This document shows, one piece after another, positions 1-56,627 of a DNA stretch of 56,627 nt. The notes under the pieces are model-generated. The model did not search any database. It was given only the letters and a program-made list of their open reading frames with translations, and was not told where the DNA came from. How positions within the stretch are numbered: position 1 is the first letter of the stretch; every line of letters starts with the position of its first letter. The position numbers and the translations under genes are program-made. The DNA is from Clostridiales bacterium UBA3680 (GTDB taxonomy: Bacteria > Bacillota > Clostridia > Lachnospirales > CAG-274): positions 8,381-65,007 of the forward strand of contig DFJD01000032.1 of NCBI GenBank assembly GCA_002372875.1. Direction: 5' to 3'.

Positions 1-2
1 AT

Positions 3-794
3 GCCTTAATTACATATTATTTTAAATATAACAGCAATTTTCGATTGCTGAGGGTATGCGAGGGTTATGCTCCCGTAAGTAAGCTGACGTATGAAGAGAG
101 GGCGGTCTACGATAAAATTCTTTCCGTATGCGGCCAAATCAAGGAAAACTACGGCGGGATCTACGAACGAGAAAAAGCAATTCACGATAAAATTGTATCA
201 TCCTTTTCTTATACAGAAGGAGAGATAACACTTTACGATCACACCGTTTCAAAGTTGGTATTGTATAAAGAGGGAGTTTGTGAGGCGTATGCCACACTTT
301 TCTATATCATGTGCAGGCTTTGTGATGTGCCGTGCACCATTGTTACGGGAATATATGACGGGGTGGATCACATGTGGAATCAAGTGATACTTGATGGAGA
401 ATATTATCATGTGGATGTTACAAATGACGATCCGATTCCCGATGCCGACGGTAGGATAAGATATTCTTCCTTTAATGTTTCCGAAGAAGAAATAAGAAAA
501 ACTCACACTCCCGATAATGGAACGGCAATCGCAACGGGCAGTAAATACAATTATTACAACGTTTCCGGGCTTGTTGTAAACAGCTATGAGGATCTTGAAA
601 GAATAATAGGGGATGCTGTAGCTTCAAAAAAGCTCTACCTAACATTCAAAACAACGGATCGGTATGTAATATGGTCGGATGCTCAGCTAAAAAGCGCATT
701 TCCCGAAAATTTTTACGGAGGAGCCTATTTGTTTGGCGAATACGGAACTCCGGGTACCTACGATGTGACACTGTACTATGGAACCACTGAGTAA
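3..794 (+). CDS. Transglutaminase-like (cysteine protease fold) domain protein, probably 5'-truncated by the window edge
   Basis: The ORF track starts at a TTG at position 45, but the same frame is open back to nt 3, so the gene probably starts upstream of the window. The transglutaminase core motif is present: GVCEAYATLFYIMCRLCDVPC...DHMWNQV...YYHVDVTNDDP (Cys-His-Asp arrangement). Confidence 0.75.
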   Translation, partial: ALITYYFKYNSNFRLLRVCEGYAPVSKLTYEERAVYDKILSVCGQIKENYGGIYEREKAIHDKIVSSFSYTEGEITLYDHTVSKLVLYKEGVCEAYATLFYIMCRLCDVPCTIVTGIYDGVDHMWNQVILDGEYYHVDVTNDDPIPDADGRIRYSSFNVSEEEIRKTHTPDNGTAIATGSKYNYYNVSGLVVNSYEDLERIIGDAVASKKLYLTFKTTDRYVIWSDAQLKSAFPENFYGGAYLFGEYGTPGTYDVTLYYGTTE

Positions 795-820
795 TTAATC
801 AATGATTCCTTATAATTAAA

Positions 821-1960
821 ATGAAAAAAATTTTTAGAAATATCGTAATTATTATTATAATATTTTCCCTTGTGTTCTTTAAGCTTTTGCCTTTTTCGCC
901 CATAGCTCTTTACAAGATGCTCACAAATGAAGAAACCACCGAAAAACAGTTTGCAGAAGATGAAATGACCGAGGAGACCACTCAATTTATTCCTATGAGT
1001 GAGGATGAAATGAAGACGGCATCAACTCCCGAACAGTGGAGAAAAATAATGGACAATGCGGTCTATACTCTCATGCCCGAAATAACGGTGGATATAAGAG
1101 GATATAGTGAAAACAAATACAACATTGCTTCACTTCCCTACGGAATAGCTATGGAATCGAAAGGGCAAAGTTTTGTGGGTTTTGCCGAGATCACTTACAA
1201 ATTTAAATACAGCTCCGATTTCAAGCTTCTTGCCGCAACTATAAATCCGCAGGTGATGGGAGCTTTGAATGAAGAGGAAATAAGCACATTAAATACTCTC
1301 AGGGATATGTCCGAAGAAATAAAAAAACAATACAATTATGCCTATGCAAGAGAGTTGTTGATACATAACTATATTACCACATCTTTCAGATATGCCCAAA
1401 ATACCGACGGTGAAAGGGTGCATTCGGTAGTGGGGCTTGTAAATGACGGCTTTGCCGTATGCCAGGCATATGCGGATGCATTCAGAATAATGTGCATAAT
1501 GTGCGGCATTCCCTGCAAAATTGTGGAAGGTGAACTTGACGGACAGCCGCATGCATGGAATATGGTGAAAATAAACGGAGATTATTATCATGTGGATGTA
1601 ACAAGTGACGATCCTGTGCCGGATAATATGCTTATGCAGCACTACGATTATTTTAATGTGACCGATGAGGAAATACAAAAAACACATAAAATTGTATCGG
1701 AGGGACTTCCCGAGTGCACATCAACCAAATGCAATTATTTTGTGAGAAACGGGCTTATAGTTCATAATCAAGAGGAACTTTCAAATCTTATAAGACTTAA
1801 AATATCCGACGGAAAATCGAGCTATACTTTTAAAACGGAGGGCTACCCCATAAGCGGAGCCGAACAAATTTCAGGTTTTTACAATTACACAGGTTATACA
1901 CAAATAAATGTAAGCGGAAAATTTGGCGCGGACGGAGCGTTCTGCATTTTTGCCGCATAA
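821..1960 (+). CDS. Membrane-anchored or secreted transglutaminase-like domain protein (paralog of the upstream gene)
   Basis: It has an N-terminal hydrophobic segment (IVIIIIIFSLVFF). The core motif is GFAVCQAYADAFRIMCIMCGIPC...PHAWNMV...YYHVDVTSDDP, with the same architecture as 3..794. Confidence 0.8.
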   Translation: MKKIFRNIVIIIIIFSLVFFKLLPFSPIALYKMLTNEETTEKQFAEDEMTEETTQFIPMSEDEMKTASTPEQWRKIMDNAVYTLMPEITVDIRGYSENKYNIASLPYGIAMESKGQSFVGFAEITYKFKYSSDFKLLAATINPQVMGALNEEEISTLNTLRDMSEEIKKQYNYAYARELLIHNYITTSFRYAQNTDGERVHSVVGLVNDGFAVCQAYADAFRIMCIMCGIPCKIVEGELDGQPHAWNMVKINGDYYHVDVTSDDPVPDNMLMQHYDYFNVTDEEIQKTHKIVSEGLPECTSTKCNYFVRNGLIVHNQEELSNLIRLKISDGKSSYTFKTEGYPISGAEQISGFYNYTGYTQINVSGKFGADGAFCIFAA

Positions 1961-1996
1961 AAAACGGAGGCGAAATGCCTCCGTTTGCTTTTTTAT
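1960..1996. terminator. Bidirectional intrinsic terminator between convergent genes
   Basis: The stem cggaggc/gcctccg (1965-1971 / 1977-1983) is flanked by an A-run on the left and a T-run on the right. Confidence 0.75.
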
Positions 1997-2011
1997 AAGA
2001 TACTCCGTTGT

Positions 2012-3106
2012 TTAGTTTGCTTTTATTTTTACTGTGACCTTGTTGGAAATTTCCGCAGCAGCATCGTAATCATAGATAATATCTTCTGCCGTGCTTTTTA
2101 ATATTTTCAGAGAAATTGTATTTTCGGTATCCGAAATATCAAACTTATTTCCCTTGTAGGTCACGGTAATTATGCTTTGCCCGTCTTTCATGGAATATTC
2201 AACCCTAAGTCGTATACAAGGCACGGACATTTTGGGTAAAATTATCTGTTGAACAAGTTCTTCTATGGCGAGCTTTATGCGATACTTGCATTCCGCGGGA
2301 ACATTGTTTTGCACAAGATAGAGGTCAAGTTGCGAGTTAAAACCGATAAAGTCATAATCTCGGCTGTCTATAAATGTCTCAAATACTTTAAGTTGTTTTA
2401 TAAAACGGCGAGTATTATCTTTTTTGGGATCGTCAAATATTTCCTCCGGAGTTCCCTCTTCGTAAATACCACCTTCGTCCAGATAAAAAACACGGTTTGA
2501 TATAGCTTTTGCAAAATTCATTTCATGAGTGACTATTATCATTGTTTTTCCGCTGCTTGCCAAATCTTTTATTACTGATTGAACCTCTGCCACCATTGTG
2601 GGGTCCAACGCACTTGTCGGCTCATCAAGTAAAATAAGTTCGGGATCCATTGCAAGGGTACGTGCTATGGCAACTCTTTGTTTTTGTCCGCCGGACAGTT
2701 CATCGGGGTAGGAAAGTGCTTTATCGGCAACGCCCACCGAGTGGAGAAGCTCCATCCCCTTGCGGTAAGCATCTTGTTTTGTTTTTCCGAGAAGATCCAT
2801 GGGTGCAAGCATTACATTTTCAATTACGGTGAGATGTCCGAATAAATTGAAAGACTGAAACACCATGCCCATTTTTTGTCTTGCTTTTTTTACATCGTAT
2901 CCCTTTGCTGTTATATCCTCTCCGTTAAAAATTATTTGTCCCGAGGTGGGTCGCTCAAGCAGATTGATGCAACGGATAAGAGTGGATTTACCGGTTCCGG
3001 AGGGGCCTATTACCGAAATCACATCACCTTTGTTTATGGTGACGGATATGTCTTTAAGGGGAGTAACCCCTCGGTATTGCTTTGTTATATTTTTAAGCTC
3101 GATCAT
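2012..3106 (-). CDS. Polar amino-acid ABC transporter ATP-binding protein (GlnQ-like) with a C-terminal extension of about 120 aa
   Basis: Walker A GPSGTGKST, ABC signature LSGGQKQR and Walker B LILLDEPTSALD are present. The protein is 364 aa, against about 240-250 aa for typical GlnQ. It overlaps the stop of the upstream permease gene. Confidence 0.9.
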   Translation of the reverse strand: MIELKNITKQYRGVTPLKDISVTINKGDVISVIGPSGTGKSTLIRCINLLERPTSGQIIFNGEDITAKGYDVKKARQKMGMVFQSFNLFGHLTVIENVMLAPMDLLGKTKQDAYRKGMELLHSVGVADKALSYPDELSGGQKQRVAIARTLAMDPELILLDEPTSALDPTMVAEVQSVIKDLASSGKTMIIVTHEMNFAKAISNRVFYLDEGGIYEEGTPEEIFDDPKKDNTRRFIKQLKVFETFIDSRDYDFIGFNSQLDLYLVQNNVPAECKYRIKLAIEELVQQIILPKMSVPCIRLRVEYSMKDGQSIITVTYKGNKFDISDTENTISLKILKSTAEDIIYDYDAAAEISNKVTVKIKAN

Positions 3107-5450
3107 CGGTGTTCACTCCTTTCAAAATGCTCTCTCTGTTCCTTTTTTTGGAATCGATTTTTACTTCGATTTTTCTCACAATTGATGTAAGAATGCCCGC
3201 AAGAACAAAGTATATTATCGCTACGGCTATGAGAGGAAAAAACGCCTCGTATGTTCTGCCTCTTATTATATCTCCCATTTTGGTAAGATCTTGTACGGCT
3301 ATGTATCCCACAACAGCCGTTGCTTTTATCAATGCAACGATTTCCGCCTTGTATTGCGGTAAAAAGTGGGGCATTGCCTGAGGCAAAATTATTCGGAAAA
3401 ATGATTGTATATCTCCATAACCCAAAGAAAGCGCCGCTTCTGTTTGTCCTTTGTCAACAGCACCTACTCCGGATTTCACCATTGCAAATACGGAAGAACC
3501 AAAAACCAGAGTAAAGGCTATAACGGATACGGCAGAACCGGGAATTTGAGATTTTGCAAATATGATATAGTAAAGTATCATAAGCAAAACGACTACGGGC
3601 ATACCACCTATAAGCCAGGTGAAGAATCCTGCTACGGCATTTGCAGCTTTGTTTCCCTTTCGGCACGTCATAAATGCAAGAAAACCGAGAATTGTGCCAA
3701 AAATAATGGAGAAAACCGTAATAAGCAGGGTAGTAACTATACCCGAAATAAAAAGCTTGTATCTGTCCTCGCGAAGGAATGTTCTTTCAAAACTGTTCTT
3801 TAATGAAGCGAGAAATGTTTCGTCACTGTTGTTGCTAAAATTATCGCCTGTTTTATCCGTTGAGTTATCCGAAGCGACCGCCTGTGAAGAGGCATTAGCT
3901 GCTCGCACGATGAAAACGAAGGAGGCGGGTTGATATTCCACAAAATCCATTGTTTCTTTTCTTTCATCGGAAATTATGATGGAACCGCATATTATATCTG
4001 CTTTTCCGGCGGAAAGCGAGGCTAAAACAGCCGAAAAATCCATAGGGATAAAATCAACATGCACGTCCAGCTCTTTAGCAATAATAAGTATGGTTTCTAT
4101 GTCAAGCCCCATAAGCTCTTTGTTTGTATTCATATAGCTTGCAGGCTCAAGAGAATCACAGGCGGCAACCGTAACGGTGCCGTTTTTGCCGGGCCAATCC
4201 TGAACGGGAATAGTTTTTACACTTTCATCGGTACCTGTCCATTTGTTCCAAAGCTCATCTTTTTTCGATTGAGGGAAGGCATCGTATGTTTCCTGCCAAA
4301 GAATGGCTCTTTTATCTCCTTTTGCAAAGCCCAAACCGAAGAAGGATTCTCCGAGTGATTCGGGGAAGAGGGCAAGAGAACTGTCTTTGTTTGTCAAAAA
4401 CGTTCCAACTTCGTTGTTCAAAAGACCCGCATCTGTTTTTCCGCTTTTTACACCAAGCGCCATATCGGGCATTGTTTGATAATAGGTGTATTCCTCTACA
4501 TTTTTCACCTTAGAAGAAATAAGGTTTTCAAAAGGCGCTCCCGTTATCATAGAAATCGTTTTTCCGTTTAGTTCTTCAAAGGAAGTAAATTCAGGTTGAT
4601 TTGCTGCGGCAGCCGAGTTTGTTTTCTTAAGGTCTGAACTTTTTACCGCCAAAACAGCACCACCACCGGCTGTAGGATTAGAGAAAAGAACTTGCTCCTT
4701 TCTTTCGTCAGTTACGTTCATGTCGGTGGAAAAATCACATTTTCCCGATTCTACGGCAGGGATTCTTCCCGCAAAATCCACATCGGTCAGTTGAAGGGAA
4801 TAGCCTTTTTCACGGCAGAAACGAACGATAAGATCAATATCGTAACCTACGTTTTCATTGTCTTTTATGTAAGACCAGGGCATATCGGTGGAAGTGGTGG
4901 CAACATTGATACTTCCGTTTTCTCCTGTAAGCCCGTTCTTATCCACGACCTTGAGTGACTCATCGACACCGAGCCATATTTCCTCTATTTTTGCAAGGGT
5001 GCCGTCGGATTTTATTTTTGCAAGAAAATCATTAAATTCCGCACATAATGCAGCAGATTTCGGGTCGTTTTTTCTGAAAGCAAAGGCATAGTCGGCAGAA
5101 GTGAAACGTTCGGGGATATAGTCGATCAGCGGCTGCTCGTAGTGTACCGTTTTTATTTGTGCTTCATCTGCTATATAAGCGTCGATATTTCCCGAAAGCA
5201 GAGCCGCACTCAGGTCGGAATAGTTGTTAAAATACAGTATGGAACTCCCTTTAAAATTCTCAACGGCGATGGTTTCAAGGGGCGTTCCCGTTATGGTGCC
5301 TATCCTTTTACCTATATAATCTTGCCAATGTACGGAACTTTTATCTCCTTTATCTGTTTGTTCTGCATAAAATACAGATAAAAGTGAATGGGAAAGGATC
5401 ATTAAAAGTGCCGCCAAAAAAGCGAATAATTGTTTGTTTCTTTTTCTCAT
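3093..5450 (-). CDS. Fused amino-acid ABC transporter with two tandem substrate-binding domains plus a permease domain (GlnP-like, SBD1-SBD2-TMD)
   Basis: A signal or anchor sequence is followed by two periplasmic-binding-protein family 3-like segments. The C-terminal part has multiple TM helices and the permease EAA-type loop ALSLGYGDIQSFFRIILPQA. Confidence 0.88.
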   Translation of the reverse strand: MRKRNKQLFAFLAALLMILSHSLLSVFYAEQTDKGDKSSVHWQDYIGKRIGTITGTPLETIAVENFKGSSILYFNNYSDLSAALLSGNIDAYIADEAQIKTVHYEQPLIDYIPERFTSADYAFAFRKNDPKSAALCAEFNDFLAKIKSDGTLAKIEEIWLGVDESLKVVDKNGLTGENGSINVATTSTDMPWSYIKDNENVGYDIDLIVRFCREKGYSLQLTDVDFAGRIPAVESGKCDFSTDMNVTDERKEQVLFSNPTAGGGAVLAVKSSDLKKTNSAAAANQPEFTSFEELNGKTISMITGAPFENLISSKVKNVEEYTYYQTMPDMALGVKSGKTDAGLLNNEVGTFLTNKDSSLALFPESLGESFFGLGFAKGDKRAILWQETYDAFPQSKKDELWNKWTGTDESVKTIPVQDWPGKNGTVTVAACDSLEPASYMNTNKELMGLDIETILIIAKELDVHVDFIPMDFSAVLASLSAGKADIICGSIIISDERKETMDFVEYQPASFVFIVRAANASSQAVASDNSTDKTGDNFSNNSDETFLASLKNSFERTFLREDRYKLFISGIVTTLLITVFSIIFGTILGFLAFMTCRKGNKAANAVAGFFTWLIGGMPVVVLLMILYYIIFAKSQIPGSAVSVIAFTLVFGSSVFAMVKSGVGAVDKGQTEAALSLGYGDIQSFFRIILPQAMPHFLPQYKAEIVALIKATAVVGYIAVQDLTKMGDIIRGRTYEAFFPLIAVAIIYFVLAGILTSIVRKIEVKIDSKKRNRESILKGVNTDDRA

Positions 5451-5530
5451 GGTATTATCCTTTCTTTTTTTAGCATTGAAGATGCAGTATGATTTACGGT
5501 AGTTTTATAACACTGCGGACGGTCTTTGAA

Positions 5531-5559
5531 TAAAAAAGGAGTATCCGAAGGATACTCCT
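5531..5559 (-). terminator. Intrinsic terminator of glgB
   Basis: The stem is aggagtatcc/ggatactcct with a 3-nt loop. On the minus strand it is followed by a T-run. Confidence 0.8.
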
Positions 5560-5566
5560 GTAAATA

Positions 5567-7768
5567 TTACTCGGGGCTGTATATAACTACCGACAGCGGA
5601 GCAAGTCTGAGCGCTATACTGTTTTCTCTTCGATTCCATTCTATAGGTTCGCTTTTTGCGGGTCTGTCATTTACAACGCCGCTTCCGCCGAAGGCTGTGG
5701 CATCGGAGTTGAAAACTTCCTTCCACGTTCCTTCAAAAGGCACACCCACCCTGAACTCCTCATAAGTGTTAGGTGTAAAATTGCAAAGAATAACAAGGGT
5801 GTCCTCTTTTCTTGAACCTCTTCTTATGTATGCGTAAAAACTTCTTTCTTTGTCATCCGCTTCTATCCATTCAAAGCCGAATGAGTCAAAATCTTTGCTC
5901 CAAAGGGCATTGTTTGCGGTGTAGAATTTGTTCAGAGCTTTAACATAGTCCTGAGTTTGCTGATGATGATCGTATTGAAGCAGGAACCAATCAAGAGGCC
6001 TCTTTTCGTTCCATTCTATAAATTGACCGAATTCTCCGCCCATAAACAACAGTTTTTTGCCGGGGAAAGTCATCATATAACCGTATGCCGCTCTTAAATT
6101 GGCAAACTTCTGCCACAGGTCGCCGGGCATCTTGTCAAGCATGGATCTTTTTCCGTGTACAACCTCATCATGACTGAGTACAAGCACAAATTTTTCACTG
6201 TAAGCATAGGTGGAAGCGAATGTCATATTGTAGTGATGATATTTTCTGTATATAGGGTCTTTCTCCATATATTCAAGGAAATCGTGCATCCAGCCCATGT
6301 TCCACTTAAGAGTAAAGCCCAAGCCTCCGTTTTCGGGAGTATCGGTGATCTTAGGCCAAGAAGTGGACTCTTCGGCCATCATATGTGAGAAAGGATTCCT
6401 GTGCTGCATAACGGAATTAAGGTGCTTGAAAAACTCAACGGCATCTATATTATCACTTCCGCCGTATTTGTTTGCGATCCATTGACCGTCCTCTTTTGCA
6501 TAATTCAGGTACAGCATAGAGGCTACGGCATCCACTCTTAAACCGTCAATGTGATACTTTTCTATCCAAAAAAGGGCATTGGCAATAAGGAAATTCTTAA
6601 CTTCGCATCTTCCGTAGTTAAATATAAGAGTGCCCCATTCGGGGTGCTCACCTTGCATGGGGTTGTCGTGCTCATAAAGAGCCGAACCGTCAAAGCGTGC
6701 AAGTCCGTTTGCGTCCTTGGGGAAATGTGCGGGTACCCAATCAAGAAAAACACCTATACCGGCTTGGTGGCATGCATCTACAAATTCCATAAATTCACGG
6801 GGGTTGCCATATCGGCTCGTAGGTGCATAGTATCCTGTTATTTGGTAGCCCCATGAACCGTCAAATGGATGTTCGGCAACAGGAAGAAGCTCAATGTGAG
6901 TATAGCCCATTTCTTTTACGTAGGGAATGAGCTTTTTGGCAAGCTCGGGATAGCTCATAAAGCGGTTGTCATCTTCTTCTACCCTGTCCCAAGAGCCTAA
7001 ATGTACCTCATAAATGTTCATGGGAGCATTGAATTTATCTATGTTTTTCAGATGCTCGTACCACTTTGAATCTTTCCAGGTATAGTCTTCTATATCAAAC
7101 AAAAGAGAGGTCGTGCTGGGTCTGAGTTCCGAAAATTTTGCATAGGGGTCGGATTTTTGTATAAGATCTCCGTTTGAAGTTTTGATTTCAAATTTATAGC
7201 CGTCATTAGGCTGCAAACCGGGGATAAAAAGCTCCCAAATACCGCTTTGTCCCAACAATCTCATGGGATTTCTTCGTCCGTCCCAGCTGTTAAAAGAACC
7301 TATTACGGATACTCTGCTTGCATTCGGTGCCCATACTCCGAAGAGCACGCCTTTTATTCCGTCTATTTCGGTAAAGTTTGCACCAAGCTTTTCATATATC
7401 TGGTAATGTGTACCCTGATTGAAAAGATATCTGTCCTCTTCGGTGATGCCTGGAATGAAGGAATACGGGTCATATTGTGTTACAACATTACCGTTGCCGT
7501 AATCGGTTTCAAGCTTGTATCTGAACCAGGTTTTTCTTTTTGGGATCACACATTCAAAAAAACCATGTCCGTGCACCATTTCGGTTTCGTAACGACGGGC
7601 TTTGTTAGCCTCATCTATAACCGTAACTGCCTTTGCTTGAGGGTTAAATATCCTTACAACGAGGCATTCTTTATCATTGAGAACAAGCTCGTGCATACCC
7701 AAAATAACGTGGGGGTCGGCACTGTGAGCATTTACAATAAGCTGAAGATCGGTAATATTAGTTATCAT
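5567..7768 (-). CDS. glgB: 1,4-alpha-glucan branching enzyme
   Basis: GH13 conserved regions are present: DWVPAHF, GLRVDAVASM, AEES and SHDEV. The ORF track begins at a GTG at 7780. The ATG at 7768 is better spaced from the purine-rich RBS (gaagggaag). Confidence 0.95.
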   Translation of the reverse strand: MITNITDLQLIVNAHSADPHVILGMHELVLNDKECLVVRIFNPQAKAVTVIDEANKARRYETEMVHGHGFFECVIPKRKTWFRYKLETDYGNGNVVTQYDPYSFIPGITEEDRYLFNQGTHYQIYEKLGANFTEIDGIKGVLFGVWAPNASRVSVIGSFNSWDGRRNPMRLLGQSGIWELFIPGLQPNDGYKFEIKTSNGDLIQKSDPYAKFSELRPSTTSLLFDIEDYTWKDSKWYEHLKNIDKFNAPMNIYEVHLGSWDRVEEDDNRFMSYPELAKKLIPYVKEMGYTHIELLPVAEHPFDGSWGYQITGYYAPTSRYGNPREFMEFVDACHQAGIGVFLDWVPAHFPKDANGLARFDGSALYEHDNPMQGEHPEWGTLIFNYGRCEVKNFLIANALFWIEKYHIDGLRVDAVASMLYLNYAKEDGQWIANKYGGSDNIDAVEFFKHLNSVMQHRNPFSHMMAEESTSWPKITDTPENGGLGFTLKWNMGWMHDFLEYMEKDPIYRKYHHYNMTFASTYAYSEKFVLVLSHDEVVHGKRSMLDKMPGDLWQKFANLRAAYGYMMTFPGKKLLFMGGEFGQFIEWNEKRPLDWFLLQYDHHQQTQDYVKALNKFYTANNALWSKDFDSFGFEWIEADDKERSFYAYIRRGSRKEDTLVILCNFTPNTYEEFRVGVPFEGTWKEVFNSDATAFGGSGVVNDRPAKSEPIEWNRRENSIALRLAPLSVVIYSPE

Positions 7769-8026
7769 ACCTATAAACACTTCCCTTCTTTATACAGTAT
7801 ATATATAATGATTTTGTATTTTTATTCGTTTTTGTATGTGAACAGTAATACATTATTATTATACAACATCTACAAAAAAAAACAAGCATTAAATTGGAAT
7901 TTAAGCATATAAATCACAAGAATGAAAAAACAATAAAAAAATTACTGCATTTTTTATAAAAACTGTAGATTTTTATGTAAATATGAGTTATAATAGTTCG
8001 ATGTGTGAAAACGGAAGGGGATATTT

Positions 8027-8320
8027 ATGAAAAAAGAGGTCATCAAGGCGCTTTCTTTAATAACACAGTTGGGTATATCCATGCTTGTACCCATTTTTGC
8101 CTGTCTTATTGCAGGCAACTTGCTTGATGTCTTTTTTAAGACCGGTCCGCTTTTTATGATTATTTTTATTGTACTTGGCGTTTTTGCCGGCTTTCGCTCT
8201 GTATATGTATTGACTGCCTCCTTTCATGAAAAGAAGGATACATATTCTCTGACGAGTGTCGAAGAAGATATGAAAAATGCCGGCAATATTTCAAAGGGGG
8301 TTGAGGATGAACAGCATTAA
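8027..8320 (+). CDS. AtpZ/AtpI-family small membrane protein (F0F1 ATPase-associated)
   Basis: It is 97 aa with two TM helices, is the first gene of the atp operon, and has the RBS ggaagggga. Confidence 0.7.
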   Translation: MKKEVIKALSLITQLGISMLVPIFACLIAGNLLDVFFKTGPLFMIIFIVLGVFAGFRSVYVLTASFHEKKDTYSLTSVEEDMKNAGNISKGVEDEQH

Positions 8321-8723
8321 AATTTCCGACACCTGCAAGATGCTGCTTATATGCATTGTTTCGTTGGGTGTAGTTGCTTCGGCGGTGGGTGTTTTTTTTA
8401 CTCACGACACCATGAAATGGCTTTTGGGAATCGTGTCGGGTACCTTTATTTCCGTAATAAGGGTCATAATGCTTGACAGAACACTTAAAAAGGCGGTTAA
8501 TATGGATAAAGATGCTGCCGCCTTGTACACAAGGGCGCAATACACTCTACGCCTTTTTCTTACGATTGCGGCGGTTATTGCAATTGCGATAACGAAAAAG
8601 GTTAATATTTACGGCCTTGTTATAGGGCTTTTGATTCCGCAACCGTCGACCTATCTGACAAATGCCCTTATGGCAAGGCATAGAAAAAAAGAAGAAATCA
8701 CAGGAAAGGAGGAATGTGAATGA
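8307..8723 (+). CDS. atpI: ATP synthase protein I
   Basis: It is a small polytopic membrane protein immediately upstream of atpB. I chose the ATG at 8307 (MNSIKISD), which follows aaggggg, over the ORF-track start at 8277. Confidence 0.7.
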   Translation: MNSIKISDTCKMLLICIVSLGVVASAVGVFFTHDTMKWLLGIVSGTFISVIRVIMLDRTLKKAVNMDKDAAALYTRAQYTLRLFLTIAAVIAIAITKKVNIYGLVIGLLIPQPSTYLTNALMARHRKKEEITGKEECE

Positions 8724-9472
8724 GGCTCGATCTTTTGGAGACTCACAGCCTTATCGGAAATTTGGTTGGGCTTGATACCTCCGTTACCCCGGGTATAGAC
8801 GTTGATGTTAAGGTTTATAAGGTTTTTAACATTTTCGGTATAGAGGTTTGGCTCACTCAAACGGTTGTTACCACTTGGATAATAATGGGAGCACTTACTT
8901 TGATCGCTCTTATTTGCAGATTGAAGCTTAAAAACTACAAAGAAAAGCCCGAGGGTTCACAAAATTTTGTGGAGCTTGTTATAGAGACGATGGACAGCTT
9001 TGTAAGGAGCACCATGGGAGATAAACATGCATACTTCGGAAATTGGTTTTTCGGAGTTTTCTGTTTGATACTTGTTTCAAATCTTTGCGGTCTGCTTGCT
9101 TTCAGGTCTCCCACAGCAGACCTTTGTACCACCTTTGCCATTACTATGACCACCTTTACTCTCATACATTTTATGGGAATAAAGACGGGGAAGGGAAGCT
9201 ACTTTAAAGCCTATTTTGAGCCTATCCCCATTATGTTTATTATGAATATTATAAGCGAACTTGCCACACCCATTTCACTCAGTTTCCGTCTTTTCGGAAA
9301 TATATTGGGCGGTTCGGTAATTATGGCGATGGTCTATTCTCTCCCGAGAATACTAAACTTCGGTATTCCGGCTGTGTTGCATATCTATTTTGATGTATTT
9401 GCCGGATGCATTCAAACAGTCATCTTTGTCATGCTTTCCATGACATTCATAAAAGATAAAATAGCCGAATAA
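8720..9472 (+). CDS. atpB: F0F1 ATP synthase subunit a
   Basis: It is polytopic with the subunit-a signature region SLSFRLFGNILGG containing the essential Arg. Its operon position fits. Confidence 0.93.
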   Translation: MRLDLLETHSLIGNLVGLDTSVTPGIDVDVKVYKVFNIFGIEVWLTQTVVTTWIIMGALTLIALICRLKLKNYKEKPEGSQNFVELVIETMDSFVRSTMGDKHAYFGNWFFGVFCLILVSNLCGLLAFRSPTADLCTTFAITMTTFTLIHFMGIKTGKGSYFKAYFEPIPIMFIMNIISELATPISLSFRLFGNILGGSVIMAMVYSLPRILNFGIPAVLHIYFDVFAGCIQTVIFVMLSMTFIKDKIAE

Positions 9473-9775
<303 letters not shown>

Positions 9776-9806
9776 CACTCTTAAATGACCGAAGGGAGGC
9801 AAGGCA

Positions 9807-10312
9807 TTGAATGATTATGTAATTATTCTGAATCAACAGACTGTAGTTCAAGTCATTATTCAGATAATAAACACTTGTATACTTTGCTTTATCCTCTATA
9901 AGCTTCTTTACGGACCTGTACTTAAATTTCTTAACGCAAGAAAAGAAAAAATAGCGGAACAACTTGACAGTGCCGCCGAGAAGCTGTCTCAGGCAGATAC
10001 TCTTAAGGCCGAATATGAGGGTAAAATAAAAGAAATAGAAAAAGAAAGAGCTTCCATACTTGAACAGGCTCGCGCCGAGGCAAAGCAAAACGGGCAAAAA
10101 ATAATATCCGAGGCACAGACCGAGGCACAAACAATTAAAAACAGAGCGATGACCGACATTAAAAGAGAACAGGATAAGGCTGCCGATGAGATCAAAAAGC
10201 AGATTATCGAAGTTTCAAACCTTGTGGCATCAAGGTTTGTGGCGGCTAAAATTACTCCCGGGGAGCAGGATAAGCTTATTGACGATGCCATAAAGGCTCT
10301 GGAGGATGTTAA

Positions 10313-10325
<13 letters not shown>
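9807..10325 (+). CDS. atpF: F0F1 ATP synthase subunit b
   Basis: It has a TTG start 8 nt after gaagggagg, a single N-terminal TM helix and a long charged coiled coil (AEYEGKIKEIEKERASILEQARAEAKQ). Confidence 0.9.
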
Positions 10326-12377
<2,052 letters not shown>

Positions 12378-12391
12378 AGGACGGTGGTATA

Positions 12392-14645
<2,254 letters not shown>

Positions 14646-14658
14646 AGGAGGGCTTGAT

Positions 14659-15063
14659 ATGGCTAAAAAGCTGACCCTCAGAATAGTTACCCCCTCAAGA
14701 GTAATGTATGAAGGAGAGGTGGGTATGGTGCTTTTGCGTACAAAAAGCGGTGATGTTGGTATATTACCCGAACATCAGCCTATGGTCACGGTGCTTGATT
14801 ACGGTGTAATGAAGCTCTATGATGATGGAAAAGAGATAAAAAGAGCCGCTGTTTTGGGTGGCTATGCCGAGGTTGGCGACAGTATTGTTTCCGTTCTTAC
14901 AGATGCTGCCGAATGGGCTGAGGAAATAGACGAGGCAAGAGCAAAGCATGCAAAAGAGATAGCTGAAAGAAGGCTTGCCTCACAAAACGAAAACATAGAC
15001 ATTATGAGAGCTGAGCTTGCTCTAAAAAGAGCCTTGGTCAGACTTAATGTTAATAATCTCTGA
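14659..15063 (+). CDS. atpC: F0F1 ATP synthase subunit epsilon
   Basis: MAKKLTLRIVTPSRVMYEG is a typical epsilon N-terminus. The ATG at 14659 follows aaggagg. Confidence 0.93.
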   Translation: MAKKLTLRIVTPSRVMYEGEVGMVLLRTKSGDVGILPEHQPMVTVLDYGVMKLYDDGKEIKRAAVLGGYAEVGDSIVSVLTDAAEWAEEIDEARAKHAKEIAERRLASQNENIDIMRAELALKRALVRLNVNNL

Positions 15064-15082
15064 TAAGAAAACGTATAAGTTC

Positions 15083-15113
15083 AAAAGACCTGTCAGATAG
15101 ACAGGTCTTTGTA
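15083..15113 (+). terminator. Intrinsic terminator of the atp operon
   Basis: The stem is agacctgtc/gacaggtct (15086-15094 / 15100-15108) with a short T-run. Confidence 0.7.
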
Positions 15114-15130
15114 TAAAAAGGAGGTTTTGT

Positions 15131-16351
15131 ATGGAAAATAATAATTTATCCACATCGATAAAGGCGGTAGCAGCACTGTTAAGCCTTGTGTTTATTGTTG
15201 TGTTCTTTTACGCATTGGCAACAAACATAAAAAATAAGCCCGCTTCCGTCGCGGAAAACGGAAAAACGGAAACAGCCGCTGCCGAAGTATCACAGGATTC
15301 GCAAAGCGATACGCCTATGTCCGTTGAAAAGGAAGCAGATCCTGAGGCATATTCTCAGGCACTCTCCCTTTGGAATGATGAAGCGCCTCTTAAAAATCAG
15401 CTTACTGAATATATAAAGAATGTAACAGACAGCGCAAGTGAAGACTTTATTCCGGTCAAAGACAGAATTGCCGTATTTGATTTTGACGGAACTCTTTTTT
15501 GCGAGACAGATCCGAATTATTTTGATTATATGCTTCTTATGCACAGAGTGCTTGAAGATGAAAATTACAAGGATAAGGCTTCGGATTTTGAAAAGGAAAC
15601 GGCAAACAAGATCAAAGAACAAAACGAAAAGCATACTTCATTTGACGGACTGGAAACAGACCACGGAAAATGTGTCGCTACAGCTTTTGCGGGCATGACA
15701 TTTGATGAATTTAACGATTATATCGCCGAATTTAAAAAGCAGCCTATGGAAAGCTACGAAGGTATGAACAGAGGAGACGGATTCTACGAACCTATGCTTG
15801 AGGTCGTTAATATGCTTACCGAAAACGATTTTAAGGTATATATAGTAAGCGGAACCGACAGATTTATAGTAAGGGGACTTTTGAAGGATTCCGTGCTCGA
15901 TCTTCCTCCTTCACAGATCATAGGTTCGGATGAACTTGTTAAGGCAAGCGGCCAGGGAGACACCGACGGACTTAAATATCAGCTTACAAAAGATGATGAG
16001 CTTATATTGGGTGGTCAATTTATTATAAAGAATCTGAAAATGAATAAGGTTTCCGTAATACAGCGTGAAATCGGTCAAAAGCCTGTACTTTCCTTCGGAA
16101 ACAGCACAGGTGATTCAAGTATGGCAAATTTTGTCATAAATAACAATCCCTATAAAAGTCTTGCTTTTATGCTCTGCTGTGACGATCTTGAAAGAGAGAA
16201 CGGTAATGAGGAAAAAGCGGACAAGATGTATGGACTTTGTGAGGAAAACGGCTGGACACCTGTATCTATGAAGAATGACTGGAAAACTATCTATAAGGAA
16301 GGTGTTGTAAAGGTTACCTCAGAAAATGAGGAGTTACAAAACGCAGCTTGA
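15131..16351 (+). CDS. Membrane-anchored HAD-superfamily hydrolase-like protein
   Basis: It has an N-terminal TM helix, HAD motif I FDFDGTLF, motif II VSGT and motif IV-like GNSTGD. Confidence 0.7.
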   Translation: MENNNLSTSIKAVAALLSLVFIVVFFYALATNIKNKPASVAENGKTETAAAEVSQDSQSDTPMSVEKEADPEAYSQALSLWNDEAPLKNQLTEYIKNVTDSASEDFIPVKDRIAVFDFDGTLFCETDPNYFDYMLLMHRVLEDENYKDKASDFEKETANKIKEQNEKHTSFDGLETDHGKCVATAFAGMTFDEFNDYIAEFKKQPMESYEGMNRGDGFYEPMLEVVNMLTENDFKVYIVSGTDRFIVRGLLKDSVLDLPPSQIIGSDELVKASGQGDTDGLKYQLTKDDELILGGQFIIKNLKMNKVSVIQREIGQKPVLSFGNSTGDSSMANFVINNNPYKSLAFMLCCDDLERENGNEEKADKMYGLCEENGWTPVSMKNDWKTIYKEGVVKVTSENEELQNAA

Positions 16352-16692
16352 CCTTGTAGAAAATAACTAAAAACAAGAGAAAAAAGCACCGAATTTAATG
16401 CTTTAATTGTGCAAGATGACCATAAAATCGAATTGTGCAATATAGCCAAAACGGTGCTTTTTTTATTTTTCAAAACGCGGAAACGCTGAAATAATCAGAG
16501 TTTTTATAATAAAGAACGAATATGGCAGAATAAAAAACAGGGGTAAAATTTAATGAAATATTGCAAAAATGCACAAAAAATAAAAAAATACAGCTAAAAT
16601 GAACCTTTTCTCGGAAGGATTGACAAATTTTTATTTTGGGTATATCATCTCACTTGTTAAAAAGAGAATCAATAAAGACGGAGGAAATTTTT

Positions 16693-17526
16693 ATGTTAAG
16701 GTATTTAGGAACAGCATTTGCAATTACCGTTTTAGCTTTCGGAGTAACAGCTTGCTCCGGCGGCTCCGCAACAGGCTCTGAAGCTAACGCTTCCGAAACA
16801 GAGACCACCGCGGTATCAACAGACGGTATCAAAATAGATAGTGAAAGCTTTCCGGACAGTGTATTTATGAACTATGTTTCGGAACATTTCGATAAGGATG
16901 CCGATGGCGTACTTTCAAACGAGGAAAGAACAGCTGTTGAGAGAATCGGAGATTATGACGGAGGCAGTGACGACGGACTTACAGGCTTGGGAATTGCAGA
17001 CCTTAAGGGAATTGAGTATTTCTCAAACCTCCAGGTTCTTATGGTTGGAGAAAACAAGCTTAAGAGCCTTGACTTAAGAAACAATCCCATGCTTATAAGA
17101 TTATACTGCCAGGAAAATGAACTTACAGCTCTTGATTTAAGCGCATGTATAAATCTTGATTATCTTTGCTGCAGAGACAATAAAATAGAGACATTGGATT
17201 TAAGCAAGAACACAGTGTTAACGGCTGTAGCTTGCAACGACAATAACCTTACGGTTTTGGATTTAAGCAACAACAAGGCTCTTAAGGATATTTCTTGCCA
17301 TAACAATGCCATTGAAAGCCTTAATTTAAACGGTCTTACATCTCTTGAAAGACTTATATGCTCAAATAATAAGCTTGCGGCATTGGATCTTAGAACAAAT
17401 ACCGCTCTTAAATCATTATTTTGCGAAGATAATCAGATCCCCACACTTGATGTAAGAAACAATCTTTCTTTAAAGGGAAACACACTTAAGTGTGATGATA
17501 CGGTAAGTGTAATAGCACATCAGTAA
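16693..17526 (+). CDS. Leucine-rich-repeat lipoprotein
   Basis: The ATG at 16693 follows ggagg. A signal peptide with a lipobox-like VTAC is present. A Ca-loop-like DKDADGVLSNEE is followed by about 8 LRR units of about 22 aa (L..LDLS.N..L..L.C..N). Confidence 0.8.
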   Translation: MLRYLGTAFAITVLAFGVTACSGGSATGSEANASETETTAVSTDGIKIDSESFPDSVFMNYVSEHFDKDADGVLSNEERTAVERIGDYDGGSDDGLTGLGIADLKGIEYFSNLQVLMVGENKLKSLDLRNNPMLIRLYCQENELTALDLSACINLDYLCCRDNKIETLDLSKNTVLTAVACNDNNLTVLDLSNNKALKDISCHNNAIESLNLNGLTSLERLICSNNKLAALDLRTNTALKSLFCEDNQIPTLDVRNNLSLKGNTLKCDDTVSVIAHQ

Positions 17527-17552
17527 AAATTCCCCTTTTATTGGGTTATTAT

Positions 17553-17582
17553 ACCCCCGATTTATGTCGGGGGATTTTTTTA
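17553..17582 (+). terminator. Intrinsic terminator
   Basis: The stem cccccga/tcggggg is followed by a T-run of seven. Confidence 0.85.
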
Positions 17583-17760
17583 TAAAAGTGATTTTTATAC
17601 TTTTATGGGCAAATACTTACAATCATAATTTTATGGTTGTTACTTTGTGTGAAAAGTTGTATAATATAACCAAATTGATTTTGTTGAGGAACTGCCGCTT
17701 TAAAAAAGATATATCGGTGTTTCCCTAAGCCAACAATATTGTCCTCGGAGGTGTATCGTA

Positions 17761-18534
17761 ATGAAGGAAATAATGGGAAGTTTTTCCATAGCCTTTTCAA
17801 GATACAGTAAAATATCTATGCCGTATATGGAATGGAAGCCGGAGGATATGAAGTACATTTTCTGCTTCTTTCCTTTGGTGGGTTTTATGCTTGGAGCTGT
17901 TGAGCTTTTGGCATATTTTCTTTGTGATGGCTATGGAGTGCACTATCTTTTGCGTGCGGCAATATTAACGGCTATTCCCGTTCTTTATACCGGTGCAATA
18001 CATATAAAGGGATTTATGGCAACAAAGGATGCATTTGCGGGAAACGGCAATCCTTCTCAGCTTATAGCTTTTATGGAGCTTGGACATGTCGGCCCGGTTT
18101 CAATGATACATTTGTTTACATATATGCTTCTGACTTTTGCCGCGTTTGCCTCTGTAAACAGCTATAAGACTATGTTTATGGTGGCTTTGTCCTTTGTCTT
18201 TTCAAGGGCGTTTTGCTCGGTAGTAATACTTTCTATGAGCTGCGTAAAAAAAACGGGAACATTCTATGCATTCTATAAAAATACCGACAGAAAGGCTACG
18301 GGCGCTTTTACCGTGCTTTGGATAGCACTTACGGTAGTGATGCTTGAATTGATACTTCCCATAGAAACCATTTTTTTAATGGCTGTGGAGCTTGGTTTTC
18401 TCTATTTGTATATAAGAGATATGAAAAACAGACTTGGTGGTATAACCGGAGATACGGTACACTATTTTCAGTACGTTGCCGAAACAACGGCAATAGTAAT
18501 TATTGCCTTGGGAACGGCGTTTTTTGGGATTTAG
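17761..18534 (+). CDS. cobS: Adenosylcobinamide-GDP ribazoletransferase (cobalamin synthase)
   Basis: It is polytopic, with the CobS-type N-terminus SFSIAFSRYSKISMP and a C-terminal RLGGITGDT motif. Confidence 0.8.
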   Translation: MKEIMGSFSIAFSRYSKISMPYMEWKPEDMKYIFCFFPLVGFMLGAVELLAYFLCDGYGVHYLLRAAILTAIPVLYTGAIHIKGFMATKDAFAGNGNPSQLIAFMELGHVGPVSMIHLFTYMLLTFAAFASVNSYKTMFMVALSFVFSRAFCSVVILSMSCVKKTGTFYAFYKNTDRKATGAFTVLWIALTVVMLELILPIETIFLMAVELGFLYLYIRDMKNRLGGITGDTVHYFQYVAETTAIVIIALGTAFFGI

Positions 18535-18535
18535 T

Positions 18536-19411
18536 ATGACAAAAAGACAGATTATAAAAGATATTAACATTTTGGCACTTAAATTCAGCTCCTATTTTCT
18601 TCTTGAGTATTTTGTGGTTTTTCTCTTTGCAATAGCAATTTATGCTGCGGGGAGAGATACATCAAAAATGAACAGCACTGTTTCCACAATGATGTTTATG
18701 GCCGCGGAGGTTGTTGCCTCGGTATATATTCTTTTTGTGGGAGGAGGCTTTAAATGGCACAAAAGACAAAGAGCTGTTACTTCGAGAGATTTGACCTACA
18801 TAACCGCAGCAATATTTGCTTTACGATTTTTTTCGAGCCTTATATATGTACCTATTGAAATTGCTTTAAATATGGGTGGATATACTTTGGTTCCCGATGT
18901 AGTTAAGGATATGGATGCTCATGAACTTCCCATGCTTTTGTATGTTATGCTTATCGGACCTATCTGTGAAGAGATAATGTTTAGAGGCTTTCTTCTTAAT
19001 TCTCTAAAAAAATACGGTGCAACATTTGCAATAGTTGTAAGTTCGGTGTTTTTCGGTCTTTTTCACGAAAACTTTGTTCAGGCAATAAATGCGGGTATGC
19101 TTGGACTTTTGCTTGGATATACGGCACACAATTTCGGCTTTAAATGGGCGGTTTTTATACACGTATTCAATAACGTAACTTCATACTTTTTGACAGATTT
19201 CGGACCTTTGCTTTATGTAAATATCATTATAAACATTGTCTGTATAGCATCATTCTTAATAATGACAAAAAACAACAAATTCGAAATTTCGCAAATGAAA
19301 TTCAGCCTCAATAACAGTCGTCCGTTTTTTGGATTTATGGGCAGAACTTTTTTTGTGTTCGTGTTTTGTTATTATATTTTAAGGTGTTTTATGAGTATTT
19401 CTCGTTGTTGA
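18536..19411 (+). CDS. CPBP-family intramembrane glutamic endopeptidase (CAAX protease-like)
   Basis: Motifs EEIMFRG, FGLFHE and HVFNN are present in a multi-TM protein. The ATG at 18536 abuts the cobS stop. Confidence 0.85.
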   Translation: MTKRQIIKDINILALKFSSYFLLEYFVVFLFAIAIYAAGRDTSKMNSTVSTMMFMAAEVVASVYILFVGGGFKWHKRQRAVTSRDLTYITAAIFALRFFSSLIYVPIEIALNMGGYTLVPDVVKDMDAHELPMLLYVMLIGPICEEIMFRGFLLNSLKKYGATFAIVVSSVFFGLFHENFVQAINAGMLGLLLGYTAHNFGFKWAVFIHVFNNVTSYFLTDFGPLLYVNIIINIVCIASFLIMTKNNKFEISQMKFSLNNSRPFFGFMGRTFFVFVFCYYILRCFMSISRC

Positions 19412-19489
19412 GAAATATGGGTTGTATATTTTAAAAAAAAGTGATATAATAAGCGGATTGTATACATAGACTTTAACGGAGGAATAATA

Positions 19490-20839
19490 ATGGGTAAATT
19501 TTTCGGAACCGACGGTGTTCGCGGTGTTGCAAATGTTGAACTTACACCGGAGCTTGCAATGAAAATAGGTAAGGCAGGAGCTTATGTGCTTACAAAGCAT
19601 ACAAATCACACCGCAAAAATTATAGTCGGTATGGATACCAGAATATCCGGCGGCATGCTTGAATCCGCTTTGGTGGCAGGTATTTGTTCGGTGGGCGCAC
19701 AGGCTGTTTTGCTCGGAGTCGTTCCCACTCCCGCGGTGGCTTATCTTGTAAGAAAATATAATGCCGATGCGGGTATAGTTATAAGTGCTTCGCATAATCC
19801 GGTTCAGGATAACGGAATTAAGTTTTTTAATTCACAAGGTTATAAATTAAGAGATGACATAGAAGACGAAATTGAACAGTATATGACCGTGAAACTTTCC
19901 GATATACCTTCTCCTTCCGGAGACACGGTGGGAAGTAAGGAGATTTGCAAAACGGCGATAGATGATTATGTGGAATTTCTTAAAAATTCCACCGATATTT
20001 CCCTTGAGGGATTGTCTGTTGCCATAGACTGTGCAAACGGTGCTACTTATCAGGCAGCACCTAAAGCGCTCAGAGCACTCGGAGCAAAGGTGTTTGTTTT
20101 ACATGCCGGTCCTAACGGTAAAAATATTAACCTTAACTGCGGTTCCACACATATGGAATCTCTTATAGATTACGTAAAAAACAACGAAGTGGATTTGGGT
20201 ATAGCCTTTGACGGCGACGGTGACCGTTGTCTTGCGGTAGACGGTGAAGGTAATTTTGTAAACGGTGACGAGATAATGGCGATCTGCGCAAAATATATGA
20301 AGGAGTGCGGAAAGCTTAAAAATAATACTATCGTTGCAACCGTAATGAGTAATCTCGGTCTTTCCATAATGGGAGAGAAAAACGGTATAAAGATAGAAAA
20401 AACCAAAGTTGGCGACCGTTACGTTCTTGAACATATTCTTGAAAACGGCGACTGTTTCGGTGGAGAGCAATCGGGTCATATTATTTTCTTCGATTACAAC
20501 ACAACAGGAGACGGAACTCTTACAGCCATTCAGCTTCTGACCACTCTTAAGAAAACAGGACAGACACTTGCACAGGCAAGAAAGATAATGGAAATTCTTC
20601 CGCAGGTGCTTGTAAATGCAAGAGTAGATAACAAGAAAAAGGCGGAGTATGCCACGAACGAAACCATCAGAAGCGAAATTGAGCAACTTGAGGAACGTTT
20701 TAACGGCGAGGGAAGAGTGCTTGTACGTGCAAGCGGCACAGAACCTATAGTAAGAGTTATGATCGAAGGCAGAGATATGCGAGTAATGCAGGAAGAGGCG
20801 GAAAGACTTTCCCGTCTGATCGAAGGACTTTTAAACTGA
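19490..20839 (+). CDS. glmM: Phosphoglucosamine mutase
   Basis: It has the active-site serine loop SASHNP, the metal loop FDGDGDR and the N-terminus GKFFGTDGVRG. Confidence 0.96.
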   Translation: MGKFFGTDGVRGVANVELTPELAMKIGKAGAYVLTKHTNHTAKIIVGMDTRISGGMLESALVAGICSVGAQAVLLGVVPTPAVAYLVRKYNADAGIVISASHNPVQDNGIKFFNSQGYKLRDDIEDEIEQYMTVKLSDIPSPSGDTVGSKEICKTAIDDYVEFLKNSTDISLEGLSVAIDCANGATYQAAPKALRALGAKVFVLHAGPNGKNINLNCGSTHMESLIDYVKNNEVDLGIAFDGDGDRCLAVDGEGNFVNGDEIMAICAKYMKECGKLKNNTIVATVMSNLGLSIMGEKNGIKIEKTKVGDRYVLEHILENGDCFGGEQSGHIIFFDYNTTGDGTLTAIQLLTTLKKTGQTLAQARKIMEILPQVLVNARVDNKKKAEYATNETIRSEIEQLEERFNGEGRVLVRASGTEPIVRVMIEGRDMRVMQEEAERLSRLIEGLLN

Positions 20840-20855
20840 TACGGAGGTATAATAT

Positions 20856-22676
20856 ATGTGCGGTATAGTTGGATATATAGGCAACAGGGATTGTACCGAT
20901 GTGCTTATAGATGCTTTAAGTAAGCTTGAATACAGAGGATATGATTCCGCAGGTATTGCGGTGTTTGAAAAAGGCACAATAAAGGTGGAAAAGTGTAAAG
21001 GTAAGCTTGAAAACCTTACAAACCTTATGAAAATCGAAGGAAGACCTTCGGGAAACTGTGGTATAGGACACACCAGGTGGGCAACTCATGGAGAACCGTC
21101 CGATATCAACTCTCATCCCCATGGAAACAAGAGAGTAAGTATTGTACATAATGGGATCATTGAAAATTACAGAGAGCTTAAGGAGTTTTTAAGCAAGGAA
21201 GGTTATGCTTTTGAAAGCGAAACAGATACAGAGGTTGTTGCAAAACTGCTTGACTACTACTACAATAACGATCCCATTGACACCATAATAAAGGTGCTTG
21301 CGGATATTGAGGGTGCCTATTCTTTGGGTATAATTTTCAGAGATTTCCCCGAACATATATATGCAGTTCGTAAAGACAGCCCTCTTATTGTAGGGCTTGG
21401 AGAGGATGAAAATTTCATTGCCTCCGATGTTCCGGCAATACTTAAATATACAAGAAACTATTATCTTCTCAATCAAGATGAGATCTGCGACATCACAAGA
21501 ACGGATGTAAAAATTTGCAATGTCAGAAGACAAACGGTGAAAAAAGAGGTCCAAACCGCCAATTGGGATATCGATGCAGCTGAAAAAAACGGTTATGAAC
21601 ATTTTATGCTTAAGGAAATACATGAGCAACCTTCAGCCGTAAAAATGACTGTCAGCCCTCGTATAAAAAACGGTTTGCCCGACCTTTCCGAAACAGGTCT
21701 CACTCCCGAAAAACTCAGCGCATACAATCATATATTTATTGTTGCTTGCGGAACTGCTATGCATGCGGGAATGGTAGGCAAATATGTTATAGAAAAGCTT
21801 GCAAGAGTGGGTGTTACGGTGGATATCGCCTCGGAATTTCGCTACAGAGATCCTCTCATATGTGAAAATGACCTTCTTGTTGTCATTTCACAATCGGGAG
21901 AAACGGCAGATACTAAGGCGGCTCTTGAATTGGGAAAAGAAAGAGGGGCAGATACCCTTGCCGTTGTTAACGTTGTCGGCTCTTCAATTGCAAGAGAGGC
22001 GGATATGGTGCTTTATACAAATGCAGGCCCCGAGATATCCGTTGCCTCCACAAAGGCTTATTCAGTCCAAATAGCGGCAATGTATCTTTTTGCTTTTGAA
22101 CTTGCACTTGTTAAAGAAAAGATATCGGAAGATGAATGCAGAGAGTATGTTCAGGCTCTTAGCGATGTTCCCGATTTAATAGAAAAGACACTTGAAACAA
22201 AGGAACTCTGTCAGATGGCGGCTTCAAAGCTTTTAAGCTCAAACAGTCTTCTTTATATAGGAAGAGGTCTTGATTACGCACTTTCAATGGAGGGCTCGTT
22301 AAAGCTTAAAGAAATATCCTACATACATTCAGAGTCCTATGCAGCAGGAGAACTTAAGCACGGAACGATTTCTCTTATAGAAGATCAAATGCCGGTTATA
22401 GCTGTTGTCACGCAAAAAGAGCTTCTCGATAAAACGGTCAACAACATTAAAGAGGTAAAATCTCGCCACGCAATGGTGGTACTTGTTATGAGTGAGAGTG
22501 TAAAAATAGAAGATGGTGTTGCCGATTTTATTATCCCCATTCCGGAAACGAAAGAAGTGCTTATGCCTTGTATAGCTGCTGTACCTTTACAGCTTATAGC
22601 ATATTATACTTCGGTGCTTAAAGGAAACGATGTGGATCAGCCGCGCAACTTGGCAAAGAGTGTTACCGTAGAATAA
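20856..22676 (+). CDS. glmS: Glutamine--fructose-6-phosphate aminotransferase (isomerizing)
   Basis: It has the Ntn-amidotransferase N-terminus MCGIVGYIG, two SIS domains and the C-terminus PRNLAKSVTVE. Confidence 0.97.
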   Translation: MCGIVGYIGNRDCTDVLIDALSKLEYRGYDSAGIAVFEKGTIKVEKCKGKLENLTNLMKIEGRPSGNCGIGHTRWATHGEPSDINSHPHGNKRVSIVHNGIIENYRELKEFLSKEGYAFESETDTEVVAKLLDYYYNNDPIDTIIKVLADIEGAYSLGIIFRDFPEHIYAVRKDSPLIVGLGEDENFIASDVPAILKYTRNYYLLNQDEICDITRTDVKICNVRRQTVKKEVQTANWDIDAAEKNGYEHFMLKEIHEQPSAVKMTVSPRIKNGLPDLSETGLTPEKLSAYNHIFIVACGTAMHAGMVGKYVIEKLARVGVTVDIASEFRYRDPLICENDLLVVISQSGETADTKAALELGKERGADTLAVVNVVGSSIAREADMVLYTNAGPEISVASTKAYSVQIAAMYLFAFELALVKEKISEDECREYVQALSDVPDLIEKTLETKELCQMAASKLLSSNSLLYIGRGLDYALSMEGSLKLKEISYIHSESYAAGELKHGTISLIEDQMPVIAVVTQKELLDKTVNNIKEVKSRHAMVVLVMSESVKIEDGVADFIIPIPETKEVLMPCIAAVPLQLIAYYTSVLKGNDVDQPRNLAKSVTVE

Positions 22677-22688
22677 AGGAGGATGCCT

Positions 22689-23384
22689 GTGACTATAGGA
22701 ATTATCGGTGCAATGGAAACGGAGGTAACATACCTTCGCAGCAAGATGAATACTGTTACCGTAAATGAAATATGCTCAATGGAATACAGATTGGGAACAA
22801 TAGAGGGTTGTGCCCATAATATCGTGCTTGTAAAAGCAGGAATGGGAAAGGTGAGTGCCGCAGTATGTACACAAGTGCTGATTGATAGATTTGGGGTAGA
22901 CTGTGTTATAAACATAGGTGTTGCCGGTTCCCTTGTTCCCGAATTAAAAGTAGGTTGCGTTGCCATTTCCGAAGATACGGTGTATCATGATGTGGATTCC
23001 TCGGCAATAGGAGATGAGCCCGGTTTCGTATCGGGTATAGACATGAAATATTTCCCTTGCGATGAGAAACTGATAAATGTTGCTCTTAATGCTTGTGCAA
23101 ACCTCGGTTTATATGCAATAAAAGGAAGAATTGCATCAGGCGATCAGTTTATTGCAAACAATTCGATTAAGGAGAGGATAGTTTCTCTTTTTAACGCTGT
23201 TTGTTGTGAGATGGAAGGCGCTGCTATTGCCCACACCTGTTATTTAAACAAGGTGCCGGTAGTGATTGTCAGAACAATATCTGACGGTGCAGATGATGCC
23301 TCAGACAATACATATGCCGATAACAGAGATAATATGGCGAACGTAGGCGGAAAAATAGCGGAATTAATGTTAAAAGAAATATGA
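22689..23384 (+). CDS. mtnN: 5'-methylthioadenosine/S-adenosylhomocysteine nucleosidase
   Basis: Motifs TIGIIGAMETEV, VKAGMGKV and CEMEGAAIAH are present. The GTG at 22689 lies 6 nt after aaggagg, whereas the ATG at 22683 abuts the RBS. Confidence 0.92.
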   Translation: MTIGIIGAMETEVTYLRSKMNTVTVNEICSMEYRLGTIEGCAHNIVLVKAGMGKVSAAVCTQVLIDRFGVDCVINIGVAGSLVPELKVGCVAISEDTVYHDVDSSAIGDEPGFVSGIDMKYFPCDEKLINVALNACANLGLYAIKGRIASGDQFIANNSIKERIVSLFNAVCCEMEGAAIAHTCYLNKVPVVIVRTISDGADDASDNTYADNRDNMANVGGKIAELMLKEI

Positions 23385-23392
23385 TAAAGTTG

Positions 23393-23421
23393 AAAGCAGC
23401 GGTTTAACCGCTGCTTTTTTA
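23393..23421 (+). terminator. Intrinsic terminator
   Basis: The stem gcagcgg/ccgctgc is followed by a T-run. Confidence 0.85.
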
Positions 23422-23511
23422 CTTCCGTAAAAAAGTATTGCAATATTGTACGCTTATGAATTATAATGAAGAAATGAAACTGTCTATATAAACATCAAGG
23501 AGGGATATGGT

Positions 23512-25263
23512 ATGTATCTGGAAAAAATAAACGGCCCCGAGGATATTAAAAAACTATCTGTTGAGCAACTTCAGCCCCTTGCCGACGAAGTAAGAACCGC
23601 TCTTATAAATCGACTCAGTAAGATAGGAGGACATCACGGTCCTAATTTGGGAGTTGTGGAACTTACGGTGGCTCTTCACTATGTGTTTGACTCTCCTAAG
23701 GATAAAATTGTTTTTGATGTGTCACATCAGTGTTATCCCCATAAGATACTTACGGGAAGAAAAAGAGCATATACCGATGAAGAATATTTTTCCGAAGTGA
23801 CAGGATATACCAATCCTCTTGAAAGTGAACACGATTTCTTTATTGTCGGTCATACTTCCACTTCTGTTTCTCTTGCTTTGGGGCTTGCAAAGGGAAGAGA
23901 TGCAACGGGAGGAAACGAAAATATAATAGCCTTCATAGGTGACGGGTCTTTATCCGGTGGAGAGACATTGGAAGCATTGGATTTTGCAGGGGAGTATGAT
24001 AAAAATCTTATAATAATCGTTAACGATAATGATCAAAGTATAGCGGAAAACCACGGAGGAATGTACAAAACTCTCAAAGCTCTCCGTGAAAGCAACGGGG
24101 AGGCTGAAAACAATATTTTTAAAGCTTTTGGTCTTGATTATGTATATCTTGACGATGGACATAACATTAAGGCTCTTGTGGAGTTGCTTTCCCGTGTTAA
24201 GGACACCAAAAGGCCTATCGTGGTACACATACACACAATAAAGGGAAAAGGTCTTAAATATGCGGAAGAAAACAGAGAATTTTGGCATGCGGGCGGTCCC
24301 TTTAACATAGAAGATGGCTCACCAAAATACAAAAGAGAAAACGGAGATAATATTATCTACAATTCTCTTAAAGGTTTGCTTGAAAAAGATAAAACTGCGG
24401 TTATACTTAATGCCGCCACACCTTCCGGGCTTGGATTTGTCGGCGCTGAAAGAGATAAGCTTGAGAAGGAGGGCAGATTTGTTGATGTAGGTATTGCCGA
24501 GGAAAATGCCGTGGCAATGGCAAGCGGCATAGCAAAAAACGGGGGAAGGGCAGTATTTGGAACTTTTGCACCATTCTTCCAGAGAACTTATGACCAAATG
24601 TCTCACGATTTATGCCTTAACAATTCTCCCGCGACAATGCTTGTTCTTTATCCCGGAGTTTTTGGGATGAATTCAAATACCCATACGGCAATGTGTGATA
24701 TACAGATGTTTGCTCACATTCCCAATTTTGTATATCTTGAACCGACAACAGAGGAAGAATATACTGCAATGTTCAATTTTGCAACAACGCAAACAAAAAA
24801 TCCCATCGGTCTGAGAATAACGGCTGATTTAAAAAGCACCGGAGAAAAAGACGAAACGGATTATTCGGATTACAATAAAAACAAGGTCATACAAAAGGGA
24901 GAAAAGATCGCAATATTTGCTCTTCATACACTTGTGGATATTGCGCTTGAAACGGCACAAAAATATAAAAATAAAACAGGAAAAGAAATAACCGTAATTA
25001 CACCACGCTTTTTAACGGGTCTTGACACCGATCTTCTTGAAAATTTGAAAAAAGACCATGAGCTGATAATCACCCTTGAAGATGGACTTGTTGAAGGTGG
25101 CTACGGACAAAGAATATCGGCTTTTTACGGAACGGATAAAATAAAGACGGTGAATTTGGGAATTACAAAGCACTTTCATACCGATTTTAAACCTCTTGAA
25201 CTTCTTGCAAAATGCGATATAAGTGCAGATGGGATAATCAAGATAATTGAAGAAAATCTTTAA
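23512..25263 (+). CDS. dxs: 1-deoxy-D-xylulose-5-phosphate synthase-like (transketolase family) protein
   Basis: Motifs GGHHGPNLGVVELTVALHYVF, ThDP motif GDGSLSGG...NDN and the pyrimidine-binding domain DVGIAEENAV are present. At 583 aa it is somewhat shorter than a canonical DXS. Confidence 0.85.
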   Translation: MYLEKINGPEDIKKLSVEQLQPLADEVRTALINRLSKIGGHHGPNLGVVELTVALHYVFDSPKDKIVFDVSHQCYPHKILTGRKRAYTDEEYFSEVTGYTNPLESEHDFFIVGHTSTSVSLALGLAKGRDATGGNENIIAFIGDGSLSGGETLEALDFAGEYDKNLIIIVNDNDQSIAENHGGMYKTLKALRESNGEAENNIFKAFGLDYVYLDDGHNIKALVELLSRVKDTKRPIVVHIHTIKGKGLKYAEENREFWHAGGPFNIEDGSPKYKRENGDNIIYNSLKGLLEKDKTAVILNAATPSGLGFVGAERDKLEKEGRFVDVGIAEENAVAMASGIAKNGGRAVFGTFAPFFQRTYDQMSHDLCLNNSPATMLVLYPGVFGMNSNTHTAMCDIQMFAHIPNFVYLEPTTEEEYTAMFNFATTQTKNPIGLRITADLKSTGEKDETDYSDYNKNKVIQKGEKIAIFALHTLVDIALETAQKYKNKTGKEITVITPRFLTGLDTDLLENLKKDHELIITLEDGLVEGGYGQRISAFYGTDKIKTVNLGITKHFHTDFKPLELLAKCDISADGIIKIIEENL

Positions 25264-25320
25264 GGAAGCGCTGATTAATTCACTTGAAGCAGATTTGAGG
25301 TAATGTTTTCGAAATGCCCA

Positions 25321-25356
25321 AAGGGGATGAAAAATAATTTTTCACCCCCCTTTTTT
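25321..25356. terminator. Bidirectional intrinsic terminator between convergent genes
   Basis: The imperfect long stem aaaggggatgaaaaa / tttttcacccccctttt has T-runs in both orientations. Confidence 0.7.
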
Positions 25357-25428
25357 GATGCGGTAGTTGCGGAAAAGAGACAATAAATGTCATGATTTCA
25401 GCGGAAAATTAATCAGTGTTTCCCTATA

Positions 25429-26208
25429 TCACTCGCTCCATTCCAGCGAAAAATTAATCGTTACATTGCCGTTTCCGAGTGTTTCAAGAAGTTCTTCCTT
25501 TGTTACATTGTCTATTTTTGCTATTTTTGTAAAATTCCAAGTATTTTGGTCATAGTAAAGTGTAAGTTTATCACCTTGATACAAAATCACATCTCCGGGT
25601 TCGGTAGTTATATTGCTGTCATTTGTGGATATAGTCCAAGGCAGTTGTCCAACTTTTTCAAAATTGCCATAGTCTTCCATTTCGATATCTATGGCTTGTG
25701 AACTTAATCTTTCGATAAATTCCTTTGCGGAAGAATTGTCCTCCAAGTTTGCGTAAAACACTTTGCCATTTACCTTTATAACAAGTACAGGTTGAGGCGT
25801 TTCAATTTTGTCGGACGGATCGGTCGCGTTTTGTATCTGTACATTAAGGTTTTCGTCTACCTTTACCGTATACTGATGATCGATATTTTTTGCTATTGTT
25901 GAACGTTCTTCTATTGTCATAGAAGCTTGTCCCTCCTTTATGCCTGTGAAAGTATATATAACTTTGTATTCCGAACCTCTTGCTTTTGTGTGATCGGATT
26001 TATTGTATACCCTTTTTATTTCATAGGACACTATATCCGAATCCAACACTATATTATAGGAGGGGCCACCGCCATCAAAAGAAGAAAAGGTAAGCTGTTC
26101 GGTGTTGCCGATTGCTTTAGAATCGGATATATCTGTTATGGGATTTAAATTGCATGACCCTATGGCCAGAAGGGTCGAGCTTACCAATAATACTATAATG
26201 CTTTTCAC
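25429..26208 (-). CDS. Secreted lipoprotein with a C-terminal cyclophilin-like-fold domain
   Basis: A signal peptide with lipobox LAIGSC is present. The C-terminal half (KVNGKVFYANLEDNSSAKEFIERL...GDVILYQGDKLTLYY) resembles the cyclophilin-like superfamily domain. I chose the GTG at 26208 for its RBS spacing; the ORF track extends to 26226. Confidence 0.6.
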   Translation of the reverse strand: MKSIIVLLVSSTLLAIGSCNLNPITDISDSKAIGNTEQLTFSSFDGGGPSYNIVLDSDIVSYEIKRVYNKSDHTKARGSEYKVIYTFTGIKEGQASMTIEERSTIAKNIDHQYTVKVDENLNVQIQNATDPSDKIETPQPVLVIKVNGKVFYANLEDNSSAKEFIERLSSQAIDIEMEDYGNFEKVGQLPWTISTNDSNITTEPGDVILYQGDKLTLYYDQNTWNFTKIAKIDNVTKEELLETLGNGNVTINFSLEWSE

Positions 26209-26513
26209 TATCATTCCTCCTTCCATATATATATTTGTTTCCCCGAATATGTCGGGTGATAAACATATTATATATGTCTTGAATATTTCTTAATGTGTTT
26301 TCAGTATAGCATAGATTTTAACAAACTAAGGAAGTCCCCCGCTTCTAAAGCGGGGGTGCTTACTTAAAATACAGTGGGAGTCCAAGCTCCCACTGTATTT
26401 GGAATTGCTTGCAATTCCGTTGGTTATGAGTATGTAGCAGAAATTTATTTCTGCGGAATACGAATATCATTGACTAGAATACAATTGTTTTACGGTTTTA
26501 TTCCACGCCGTAC

Positions 26514-26545
26514 AAAAAATATAACCACCCGTTTAACGGGTGGTT
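26514..26545 (-). terminator. Intrinsic terminator of the beta-helix protein gene
   Basis: The stem aaccacccg/cgggtggtt is followed by a T-run on the minus strand. Confidence 0.85.
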
Positions 26546-26550
26546 ACGTT

Positions 26551-28053
26551 TTATGCTGTCACTGTGCTTGTTTCTGTTGTATTTTCATTTACGAAACCTT
26601 GTCTTCCGCCTCTGCCATATCCGTTTTGCATTTTACCGCTGAAGCCTTTTGGCATTTGTTCAAAATTATCGGGAACCTGTCCGTTGAAATTTTCGGGCAT
26701 TTGTCCGTTGAAATTATCCGGCATTTGTCCGTTAAAGTTTTCGGGCATTTGTCCGCCGAAACCACGACCGCCGCCGAAGCCTCCTCTTCCTCCGGGCATC
26801 ATGGACTGAGGTATCTGATCCACAGCGGTACCGTTAATTATTATCGTTCCACCGTTAAATTCCGCAGTTCCGTCGTAATCAAAAGAAGAAACCTGAGCAG
26901 TTATATCTATTTGTCCGCCGTTTATGATAATATTTCCGTTAGCGTCAATAGCATCGGTATCGCCTGCACCCATTGTTATATTGAGGCTGCCGCCGTTAAT
27001 TTCCACTGTGGGAACGGCAAATGCGGTACTTTTTGTTGTTGCGTTTATACCATCGTCCGAAGCGGAAATTGTTATTGTACCGTCATTTATTTGTAAGTAG
27101 GTACTTTCAATTCCTTCCGAAGCGGTTATATTAAATGTACCTCCGTCGATCTTAACTGCGGTGTTACCTTGAATAGCATCGCTTTTTGAAGTTATATCGA
27201 AGGATCCTCCGCTGATGTAGATATAGCCTTTTGTTTGTTCATCTTCGTTTTCACTGTGTAAAGCATCCTTCTCGGTATTTATGGTAAAGTCACCTGCACT
27301 TACAGCTATGGAGTCTTTTGCTTCTATGGCATCTTCCGTTGATGTAATGTTATATGTACCACCTGTAAATTTTACATCGTCTTTACCCGAGATACCGTTG
27401 CCGTAGCTTGATGTGATCTCAATTGTTCCCGTACCGTTAAAAATTATATCATCCTTTGAAAATATAACAGCATCTGTGTTTGTGTCACCATCAGCAGTAA
27501 ACTCACCTGTAACTGAGAGAGTGTTTTTTGCAGAGGTGGAGGTTATAAAGCATTTATCCGCAGACACAACATATATTGCCGGGAAAGAGTCGTTTGTGAT
27601 GCTTACTCCGTCAAGCACAAGCTGAACTTTTGCCGCTTCATCCGCATTTAACTTTATGGTGCAGTTTTTGGCACTTCCCGATATAACGTATACTCCCTCT
27701 TCGGTGATATCTATTGTTTGAGAGTCCGCAACAGTTATATTCTTTGCCGATGATGTATCAGCTTGCTGAGTAAGGTCTCTGTTTGTAAAAATATCAGCAG
27801 TGTTTATTATTGTATCAAGACTTACATTTTCTGCAGAGCTTATGATTGTGTTTTGATTGTTTCTCTGCATATTTGACTGTTGTTGCATACCGTTGTTGTT
27901 CGGTTTAAAAAATGAAAATGCTTTTTCGGCTACGGACATAAGTCCGTTTATACCCTCGCCAAAGCCTGTCGATGAGGCATTGACCCATGAACAACCAATA
28001 AGGGATACAGACAGTGCGGTTGCTATAATAATATTTCTAACGTTCTTTTTCAT
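26551..28053 (-). CDS. Secreted carbohydrate-binding, beta-helix repeat protein (Cthe_2159-like) with a Gly/Arg and GQMP(E/D)NFN repeat tail
   Basis: A signal peptide with LIGC is present. Repeated GG(T/S)(F/Y)NIT..(D/E)(A/G)I units are typical of a parallel beta-helix. The C-terminus is low complexity. Confidence 0.75.
   Translation of the reverse strand: MKKNVRNIIIATALSVSLIGCSWVNASSTGFGEGINGLMSVAEKAFSFFKPNNNGMQQQSNMQRNNQNTIISSAENVSLDTIINTADIFTNRDLTQQADTSSAKNITVADSQTIDITEEGVYVISGSAKNCTIKLNADEAAKVQLVLDGVSITNDSFPAIYVVSADKCFITSTSAKNTLSVTGEFTADGDTNTDAVIFSKDDIIFNGTGTIEITSSYGNGISGKDDVKFTGGTYNITSTEDAIEAKDSIAVSAGDFTINTEKDALHSENEDEQTKGYIYISGGSFDITSKSDAIQGNTAVKIDGGTFNITASEGIESTYLQINDGTITISASDDGINATTKSTAFAVPTVEINGGSLNITMGAGDTDAIDANGNIIINGGQIDITAQVSSFDYDGTAEFNGGTIIINGTAVDQIPQSMMPGGRGGFGGGRGFGGQMPENFNGQMPDNFNGQMPENFNGQVPDNFEQMPKGFSGKMQNGYGRGGRQGFVNENTTETSTVTA
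26650..26760 (-). repeat. In-frame 24-bp tandem repeat (about 4 units) encoding GQMP(E/D)NFN
   Basis: The units tgtccgttgaaattttcgggcatt (26678-26701), 26702-26725 and 26726-26749 are followed and preceded by degenerate flanking units. Confidence 0.9.
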
Positions 28054-28145
28054 AATAAAACCCTCTTTCTTTTAAGATGGCTAAATTATAAACTGTAAAT
28101 ATTAAAAAAACAAATAGCAAACATTAGAATCACCTTAAAATAAAA

Positions 28146-28181
28146 TAAAAAAAACCCGAGATTTGCGCATTGATCTCGGGT
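28146..28181 (-). terminator. Intrinsic terminator
   Basis: The stem cccgagat/atctcggg has an 8-nt T-run on the minus strand. Confidence 0.85.
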
Positions 28182-28307
28182 CTGATATATATTTTCGTCT
28201 ATATGGTATAACCATCGATCCTCGGACTCATTTCAAACCCCTCGGCTAAAAATGCTCCGACGATCCACAATCAAAATAAGACAGATATTTCAAAGTCATT
28301 TATGAAA

Positions 28308-28868
28308 TTACATAAAAAATTGTACTACCGCTGCGACAAGTGCAACACCGGATATTATCCATAAGGGAAGAAGCATTTTACGGTCTGCTTTCTCCTCTCT
28401 TATTGTGCTGAGCTCGCCTCTGAGAGTTTTAACTGTTTTTGAATTGTCGTTTACGATATTCGTAACAGATTTGTTCTTCTCATTAAGGTCATTTATAAGC
28501 TTTGCCTGAAGTGCCTGCTTTTCGTCAAGCTCGTCAACAAGCTTGTCTATCTTCTCACTCTTGGAGTTGATTTGGCTTATAACTGCGGAATATTCGCTGT
28601 TCTTATTTGAAAGCATTGTTATAACTGCTTCCTGAGCCTGAACAGCTCTCATCTGAGAGGAAAGATTTGTCTCAACGGAGCGTGTTCTGCTCTCGATCGT
28701 ATCCAATCTTGAATCCTGCTCCTGATTTTTTGCAAGATTTCTTAATATAAGCTTATCCTGCTCTTTATTGTATGTAAGTATTTCGTTTATCTTACCGATA
28801 TTCTGTTCAATAAGTAAGCTGTTTTCTTCAACTGTGTTTTCCTGAATTTTTGCTAAATTACTGTTCAT
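28308..28868 (-). CDS. Tail-anchored coiled-coil protein of unknown function
   Basis: It is 186 aa, with heptad-rich Q/E/K/N sequence and a single C-terminal TM helix (LLPLWIISGVALVAAVVQFF). I recognise no family. Confidence 0.6.
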   Translation of the reverse strand: MNSNLAKIQENTVEENSLLIEQNIGKINEILTYNKEQDKLILRNLAKNQEQDSRLDTIESRTRSVETNLSSQMRAVQAQEAVITMLSNKNSEYSAVISQINSKSEKIDKLVDELDEKQALQAKLINDLNEKNKSVTNIVNDNSKTVKTLRGELSTIREEKADRKMLLPLWIISGVALVAAVVQFFM

Positions 28869-29270
28869 GGAAATCCCCTCTATTCCTTTCTGTATTCATC
28901 CATGAATACTACTTTGTAAATGTCTTAAAAATATTGTGCGCTCTACCTTCTCGTATTCACGCACCGAAATGACCTCGTGGTTAGCCGAGACATTTCCCCG
29001 TTGTGAAAATTTACTTTCACAGCGTTATTATAGCAAACTATTTATAGCTTTGCAACAAATTTATTGCTTTTTTATTTTACAATTTGTTTACAAAGATTGC
29101 GATATATGGCGAGTTTAAGTTATTTTTTTAGCAAAGTATACAGCTTTTATTCGGTGAAAATATGTATTTGTAAGCACCGATTTTCTTTTACTAAATCAAT
29201 GTTTTCATGGATAATTATGTTTAAATATGGTATAATCGTTTCAGCAATTTGATGAGAGGAGATATTTTTA

Positions 29271-30440
29271 ATGAAAATACAGAAAATAACAGAGGACATA
29301 AAGAGAAAATTTGTGGAGCTGGATTTTTATGCAAATGTTAACTCCGCCATAGAAACGGAGATAACATACCCTATAGAAACAAATTTTATATATCCCACCG
29401 ACCCCGAGCAAATAAAAGAAACGGCAGAACAGGTGCTTGAAGAGGCAAGAAAAAAGAATGCGGATCTAACTCAAAAAGATGCTCTGAGAACAGCTTCTTT
29501 TGCGGGCGGAGTTGCGGGAATGTGTGCAAAAATATTTGAAAACGACTCCACATTGTCGGAATATCTTGCACCGCTTGAAGCGGAATTTAGGCTTTTTGGG
29601 GAGAGCGATTTGGGAATGGACCCTTACTTTTCCGCAGTTAATCCGCCCGGTTTTACAAAAGGAGCCTATACTCTTTCATACGAAACATTTCATCCCTACC
29701 AGCTTGCGGTTTATGATGAATCTGCGGTCATGAAAAACAGACCTGTGAATATACCCCGTATATGTGCTGTGGATTATGCCTATACATATCCCATAATATC
29801 CAAAAACGACAAGGTCATATGCGCACTGACGCCGAATGTTCTTTTTGTGGGACAGAAACTTATAAAGGATGTAAGCGGAGATGTTCTTCTTCTTGGGAGC
29901 GAACTTGGCTATCTTGCGTATTCTCTGTCACTTAAAGATAATGTTAAAAGTATTACCGTTGTTGAAGGAGATAAAAACATTCTTTCGATATTCGAAGAAA
30001 AACTTCTTCCTCTTATGGGGACCGAAAAGATAAAAACAGCGGAATGTAATCCGATTGAATTTCTTTCAAAAACAAAAGACGGAGAATTTGATTGTGTGGT
30101 TGCTTCCTGCTTTATGAGCCTTGCGGAAACAAATATTTACACAAGAGTGAAAAAAGAGGAACAGAGATTTAAAAACACAAAATTTTTCATAAGAGATGAA
30201 ACAGCCTTTTTGATGCACCTTATGTCATTTACAATAAGAAGGCTTGAGGAAGCATACTATTTGGCTTTGGGCTACGATCCTTCACAGATCCCCTTGCTTG
30301 CCGAAGATGACGAAAAAAAGGCTAAATATATAGACAAGCTTACTAAAAACATTGTAATCACATCTTCGGAGGATATAGACAATTTAACAAAGCTTGAAAA
30401 CCTGAAAAAGCTTATAGAGAGCTCACCATATAAAATTTAA
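29271..30440 (+). CDS. Hypothetical protein with a possible Rossmann or SAM-methyltransferase-like central segment
   Basis: It is 389 aa with the RBS gagaggag. The segment VLLLGSELGYLAYSLS...VVEGDKNIL resembles a spermidine-synthase or methyltransferase glycine-rich loop, but the similarity is weak. Confidence 0.5.
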   Translation: MKIQKITEDIKRKFVELDFYANVNSAIETEITYPIETNFIYPTDPEQIKETAEQVLEEARKKNADLTQKDALRTASFAGGVAGMCAKIFENDSTLSEYLAPLEAEFRLFGESDLGMDPYFSAVNPPGFTKGAYTLSYETFHPYQLAVYDESAVMKNRPVNIPRICAVDYAYTYPIISKNDKVICALTPNVLFVGQKLIKDVSGDVLLLGSELGYLAYSLSLKDNVKSITVVEGDKNILSIFEEKLLPLMGTEKIKTAECNPIEFLSKTKDGEFDCVVASCFMSLAETNIYTRVKKEEQRFKNTKFFIRDETAFLMHLMSFTIRRLEEAYYLALGYDPSQIPLLAEDDEKKAKYIDKLTKNIVITSSEDIDNLTKLENLKKLIESSPYKI

Positions 30441-30451
30441 GGAGACGGAAA

Positions 30452-31348
30452 ATGACTCTTCAGCAGATGAGATATGTTATTGAAATTGCAGAAAAAGGTT
30501 CAATGAACGAAGCGGCGAAAGGGCTTTTTATTTCGCAGCCAAGTCTTACAACGGCAATAAAGGAGCTTGAAAAAGAAATAGGTATCACTGTTTTTCATCG
30601 TTCAAACAGAGGAATAGAGTTGACAAGTGAGGGAAGTGAGTTCCTTGGTTATGTAAGACAGATCACGGAGCAATACGCTCTTATGGAGGAACGCTACATA
30701 AAAAAAAGCGAGCAAAAGGAACGCTTTCATATTTCCGCACAGCATTATACATTTGCGGTAGAGGCATTTTCAAAGGCGGTTTTGAAATCGGAAACCGATA
30801 ATTACGACCTTGCAGTATATGAAACAAGAACACACGAAATAATCACGGATGTAAAAAATATGAGAAGTGATTTGGGTGTGCTGTATTTGAATGATTTCAA
30901 CAGAAGGGTGCTTGAAAATGACTTTAAGGAAAACAACCTGACCTTTACGCCTCTTTTTGATTGCGAAACCTATGTTTATTTAAGTTCAAAACATCCTCTT
31001 GCGGGGAAAAGGCAGATATCCTTTAAAGAACTTGATGAATATCCGTGTCTTTCTTTCGACCAGGGAGCAAAAAATTCTTTTTATTATGCCGAAGAGGTAC
31101 TGAGTACCTATCCGTATAAAAAAATAATACATGTTAATGACAGAGCAACCGCTCTTAATATGATGACTCTTTTATACGGCTATACATTATGTAGCGGTGT
31201 TATATGCAAGGAATTGAACGGAGACGGATATTGCGCCGTTCCTTTAAGCGGTGGAGTACGTATGACAGTTGGCTATATAAAGCGAACAGATGCGGTTTTA
31301 AGCACAATAGCAAATGAGTTTATAAAGGAACTCAAACAGTACGGATGA
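30452..31348 (+). CDS. LysR-family transcriptional regulator
   Basis: It has the N-terminal wHTH MTLQQMRYVIEIAEKGSMNEAAKGLFISQPSLTTAIKELE and a LysR substrate-binding domain of the expected length. Confidence 0.9.
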   Translation: MTLQQMRYVIEIAEKGSMNEAAKGLFISQPSLTTAIKELEKEIGITVFHRSNRGIELTSEGSEFLGYVRQITEQYALMEERYIKKSEQKERFHISAQHYTFAVEAFSKAVLKSETDNYDLAVYETRTHEIITDVKNMRSDLGVLYLNDFNRRVLENDFKENNLTFTPLFDCETYVYLSSKHPLAGKRQISFKELDEYPCLSFDQGAKNSFYYAEEVLSTYPYKKIIHVNDRATALNMMTLLYGYTLCSGVICKELNGDGYCAVPLSGGVRMTVGYIKRTDAVLSTIANEFIKELKQYG

Positions 31349-31461
31349 TATAAATTGGTTTTATAACAAGCTCTTAAATTTAGGAATTTTACAAAACCTT
31401 TATTTAGTGATATTATTTCCTCAACAAAAAACAAACAACACATTTCAAGGAGGAAATAAAA

Positions 31462-32757
31462 ATGAGTGAACACAATTACAAATTTGAAACTTTACAACTT
31501 CATGTAGGACAGGAAACTCCCGATCCCGTTACGGATTCAAGGGCGGTGCCTATTTATCAAACAACTTCCTACGTATTCCACAGTGCGCAGCATGCAGCAG
31601 ATCGTTTCAATTTAAGAGATGCCGGCAACATATACGGACGCCTTACAAATTCCACACAAGGCGTACTTGAAGAAAGAGTGGCAGCTCTTGAGGGCGGTTC
31701 TGCAGCCCTTGCGGTATCTGCAGGTGCGGCGGCTGTAACATATGCTCTTATAGCTCTGGCAAAGGCAGGACATAATATTGTTGCACAAAAGACGATTTAC
31801 GGCGGAAGTTACAATCTTCTCGATCAAACACTTCCCGGTTACGGAGTAGACACAAAGTTTGTCGACATACACAACCACGAGGAAGTTAAAAACGCAATAG
31901 ACGAGAACACAAGAGCGCTTTTTATCGAAACTCTCGGCAACCCCGGCTCGGACATTCCCGATATTGATGCTCTTGCAAAAATCGCACATGAAGCTAATAT
32001 ACCTCTTGTGATCGATAATACCTTCGGTACTCCCTACTTAATAAGACCCATTGAACACGGTGCAGACATAGTAATACACTCTGCAACAAAATTCATAGGC
32101 GGACACGGAACCACTCTTGGCGGTATTATCGTTGAAAGCGGAAAATTTGACTGGAAGGCTTCGGGAAAGTTTCCTCAGTTTACAGACCCCAATCCCAGCT
32201 ACCATGGAGTTTCCTTCGTTGATGCTGTAGGTCCCGCCGCTTTTGTAACATACATAAGAGCTATCCTCTTAAGGGATACGGGAGCTACTCTTTCTCCCAT
32301 AAATGCATGGATATTACTTCAGGGGCTTGAAACATTGTCACTCAGACTTGACAGACATGTTGAAAACACAAAGAAGGTAGTTGATTTTCTTGCAAATCAC
32401 CCCCTTGTAGAAAAAATCAGCCATCCTTCCCTTAAAGATCATCCTCAGCACGATCTCTACGAAAAATATTTCCCTAACGGAGGCGCTTCAATATTCACCT
32501 TCGATATAAAGGGAGGACAAAAGGAAGCTTATACATTTATAGATAATTTAAAGCTTTTCTCACTTCTTGCAAATGTTGCGGATGTGAAGAGTCTTGTAAT
32601 ACATCCCTATGATACCACACATGCGGAGATGACACCCGAGCAGCTTGCTCAGGCAGGTATCACACAGGCTACGATTCGTTTATCCATCGGCACCGAACAC
32701 ATTGATGATATTATTTGGGATCTCGAACAGGCATTTGAAGCAGTTAAAAAAGGCTGA
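31462..32757 (+). CDS. metY: O-acetylhomoserine (thiol)-lyase / aminocarboxypropyltransferase
   Basis: It is a Cys/Met-metabolism PLP enzyme with the PLP lysine motif [10 protein letters not shown] and the N-terminus [10 protein letters not shown]. Confidence 0.9.
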
Positions 32758-32775
32758 AAATAAGGAGGAATAATT

Positions 32776-33708
32776 ATGTCAGACATCAAAAAAAGTGTAC
32801 TTGAGCTTATAGGAAAAACACCCATACTTGAAGCAAGTAAGTATCAGGCAAGCATTTCAGAGGCAAAGGCGAATATATTTGTAAAGCTTGAATATTTCAA
32901 TCCCGCAGGTTCTGTAAAGGATCGTATTGCAGAGGGTATGATAGAGGATGCCGAAAAGAAGGGCGTTCTTAAGCCCGGGGCAACGATAATCGAACCTACA
33001 AGCGGAAATACAGGTATAGGACTTGCCGCGGTAGCTGCTGCAAAAGGTTACAAGGCAATATTCACCCTGCCCGAAACAATGAGTGTTGAAAGAAGAAAAT
33101 TTCTTGCAGCCTACGGTGCGGAGCTTGTTCTCACCGATGGAACAAAGGGCATGAAAGGTGCTATTGCAAAAGCTCAGGAGCTTGAAAAGAGCATTGACGG
33201 CGCAGTTATTCTCGGTCAGTTTGTTAATCCCGCAAATCCCGAAACTCACTACAAAACCACGGGTCCGGAAATTTGGGAGCAAACAGGCGGTAAGGTCGAT
33301 ATATTTGTTGCCGGTGTCGGCACAGGCGGTACCGTAAGCGGTGTTGGCAAGTTTTTAAAGGAGAAAAATCCCGATATAAAGATAATTGCCGTTGAACCCG
33401 CAACCTCCCCCGTTTTATCGGGAGGTCAATCGGGAAGCCATAAAATTCAGGGTATAGGTGCAGGTTTCGTTCCGGATACATTCAATGCAAAAGTTGTAGA
33501 CGAGATAATAACAGTTGAAAATGAGGATGCTTTCAAAGAAAGTGCAAACTTTGCTAAAAATGAAGGTGTGTTCGTGGGTATTTCCTCGGGTGCCGCATTA
33601 AAGGCAGGTGCAGTCCTTGCACAAAGAGAAGAGAATAAGGGCAAGAATATTGTTGTACTTCTTCCCGATTCCGGCGACAGATACTTATCTACTGATTTAG
33701 TAAAATAA
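32776..33708 (+). CDS. cysK: Cysteine synthase A (O-acetylserine sulfhydrylase)
   Basis: PLP lysine motif GSVKDR, the asparagine loop TSGNTG and GVGTGGT are present. Confidence 0.94.
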   Translation: MSDIKKSVLELIGKTPILEASKYQASISEAKANIFVKLEYFNPAGSVKDRIAEGMIEDAEKKGVLKPGATIIEPTSGNTGIGLAAVAAAKGYKAIFTLPETMSVERRKFLAAYGAELVLTDGTKGMKGAIAKAQELEKSIDGAVILGQFVNPANPETHYKTTGPEIWEQTGGKVDIFVAGVGTGGTVSGVGKFLKEKNPDIKIIAVEPATSPVLSGGQSGSHKIQGIGAGFVPDTFNAKVVDEIITVENEDAFKESANFAKNEGVFVGISSGAALKAGAVLAQREENKGKNIVVLLPDSGDRYLSTDLVK

Positions 33709-33710
33709 GA

Positions 33711-33746
33711 AACAGTATATAAATAACAAACAGTATATAAATAACA
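33711..33746 (+). repeat. Perfect 18-bp tandem duplication (aacagtatataaataaca x2)
   Basis: It is read directly from the sequence immediately after the cysK stop. Confidence 0.9.
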
Positions 33747-33780
33747 AGGGGATGCGAAAACACCGTTTTCACATCCCCTT
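33746..33780 (+). terminator. Long hairpin after cysK (probable terminator, weak T-run)
   Basis: The stem aaggggatg-c-gaaaac / gttttc-a-catcccctt is 15 bp with one mismatch. Confidence 0.55.
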
Positions 33781-33935
33781 GTGTCGTATATGTGAACAGT
33801 AGGGAAAACAGTTGTTCATTTTACCGTATTTTCAATAAAAATGTTAGTATAATAATACATTTTTATTGAAATTATTTTTCGCTTATGTTATCATTAAAAA
33901 GATAATGCAATAATTAAAAAAGCGAGGTGTGGCTT

Positions 33936-34997
33936 ATGGTAACGGGAATTATAGGGCTTGGACTTATAGGCGGGTCTGTGGCAAGAGCCTTAAAAAGTCT
34001 CGGGCATACCGTTTTGGCAACAAGCAGAAGTGAGAAGTCTCTTTCTGCGGCAAAAAAAGAAGGAGTAATAGACGAATATTCCTTGGGAGATTTGTCCCTT
34101 TTTATGGATTGCAATATTGTTTTTATCTGCACAAGTGTGGATAAAATACCTTATTATGCACAAAAGCTTCAAAAGCTTGTAAGTAACGAATGTATACTTA
34201 CCGACGTTGGTTCCACTAAAAGCGGAATATATGAAAAAATGCTTTCCATGGGAAATATCAACTTCATAGGTGGTCACCCTATGGCAGGCTCCGAAAAAAC
34301 GGGCTATTTTGCCTCGGATGTACATCTTCTTGATAATGCATGGTATATACTTACGCCACTGCCTCATGTAAAGGAAGAATATGTCAGGATACTTACCGAC
34401 ACCGTTGCGGCTATGGGAGCAAAACCTCTTTTGATGGATCCATACCTGCATGACAGGTGTGTTGCTGCCGTTTCCCACCTTCCTCATATAGTTGCAAGCA
34501 CCCTTGTAAACACCGTTAAAGACCTTTCTGATAAGGATGGATATATGCATTCCATCGCCGCAGGCGGTTTTAAAGATATTACAAGAATAGCGGGGTCTTC
34601 TCCCGAAGTGTGGTCATCTATATGCACCGAAAACAAAAAAGAGATAATCTCAGCCCTTGATGCCTTTATTTATAGGCTTACGCAAATAAAGAATAATATC
34701 GAAAAAGACGAATCTACCGAAGAGTTTTTCGCATGTGCAAGGGAGTATCGAAACAGTTTTGCGAACACTTTGCCCAATTCCACAAGCGAAAGAGAACTTA
34801 CGGTGAATATTGCCGACAAGCCCGGTTCTGTTGCCGTGGTTTCGGCACTTCTTTCCTTCGAGGATATAAGCATTAAAAACATCGGTGTCATACCCGACCC
34901 CGACAGTGACGGTACCCTGCTTGCAATTGCATTTGCAACCGTAAACGATAAAAACAGGGCTCTTAAATTACTTGAAAAGCACAGATTTATAGGATGA
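33936..34997 (+). CDS. tyrA: Prephenate dehydrogenase with a C-terminal ACT-like domain
   Basis: The NAD loop IIGLGLIGGS and the motif GGHPMAGSE are present. The ATG at 33936 follows gcgaggtg. Confidence 0.9.
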   Translation: MVTGIIGLGLIGGSVARALKSLGHTVLATSRSEKSLSAAKKEGVIDEYSLGDLSLFMDCNIVFICTSVDKIPYYAQKLQKLVSNECILTDVGSTKSGIYEKMLSMGNINFIGGHPMAGSEKTGYFASDVHLLDNAWYILTPLPHVKEEYVRILTDTVAAMGAKPLLMDPYLHDRCVAAVSHLPHIVASTLVNTVKDLSDKDGYMHSIAAGGFKDITRIAGSSPEVWSSICTENKKEIISALDAFIYRLTQIKNNIEKDESTEEFFACAREYRNSFANTLPNSTSERELTVNIADKPGSVAVVSALLSFEDISIKNIGVIPDPDSDGTLLAIAFATVNDKNRALKLLEKHRFIG

Positions 34998-36283
34998 AAA
35001 AGATGAATATTAAAATAACCCCCGTAAAAACATTAAAAGGTGAAATAACAATACCCGGCGATAAGTCCATATCTCACAGAGCTGTAATGTTCGGCTCCCT
35101 TGCAAAGGGAGATACCCACATAAGCGGCTTTCTTAACGGAGATGACTGCATTTCCACCATAAAATGCTTTAATAAGCTGGGTATTGAAATAGAAACAGAG
35201 GGCGATAAGGTCGTTGTACATGGAAAGGGTCTGCATGGCCTTCGTTCTTCCGCCACCCCACTTGATGTGGGCAATAGCGGTACAACGATAAGGCTTATCT
35301 CGGGTATTCTTTGCGGACAGCCCTTCGACACCGTTTTAACGGGAGATGCATCCATACAAAAAAGACCCATGAGCAGAATTATTATGCCTCTTTCCCAAAT
35401 GGGTGCCGCTATTGAAAGTACGAACGATGGTTTTGCTCCCCTTACAATACGAGGAAGTAAAATCCATGCAATAGATTACACTATGCCCATAGCAAGTGCA
35501 CAGGTAAAAAGTTCCGTACTTCTTGCCTCGCTTTTTGCCGATGGAGAAACGATCGTTCGTGAGCCTGTAGCATCACGAAACCATACCGAGATAATACTCA
35601 ATTCCTTCGGGGCAAACATAAAATCGGAAAACGGAGTTATAACTTCCTCTCCTGTGGAGCAGCTTAATGCGGTGGATATCAATGTGCCGGGAGATATTTC
35701 CTCGGCGGCATATTTTATCGTTGCCGCGCTTATCGTGCCGGGAGCTGAAGTAACCGTAAAAAATGTTGGAGTAAACCCTACAAGAACAGGTATTTTGGAT
35801 GCTTTGAAGGCAATGGGAGCCGATATTACCATAGAAAACCTCTCCCAAAACGGAGGGGAACCCTGTGCGGATATTACCGCAAGATATTCCGACCTTAAGG
35901 CAACTGTCATAAAGGGAGATATTATCCCTCGTATGATAGATGAAATACCCGTATTTGCCGTTGCAGCTCTTCATGCCGAAGGAACAACTCTTGTGCAGGA
36001 TGCCACCGAGCTAAAGGTGAAGGAGTCAAACAGAATTGTGACCATGATTCAAGAGCTCGGGAAAATGGGTGCCGAGATAACCGAAACCAACGACGGTATG
36101 GTAATAAGAGGCAGTCAGCAGCTTAAAGGCGCCCCTGTTTACAGTCATCTCGACCACAGAGTTGCCATGAGCTGTGCCGTAGCGGCTCTTGCCGCACAAG
36201 GAGAGACGGAGATAATCGACGGTGATTGCGTGGGTATTTCCTTCCCTGATTTTTACGAAAAGCTTGCCTCTGTAAGAGGATAA
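34994..36283 (+). CDS. aroA: 3-phosphoshikimate 1-carboxyvinyltransferase (EPSP synthase)
   Basis: Motifs PGDKSISHR, LGNSGTTIR and the C-terminal DHRVAMS are present. Confidence 0.95.
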   Translation: MKKMNIKITPVKTLKGEITIPGDKSISHRAVMFGSLAKGDTHISGFLNGDDCISTIKCFNKLGIEIETEGDKVVVHGKGLHGLRSSATPLDVGNSGTTIRLISGILCGQPFDTVLTGDASIQKRPMSRIIMPLSQMGAAIESTNDGFAPLTIRGSKIHAIDYTMPIASAQVKSSVLLASLFADGETIVREPVASRNHTEIILNSFGANIKSENGVITSSPVEQLNAVDINVPGDISSAAYFIVAALIVPGAEVTVKNVGVNPTRTGILDALKAMGADITIENLSQNGGEPCADITARYSDLKATVIKGDIIPRMIDEIPVFAVAALHAEGTTLVQDATELKVKESNRIVTMIQELGKMGAEITETNDGMVIRGSQQLKGAPVYSHLDHRVAMSCAVAALAAQGETEIIDGDCVGISFPDFYEKLASVRG

Positions 36284-36381
36284 AACGGAAAGCTTTATTG
36301 CCTGAGCTATGATCACATAGAAATTGTCGCATAAAATTTACGATCCATAGATAAAAAAACCACCCCGAAGGGTGGCTTTTT

Positions 36382-37410
36382 TTATAATGTATTAAAAGTG
36401 TTTTCTACACTGTCCTCAATTGCATCGTTTGTTTTTGCAATCTCTTGAGTGTGAATGCTTTTCTCATCACAGCAATCATCGGAATCGTTATCTACTACGG
36501 GCTTGGGACTTTTGTCTATGGGAGTAGCATCTCCTATACCGAGAGCTTCACCTAAAGCGGCGATCTTGCCTACCGATGCATCAAAGTCGTTGGGAAGGAA
36601 TATCTTTGTTGCTCTGCCGTCTGAAACTTTCTCAAGTGCTTCAAGTTTCTTAAGAGCTATTATTCTCTCGTCAACATTTGCTTCTTTAAGCATTTGGAGA
36701 CCTCTTGCCTCTGCCTCGTATGTAAGACGGATGGACTCTGCCTTACCCATTGCCAAAGCTATCTGAGCATCTCTTTCAGCCTCAGCGGCAAGTATCTTAG
36801 CCTGCTTATCACCTTGTGCTCTTGCAACAACGGACTCTTTGTGAGCCTCTGCCTCAAGCAAGGTCTGTCTTTTCTCTCTTTCCGCCTTCATCTGCTTTTC
36901 CATAGAGTCTTGTATTTCTCTGGGCGGAATGATGTTTCTGATTTCAACTCGGTTTATCTTTATTCCCCAAGGGTCGGTAGCAACATCAAGTATTTCTTTC
37001 ATTCTTGAGTTGATGGTATCTCTTGAGGTAAGTGTCTCATCAAGCTCAAGCTCACCTACAACGTTTCTTAAGTTTGTTGCGGTAAGGTTTTCAAGTGCTA
37101 TCAAAGGATTTTCAACACCGTAGGTGTAAAGTCTTGCATCGAATATCTTGTAATAAACGATACTGTCGATCATAATTGTAACGTTATCCTTTGTAATAAC
37201 GGGCTGAGGCTGGAAGTCTCCTACCTGCTCTTTGAAGGATACCTTCTTTCTTATGATCTGGATCACGGGGATCATGAAGTGAATACCTCTTTCCCAAGTA
37301 CCGGAGTACCTACCGAGAGTCTCTATAACAAGCCCCTGAGACTCGGGAACGATTTTCATGATGGAAAGTGCTATAATTATTACTATTACTATAGGAATAA
37401 GAATAGGCAT
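36382..37410 (-). CDS. SPFH/band-7 (stomatin-like) membrane protein
   Basis: An N-terminal TM helix is followed by an SPFH core (VPESQGLVIETLGRYSGT...) and an Ala/Glu-rich coiled coil. Confidence 0.88.
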   Translation of the reverse strand: MPILIPIVIVIIIALSIMKIVPESQGLVIETLGRYSGTWERGIHFMIPVIQIIRKKVSFKEQVGDFQPQPVITKDNVTIMIDSIVYYKIFDARLYTYGVENPLIALENLTATNLRNVVGELELDETLTSRDTINSRMKEILDVATDPWGIKINRVEIRNIIPPREIQDSMEKQMKAEREKRQTLLEAEAHKESVVARAQGDKQAKILAAEAERDAQIALAMGKAESIRLTYEAEARGLQMLKEANVDERIIALKKLEALEKVSDGRATKIFLPNDFDASVGKIAALGEALGIGDATPIDKSPKPVVDNDSDDCCDEKSIHTQEIAKTNDAIEDSVENTFNTL

Positions 37411-37436
37411 AGAATTTCCTCCTTTTTTGTTTTATT

Positions 37437-37988
37437 TTATTTATTTTCGGAGCTTAATCTGGAAAGCTCCTGCCTTTCGGCTAAAATAGCATCCATTTCG
37501 CTTGAAAGATAGTCATCAAACTTGGAGCTATTTTTTTGATAATTGTTAAGCACTACCTGAATGCACTGAAGAGTGTTGTTAAGGATCTCATCGGCATATT
37601 TCATTGAGTCCATACGCATATTCTTCGACTCTTCGTTAGCTCTGTCAAGTATGTTTCTTGCGTTCTCATTGGCATCGGCAAGTATTGCATCAGCCTGCTC
37701 CTGCGCTCTTTTAACAATTTCTTTGTCCATAGTCATTTTTTCGGCCTTTGCCTCAGCATCTCTTATTATCTGTGACGCCTTTATGTTGGCATCGTTTATA
37801 AATTTGTTTGCTTTGGCAACAATTCTCTGACCTTGCTGTATTTCCGCGGGAATATTGAGCCTTATCTGACTGATTATGTCATAGACCTCATTTTTATCTA
37901 TGCTGACTCTCTGAGAAAGGGGAATAGCTTTTGCTTTCTCAATAACGTCCTCAAGCTCTTCAATCAATCCGTTGAATGAATTGTCCAT
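37437..37988 (-). CDS. Coiled-coil protein (ATPase b/H-subunit-like repeats), function unknown
   Basis: It is 183 aa and rich in A/E/K/N/D helical sequence (IIRDAEAKAEKMTMDKEIVKRAQEQADAILADANENARNILDRANEE). It lies in an operon with coaD and rsmD. Confidence 0.6.
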   Translation of the reverse strand: MDNSFNGLIEELEDVIEKAKAIPLSQRVSIDKNEVYDIISQIRLNIPAEIQQGQRIVAKANKFINDANIKASQIIRDAEAKAEKMTMDKEIVKRAQEQADAILADANENARNILDRANEESKNMRMDSMKYADEILNNTLQCIQVVLNNYQKNSSKFDDYLSSEMDAILAERQELSRLSSENK

Positions 37989-38002
37989 TTTAACTCCTCC
38001 GT

Positions 38003-38488
38003 TTAAACTAAATTGGGAAACTTCTTTTTAAGCGCTTCCTTTACCGATGGCGGTACCATATTGTCTATATTGCCACCGAAGTGGGCAACCTCTTTTACCA
38101 TACTTGAACTGAAAAAAAGGTATTGCGTATCTGCCGACACAAACAGCGTTTCTATGTCGTTATCCATAGAACGGTTCGTAAGTGCCATTTGAAACTCGTA
38201 GGAAAAATCCGTCACCCCTCGCAGACCTCTTATTATTATTTTCGAGTCCACACTTTCGCAAAAGTCCACAAGAAGCCCGGAAAAAGAGCGTACCTCCACA
38301 TTTCCCATGTCCTTTGTTATCTCTTTTAGCTGTGCGACCCTTTCCTGTGTGGAAAAGAGGGGATTTTTGTCCTTGTTTTCAAGAACTGCCACAACAAGTC
38401 TGTCAAATATACGCAGGGATCTGTTTATTATATCCAGATGCCCGTTCGTTATCGGGTCAAAGCTGCCCGGATAAACCGCTGTTTTCAT
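38003..38488 (-). CDS. coaD: Pantetheine-phosphate adenylyltransferase
   Basis: The N-terminus is AVYPGSFDPITNGHLDI (T/HxGH nucleotidyltransferase motif), and at 161 aa the length fits. Confidence 0.95.
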   Translation of the reverse strand: MKTAVYPGSFDPITNGHLDIINRSLRIFDRLVVAVLENKDKNPLFSTQERVAQLKEITKDMGNVEVRSFSGLLVDFCESVDSKIIIRGLRGVTDFSYEFQMALTNRSMDNDIETLFVSADTQYLFFSSSMVKEVAHFGGNIDNMVPPSVKEALKKKFPNLV

Positions 38489-39057
38489 TTTTCCTCCGTC
38501 TTTTTCTTTCTGAGAAATGTCATTTTTGTTGTCTTGTAGTCCTTTACCCTTACCACTTCGAGCGTTTCAAAGTTAAGAGACGGAGCCTCCGCTTCCTGTT
38601 CGGCTATTATAAAGCCGTTTTCGGAAAGCAGGTCGTTTTTTTCAAGACAACTCAAGACTTCTTCCACTATCCCCTTTTTATATGGCGGATCCATAAATAT
38701 GATGTCATATTTTCTTTTCTTTGAGTGAAGCAGAGTCAGGGCGGAAAATACATCCGAACGAATTATCTCGCTTTTTTCCCTCAGCCTTGCGGCATCCACA
38801 TTTGCCTTTATAATGGAAATGCTCTCTGCATCCGAATCGATGAAAACAGCCTCTTTTGCGCCTCTTGAAAGTGCTTCTATACCGATGCCTCCGCTTCCGG
38901 AAAAAACATCAAGAAAACTTGCACCCGGCAATTCAAAAGCTATTATGTTAAACAGCGATTCTTTTATCCTGTCGGTGGTAGGGCGGGTATTCATCCCTTT
39001 CGGAGCTCGAAGCTTCAACCCTCGGGCACTGCCGGATATTACTCTCAAAATATACAC
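38485..39057 (-). CDS. rsmD: 16S rRNA (guanine966-N2)-methyltransferase
   Basis: Motifs FLDVFSGSGGIGIEALSRGA and DPPY are present. Its stop overlaps the coaD start. Confidence 0.92.
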   Translation of the reverse strand: MYILRVISGSARGLKLRAPKGMNTRPTTDRIKESLFNIIAFELPGASFLDVFSGSGGIGIEALSRGAKEAVFIDSDAESISIIKANVDAARLREKSEIIRSDVFSALTLLHSKKRKYDIIFMDPPYKKGIVEEVLSCLEKNDLLSENGFIIAEQEAEAPSLNFETLEVVRVKDYKTTKMTFLRKKKTEEK

Positions 39058-39259
39058 CTCTTAACGTACCGTACCTTTACGGCACTATAACAGATAACAT
39101 TATACAAAAAAAAATCAATAAAGTAAACACCTATTTAAAATTTTTTAAAAGAAATTTTAATTTGACAAAAAAATAATTTAATGATATTATTTGCTGTGTT
39201 GTTTTTATAATGGAAACATCGAATAAATGGGTAAATATAAAATGAAGGGAGAAAATTCA

Positions 39260-40153
39260 ATGAAAAATATCTTGATGAAGGGGCTGAAACTTTTTGGTGC
39301 CCTTACAGTTACCGCATTTGCAATAGGTTTTGCCGGAGGGCAAACGGGGGTTCTTGATAAAGTGGGAACAGGTGTTCGTGTATATGCCGAAACAAAAACG
39401 GGCAACTGCGGAGTAAAAGGAGAAGATGGAAAAGAGAGAGATAATGTAACATATACCTTGGATGATAACGGTGTTCTTACATTAACAGGCACAGGAGATA
39501 TGGCAGAATATGGTGACGGATTTGCTGTGCCATGGGGAAAAGATTATGCGAGTTGGGGAAATATAAAGAAGGTCATTGTAAATAACGGTATAACAAGTAT
39601 TTCACCTTTTGCTTTTTATGGGTGTTTTAATGTATCCCAAATTATAATTCCCCCCTCTGTTACAAAAATCGGAAATTATGCATTTCAAAATACCGGGGCG
39701 AATATTGCAGTTGACAACCTAACTGTTGTTGTACAGAGTGGTGCTTTACTGGGGGACAACCTTTTTTATGATGCTAACATAAATAAAGTGAATTTCATCA
39801 CCGTTCACAAAGCTTCGGAAAATGCACCGAAAACAGCCATATTATATAATAACCGTCGTTATGATGAATACACAGCAAATGATGACTGCTATTTTGTGGC
39901 TTATGTTTCAGATTCCGATGTTGAGGGTAAATCAAATCTTGTGATTTCGGGAAATGGTATAAATGCCGACTCTTCCGAAGGTCTTACAACAGACACCGTA
40001 TATAAGAATATTCTTGTTAACGACGTTGTTTTAAGTGCGGAGAATATTTTCGGCGAGGATGGCTACCTTTATGCTCTTAAACTTGACAGCGTGGCAAGTA
40101 CCGGTAGCGAAACCATTTCTGCTCTTGAAAAATTAACTGCTGAACTGAACTGA
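39260..40153 (+). CDS. Secreted BspA-type leucine-rich-repeat surface protein
   Basis: The ATG at 39260 follows gaaggga. A signal peptide is present (MKNILMKGLKLFGALTVTAFA), with BspA-LRR hallmarks ITSISPFAFYGC and KIGNYAFQNTG. Confidence 0.75.
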   Translation: MKNILMKGLKLFGALTVTAFAIGFAGGQTGVLDKVGTGVRVYAETKTGNCGVKGEDGKERDNVTYTLDDNGVLTLTGTGDMAEYGDGFAVPWGKDYASWGNIKKVIVNNGITSISPFAFYGCFNVSQIIIPPSVTKIGNYAFQNTGANIAVDNLTVVVQSGALLGDNLFYDANINKVNFITVHKASENAPKTAILYNNRRYDEYTANDDCYFVAYVSDSDVEGKSNLVISGNGINADSSEGLTTDTVYKNILVNDVVLSAENIFGEDGYLYALKLDSVASTGSETISALEKLTAELN

Positions 40154-40169
40154 AAAATCGGAGGAAAAA

Positions 40170-40301
40170 ATGAAAAAATATAGTACACCAAAGATAGAAA
40201 TAACAGTAATAAAAAATACGGATATCATAACCGCTTCCGGTGTCATCAACAAATCCGATGATACACAGACAGCACTCGGAAAACTTGTTATTACTTTCTG
40301 A
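40170..40301 (+). CDS. Candidate small ORF of 43 aa: MKKYSTPKIEITVIKNTDIITASGVINKSDDTQTALGKLVITF
   Basis: It is below the ORF-track size cut-off. GGAGG (40160-40164) lies 5 nt before the ATG, and the TGA at 40299-40301 is followed directly by a strong terminator. Confidence 0.5.
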   Translation: MKKYSTPKIEITVIKNTDIITASGVINKSDDTQTALGKLVITF

Positions 40302-40305
40302 CCAA

Positions 40306-40338
40306 TAAAAAAGAGAGCGTTTTGCTCTCTTTTTTTTA
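40306..40338. terminator. Bidirectional intrinsic terminator (small ORF and alr)
   Basis: The stem agagagc/gctctct is flanked by an A-run and a T-run. Confidence 0.85.
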
Positions 40339-41490
40339 TATGGATTTTACCGTATAAATACATTCTCCGTTTTTATAATATGCTCTTGGAACTCTTTTTG
40401 AAAAGTTGCATACTATTTCATAATTTATGGTTTGGGCAAGCTGTGCTATCTGTTCGGCGGTGACGGATTTTAAACCGCTTTTTCCGAGAATGATAACATC
40501 ATCTCCCTCTTTTATATTGGGCAGGTGTGTAACATCTATCATTGCCTGGTCCATACATATATTTCCGACAATATTGGCATATTCTCCGTTTACGATGACC
40601 TTGCCTTTGTTTGAAAGCAGTCTCGGATAGCCGTCGGCATAGCCTATAGGTATGGTGGCGATCTTCGTTTTGCCGCTTGTGTAGTAATTTCTTCCGTATC
40701 CTATGGGGGTGCCGCCGGATACCGTTTTTACAAAGCTTACTTGTGTATGTACATTCATTGCGGGAATAAGGTTTATGTTTTTATTTACCGCATCGCTTGG
40801 GAAAAGACCGTATATTATTATACCGGCTCTTACCATATCAAGCTGATATTCGGGCATATCGAGTATAGCACCGCTGTTTGCACAGTGTCTTATAAGACCT
40901 TTGTGTCCTCTTGCCTCCATACCGTCTGTCATAAAGCGAAAACGCCTGTATTGCTCATGAGTAAATGTTTTGTCGGCCTCGTCTGCTGTTGCAAAGTGGG
41001 TAAACACACCCGTTACATTAAGCATCGGTAAGGAAAAAATCGCATCCGTTTCATCAAGACCTTTTTCATCCGATTTAAGACCTATCCTACCCATTCCCGT
41101 GTCCACCTTTATGTGGACGAAAGCGGGCATACCCAATCTGACTGCCGCATCCGATATTTTTTTTGCGGTGGTGTATGAGTAGACCGTTTGGGTGAGTTTG
41201 TTTTTTATCAGCTTGTCAAGCTGTGCATCTACCGTATTTCCCAAAATAAGTATAGGCACGCCTATTGAGCTCTCTCTTAGGGAAACACCTTCGTCACAGG
41301 TGGCAACGGCAAGCTGGTCTGCACCGTTATAAAGGCTCACCCTTGCCACCTCCAAAGCTCCGTGTCCGTAGGCATCTGCCTTAACAATGGCAAGGAGCTT
41401 TGTTTCGGGTTTGATTTTCGTGCGTATTTGACGAATGTTGTTTGCTATCGCATCTAAGTCTATATTGGCTATCAGTCTGAAATATTCCAA
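40336..41490 (-). CDS. alr: Alanine racemase
   Basis: The PLP-lysine motif AIVKADAYGHG is present, and the C-terminal beta-domain contains the motif VGNICMDQ. Confidence 0.95.
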   Translation of the reverse strand: MEYFRLIANIDLDAIANNIRQIRTKIKPETKLLAIVKADAYGHGALEVARVSLYNGADQLAVATCDEGVSLRESSIGVPILILGNTVDAQLDKLIKNKLTQTVYSYTTAKKISDAAVRLGMPAFVHIKVDTGMGRIGLKSDEKGLDETDAIFSLPMLNVTGVFTHFATADEADKTFTHEQYRRFRFMTDGMEARGHKGLIRHCANSGAILDMPEYQLDMVRAGIIIYGLFPSDAVNKNINLIPAMNVHTQVSFVKTVSGGTPIGYGRNYYTSGKTKIATIPIGYADGYPRLLSNKGKVIVNGEYANIVGNICMDQAMIDVTHLPNIKEGDDVIILGKSGLKSVTAEQIAQLAQTINYEIVCNFSKRVPRAYYKNGECIYTVKSI

Positions 41491-41492
41491 TT

Positions 41493-41963
41493 TTAGCCCT
41501 TCTTTTCCTGTTTTTTAGCCTCTTTTTTAGCTTCTTTTTCTTTCTGCTTTTTTTCCTTTTTTATCTGTTTCATTTCTTCTTCACTCTTCATGCCCTTCAT
41601 TCCGACGATATAAAGACCTGCAATATCAACAGTCACGCTCTTTTTGACGGGAAGAGCTTCATATACGTTTTTCTGAGCCATAAGAGTAACGATTTGAGGA
41701 CCTATTTTGCACTGAACAAAATTCATTTTTATAAACTTTGCGTAAAAGGGCAGTTTTTCATAAACGACTTTGGGCAGGTTTACATTTTCGATTTTGTCTC
41801 TTTTCTTGCTTATGATATAAGCTTTCTGAGTCATTTTTGTTTGCTCTATTGCAGCATTTTGCGTATCTATTTTTTTGTAAGCCCATTTGTTGAGCCTGTA
41901 GAGCGCAAATGCAAGCACGGCAAGTATAATAACAACAATAATTACAATGTCAAGTCCCGACAA
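41493..41963 (-). CDS. Membrane-anchored hypothetical protein with a Lys/Glu-rich tail
   Basis: It has an N-terminal TM helix, a globular core of about 100 aa, and the C-terminus KKEKKQKEKEAKKEAKKQEKKG. Confidence 0.6.
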   Translation of the reverse strand: MSGLDIVIIVVIILAVLAFALYRLNKWAYKKIDTQNAAIEQTKMTQKAYIISKKRDKIENVNLPKVVYEKLPFYAKFIKMNFVQCKIGPQIVTLMAQKNVYEALPVKKSVTVDIAGLYIVGMKGMKSEEEMKQIKKEKKQKEKEAKKEAKKQEKKG

Positions 41964-42050
41964 TTTGATTCTCCTCTCGTGAATAAAACTGTCTTTAAGT
42001 ATAGCTTTTTAAACATAAAATGTCAAGATTGTTTCCTTAAATAAAATTTA

Positions 42051-42079
42051 TTGACAATCATCTTTTTTAATGATATCAT
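42051..42079 (+). promoter_or_regulatory. Sigma-A type promoter of the metK leader
   Basis: TTGACA (42051-42056), a 17-nt spacer and TATCAT (42074-42079). Confidence 0.65.
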
Positions 42080-42129
42080 ACAGAAAGCATCTTTTAGATG
42101 TTGTTATACAAATTAAACCAATATATTTA

Positions 42130-42255
42130 CTTATCAAGAGTGGCGGAGGTAACAGGACCTATGAAGCCCGGCAACCGGCAGATGCACGGTGCCAAATCCT
42201 GCGGGTAACCGAAAGATGAGTTTTTCGAGCAGTCCCGCGGGGGCTGCTTTTTTGT
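42130..42255 (+). promoter_or_regulatory. SAM-I (S-box) riboswitch with a terminator expression platform
   Basis: S-box core: cTTATCaAGAGtGGcgGAGGtAacaGGaCCtatGAAgCCcgGCAACC...ggtGCCAAatCCtgc...gAAAGATgAG. The terminator gcagtccc/ggggctgc plus a T-run follows at 42229-42253. It lies immediately upstream of metK. Confidence 0.92.
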
Positions 42256-42306
42256 GTTTATGCGATTCGGGGATAGGTTTTACCGCCATACAAAAGGAGG
42301 AATAAA

Positions 42307-43479
42307 ATGAAAAGATTTTTCACATCGGAGTCTGTAACGGAAGGACATCCCGATAAGATATGCGACCAAATTTCGGATGCGGTTCTTGATGCCATATTGG
42401 AACAGGATGAAAACGCAAGGGTCGCATGTGAGACCATGACGACAACGGGTCTTATAATGGTAGCGGGGGAAATAACCACCGACTGTTATGTTGACATAGA
42501 TAAAATTGCAAGAGAGACTGTAAGAAATATAGGATATGATAGGGCAAAATACGGCTTTGACTGTGATTCTTGTGCCGTTATCACTTCCTTAAAAGGGCAA
42601 AGCCCCGATATTGCGCAGGGGGTCGATAATTCCCTTGAGGTAAGAAACGGTGATACCACCGAAGATGACAACGGAGCGGGAGATCAAGGTATGATGTTCG
42701 GCTTTGCGTGCGATGAAACTCCCGATTATATGCCCGCTCCCATCTATTATGCCCATAAGCTTACAAGAAGACTTGCACAGGTAAGAAAAGAGGGCATTTT
42801 AAACTATCTTCGTCCCGACGGCAAAAGCCAGGTGACTGTGGAGTATGACGATGATAAGGTGAAAAGGATAGATTCCGTTGTTATTTCCACACAGCACAGC
42901 GAAGAGGCGGAACACGACCAAATTGAAAAAGATATAATTGAAAATGTAATAAAGGCTGTTATCCCCGCAGAACTTCTTGATGAGAATACGAAGTACTATG
43001 TAAATCCCACGGGTAGATTTGTTGTGGGTGGCCCTATGGGTGATGTGGGACTTACGGGCAGAAAGATAATAGTTGACACCTACGGAGGATATGCAAGCCA
43101 CGGCGGCGGTGCCTTCAGCGGAAAGGATCCCACAAAGGTAGACCGCTCGGCTGCCTATATGGCAAGATACCTTGCTAAAAACATTGTTGCAAGCAAGATT
43201 GCAAAAAGCTGTGAGCTTCAGCTCTCCTATGCCATAGGTGTGGCAAAACCTCTTTCGATATATGTCAACACAAATGGAACAGGTAAAATATCGGATGAGC
43301 AGATCGTTAAGCTTATAGAGGAAAACTTCGACTTAAGACCTACGGCGATAATAAAAAGGCTCGATTTGAAAAAACCTATATACAAACAGACTGCCGCATA
43401 CGGACATTTCGGAAGAAGCGATGTAGATCTGCCCTGGGAAAGACTTGACTGTACGGAGGTATTCGGAGGAGCATTATGA
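42307..43479 (+). CDS. metK: S-adenosylmethionine synthetase
   Basis: Motifs [23 protein letters not shown] and [16 protein letters not shown] are present. Confidence 0.97.
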
Positions 43480-44012
43480 AAAATACTCCGAACTATATTC
43501 AGTTTCGCTATACGGGAATGATGATAGGGGATATTTACACTCTTTACTACGTAAAGGGCGGAAAGGGAGCCTATCTGTATAAGAAATTTATGATGATGGA
43601 AGATACAAACGGTGTATGCAGGGTCGATGAGGAAACCGAAAAAAGGCTGTTTGCACTGCTTGATGAATTCAATGCACCTTCTTGGAACGGTTTTTACAAA
43701 AACAACAAAAATGTGCTTGACGGTTACAGTGCCGACATAACCGTAAAATATCCATCCGGGGAGAAAATAAGTGCCGTCGGGTACAATGAATCTCCCGAGG
43801 GAATGCTTTCTTTCGGCTTTGAAATGAAAAATGTATTTTTCGAAAAGAAAGAAGAATTTATAACTTTTGAAGGAATGGATTTTAATAAGGATGCTCTTCC
43901 ATACATTATAAAAGAAAACGGAAAAGATGACTTTACCCTTGAAAAAGCGGCAAGAAATCTTGAATGTGATGAAGAAACAGCCAAAAGAGTATTGGAGGAA
44001 TTGGAAAAATGA
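43476..44012 (+). CDS. Hypothetical protein (178 aa)
   Basis: Its start is in an ATGA overlap with the metK stop. I recognise no motif. Confidence 0.6.
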
Positions 44013-45079
44013 AAATTAAGAAAATAGTTGCCGCATTGCTTACGGCTGTAATGGTGCCGACATTCATGTCCTTTGAGGCTTTTGCGGCAGAACTGACCGT
44101 ATCGGCAGAAAATGTATCCGTATCCGAGGGAGAAAAATTTGACTTTCCCGTTAAACTGTCGGGAAATCCCGGAATAATGACTGTGGGCTTCAATGTAAAT
44201 TATCCGGAGGCGCTTACATTAAAGAGCGTTAAAAACGGAGAAGTTTTCGAGGATAATTGCCTTGAAACAGGGCCTATGGATAAATCTCCCTACACCGTGT
44301 CCTTTCTCGACCCGTCAATTAAGGATACCGCAAAAAACGGAGTTCTTCTTACTCTTACCTTTGAGGTAAAACAGGGAGCAAACGGAGAGTATCCCATTTC
44401 CTTTTCAACAGACTCGTTAAGCGGAGCTTTAAACGTAAATGAGGAATGGATAGATATGAGCTTTAAGGATGGGTCCGTTGTAATAGGGGATGCAGAGGAA
44501 AAGCAAACAGAGCTTATAACAAAAAGACAGGAAGATAAAACAATGTTTGTTACCACCGAGCAAACCACGGCGGTGACAACGGAGCAAATTTCGGAGGAAA
44601 CCACCGAAGAGAGCACCGAGCAGACGGAGGGCGAAAGCAAAACAGATGAAAACACAGCTCTTTTTGATACAATAAAGCTGACCATAGGTTCAAACATCGT
44701 GCGTATAGGCGATAAGGAGCTTGAAATGGATGCAAAGCCCTACATACAATCGCAGTCAAGCTCGACCCTTGTGCCTTTAAGATTTGCTTCTGTGGCTATA
44801 CTTGGAGGGGATGCAAGCAATTCCGATTCATCCGATTTGATAGAATGGGATCCCGAAAAAAAGAGTGCGACCATACACCTTCCCCAAAAGGACGTTACAT
44901 TCACGGCAGATTCTTCGGAAATAATTATCGATTCTGAGGCTGTTGAAATGGACTACGGAGTTAAGGCGGAAATAACGGAGGGAAGAATGTACATTCCTTT
45001 CCGAGCTTTGGGAAATGCCTTAGGTGTAGCCGTGGATTGGGATGCCGAAAGTAAAACAGCCATATATACGGTTAAATGA
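44009..45079 (+). CDS. Secreted cohesin-domain protein with a Thr/Glu linker and a copper-amine-oxidase-N-terminal-like (stalk) domain
   Basis: It has a signal peptide and a cohesin-type pattern (LTVSAENVSVSEGEKFDFPVKLSGNPGIMTVGFNVNYPEALTLKSV...NGVLLTLTFEVKQGANGEYPISF). The linker is TTEQTTAVTTEQISEETTEES, and the C-terminus is LVPLRFASV...MYIPFRALGNALGVAVDWD. Confidence 0.75.
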   Translation: MKIKKIVAALLTAVMVPTFMSFEAFAAELTVSAENVSVSEGEKFDFPVKLSGNPGIMTVGFNVNYPEALTLKSVKNGEVFEDNCLETGPMDKSPYTVSFLDPSIKDTAKNGVLLTLTFEVKQGANGEYPISFSTDSLSGALNVNEEWIDMSFKDGSVVIGDAEEKQTELITKRQEDKTMFVTTEQTTAVTTEQISEETTEESTEQTEGESKTDENTALFDTIKLTIGSNIVRIGDKELEMDAKPYIQSQSSSTLVPLRFASVAILGGDASNSDSSDLIEWDPEKKSATIHLPQKDVTFTADSSEIIIDSEAVEMDYGVKAEITEGRMYIPFRALGNALGVAVDWDAESKTAIYTVK

Positions 45080-46122
45080 AGGAACTTGTTAACACCTCCC
45101 GTTACCTTCTAAAAGAAGGATTTTTGCCTATACACATTGTGGGTGAAACAGGGAATATCGACCATAATACCCATGCCGCCGCCTTTAAAAAGTCGGTGGC
45201 GGGAATAAAATATTACATATTCCTGATTGATGCAAATAAGGAATATAAGGGCCTTTATAACTTTTTGCTTCAAAAAAATGTCAGCGGTAAGGATAACGTT
45301 GTTGTGGGTGTGTTTTTCGGCGAGCAAACGGAAGAGCTCTCCGCCTTTACACAGGTGGATTTTGATGCCGAAGCACCCATAGCCGACGTTAGATGGATAG
45401 CCGACACGAAAGACAAAACAATAAAGACCCATCCCAACACTCCTACAAGGGTGCAGGGAACGGAGGAAGCGGTAAGACTCGGCTTGAATGCAAATGAGGA
45501 TGGATCTCTCGAAGCAAGCAGTTTTAGGGAGATATATTCTTCGAGGGAAAAGGAAAATATTAAAAGCAAAAAGGTTTATCTTACATACATAATAATAGCG
45601 ATAAATGCTGTAATGCTCTTGATCACAGGCTTTTTCCCCACGACCGAGAAGCTTCTTGCCTGTGGTGCTCTTTGCGGAGAAAATGTATCCGAGGGAGAAG
45701 TATACAGACTTGTGACACATGTTTTTCTTCACTCGGGGCTGTTACATTTTGCCGCTAATTCTATTGGCTTATATATTTTGGGCACAAGAGCGGAAATGTT
45801 TTTCGGCAGAGTTAAGTATGTTCTTTACTACCTTTTTACGGGGGTTCTTGCAGGAGCGACCTCTCTTGCTTTTTCCGCACCGGGAACGGTCTCGGTGGGT
45901 GCCTCAGGAGCAATATGCGGTATTATGGGAGCTTTGTTTGTTTTTTCCCTTGTTAAGAGGGTGACCGTAAGAGGACTTGACAGCTTTGCGTTGGCTCTTT
46001 ATGTGGCAGTCAGTCTTGCAAGCGGATTTTTAACGGAACATGTGGATAATTTCGCTCATTTCGGCGGATTTATCTCGGGTGCCGTTATAGAACTTATAGT
46101 AAGGAAAGTAAGAGATAAATGA
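45076..46122 (+). CDS. Rhomboid-family intramembrane serine protease with a soluble N-terminal domain
   Basis: The HVFLHSGLLHFAANS (HxxxN) motif, catalytic GASGAICG and a downstream FAHFGG histidine are present, with 6 predicted TM helices. Confidence 0.85.
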   Translation: MKELVNTSRYLLKEGFLPIHIVGETGNIDHNTHAAAFKKSVAGIKYYIFLIDANKEYKGLYNFLLQKNVSGKDNVVVGVFFGEQTEELSAFTQVDFDAEAPIADVRWIADTKDKTIKTHPNTPTRVQGTEEAVRLGLNANEDGSLEASSFREIYSSREKENIKSKKVYLTYIIIAINAVMLLITGFFPTTEKLLACGALCGENVSEGEVYRLVTHVFLHSGLLHFAANSIGLYILGTRAEMFFGRVKYVLYYLFTGVLAGATSLAFSAPGTVSVGASGAICGIMGALFVFSLVKRVTVRGLDSFALALYVAVSLASGFLTEHVDNFAHFGGFISGAVIELIVRKVRDK

Positions 46123-46688
46123 AGATAGAACAATTCAACCAAAAACTGCGGGCCGATACTATCAAATATTTTTCTTGTGAGCCCGTTATGGGAGATGGTC
46201 CCCAAGATGCGGATATTGTGCTGATAGGGGAGGCACCCGGAGCAAACGAGGTAAAACTCGGTCGTCCTTTTGTGGGAGCTGCGGGAAAAAATCTTCAAAA
46301 GTATCTGGATATATCCTCTCTGAAAAGGGAGGATATATATATAACAAACGTAGTCAAGATAAGACCGGTAAAACCGAGTCCTAAAACGGGTAAGCCCGTG
46401 AACAGACCTCCCGATAAGCGAGAACTTGATTTTTTTGTGAGTTATCTGTTTGACGAGCTTGAAATAATTGCACCAAAAACGGTCATAACCTTGGGAAATT
46501 TTTCTTTAAAAAAAATTTACGGCGATGAAAAGGCCGTAATAGGCGAATTGCACGGAAAACCAATAAAAAAAGATAAATACATTCTGTTTCCAATGTATCA
46601 TCCGGCTTCCATAATATACAACAGAAGCCTTGAAGATACCTTTAAAAAGGATTGGGAAAAGATTAAAAATCTGATTGGAGGAAAATAA
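46119..46688 (+). CDS. Uracil-DNA glycosylase, family 4
   Basis: Motif A GEAPGANE, then GRPFVGAAGKNL, and motif B HPAS are present. Confidence 0.88.
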   Translation: MKIEQFNQKLRADTIKYFSCEPVMGDGPQDADIVLIGEAPGANEVKLGRPFVGAAGKNLQKYLDISSLKREDIYITNVVKIRPVKPSPKTGKPVNRPPDKRELDFFVSYLFDELEIIAPKTVITLGNFSLKKIYGDEKAVIGELHGKPIKKDKYILFPMYHPASIIYNRSLEDTFKKDWEKIKNLIGGK

Positions 46689-46690
46689 AA

Positions 46691-47524
46691 ATGAGCGACT
46701 GTTCTTCATGTCCCTCTAACGGGAAATGCGGAAACGATTCGGGACAATGTGGGGTAGTGAACAACCCTGCAAATAAAATTAAAAATGTAATAGGTGTTAT
46801 GAGTGGTAAAGGCGGTGTCGGTAAATCCACCATATCGGCGATGCTTGCTTCGGAACTTAAGAAAAAGGGTTATCGTGTGGGTTTGCTTGATGCCGACATT
46901 ACGGGACCGAGTGCCTGCAGATTGATGGGTGTTACGGGCAAAAAAGCCTATTCCGACGGAAAAAACATTATACCCGTAGAAAATGAGGAGGGCATAAAGG
47001 TAATAAGTCTTAATCTTCTTCTGCCCGATGAAAATCAGCCCGTGGTATGGAGAGGCTCTCTTCTTTCAAACTGTGTTGTTCAGTTTTGGAATGAGACCCT
47101 TTGGGGCGAGCTTGATTATCTTATAGTGGATATGCCCCCCGGCACGGGAGATATCACTCTTACCGTTATGCAATCTATTCCACTTGCGGGAGTTATTGTT
47201 GTGACACTTCCACAGGATATGGTTGCAATGATAGTAAACAAAGCCATAAATATGGCAAAACTTATGAAAATAAAAATACTCGGGGTTGCCGAAAATATGA
47301 GCTATACGCTATGTCCAAACTGTGGAGAAAAAATAAGGATATTCTCGGGTAATTCAGGAGAGGATTTTTGCAAAGAAAATGATACGGTTTTGCTTGGCTC
47401 TCTTCCCGTGGATCCGGATCTGGCAGCCTTATCCTCCGAGGGCAAGGCTCACCTTAAGGATGAAATAGCCGATGTTTTCGCACAAATGGCACAAAAAGTT
47501 ATAAAAGCTGTTGAAAATGAATAA
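46691..47524 (+). CDS. Mrp/NBP35-family iron-sulfur cluster carrier ATPase
   Basis: It has an N-terminal Cys-rich segment (CSSCPSNGKC), the deviant Walker A SGKGGVGKST and the motif CPNCGE. Confidence 0.88.
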   Translation: MSDCSSCPSNGKCGNDSGQCGVVNNPANKIKNVIGVMSGKGGVGKSTISAMLASELKKKGYRVGLLDADITGPSACRLMGVTGKKAYSDGKNIIPVENEEGIKVISLNLLLPDENQPVVWRGSLLSNCVVQFWNETLWGELDYLIVDMPPGTGDITLTVMQSIPLAGVIVVTLPQDMVAMIVNKAINMAKLMKIKILGVAENMSYTLCPNCGEKIRIFSGNSGEDFCKENDTVLLGSLPVDPDLAALSSEGKAHLKDEIADVFAQMAQKVIKAVENE

Positions 47525-48140
47525 AATAAATTATCAAAGGGTAATGGAAGAGGAAATAGAAAAAATAAAGGCATCGGGAACAACACCCTCCCTGCTTTTA
47601 CATAGCTGTTGCGGCCCCTGCTCAAGCTATGTTCTTGAATGTGTTGCTCGGTTCTTTTCTGTTACCCTTTTCTACTATAATCCGAATATTTACCCCGAAA
47701 AAGAATATATTCATCGCTTGAATGAACAGTTAAAGCTGATAAACGCCATGCCTTCAAAAAATAAAATTTCTCTTATGGAGTCCGAATACGATCACGGAAG
47801 TTTTTTGACTGCCGTAAAAGGACTTGAAAAGGAGAAGGAGGGCGGAAAAAGGTGCACCGAATGTTTTAAACTCAGATTGACTGAAAGTGCAAAAAAAGCT
47901 AAGGAATACGGCTTTGACTATTTTTCCACTACTCTTACGGTAAGCCCTCATAAAAATTCACAGCTTTTAAATGAGCTCGGAAAAGAGATCTCAAATCGCT
48001 ATTCCGTTAAATATCTTTATTCCGATTTCAAAAAAAAGGAAGGTTATAAGCGTTCCGTTCAGCTTGCAAAACAATATGAACTATATCGTCAAAATTACTG
48101 CGGTTGCGAGTTTTCCGTATGGTGGGAGGATGAAAAATGA
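47517..48140 (+). CDS. queH: Epoxyqueuosine reductase QueH (DUF208)
   Basis: Motifs [13 protein letters not shown] and the C-terminal NYCGCEFS are present. Confidence 0.88.
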
Positions 48141-48622
48141 TAAGAGTTGGTATCGGCTACGATGTACATAAAATTGCCGAAAACAGAAAAATGATAATAG
48201 GCGGTGTTACCATTCCTTATGAAAAGGGCTTGCTTGGTCATTCCGATGCCGATGTGTTGTTGCATGCCATATCCGATGCTCTGTTGGGAGCGGCAAAACT
48301 TGGGGATATAGGTGTGCTCTTTCCGGATAACGATCCGAAATACGAAGGGGCAAACAGTTTGCTTTTGCTTGAAGAGGTAGGCAAACTGCTTGATGAAAAG
48401 GGCTACAGAACCGTCAACATAGATGCGGTCATAATAGCTCAGGAGCCGAAAATGCGTAAATATATACCGCTTATGGAGAAAAATATCGCTATGGCACTGA
48501 AAACAGCTGAAGATTGTATAAACATAAAGGCGACCACAGAAGAAGGACTTGGCTTTACAGGAGCAAAAGAGGGTATAGCAAGCCAGGCTGTGTGCCTTAT
48601 AGAGAAAAAATATGAAAATTAA
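48137..48622 (+). CDS. ispF: 2-C-methyl-D-erythritol 2,4-cyclodiphosphate synthase
   Basis: Motifs [10 protein letters not shown] and [19 protein letters not shown] are present, and at 161 aa the length fits. Confidence 0.95.
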
Positions 48623-49787
48623 AAGATTTGTCGGGTTGCTTTTTACGGCAACCCTTTTATTAAATACGACGGTGCATGCCGAAGATGAATATATACTTAA
48701 TTATCGTTTCGGCGACGGCATTGAAAAAAGTGATACCGTTTCCCTTTATTCCGAAGATCACAGGTATTACTCCCTTATATCGGACAATGCCAAAAAGGTT
48801 TATGGGGATATAATACCACAGCTTTCTCCGAATAATATAGTAAAAACAACAAACGGCTACTATATGACCACAGTATCCTATAACGTGCCAAATAAAATAG
48901 GGAACCCCGGCTCGGAGGCTACCCTTAACGTTCTTCTTGAGATGCAAAAGGCAATGGCATACGATGATCCCGAACTATACTGGGTATGTCCCATAGTTAA
49001 ATGGAGCTATAATTATATAGGCTTTATGACCGTTTGCACCGGAGAAATAGTAAATCTTCAAATAGATCCGACAGGCTCTGTAGATAAGGAAGAAACTCTT
49101 GAAAATATTGCAATCGTTGAGCCGTGGAATGAGTCGCTTGCAGAACAAGCGGCAAAGTTTTCAAGCAGATATGAACAAATAAGGTATGTTCATGATAAAA
49201 TATGTGAGGCTGCCGAATACGGCTATGTGGATTCAGATGTGCAATGGTACTCTCATAATGCCGTGGGTATTCCCAAAAACGGTAAGGCGGTATGTCAGGG
49301 CTATTGTGCTACATTTAAAATAATAATGGATAAACTCGGCATCCCTTGTGTGATGCTCTATAATTCAACACATATGTGGAATGCCGTACAAATGGATGAC
49401 GGACAGTGGTATTATATAGATGTTACATGGGACGACGGTGAAGTACCCGATTATGATTATTTCCTTAAAGGAGAAGCGAACTTTACGAAAAATCATGTGT
49501 ACACAAAAGTTCTTCCCATAGTTTTTTCGGATGACGATTATATACCGTCTCAGGCTGCCACGCAGACCGATATCGAAGAAACCACCGAACAAAATACCAC
49601 TCTTTCCGACGGTAAGGGAGATGTAAATTCCGACGGAACAGTGAACCGCGCCGATTATATTCTTGCCTCGGTGTTTTTTTCGGGAAAAGAGGTGCAAATA
49701 AATACATATAATACCGATGTAAACTCCGACGGAACGGTTAATCGTGCCGATTATATAATGCTTGGCAGGTTTTTTGCAGGACGCTGA
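48612..49787 (+). CDS. Secreted transglutaminase-like domain protein with a C-terminal type-I dockerin
   Basis: It has a signal peptide and the transglutaminase core [23 protein letters not shown]...THMWNAV...[10 protein letters not shown]. The duplicated dockerin Ca-loops are [15 protein letters not shown] and [15 protein letters not shown]. Confidence 0.85.
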
Positions 49788-49900
49788 AAATTAAAAAAAT
49801 AATAGTTACACTTTAATGTTTTTCTAATTTCCTTTAAATAACAATCAAATTTTTTCGTACTATAATTACGCCTGTAAACAAAAACAAGGAGGTAACAATA

Positions 49901-50653
49901 ATGTCGATTGAAGTTTTTAACAGAGTTGAAGAAAAATATATAGTTACCAAGGCACAGTACGAAAAAATGGTTTCCCTTTTCGGAACCATGATGAAGTGTG
50001 ATGAATACAGCAAAAACGGAAAGTTTTATCAGATTTGCAACATTTATTACGATACGGCAGATAACAACCTTATCAGAACATCACTTCTTAAACCGAGGTA
50101 CAAAGAAAAATTCAGGCTTCGTTCCTACGGAACACCCAAGGAAGATACTAAGGTTTTCCTTGAGGTAAAAAAGAAATACAACGGAATTGTAAACAAAAGG
50201 CGCTCGACCCTCAGTTTACAGGAAGCCTACGAATTTACGGATACAAATGTTATTCCCGAAATAAAGCCGTACATGAACGAGCAGGTTTTAAAAGAGTTAA
50301 GATATTCTCTGAGCCTGTACAAACTACAGCCTAAAGTTTTTATATCCTATGAAAGAAGAGCTTTTTTCGGAGCGGAAGATGACTCTTTCAGAGTTACCTT
50401 TGACAAAAACATCATTACCAGAAGATACGATGTAGCTCTTGAAAAAGGAGTATACGGTGAAAAGCTTATAAAGGACAATACAATGATCCTTGAGGTGAAA
50501 TACACCGAAAGAATGCCCCTTTGGTTTATTGCCATAATAAGAAAATTGGGGCTTGAAAAGGGAAGCTTTTCAAAATACGGTACAGAGTATAATCGTTTTC
50601 TTGCAAACAAAAAAATGGAATATAACGATATGGAGGTAGTAAAATATGCTTAA
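49901..50653 (+). CDS. VTC-domain (polyphosphate polymerase-like) protein
   Basis: Its size and motifs are typical of bacterial VTC-domain proteins (EEKYIV, ICNIYYDT, FLEVKKK, ILEVKY), and it is paired with a DUF4956 gene. Confidence 0.7.
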   Translation: MSIEVFNRVEEKYIVTKAQYEKMVSLFGTMMKCDEYSKNGKFYQICNIYYDTADNNLIRTSLLKPRYKEKFRLRSYGTPKEDTKVFLEVKKKYNGIVNKRRSTLSLQEAYEFTDTNVIPEIKPYMNEQVLKELRYSLSLYKLQPKVFISYERRAFFGAEDDSFRVTFDKNIITRRYDVALEKGVYGEKLIKDNTMILEVKYTERMPLWFIAIIRKLGLEKGSFSKYGTEYNRFLANKKMEYNDMEVVKYA

Positions 50654-51338
50654 CGAATTTTTAAACTCATTCCAAACATCTGCGGCGGAAACCGTCACAT
50701 CAAGTCAAGCCATCGCCACGATGCTTGTGGCATTTGTAATGGGCGTAATAATCAGCCTTACCTATGTTAAAACTGCCGATAAAGCAACTTATTCACCCAG
50801 CTTTTGCTATACACTTATAATCGTGCCCATAGTTGCGGCAATAATAATTCTTCTTGTGGGAAGCAACCTTGCAACGGCATTTTCCGTAAGCGGAGCCTTT
50901 GCCCTTGTGCGTTTCAGAAGTGAACCGGGTAATCCCAAAAATATAGCGTACATTTTTGCGACCGTTGCCGCCGGACTTGCCTGCGGAGTACAGTGTTTCT
51001 TGTATGCTGCCATATTTACGATTTTCCTTTGCTTTATTATGGTTGTTCTTTCTCTGCTTAAATTTGGTGAAAAGGACGTATACTACAGAAACCTTAAAGT
51101 TCTTGTACCCGAGGATCTCAATTTTGAGGGTGCTTTCGACGAAATATTGTCAAAATACACCAAATCTCATGAGCTTGTAAGAATAGGCACATTGGATCTT
51201 GGCAGCGTTTATGAGCTTAATTATGAGGTAACACTTAAGCACGATACCGACAGCAAGCAATTTATAGACGAGCTCAGAACACGCAACGGAAACCTTACCG
51301 TAGCCCTTTATCTTAAGGCAAGAAAAGGTGAGGTATGA
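50646..51338 (+). CDS. DUF4956-domain membrane protein
   Basis: It has 4 TM helices and the motif FALVRFRSEPGNPKNIAY. Its start overlaps the VTC gene's stop. Confidence 0.65.
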   Translation: MLNEFLNSFQTSAAETVTSSQAIATMLVAFVMGVIISLTYVKTADKATYSPSFCYTLIIVPIVAAIIILLVGSNLATAFSVSGAFALVRFRSEPGNPKNIAYIFATVAAGLACGVQCFLYAAIFTIFLCFIMVVLSLLKFGEKDVYYRNLKVLVPEDLNFEGAFDEILSKYTKSHELVRIGTLDLGSVYELNYEVTLKHDTDSKQFIDELRTRNGNLTVALYLKARKGEV

Positions 51339-51400
51339 TTCGCCTGTAATTCAACCAACTATAACGGTTGATTACTGATACATTTCTTCATTCTTCCTTT

Positions 51401-51427
51401 TATCCCCCCGTATGGGGGATTTTTTGT
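51401..51427 (+). terminator. Intrinsic terminator
   Basis: The stem atccccc/gggggat is followed by a T-run. Confidence 0.85.
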
Positions 51428-51600
51428 TTTGGTTATTGTTTGAATATTTAACGAAAAAAAAGCTAAACAAATGCTTCATTCCGGAGGGGTACGTTTCCTT
51501 AAGGAGAACCCATTTGTTAGCTTCTTTAATGGTATAGCATACACAACAATATATGTCAATTTCAAAACGGAAAATACGATATGGAATTTACGAAAAAATG

Positions 51601-53109
51601 CTATCTTCGTTGTACTCTCTTTTTTGCTGTGCCTATAGCCCTTTCGGGGCAAACGATCAGGCAAAGGTGACATCCTACACATTTACTGCCGTCAAGTGTC
51701 GGCTTGCCGTCATCCCTTAGATTTATTGCACTGTGACCGCCGTCACTGCACGAAATTGCACACCTACCGCAGGCAATACATTTTGAATGATCGAATTTCG
51801 GGAAAAGAACGGTGTCGCGCTCAAGGCTATCGGTAGTGTCACTCACCGTATCGGCGGCAAGACCGACGATCTCTCCTACATTGTTATATCCTTTTTCGGC
51901 AAGATAGTAGTTTAATCCGCTTGTAAGCTCATGTATAATACGGTATCCGTATTGCATTACGGCAGTGGTTACTTGCACCGAACCCGAACCAAGAAGTATA
52001 AACTCCAGTGCATCCTGCCATGTTTCTATGCCACCCATTCCGCTTATGTGCATATCGGAAAGTCCTTTATTATGCGAAAGCTCCGAAATGAAACGAAGTG
52101 CTATGGGTTTTACCGCATTTCCGCTGTATCCGCCTAAAGCAGACCGTCCGCGTACCGAAGGTGCTGCCACAAGTGTGTGCGGATTTACGCCCGTTATACT
52201 CTTTATGGTGTTTATTGCCGATATTCCGTCGGCACCGCCTCGTTTTGCCGCTTCACCTGCAGGTATCATTGAAGCGACATTCGGGGTCAGCTTTGCAAGT
52301 ACAGGTATATTGCAGCCTCGTTTTGCCGCACGCGTAAATTGCTCAACAAATTCGGGCACCTGCCCTATATCGGACCCAAGGCCACCCTCCGCCATATTCG
52401 GACAGGAAAAATTCAACTCAACGGCATCGGCTCCGTTCTGCTCACACATTCCTGCCAATTCTTCCCATTCGGCTTCATCTTTACCCATTATTGATGCCAG
52501 AATGAATTTTGTCGGATAGTTTTGTTTCAGTTTGCGAAATATGGCCATATTTTCGGCAGCACTGTGGTCGGATAGTTGTTCTATGTTTTTAAATCCTATT
52601 ATTTCACCGCTTATACCTTTTATTGCGGAAAAACGAGGTGAAGCCTCATGTATATCAAATGAGCATATCGTCTTGAAAGCGGCGCCTGCCCAACCTGATT
52701 CAAACGCTCTTGCACACATATCGTAGGTGCTTGCGACCACCGATGATGACAAAAGAAACGGATTTTCAAGAGGAATACCGCATAATTCGGTTTTCAGTCT
52801 GCTTTTATCGGTAGGTTCGGGGATTTCAAGAGATGGCCTTATTTCGTCATACAGACGCATCATCAGATTCCGTATAGGTACTTTTCCGGCTCTTACACAG
52901 GCTTTCTCACAGGGGGCTGAACAATTTGTACACGGATTTTCGGGCGGTAGCTCTGCCGCGGCAACTCTGCTGTTATCAAACCATATTCCGCGTAAAGCCT
53001 TTGCCGATATTTTCGCGGGACAGACTTGTTCACAGCGAGCAAAGCCACATAGTGCGCAATTGATTGCTTCCGAAGGGTATATCTTGTTTTCAAATGTCAT
53101 AACGCTCAC
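51601..53109 (-). CDS. Dihydroorotate/dihydropyrimidine dehydrogenase-family (PreA-like) flavoprotein with N- and C-terminal Fe-S cysteine clusters
   Basis: DHOD-fold motifs GADAVELNFSCPN and ISGMGGI are present. The C-terminal 2x[4Fe-4S] pattern is CIACGRCAISC...CVGCHLCLIVCP. There are extra N-terminal Cys motifs CALCGFARCEQVCP and CTNCSAPCEKAC. Confidence 0.8.
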   Translation of the reverse strand: MSVMTFENKIYPSEAINCALCGFARCEQVCPAKISAKALRGIWFDNSRVAAAELPPENPCTNCSAPCEKACVRAGKVPIRNLMMRLYDEIRPSLEIPEPTDKSRLKTELCGIPLENPFLLSSSVVASTYDMCARAFESGWAGAAFKTICSFDIHEASPRFSAIKGISGEIIGFKNIEQLSDHSAAENMAIFRKLKQNYPTKFILASIMGKDEAEWEELAGMCEQNGADAVELNFSCPNMAEGGLGSDIGQVPEFVEQFTRAAKRGCNIPVLAKLTPNVASMIPAGEAAKRGGADGISAINTIKSITGVNPHTLVAAPSVRGRSALGGYSGNAVKPIALRFISELSHNKGLSDMHISGMGGIETWQDALEFILLGSGSVQVTTAVMQYGYRIIHELTSGLNYYLAEKGYNNVGEIVGLAADTVSDTTDSLERDTVLFPKFDHSKCIACGRCAISCSDGGHSAINLRDDGKPTLDGSKCVGCHLCLIVCPERAIGTAKKRVQRR

Positions 53110-53202
53110 CTCCGTTAAAAATCCGCTTCAAGTGAATAGATCGGTGCTTCCCTAAAAAATAATAACTATTCTTTGGAATAAACGTGTATTCGTTTATTCT
53201 AT

Positions 53203-53231
53203 AATTATACACTTATTTATAAAAAAGGTCA
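53203..53231 (-). promoter_or_regulatory. Sigma-A type promoter for the PreA-like gene
   Basis: On the minus strand: TTGACC (53231-53226), a 17-nt spacer and TATAAT (53208-53203). Confidence 0.65.
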
Positions 53232-53295
53232 ATGTTTAACTTTTGCGAATTGATTTTTAATAGATCACAAATAATAAATACGGTTACGATGGCAT

Positions 53296-53337
53296 AAAAA
53301 CAGCCCGTTAAGTTCACTACACAAAACCTAACGGGCT
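53296..53337 (-). terminator. Intrinsic terminator closing the candidate ncRNA transcription unit
   Basis: On the minus strand, the 9-bp stem agcccgtta/taacgggct (18-nt loop) is followed by gTTTTTa. Confidence 0.6.
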
Positions 53338-54029
53338 ATCCAACATAAATTTCCATATTAAATTTTTCTCTCTCTTTCCGACGTTTCTTTACACGTCTTA
53401 AGAATATTCTGATGAACAATCATCCTTCAAATCGCTCAATTTATACTGTTTCCAATCCATCTCTTTGAGCACATCGCTCCTGACCGCGCAAACAAAATCG
53501 GTCAAATTTCGGTATTGATACAAAATCTTGCGATTCGGTACGCACTCATGTGCTTCATACTTTTAAGCTAAAAGTCCACATCTCGAAACACCCTCTCTCG
53601 GAAAGTACTTCCAAACATAGCCTTTTACACGTTCTGTTCAGTAACAGACCGTCAACACAGACTAAACCGTCGGTTACAAATCTATGTCAAGCAACATATC
53701 AACCCGTTTCCCACGAGTCCCTCGAAGTTGCCTAAGGTATGCATTGACCTAACCTTCAACACACACTTAAGAGGTTATCCTATGTTCACAAACCTTATAA
53801 CGCTATATGCTAATTTCCACACATTCAAAAGATGCTCTTCCGACCGACAAGATCGGTATATGAAGGATGCGTCGGGGGGTTAATGAACAAATATAAACAG
53901 CCGGGCGGAATCACGTCCCTTCCAAAAACAGTTTCGGATAACAGATTCGAAACTTAACAGCGGTCTAAACTCATCGCTCACGAAGAACAATCTCATTGGC
54001 GCCTTATTGCTTTGCTCTTCGTTTACTGT
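53296..54029 (-). ncRNA. Candidate large structured non-coding RNA (about 0.73 kb), possibly ROOL or GOLLD class, family unconfirmed
   Basis: The intergenic gap is 1.1 kb, with no ORF over 68 aa on either strand in an otherwise densely coding window. It has its own near-consensus promoter (54036-54064) and terminator (53296-53337). Many hairpins are present, for example 53980-53990/54012-54022 (11 bp), 53930-53936/53948-53954 (7 bp), 53559-53575 (7 bp), 53633-53648 (6 bp plus tetraloop) and 53411-53424. It lies directly downstream of the tandem tRNA genes. Confidence 0.45.
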
Positions 54030-54035
54030 AATAAG

Positions 54036-54064
54036 AGTATATAACATTTTAAAAATTAAGTCAA
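54036..54064 (-). promoter_or_regulatory. Near-consensus sigma-A promoter of the candidate ncRNA
   Basis: On the minus strand: TTGACT (54064-54059), a 17-nt spacer and TATACT (54041-54036). Confidence 0.6.
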
Positions 54065-54199
54065 TAGGTTTTTTCTCTTTCGGCACTTTTATTTATGCTT
54101 TCGGCATTTTAGATAATATAAAACTGTTTTTATGAATAATATAAGTAAAAAAATAGTTAATTTGCACGATGTTAGCAATTTGTCAATATAAAATTGCAC

Positions 54200-54226
54200 A
54201 AAAAAAAGCAAGCACTGCGGCTTGCG
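54200..54226 (-). terminator. Intrinsic terminator after the tRNA-Lys pair
   Basis: On the minus strand, the stem gcaagc/gcttgc (54225-54220 / 54213-54208) is followed by an 8-nt T-run. Confidence 0.8.
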
Positions 54227-54229
54227 ATA

Positions 54230-54302
54230 TGCGCGATCGGGGACTCGAACCCCGGACCTTGTGATTAAGAGTCACCTGCTCTACCAACTGAGCTAATCGC
54301 GC
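54230..54302 (-). tRNA. tRNA-Lys (anticodon CTT)
   Basis: The reverse complement GCGCGATTAGCTCAGTTGGTAGAGCAGGTGACTCTTAATCACAAGGTCCGGGGTTCGAGTCCCCGATCGCGCA folds as a 73-nt cloverleaf. It has a 7-bp acceptor stem, a GTTCGAGTC T-loop and anticodon loop CT-CTT-AA. No CCA is encoded. Confidence 0.95.
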
Positions 54303-54321
54303 TTAATGTTTTGTTTTAAAA

Positions 54322-54394
54322 TGCGCGATCGGGGACTCGAACCCCGGACCTTGTGATTAAGAGTCACCTGCTCTACCAACTGAGCTAATCGCGC
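54322..54394 (-). tRNA. tRNA-Lys (anticodon CTT), identical second copy
   Basis: It is 100% identical to 54230-54302 and separated from it by a 19-nt spacer. Confidence 0.95.
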
Positions 54395-54418
54395 ATATCT
54401 AAAATCAAGACAAGCAGT

Positions 54419-54447
54419 ATATTACCACTTTTTAAAATGTTTGTCAA
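54419..54447 (-). promoter_or_regulatory. Sigma-A promoter of the tRNA-Lys pair
   Basis: On the minus strand: TTGACA (54447-54442), a 17-nt spacer and TAATAT (54424-54419), about 25 nt upstream of the first tRNA 5' end. Confidence 0.7.
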
Positions 54448-54503
54448 CATTTTTTTTGCTCTTTTTATTAAAATATTGAAAACAGAAAAAAGTCTGTAGA
54501 AAG

Positions 54504-54959
54504 CTACAAGCTGAACAGACCAATGACAAGACCTATTACCATAACTATCATTACCGTTACAAAAAACAGGATAAAAAGGATAAGCCTTCTGATTTTCGCC
54601 TCAGTGTAAAAGGCATTGAACAGGTCGGATAATTTTGAATGTGATTTGTTTGTTCCGTCTATATCTTTATTTTCATTTTCGGATAGACTTGTAAGTATTT
54701 TATCTATATCTTCGCTTTTTCCGTAAAAATCTCCGAAATAAGTGTAAAATGTGTTTTTTGATTTTTTCTCTTTTCCGTTTGTCGATTTTAGTATATCAAG
54801 GCATTTTTCTCTTTCGGCCTCGGTGTCCGAAGGAAATATGGTCGTTTCCTCTTTTGTATCGATTTTTTTTGCAATATCGGACATACCCATTTCTTTTAAA
54901 AGCTCAATAGCTTGTTGCCTGTCTTTTTCGTACATATTCATAAGAATCAAGCCTTTCAA
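54504..54959 (-). CDS. Tail-anchored hypothetical protein
   Basis: It is 151 aa, with a charged N-terminal part and a C-terminal TM helix (LILFILFFVTVMIVMVIGLVIGLF). Confidence 0.55.
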   Translation of the reverse strand: MKGLILMNMYEKDRQQAIELLKEMGMSDIAKKIDTKEETTIFPSDTEAEREKCLDILKSTNGKEKKSKNTFYTYFGDFYGKSEDIDKILTSLSENENKDIDGTNKSHSKLSDLFNAFYTEAKIRRLILFILFFVTVMIVMVIGLVIGLFSL

Positions 54960-55084
54960 TATATTTTGTTAGCAAAATTATCTCAGAATGGAAACATATT
55001 GTCAACAAAAAGCTTGAAAAAGAGAAAAATATACCATATAATATATATTTGCACGAAATAATTCAATAAAAAGGCGGTGATATC

Positions 55085-56494
55085 ATGGAAAAAAAGACGG
55101 AAAATCCCGTAATGCCCAATTATGTGCGAGAAATACTCAGTATCGTTGAAGGAACGGCAGCCCCAAATAAAATAAGGGAGCAGCTTGAGGACTACCACGA
55201 AAACGATATTGCGGATGCTCTTGAGCTTATGTCCGTTTCAAAACGACAAAAGCTGTACAGAACTATCGACATCAACACTCTCTCGGATATAATTGAGTAC
55301 TGCGAGCCGGAAAAGGCCGTGCAATATCTTTCGGAGATGGATATAAAAAAGGCTTCACAGGTCATCGAAAAAATGGAGCCCGACTCATCTCTTGATTTGC
55401 TCAATTTAATCGAAAAAGACAAAAGAAATGCCTTGATTGCCCTTTTGGACGAGGAGACCAAAAGAGAGATAAACCTTATGGCATCTTTTGACGAGGATGA
55501 AATAGGAAGCAAGATGACCACCAATTATATAAGTGTTTCTCAGGGGGCGTCTATAAAAGAAGCCATGCGTACCCTTGTAAAGGAGGCACCGACAAACGAT
55601 AACATTTCCACTGTTTTCGTTGTGGATGAGGACGAAACTTATATAGGTGCAATAGATCTCAGAGAGCTTATAATAGCAAGGGAGAACACGCCTCTTGACG
55701 ATATTATAATGACTTCCTATCCCTATATCTACGGTACGGAAGAAATAGATGACTGTATAGAAAGATTGAAAGACTATTCGGAGGATCTTATTCCCGTTCT
55801 TGATAATTCCAACAGGCTCATAGGTGTTATCACATCTCAAAGCCTTATTCAGGTAGTTGACGATGAGATGGGTGAGGACTATGCACGTTTGGCAGGTCTT
55901 ACCGCAGAGGAAGATTTGAAAGAACCTCTTATTATGAGTATCAAAAAAAGACTTCCATGGCTGTTGGTGCTCCTTGCTTTAGGACTTGTTGTATCTTCCG
56001 TGGTCGGTATTTTTGAAAGCGTTGTATCGGAGCTTACGATCGTTATCTGTTTTCAGTCTCTCATACTTGATATGGCAGGTAATGCCGGCACACAGGCGCT
56101 TGCCGTTACCATCAGAGTGCTTATGGATGAAAATCTCACCGTGAAAAATAAGGTTGAACTTGTGGCAAAAGAAATGAAGGTCGCATTTTCAAATGGTTTT
56201 ATTCTCGGATTGATTGCCGTTTTGGCATTGAGCTTTTACATAAGTGTATTCAAACATGCTGCTTTATTTTCGGCTGTTGCGGTGGCACTTTGCATAGGAG
56301 CTTCCCTTCTTGTGGCAATGGTCATATCGGGCGCAGTGGGAACCGTTATACCCCTGTTTTTTAAAAAAATACATATAGATCCCGCCGTTGCCAGCGGACC
56401 TCTTATCACAACCATAAACGACCTTGTCGCGGTGGTTACATATTATGGCTTAAGCGGGCTTATACTTATAAATATGCTTCACATAAAAATATGA
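55085..56494 (+). CDS. mgtE: Magnesium transporter MgtE
   Basis: It has an MgtE N-domain, a CBS pair and a TM domain with DMAGNAGTQ and DPAVASGPLITTINDL. Confidence 0.94.
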   Translation: MEKKTENPVMPNYVREILSIVEGTAAPNKIREQLEDYHENDIADALELMSVSKRQKLYRTIDINTLSDIIEYCEPEKAVQYLSEMDIKKASQVIEKMEPDSSLDLLNLIEKDKRNALIALLDEETKREINLMASFDEDEIGSKMTTNYISVSQGASIKEAMRTLVKEAPTNDNISTVFVVDEDETYIGAIDLRELIIARENTPLDDIIMTSYPYIYGTEEIDDCIERLKDYSEDLIPVLDNSNRLIGVITSQSLIQVVDDEMGEDYARLAGLTAEEDLKEPLIMSIKKRLPWLLVLLALGLVVSSVVGIFESVVSELTIVICFQSLILDMAGNAGTQALAVTIRVLMDENLTVKNKVELVAKEMKVAFSNGFILGLIAVLALSFYISVFKHAALFSAVAVALCIGASLLVAMVISGAVGTVIPLFFKKIHIDPAVASGPLITTINDLVAVVTYYGLSGLILINMLHIKI

Positions 56495-56501
56495 TTTTCT
56501 G

Positions 56502-56533
56502 AAAAAGACGGGTATTTACTCGTCTTTTTTTTT
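56502..56533 (+). terminator. Intrinsic terminator of mgtE
   Basis: The stem gacgggt/actcgtc (one G·U pair) is followed by a 9-nt T-run. Confidence 0.8.
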
Positions 56534-56627
56534 AGGAAGCAACGATTAATTAGTGTTTTCTAAAGGAACCACTGATTAATTAATCATTCGCATATTTGGC
56601 TAATGTTCCCGCATACTGTGTCAAAGC

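Follow-up and report, generated by a model that had tools for sequence, protein, structure and literature searches.

On balance we favour the reading that the minus strand at positions 53296-54030 carries a stand-alone gene for a structured non-coding RNA of about 734 nt, present in one uncultured species of rumen Clostridia and belonging to no described RNA family; we hold this to be probable, with modest confidence. Across the window (the whole stretch of 56,627 nucleotides that was analysed), the largest interval without ORFs of at least 100 aa spans 53156-54503 and measures 1348 nt, the next largest being 402 nt. A reading made from the letters alone, which we call the sequence-only reading, had described 53110-54229 as ORF-poor, with ORFs of just 61 and 68 aa and no ribosome-binding site, and both the ORF list and the sequence itself agree: these are the two longest ORFs (53550-53735, plus strand, and 53880-54086, minus strand), and direct reading of the sequence finds no Shine-Dalgarno motif upstream of either. 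The positions which that reading gave for its features proved correct throughout. In minus-strand order, a tRNA pair, the tRNA terminator, an AT-rich spacer, a promoter, the unit of about 734 nt, a hairpin terminator and a PreA-like gene follow one another:

54447-54419, minus strand: promoter of the tRNA pair, found by promoter scan
54322-54394 and 54230-54302, minus strand: two identical tRNA-Lys(CTT) genes, 70.3 bits each
54225-54208 (element 54200-54225), minus strand: terminator of the tRNA pair, a 6-bp stem with four G-C pairs and a T8 run, -8.7 kcal/mol
54031-54199, minus strand: AT-rich spacer of GC about 0.26 that separates the candidate RNA from the tRNA terminator and carries the promoter of the RNA
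54064-54036, minus strand: sigma-70-type promoter of the unit, with -35 TTGACT (54064-54059), a 17-nt spacer and -10 TATACT (54041-54036), 10 of 12 matches
53296-54030, minus strand: predicted to be transcribed into a non-coding RNA of about 734 nt, containing 226 U, 207 A, 192 G and 110 C
53341-53296, minus strand: intrinsic terminator of the unit, an 18-bp stem (53341-53324 / 53315-53298) with an 8-nt loop and UUUUU ending at 53296
53257-53258: breakpoint between strains, where conservation breaks about 38 nt beyond the unit's terminator
53232-53204, minus strand: the PreA-like gene's own promoter, TTGACC-17-TATAAT, 11 of 12 matches

The unit occurs once in the window and differs in composition from its surroundings, its GC content being 0.38-0.44 (about 41%) against 0.25-0.29 in the flanks, and on the minus strand G is well in excess of C. 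On one side lie the co-oriented tRNA-Lys genes, 200 nt away, whose adjacency the sequence-only reading had rightly pointed out; on the other lies the PreA-like gene, which encodes a DHO_dh domain (PF01180) together with 4Fe-4S domains and is of pyrimidine-type chemistry. The upstream neighbour is an orphan, membrane-anchored protein of 145 aa with a single 86% identical fragment (P0140), which indicates a sister lineage, as its sole relative. Another neighbouring gene contains a dockerin domain, which, as a sequence feature, points to a fibre-degrading lifestyle of the host.

The unit is non-coding. With codon-usage log-odds trained on 29 genes of the window and computed over windows of 38 codons, real in-frame coding windows score 10.9 +/- 4.0 (5th percentile 3.8), and across all six frames of 53296-54030 no window exceeds 0.7. 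The six-frame translation, with stops read as X, has words in common with 4370 proteins of a collection of 5.8 billion, none of them giving a match at E<=10, and it has no match in Pfam. The 68-aa ORF, run exhaustively with HMMER against 1.84 billion representatives, returned two marginal matches near E=1e-3. The better of these (P0141, E=2.9e-4) is spurious, because it consists of a 90-nt tandem repeat with TGA read as Trp and because P0141 and the unit have no DNA similarity. Gene callers likewise left the gap empty in strain copy L105. A protein-coding gene or a recent pseudogene was therefore rejected for want of an open frame, a codon signal or protein homology, and the decayed gene that the sequence-only reading had allowed for finds no trace in codon usage or protein similarity.

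Could the transcript nevertheless be a messenger for one or two micro-proteins? A 38-aa ORF starts at RNA position 35 and is preceded, at a distance of five nt, by AAGG; the AUG and this weak ribosome-binding motif would lie in the open loop of a 5' hairpin. A 6-aa ORF (MEIYVG) has its stop codon in the terminator stem. Both polymorphisms that fall in these ORFs (positions 52 and 686) are synonymous, an outcome that chance alone would yield about one time in ten. The 38-aa ORF, however, has a codon log-odds of -8.4, no credible homologue appeared in either of the two protein collections, and genes of the window, such as the PreA-like gene, use strong GGAGG sites. A micro-protein would also fail to account for about 600 nt of structured, conserved RNA, and we regard this explanation as distinctly improbable.

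The signals that delimit the unit come from the scans and from folding. The promoter scan recovered the TTGACT-17-TATACT promoter proposed by the sequence-only reading, for which an extended -10 alternative (TGT-TATATA) is possible, and both hexamers are unchanged across five strain haplotypes. RNA polymerase would thus start at about 54029, an A located 7 nt after the -10 hexamer, and would stop at the strong intrinsic terminator. The latter was missed by a simple terminator scan because the scan rule is unsuited to this hairpin, and was seen on folding (-25.6 kcal/mol, z -6.34), where the hairpin and T-run earlier placed at 53337-53296 resolve into an 18-bp stem followed by UUUUU; stem and U-run are free of polymorphism in every strain. 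Promoter and terminator lie on the same strand at a fitting distance and are kept in all strains. Promoter-like matches in the AT-rich stretch are not enriched over shuffled sequence (5 found, 5.5 expected). The claim that this is a separate unit also held up, inasmuch as the scans found a promoter and a terminator for the tRNA pair and a promoter for the PreA-like gene. Together, these signals support a bounded, ORF-less unit, distinct from both of its neighbours.

One way to dispense with a separate gene is to regard the unit as an extended 3' trailer of the tRNA-Lys operon, made by read-through past the tRNA terminator and subsequent processing. Co-transcription with tRNAs has been proposed as the reason why the large RNAs ROOL and GOLLD lie near tRNA genes (PMC5737381), the unit and the tRNAs are co-oriented and close together, and the stem of the tRNA terminator is short and of modest stability. 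This terminator nevertheless combines four G-C pairs with a T8 run, a good promoter kept in all strains stands directly before the structured part, and the 170 nt in between are rich in AT and show weaker conservation. We consider such a trailer improbable, though less so than a micro-protein messenger.

Alternatively, the unit might be a cis-acting leader or attenuator, for instance of the PyrR type, of the downstream dihydroorotate/dihydropyrimidine-dehydrogenase-like gene. The two are co-oriented, and a full-length match to the PyrR binding site (RF00515) at 53294-53407 adjoins this gene of pyrimidine-type chemistry. The match scores 22 bits (E=2.7) against a gathering threshold of 54 bits, and the unrelated sroB and mgtC leader models match the same 3' end. 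A separate promoter for the downstream gene follows the terminator. In other strains, a mobile repeat of about 160 nt is inserted at 53257; in strain copy L094, about 1.1 kb with two ORFs lies between two copies of this repeat, amounting to about 1.3 kb in all. Across strains, insertions of 0.17-1.3 kb thus separate the unit from the PreA-like gene, whose promoter is kept beyond the insertion point in strain L088. Given the conservation break and the insertions at 53257, the unit is bounded and not coupled in cis to the PreA-like gene. Moreover, 80 loci around PreA-like homologues (68-86% aa identity) lack such a leader. A PyrR attenuator was therefore rejected on the low score, the separate promoter and the intervening insertions, and a cis leader in general is largely refuted.

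To which family might the RNA belong? The sequence-only reading had proposed ROOL or GOLLD, and the resemblance is real at the level of context: ROOL often adjoins tRNA genes, and GOLLD is often found near tRNAs, in prophages and also outside them (PMC5737381). The proposal was not borne out. We compared the 4227 models of Rfam 15 with the whole window at gathering scores and with 53050-54450 (1.4 kb) at E<=10 with permissive filters. At gathering scores, the window yields a SAM riboswitch (42128-42222), the two tRNAs and nothing else. At either setting, the covariance models of ROOL (RF03087), GOLLD (RF01998), OLE (RF01071), raiA (RF03072) and HEARO (RF02033) gave no match, which leaves 53296-54064 without any of the family assignments earlier suggested for checking. 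Group II intron models, including the domain V/VI hairpins, were silent at E<=10; a T-box was rejected as well, having no Rfam match. What E<=10 does return inside the unit is a set of weak matches of 14-25 bits at its 3' end near the terminator hairpin, namely sroB, the PyrR site, the mgtC leader and a few still weaker ones at chance level. No IscB/TnpB-like or OLE-partner genes adjoin the unit, and prophage genes are absent within 8 kb on one side and 2.6 kb on the other. Judged by these models, the unit belongs to no described RNA family. In favour of a highly divergent ROOL, GOLLD, OLE or other described large RNA that escaped the covariance models, the unit recalls ROOL and GOLLD in its size, in its host among rumen Clostridia and in lying next to tRNA genes (PMC5737381). 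The permissive search with all models, in which just the terminator hairpin drew weak matches, makes this very improbable.

That the unit instead encodes a structured RNA of its own is suggested by folding, with the following predicted elements:

53980-54022, minus strand: 5' hairpin with an 11-bp stem (10 Watson-Crick pairs and one G-U) and a 21-nt loop, mean pair probability 0.94
RNA 265-294, 298-342, 343-377 and 379-402, minus strand: four core hairpins, helix probabilities 0.90-0.98
53569-53627, minus strand: long interrupted hairpin of 25 pairs, -20.7 kcal/mol, z -4.28
53626-53861 (RNA 170-405), minus strand: invariant core of 236 nt, with all 12 segregating sites outside

The minimum free energy of the minus strand is -227.1 kcal/mol versus -157.5 kcal/mol for the plus strand, so that in the folding model the unit is shown to fold asymmetrically between strands. 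The minus-strand z-score is -6.56 with 20 shuffles and -4.69 with 15. Forty background windows have a mean z of -1.22 (sd 1.32) and a minimum of -5.25, reached by one ordinary coding window, and the candidate ranks second among 42 windows, which places it in the extreme tail without making it unique. The predicted fold comprises 240 pairs, 21% of them G-U, and 17 hairpin loops, with many helices of pair probability above 0.9. None of the 17 loops is a GNRA or UNCG tetraloop, and in this respect the predicted RNA is unlike well-studied ornate RNAs; this and the share of G-U pairs count against the preferred reading. We envision an architecture in which a 5' hairpin is followed by a string of about 15 hairpins and then by the terminator hairpin, with a long-range helix between RNA positions of about 57-90 and about 570-686 closing the string.

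The hairpins that the sequence-only reading had listed are present in the minimum-energy fold and in a repeat scan. Its perfect 11-bp stem is where it was placed, with one G-U pair in place of perfect Watson-Crick pairing. The motif GAGCGAT does occur three times (53431, 53473 and 53973, minus strand) but is at chance level; since some 7-mer is repeated at least three times in 45% of dinucleotide shuffles, we give the repeat no weight. Other candidate elements fared similarly. A likeness to the tRNA-Lys anticodon loop (CUCUUAA, RNA 257-263) was rejected, about three shared 7-mers being expected by chance. The long-range helix RNA 162-173 / 599-610, which is complementary at 11 of 12 positions and tolerates two polymorphisms through G-U pairs, was set aside as evidence in the same way, with about 0.6 such helices expected by chance. 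Palindromes occur in predicted loops or junctions (GGCGCC at RNA 28-33, in the loop of the 5' hairpin, and CUUAAG at 259-264) and are not taken as evidence of oligomerisation.

Copies of the unit were found in sheep and cattle rumen assemblies, all from the same species, which metagenome samples SAMN02144230/31, SRR8736xx, SRR5322831 and ERZ12302815 carry. Three (L001, L002, L105) are identical to the window, four full-length copies are distinct (L085, L086, L090, on the same contig as L106, and L094), and one is partial (L091, on the same contig as L107). Over the RNA, the distinct copies share 98.6-99.0% identity and have no indels. Among five strain haplotypes, 12 of 735 sites segregate in the RNA (1.6%), 11 of the 12 being transitions. 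In the MgtE gene and the 145-aa gene, compared for the same four strains, 13 of the 246 positions that are fourfold-degenerate segregate (5.3%). The resulting odds ratio is 0.30 (Fisher p=0.0037), the counts being small, 12 versus 13 sites, in strains that differ by only 1-1.4%. Mean pairwise divergence rises from 0.76% in the RNA to 1.6% in the AT-rich spacer and to 2.2-2.8% at fourfold sites, and polymorphism in the RNA is 3 to 3.5 times below that at fourfold sites. Segregating sites amount to 3.5% in 54031-54229, which holds the spacer, versus 1.6% in the RNA, and divergence rises further just downstream of the terminator. The unit thus looks to be under constraint and, on these few sites, conserved like a good protein gene.

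Whether the constraint acts on the predicted structure is a subtler question. Polymorphisms fall at unpaired positions in 8 of 12 cases (35% expected, p=0.02), and the mean pairing probability at polymorphic sites is 0.40 versus 0.65 (p=0.019). In an alifold consensus, one polymorphism breaks a pair. A simulation with random mutations, which corrects for the bias of alifold, gives a probability of 0.17 for at most one broken pair and of 0.08 for at least seven unpaired sites, neither of which is significant, and in view of this re-run the support from polymorphism for structure is at most suggestive. Among strains at least 98.6% identical, there are no compensatory double changes within predicted helices. 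One pair of changes co-varies (G52/C169 to A52/U169), and the helix it might belong to would have only 3-5 bp.

The same data bear on the possibility that the unit is a non-functional leftover, either the remains of an old decayed gene or a mobile-element relic, in which promoter, terminator and hairpins are fortuitous. Several observations are in keeping with such an origin: the sequence is confined to one species, its 145-aa neighbour is likewise an orphan, short mobile repeats insert right next to the unit, AT-rich DNA is rich in promoter-like matches, and the polymorphism test that takes structure into account falls short of significance. The unit is also bracketed by a perfect inverted repeat of 11 nt (53293-53303 / 54124-54134); this repeat was not taken as a transposon end, because it comes with neither a second copy nor a target-site duplication. 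A leftover, on the other hand, should hardly display the reduced polymorphism relative to fourfold sites, nor a GC content held at about 41% against 25-29% in true spacers. The strongly strand-asymmetric folding, the lack of residual codon signal in any frame and of protein similarity, and the presence of a single copy in the window and of none in phage, plasmid or viral collections speak against it as well. We deem a relic unlikely, yet deserving of more credence than a tRNA trailer.

The narrow distribution of the candidate RNA gene has to be seen against the sampling of its host. PreA-like homologues with 86% aa identity come from rumen MAGs labelled 'Ruminiclostridium sp.' and 'uncultured Clostridia', and the neighbouring proteins of one strain were deposited as 'Lachnospiraceae bacterium'. 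The next MgtE relatives reach about 66-70% identity and lack synteny; the host lineage is poorly sampled. The 80 loci around PreA-like homologues share no flanking synteny, and neither nhmmer nor a covariance model matched an RNA homologue in them. The search in relatives that had been suggested from the sequence therefore turned up no homologue outside one species among these 80 related loci. Blastn against phage and plasmid collections and two viral pattern scans gave no match to the unit, and a metagenome pattern scan yielded one real strain copy of the same species and 11 chance matches. As far as seen, the unit appears to be restricted to a single species of rumen Clostridia.

How might such an RNA act? 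We envision that it functions as a folded molecule. Our best guess, which is conjecture, is a trans-acting structured RNA particle, serving as a scaffold or as a protein- or RNA-binding RNA in the manner of ROOL, GOLLD or OLE; a short antisense regulator or a cis leader would be a less likely mode of action. A bolder version holds that the RNA is the founding member of an undescribed class of large (>700 nt), intricately folded RNAs that are tRNA-adjacent, particle-like and possibly self-assembling, and whose relatives are missing from the databases. This we consider doubtful, somewhat more so than a relic and somewhat less so than a tRNA trailer. The fallback of the sequence-only reading, that a locus matching no known family would be a new large RNA, is possible but unproven.

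If the preferred reading is true, an unrelated RNA of 0.73 kb beside tRNA genes in a rumen fibre-degrader would be an independent case that could help explain the recurrent placement of large RNAs next to tRNAs. Its value is limited at present, the host being uncultured, the distribution confined to one species and the fold predicted only. Each class of ornate RNA has led to unexpected biology, as exemplified by the RNA-only multimeric assemblies that ROOL, GOLLD and OLE form, those of ROOL being homo-oligomeric (PMC12286853).

From a comparative perspective, the candidate shares with lineage-specific small RNA genes its own sigma-70 promoter and intrinsic terminator, its intergenic location, the lack of an ORF and a narrow range. 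Typical base-pairing sRNAs, however, measure 50-300 nt, and the unit, at about 734 nt and some 240 predicted pairs, exceeds them three- to tenfold in size. To our knowledge, very few bacterial RNAs are longer than 500 nt once rRNA, introns and a small number of 'ornate' classes are set aside. Among the latter, OLE is a large structured non-coding RNA of anaerobic Firmicutes/Clostridia that sits in a conserved operon with the genes of its partner proteins; the unit differs in having no match to the OLE model and in its neighbours, which are tRNA-Lys genes, the 145-aa orphan and a DHO_dh-family gene. As with GOLLD, the unit is a very large bacterial non-coding RNA candidate near tRNAs; it differs in having no match to the GOLLD model and no phage context and in being restricted to a single species. 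ROOL is a large bacterial non-coding RNA that averages 581 nt, often lies in prophages and was first seen in cow rumen metagenomes, and the unit is also large, tRNA-adjacent, stand-alone and from a rumen host. Unlike ROOL, it has neither a covariance-model match nor prophage genes nearby, it has been seen in one species, and the fold is predicted from thermodynamics alone; the wide distribution of ROOL and GOLLD is theirs and not that of the unit. The unit is thus best described as a candidate new family within a known kind, that of large stand-alone bacterial non-coding RNAs.

How should an annotated gene lying across the RNA unit, the predicted ncRNA of about 734 nt, be read? In the JGI annotation of L001, a metagenome contig identical to the window, positions 2043-2766 are entered as a 'gene' of 724 nt whose listed product has 107 residues; in window coordinates it is placed as follows:

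53412-54135, plus strand (opposite to the RNA): JGI-listed 724-nt 'gene'

Because this length is incompatible with an uninterrupted ORF, the entry looks like an artefact of gene calling across a non-coding region. On the minus strand, a match to the 68-aa ORF within the RNA region was rejected as spurious, because the matching stretch (L111 166-432, on an unrelated metagenome contig) consists of a 90-nt unit repeated three times in tandem and yields a called protein only when TGA is translated as Trp.

Directly past the RNA terminator, three strains other than that of the window carry a copy of a hairpin-rich, MITE-like mobile repeat of about 160 nt. The repeat was located in the window and in strain copies of the locus:

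window 26317-26474, intergenic: copy
window 53257: insertion point near the RNA unit
L086 3483-3654: copy
L090 3391-3484: copy
L094 1230-1400 and 2490-2584: two direct copies

The copies in L094 enclose about 1.1 kb with two ORFs (78 and 265 aa); in another strain, L085, nothing but a 12-nt footprint marks the insertion site. Another family of short repeats, whose end reads GGAACCACTGATTAATT, is present in pieces:

window 56561-56627, 25253-25311 and 53119-53161
L088 (another strain) 1960-2150 and 1-140

One piece lies within the 5' UTR of the PreA-like gene, the next gene downstream of the RNA unit, and another directly follows MgtE, at the point where the recovered metagenome contigs mostly end. 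L088 has an additional copy of about 170 nt past the PreA-like gene, at window position 51427.

On the other side of the RNA unit, L094 has one tRNA-Lys (182-258) in place of the tandem pair of the window (54230-54394), which could represent either a true difference in copy number or a collapsed assembly; the breaks of two Logan contigs, L002 and L108, fall within this tandem. Directly upstream of the pair lies a further gene:

54504-54941, minus strand: protein of 145 aa that carries a hydrophobic anchor at its C-terminus

This protein belongs to no family in Pfam or PHROG and is an orphan: among 5.8 billion proteins, it is matched only by the 90% cluster to which it belongs and by a single 86% fragment. 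Its polymorphisms, distributed 10/3/6 over codon positions 1/2/3, are mostly non-synonymous.

Structured elements were also found outside the RNA unit:

53150-53196, minus strand: 9-10 bp hairpin, GAAUAAACG...CGUUUAUUC, in the 5' UTR of the PreA-like gene
42128-42222, plus strand: SAM (S-box) riboswitch, 77.9 bits

The hairpin, followed about 20 nt further on by a U-rich tract, has no match in Rfam and is possibly a regulatory element. An unusually low folding z-score (-5.25, 15 shuffles), the minimum of the 40 background windows, belongs to a coding stretch, 45200-45934 on the plus strand. The SAM riboswitch is canonical and precedes an operon beginning at 42307.
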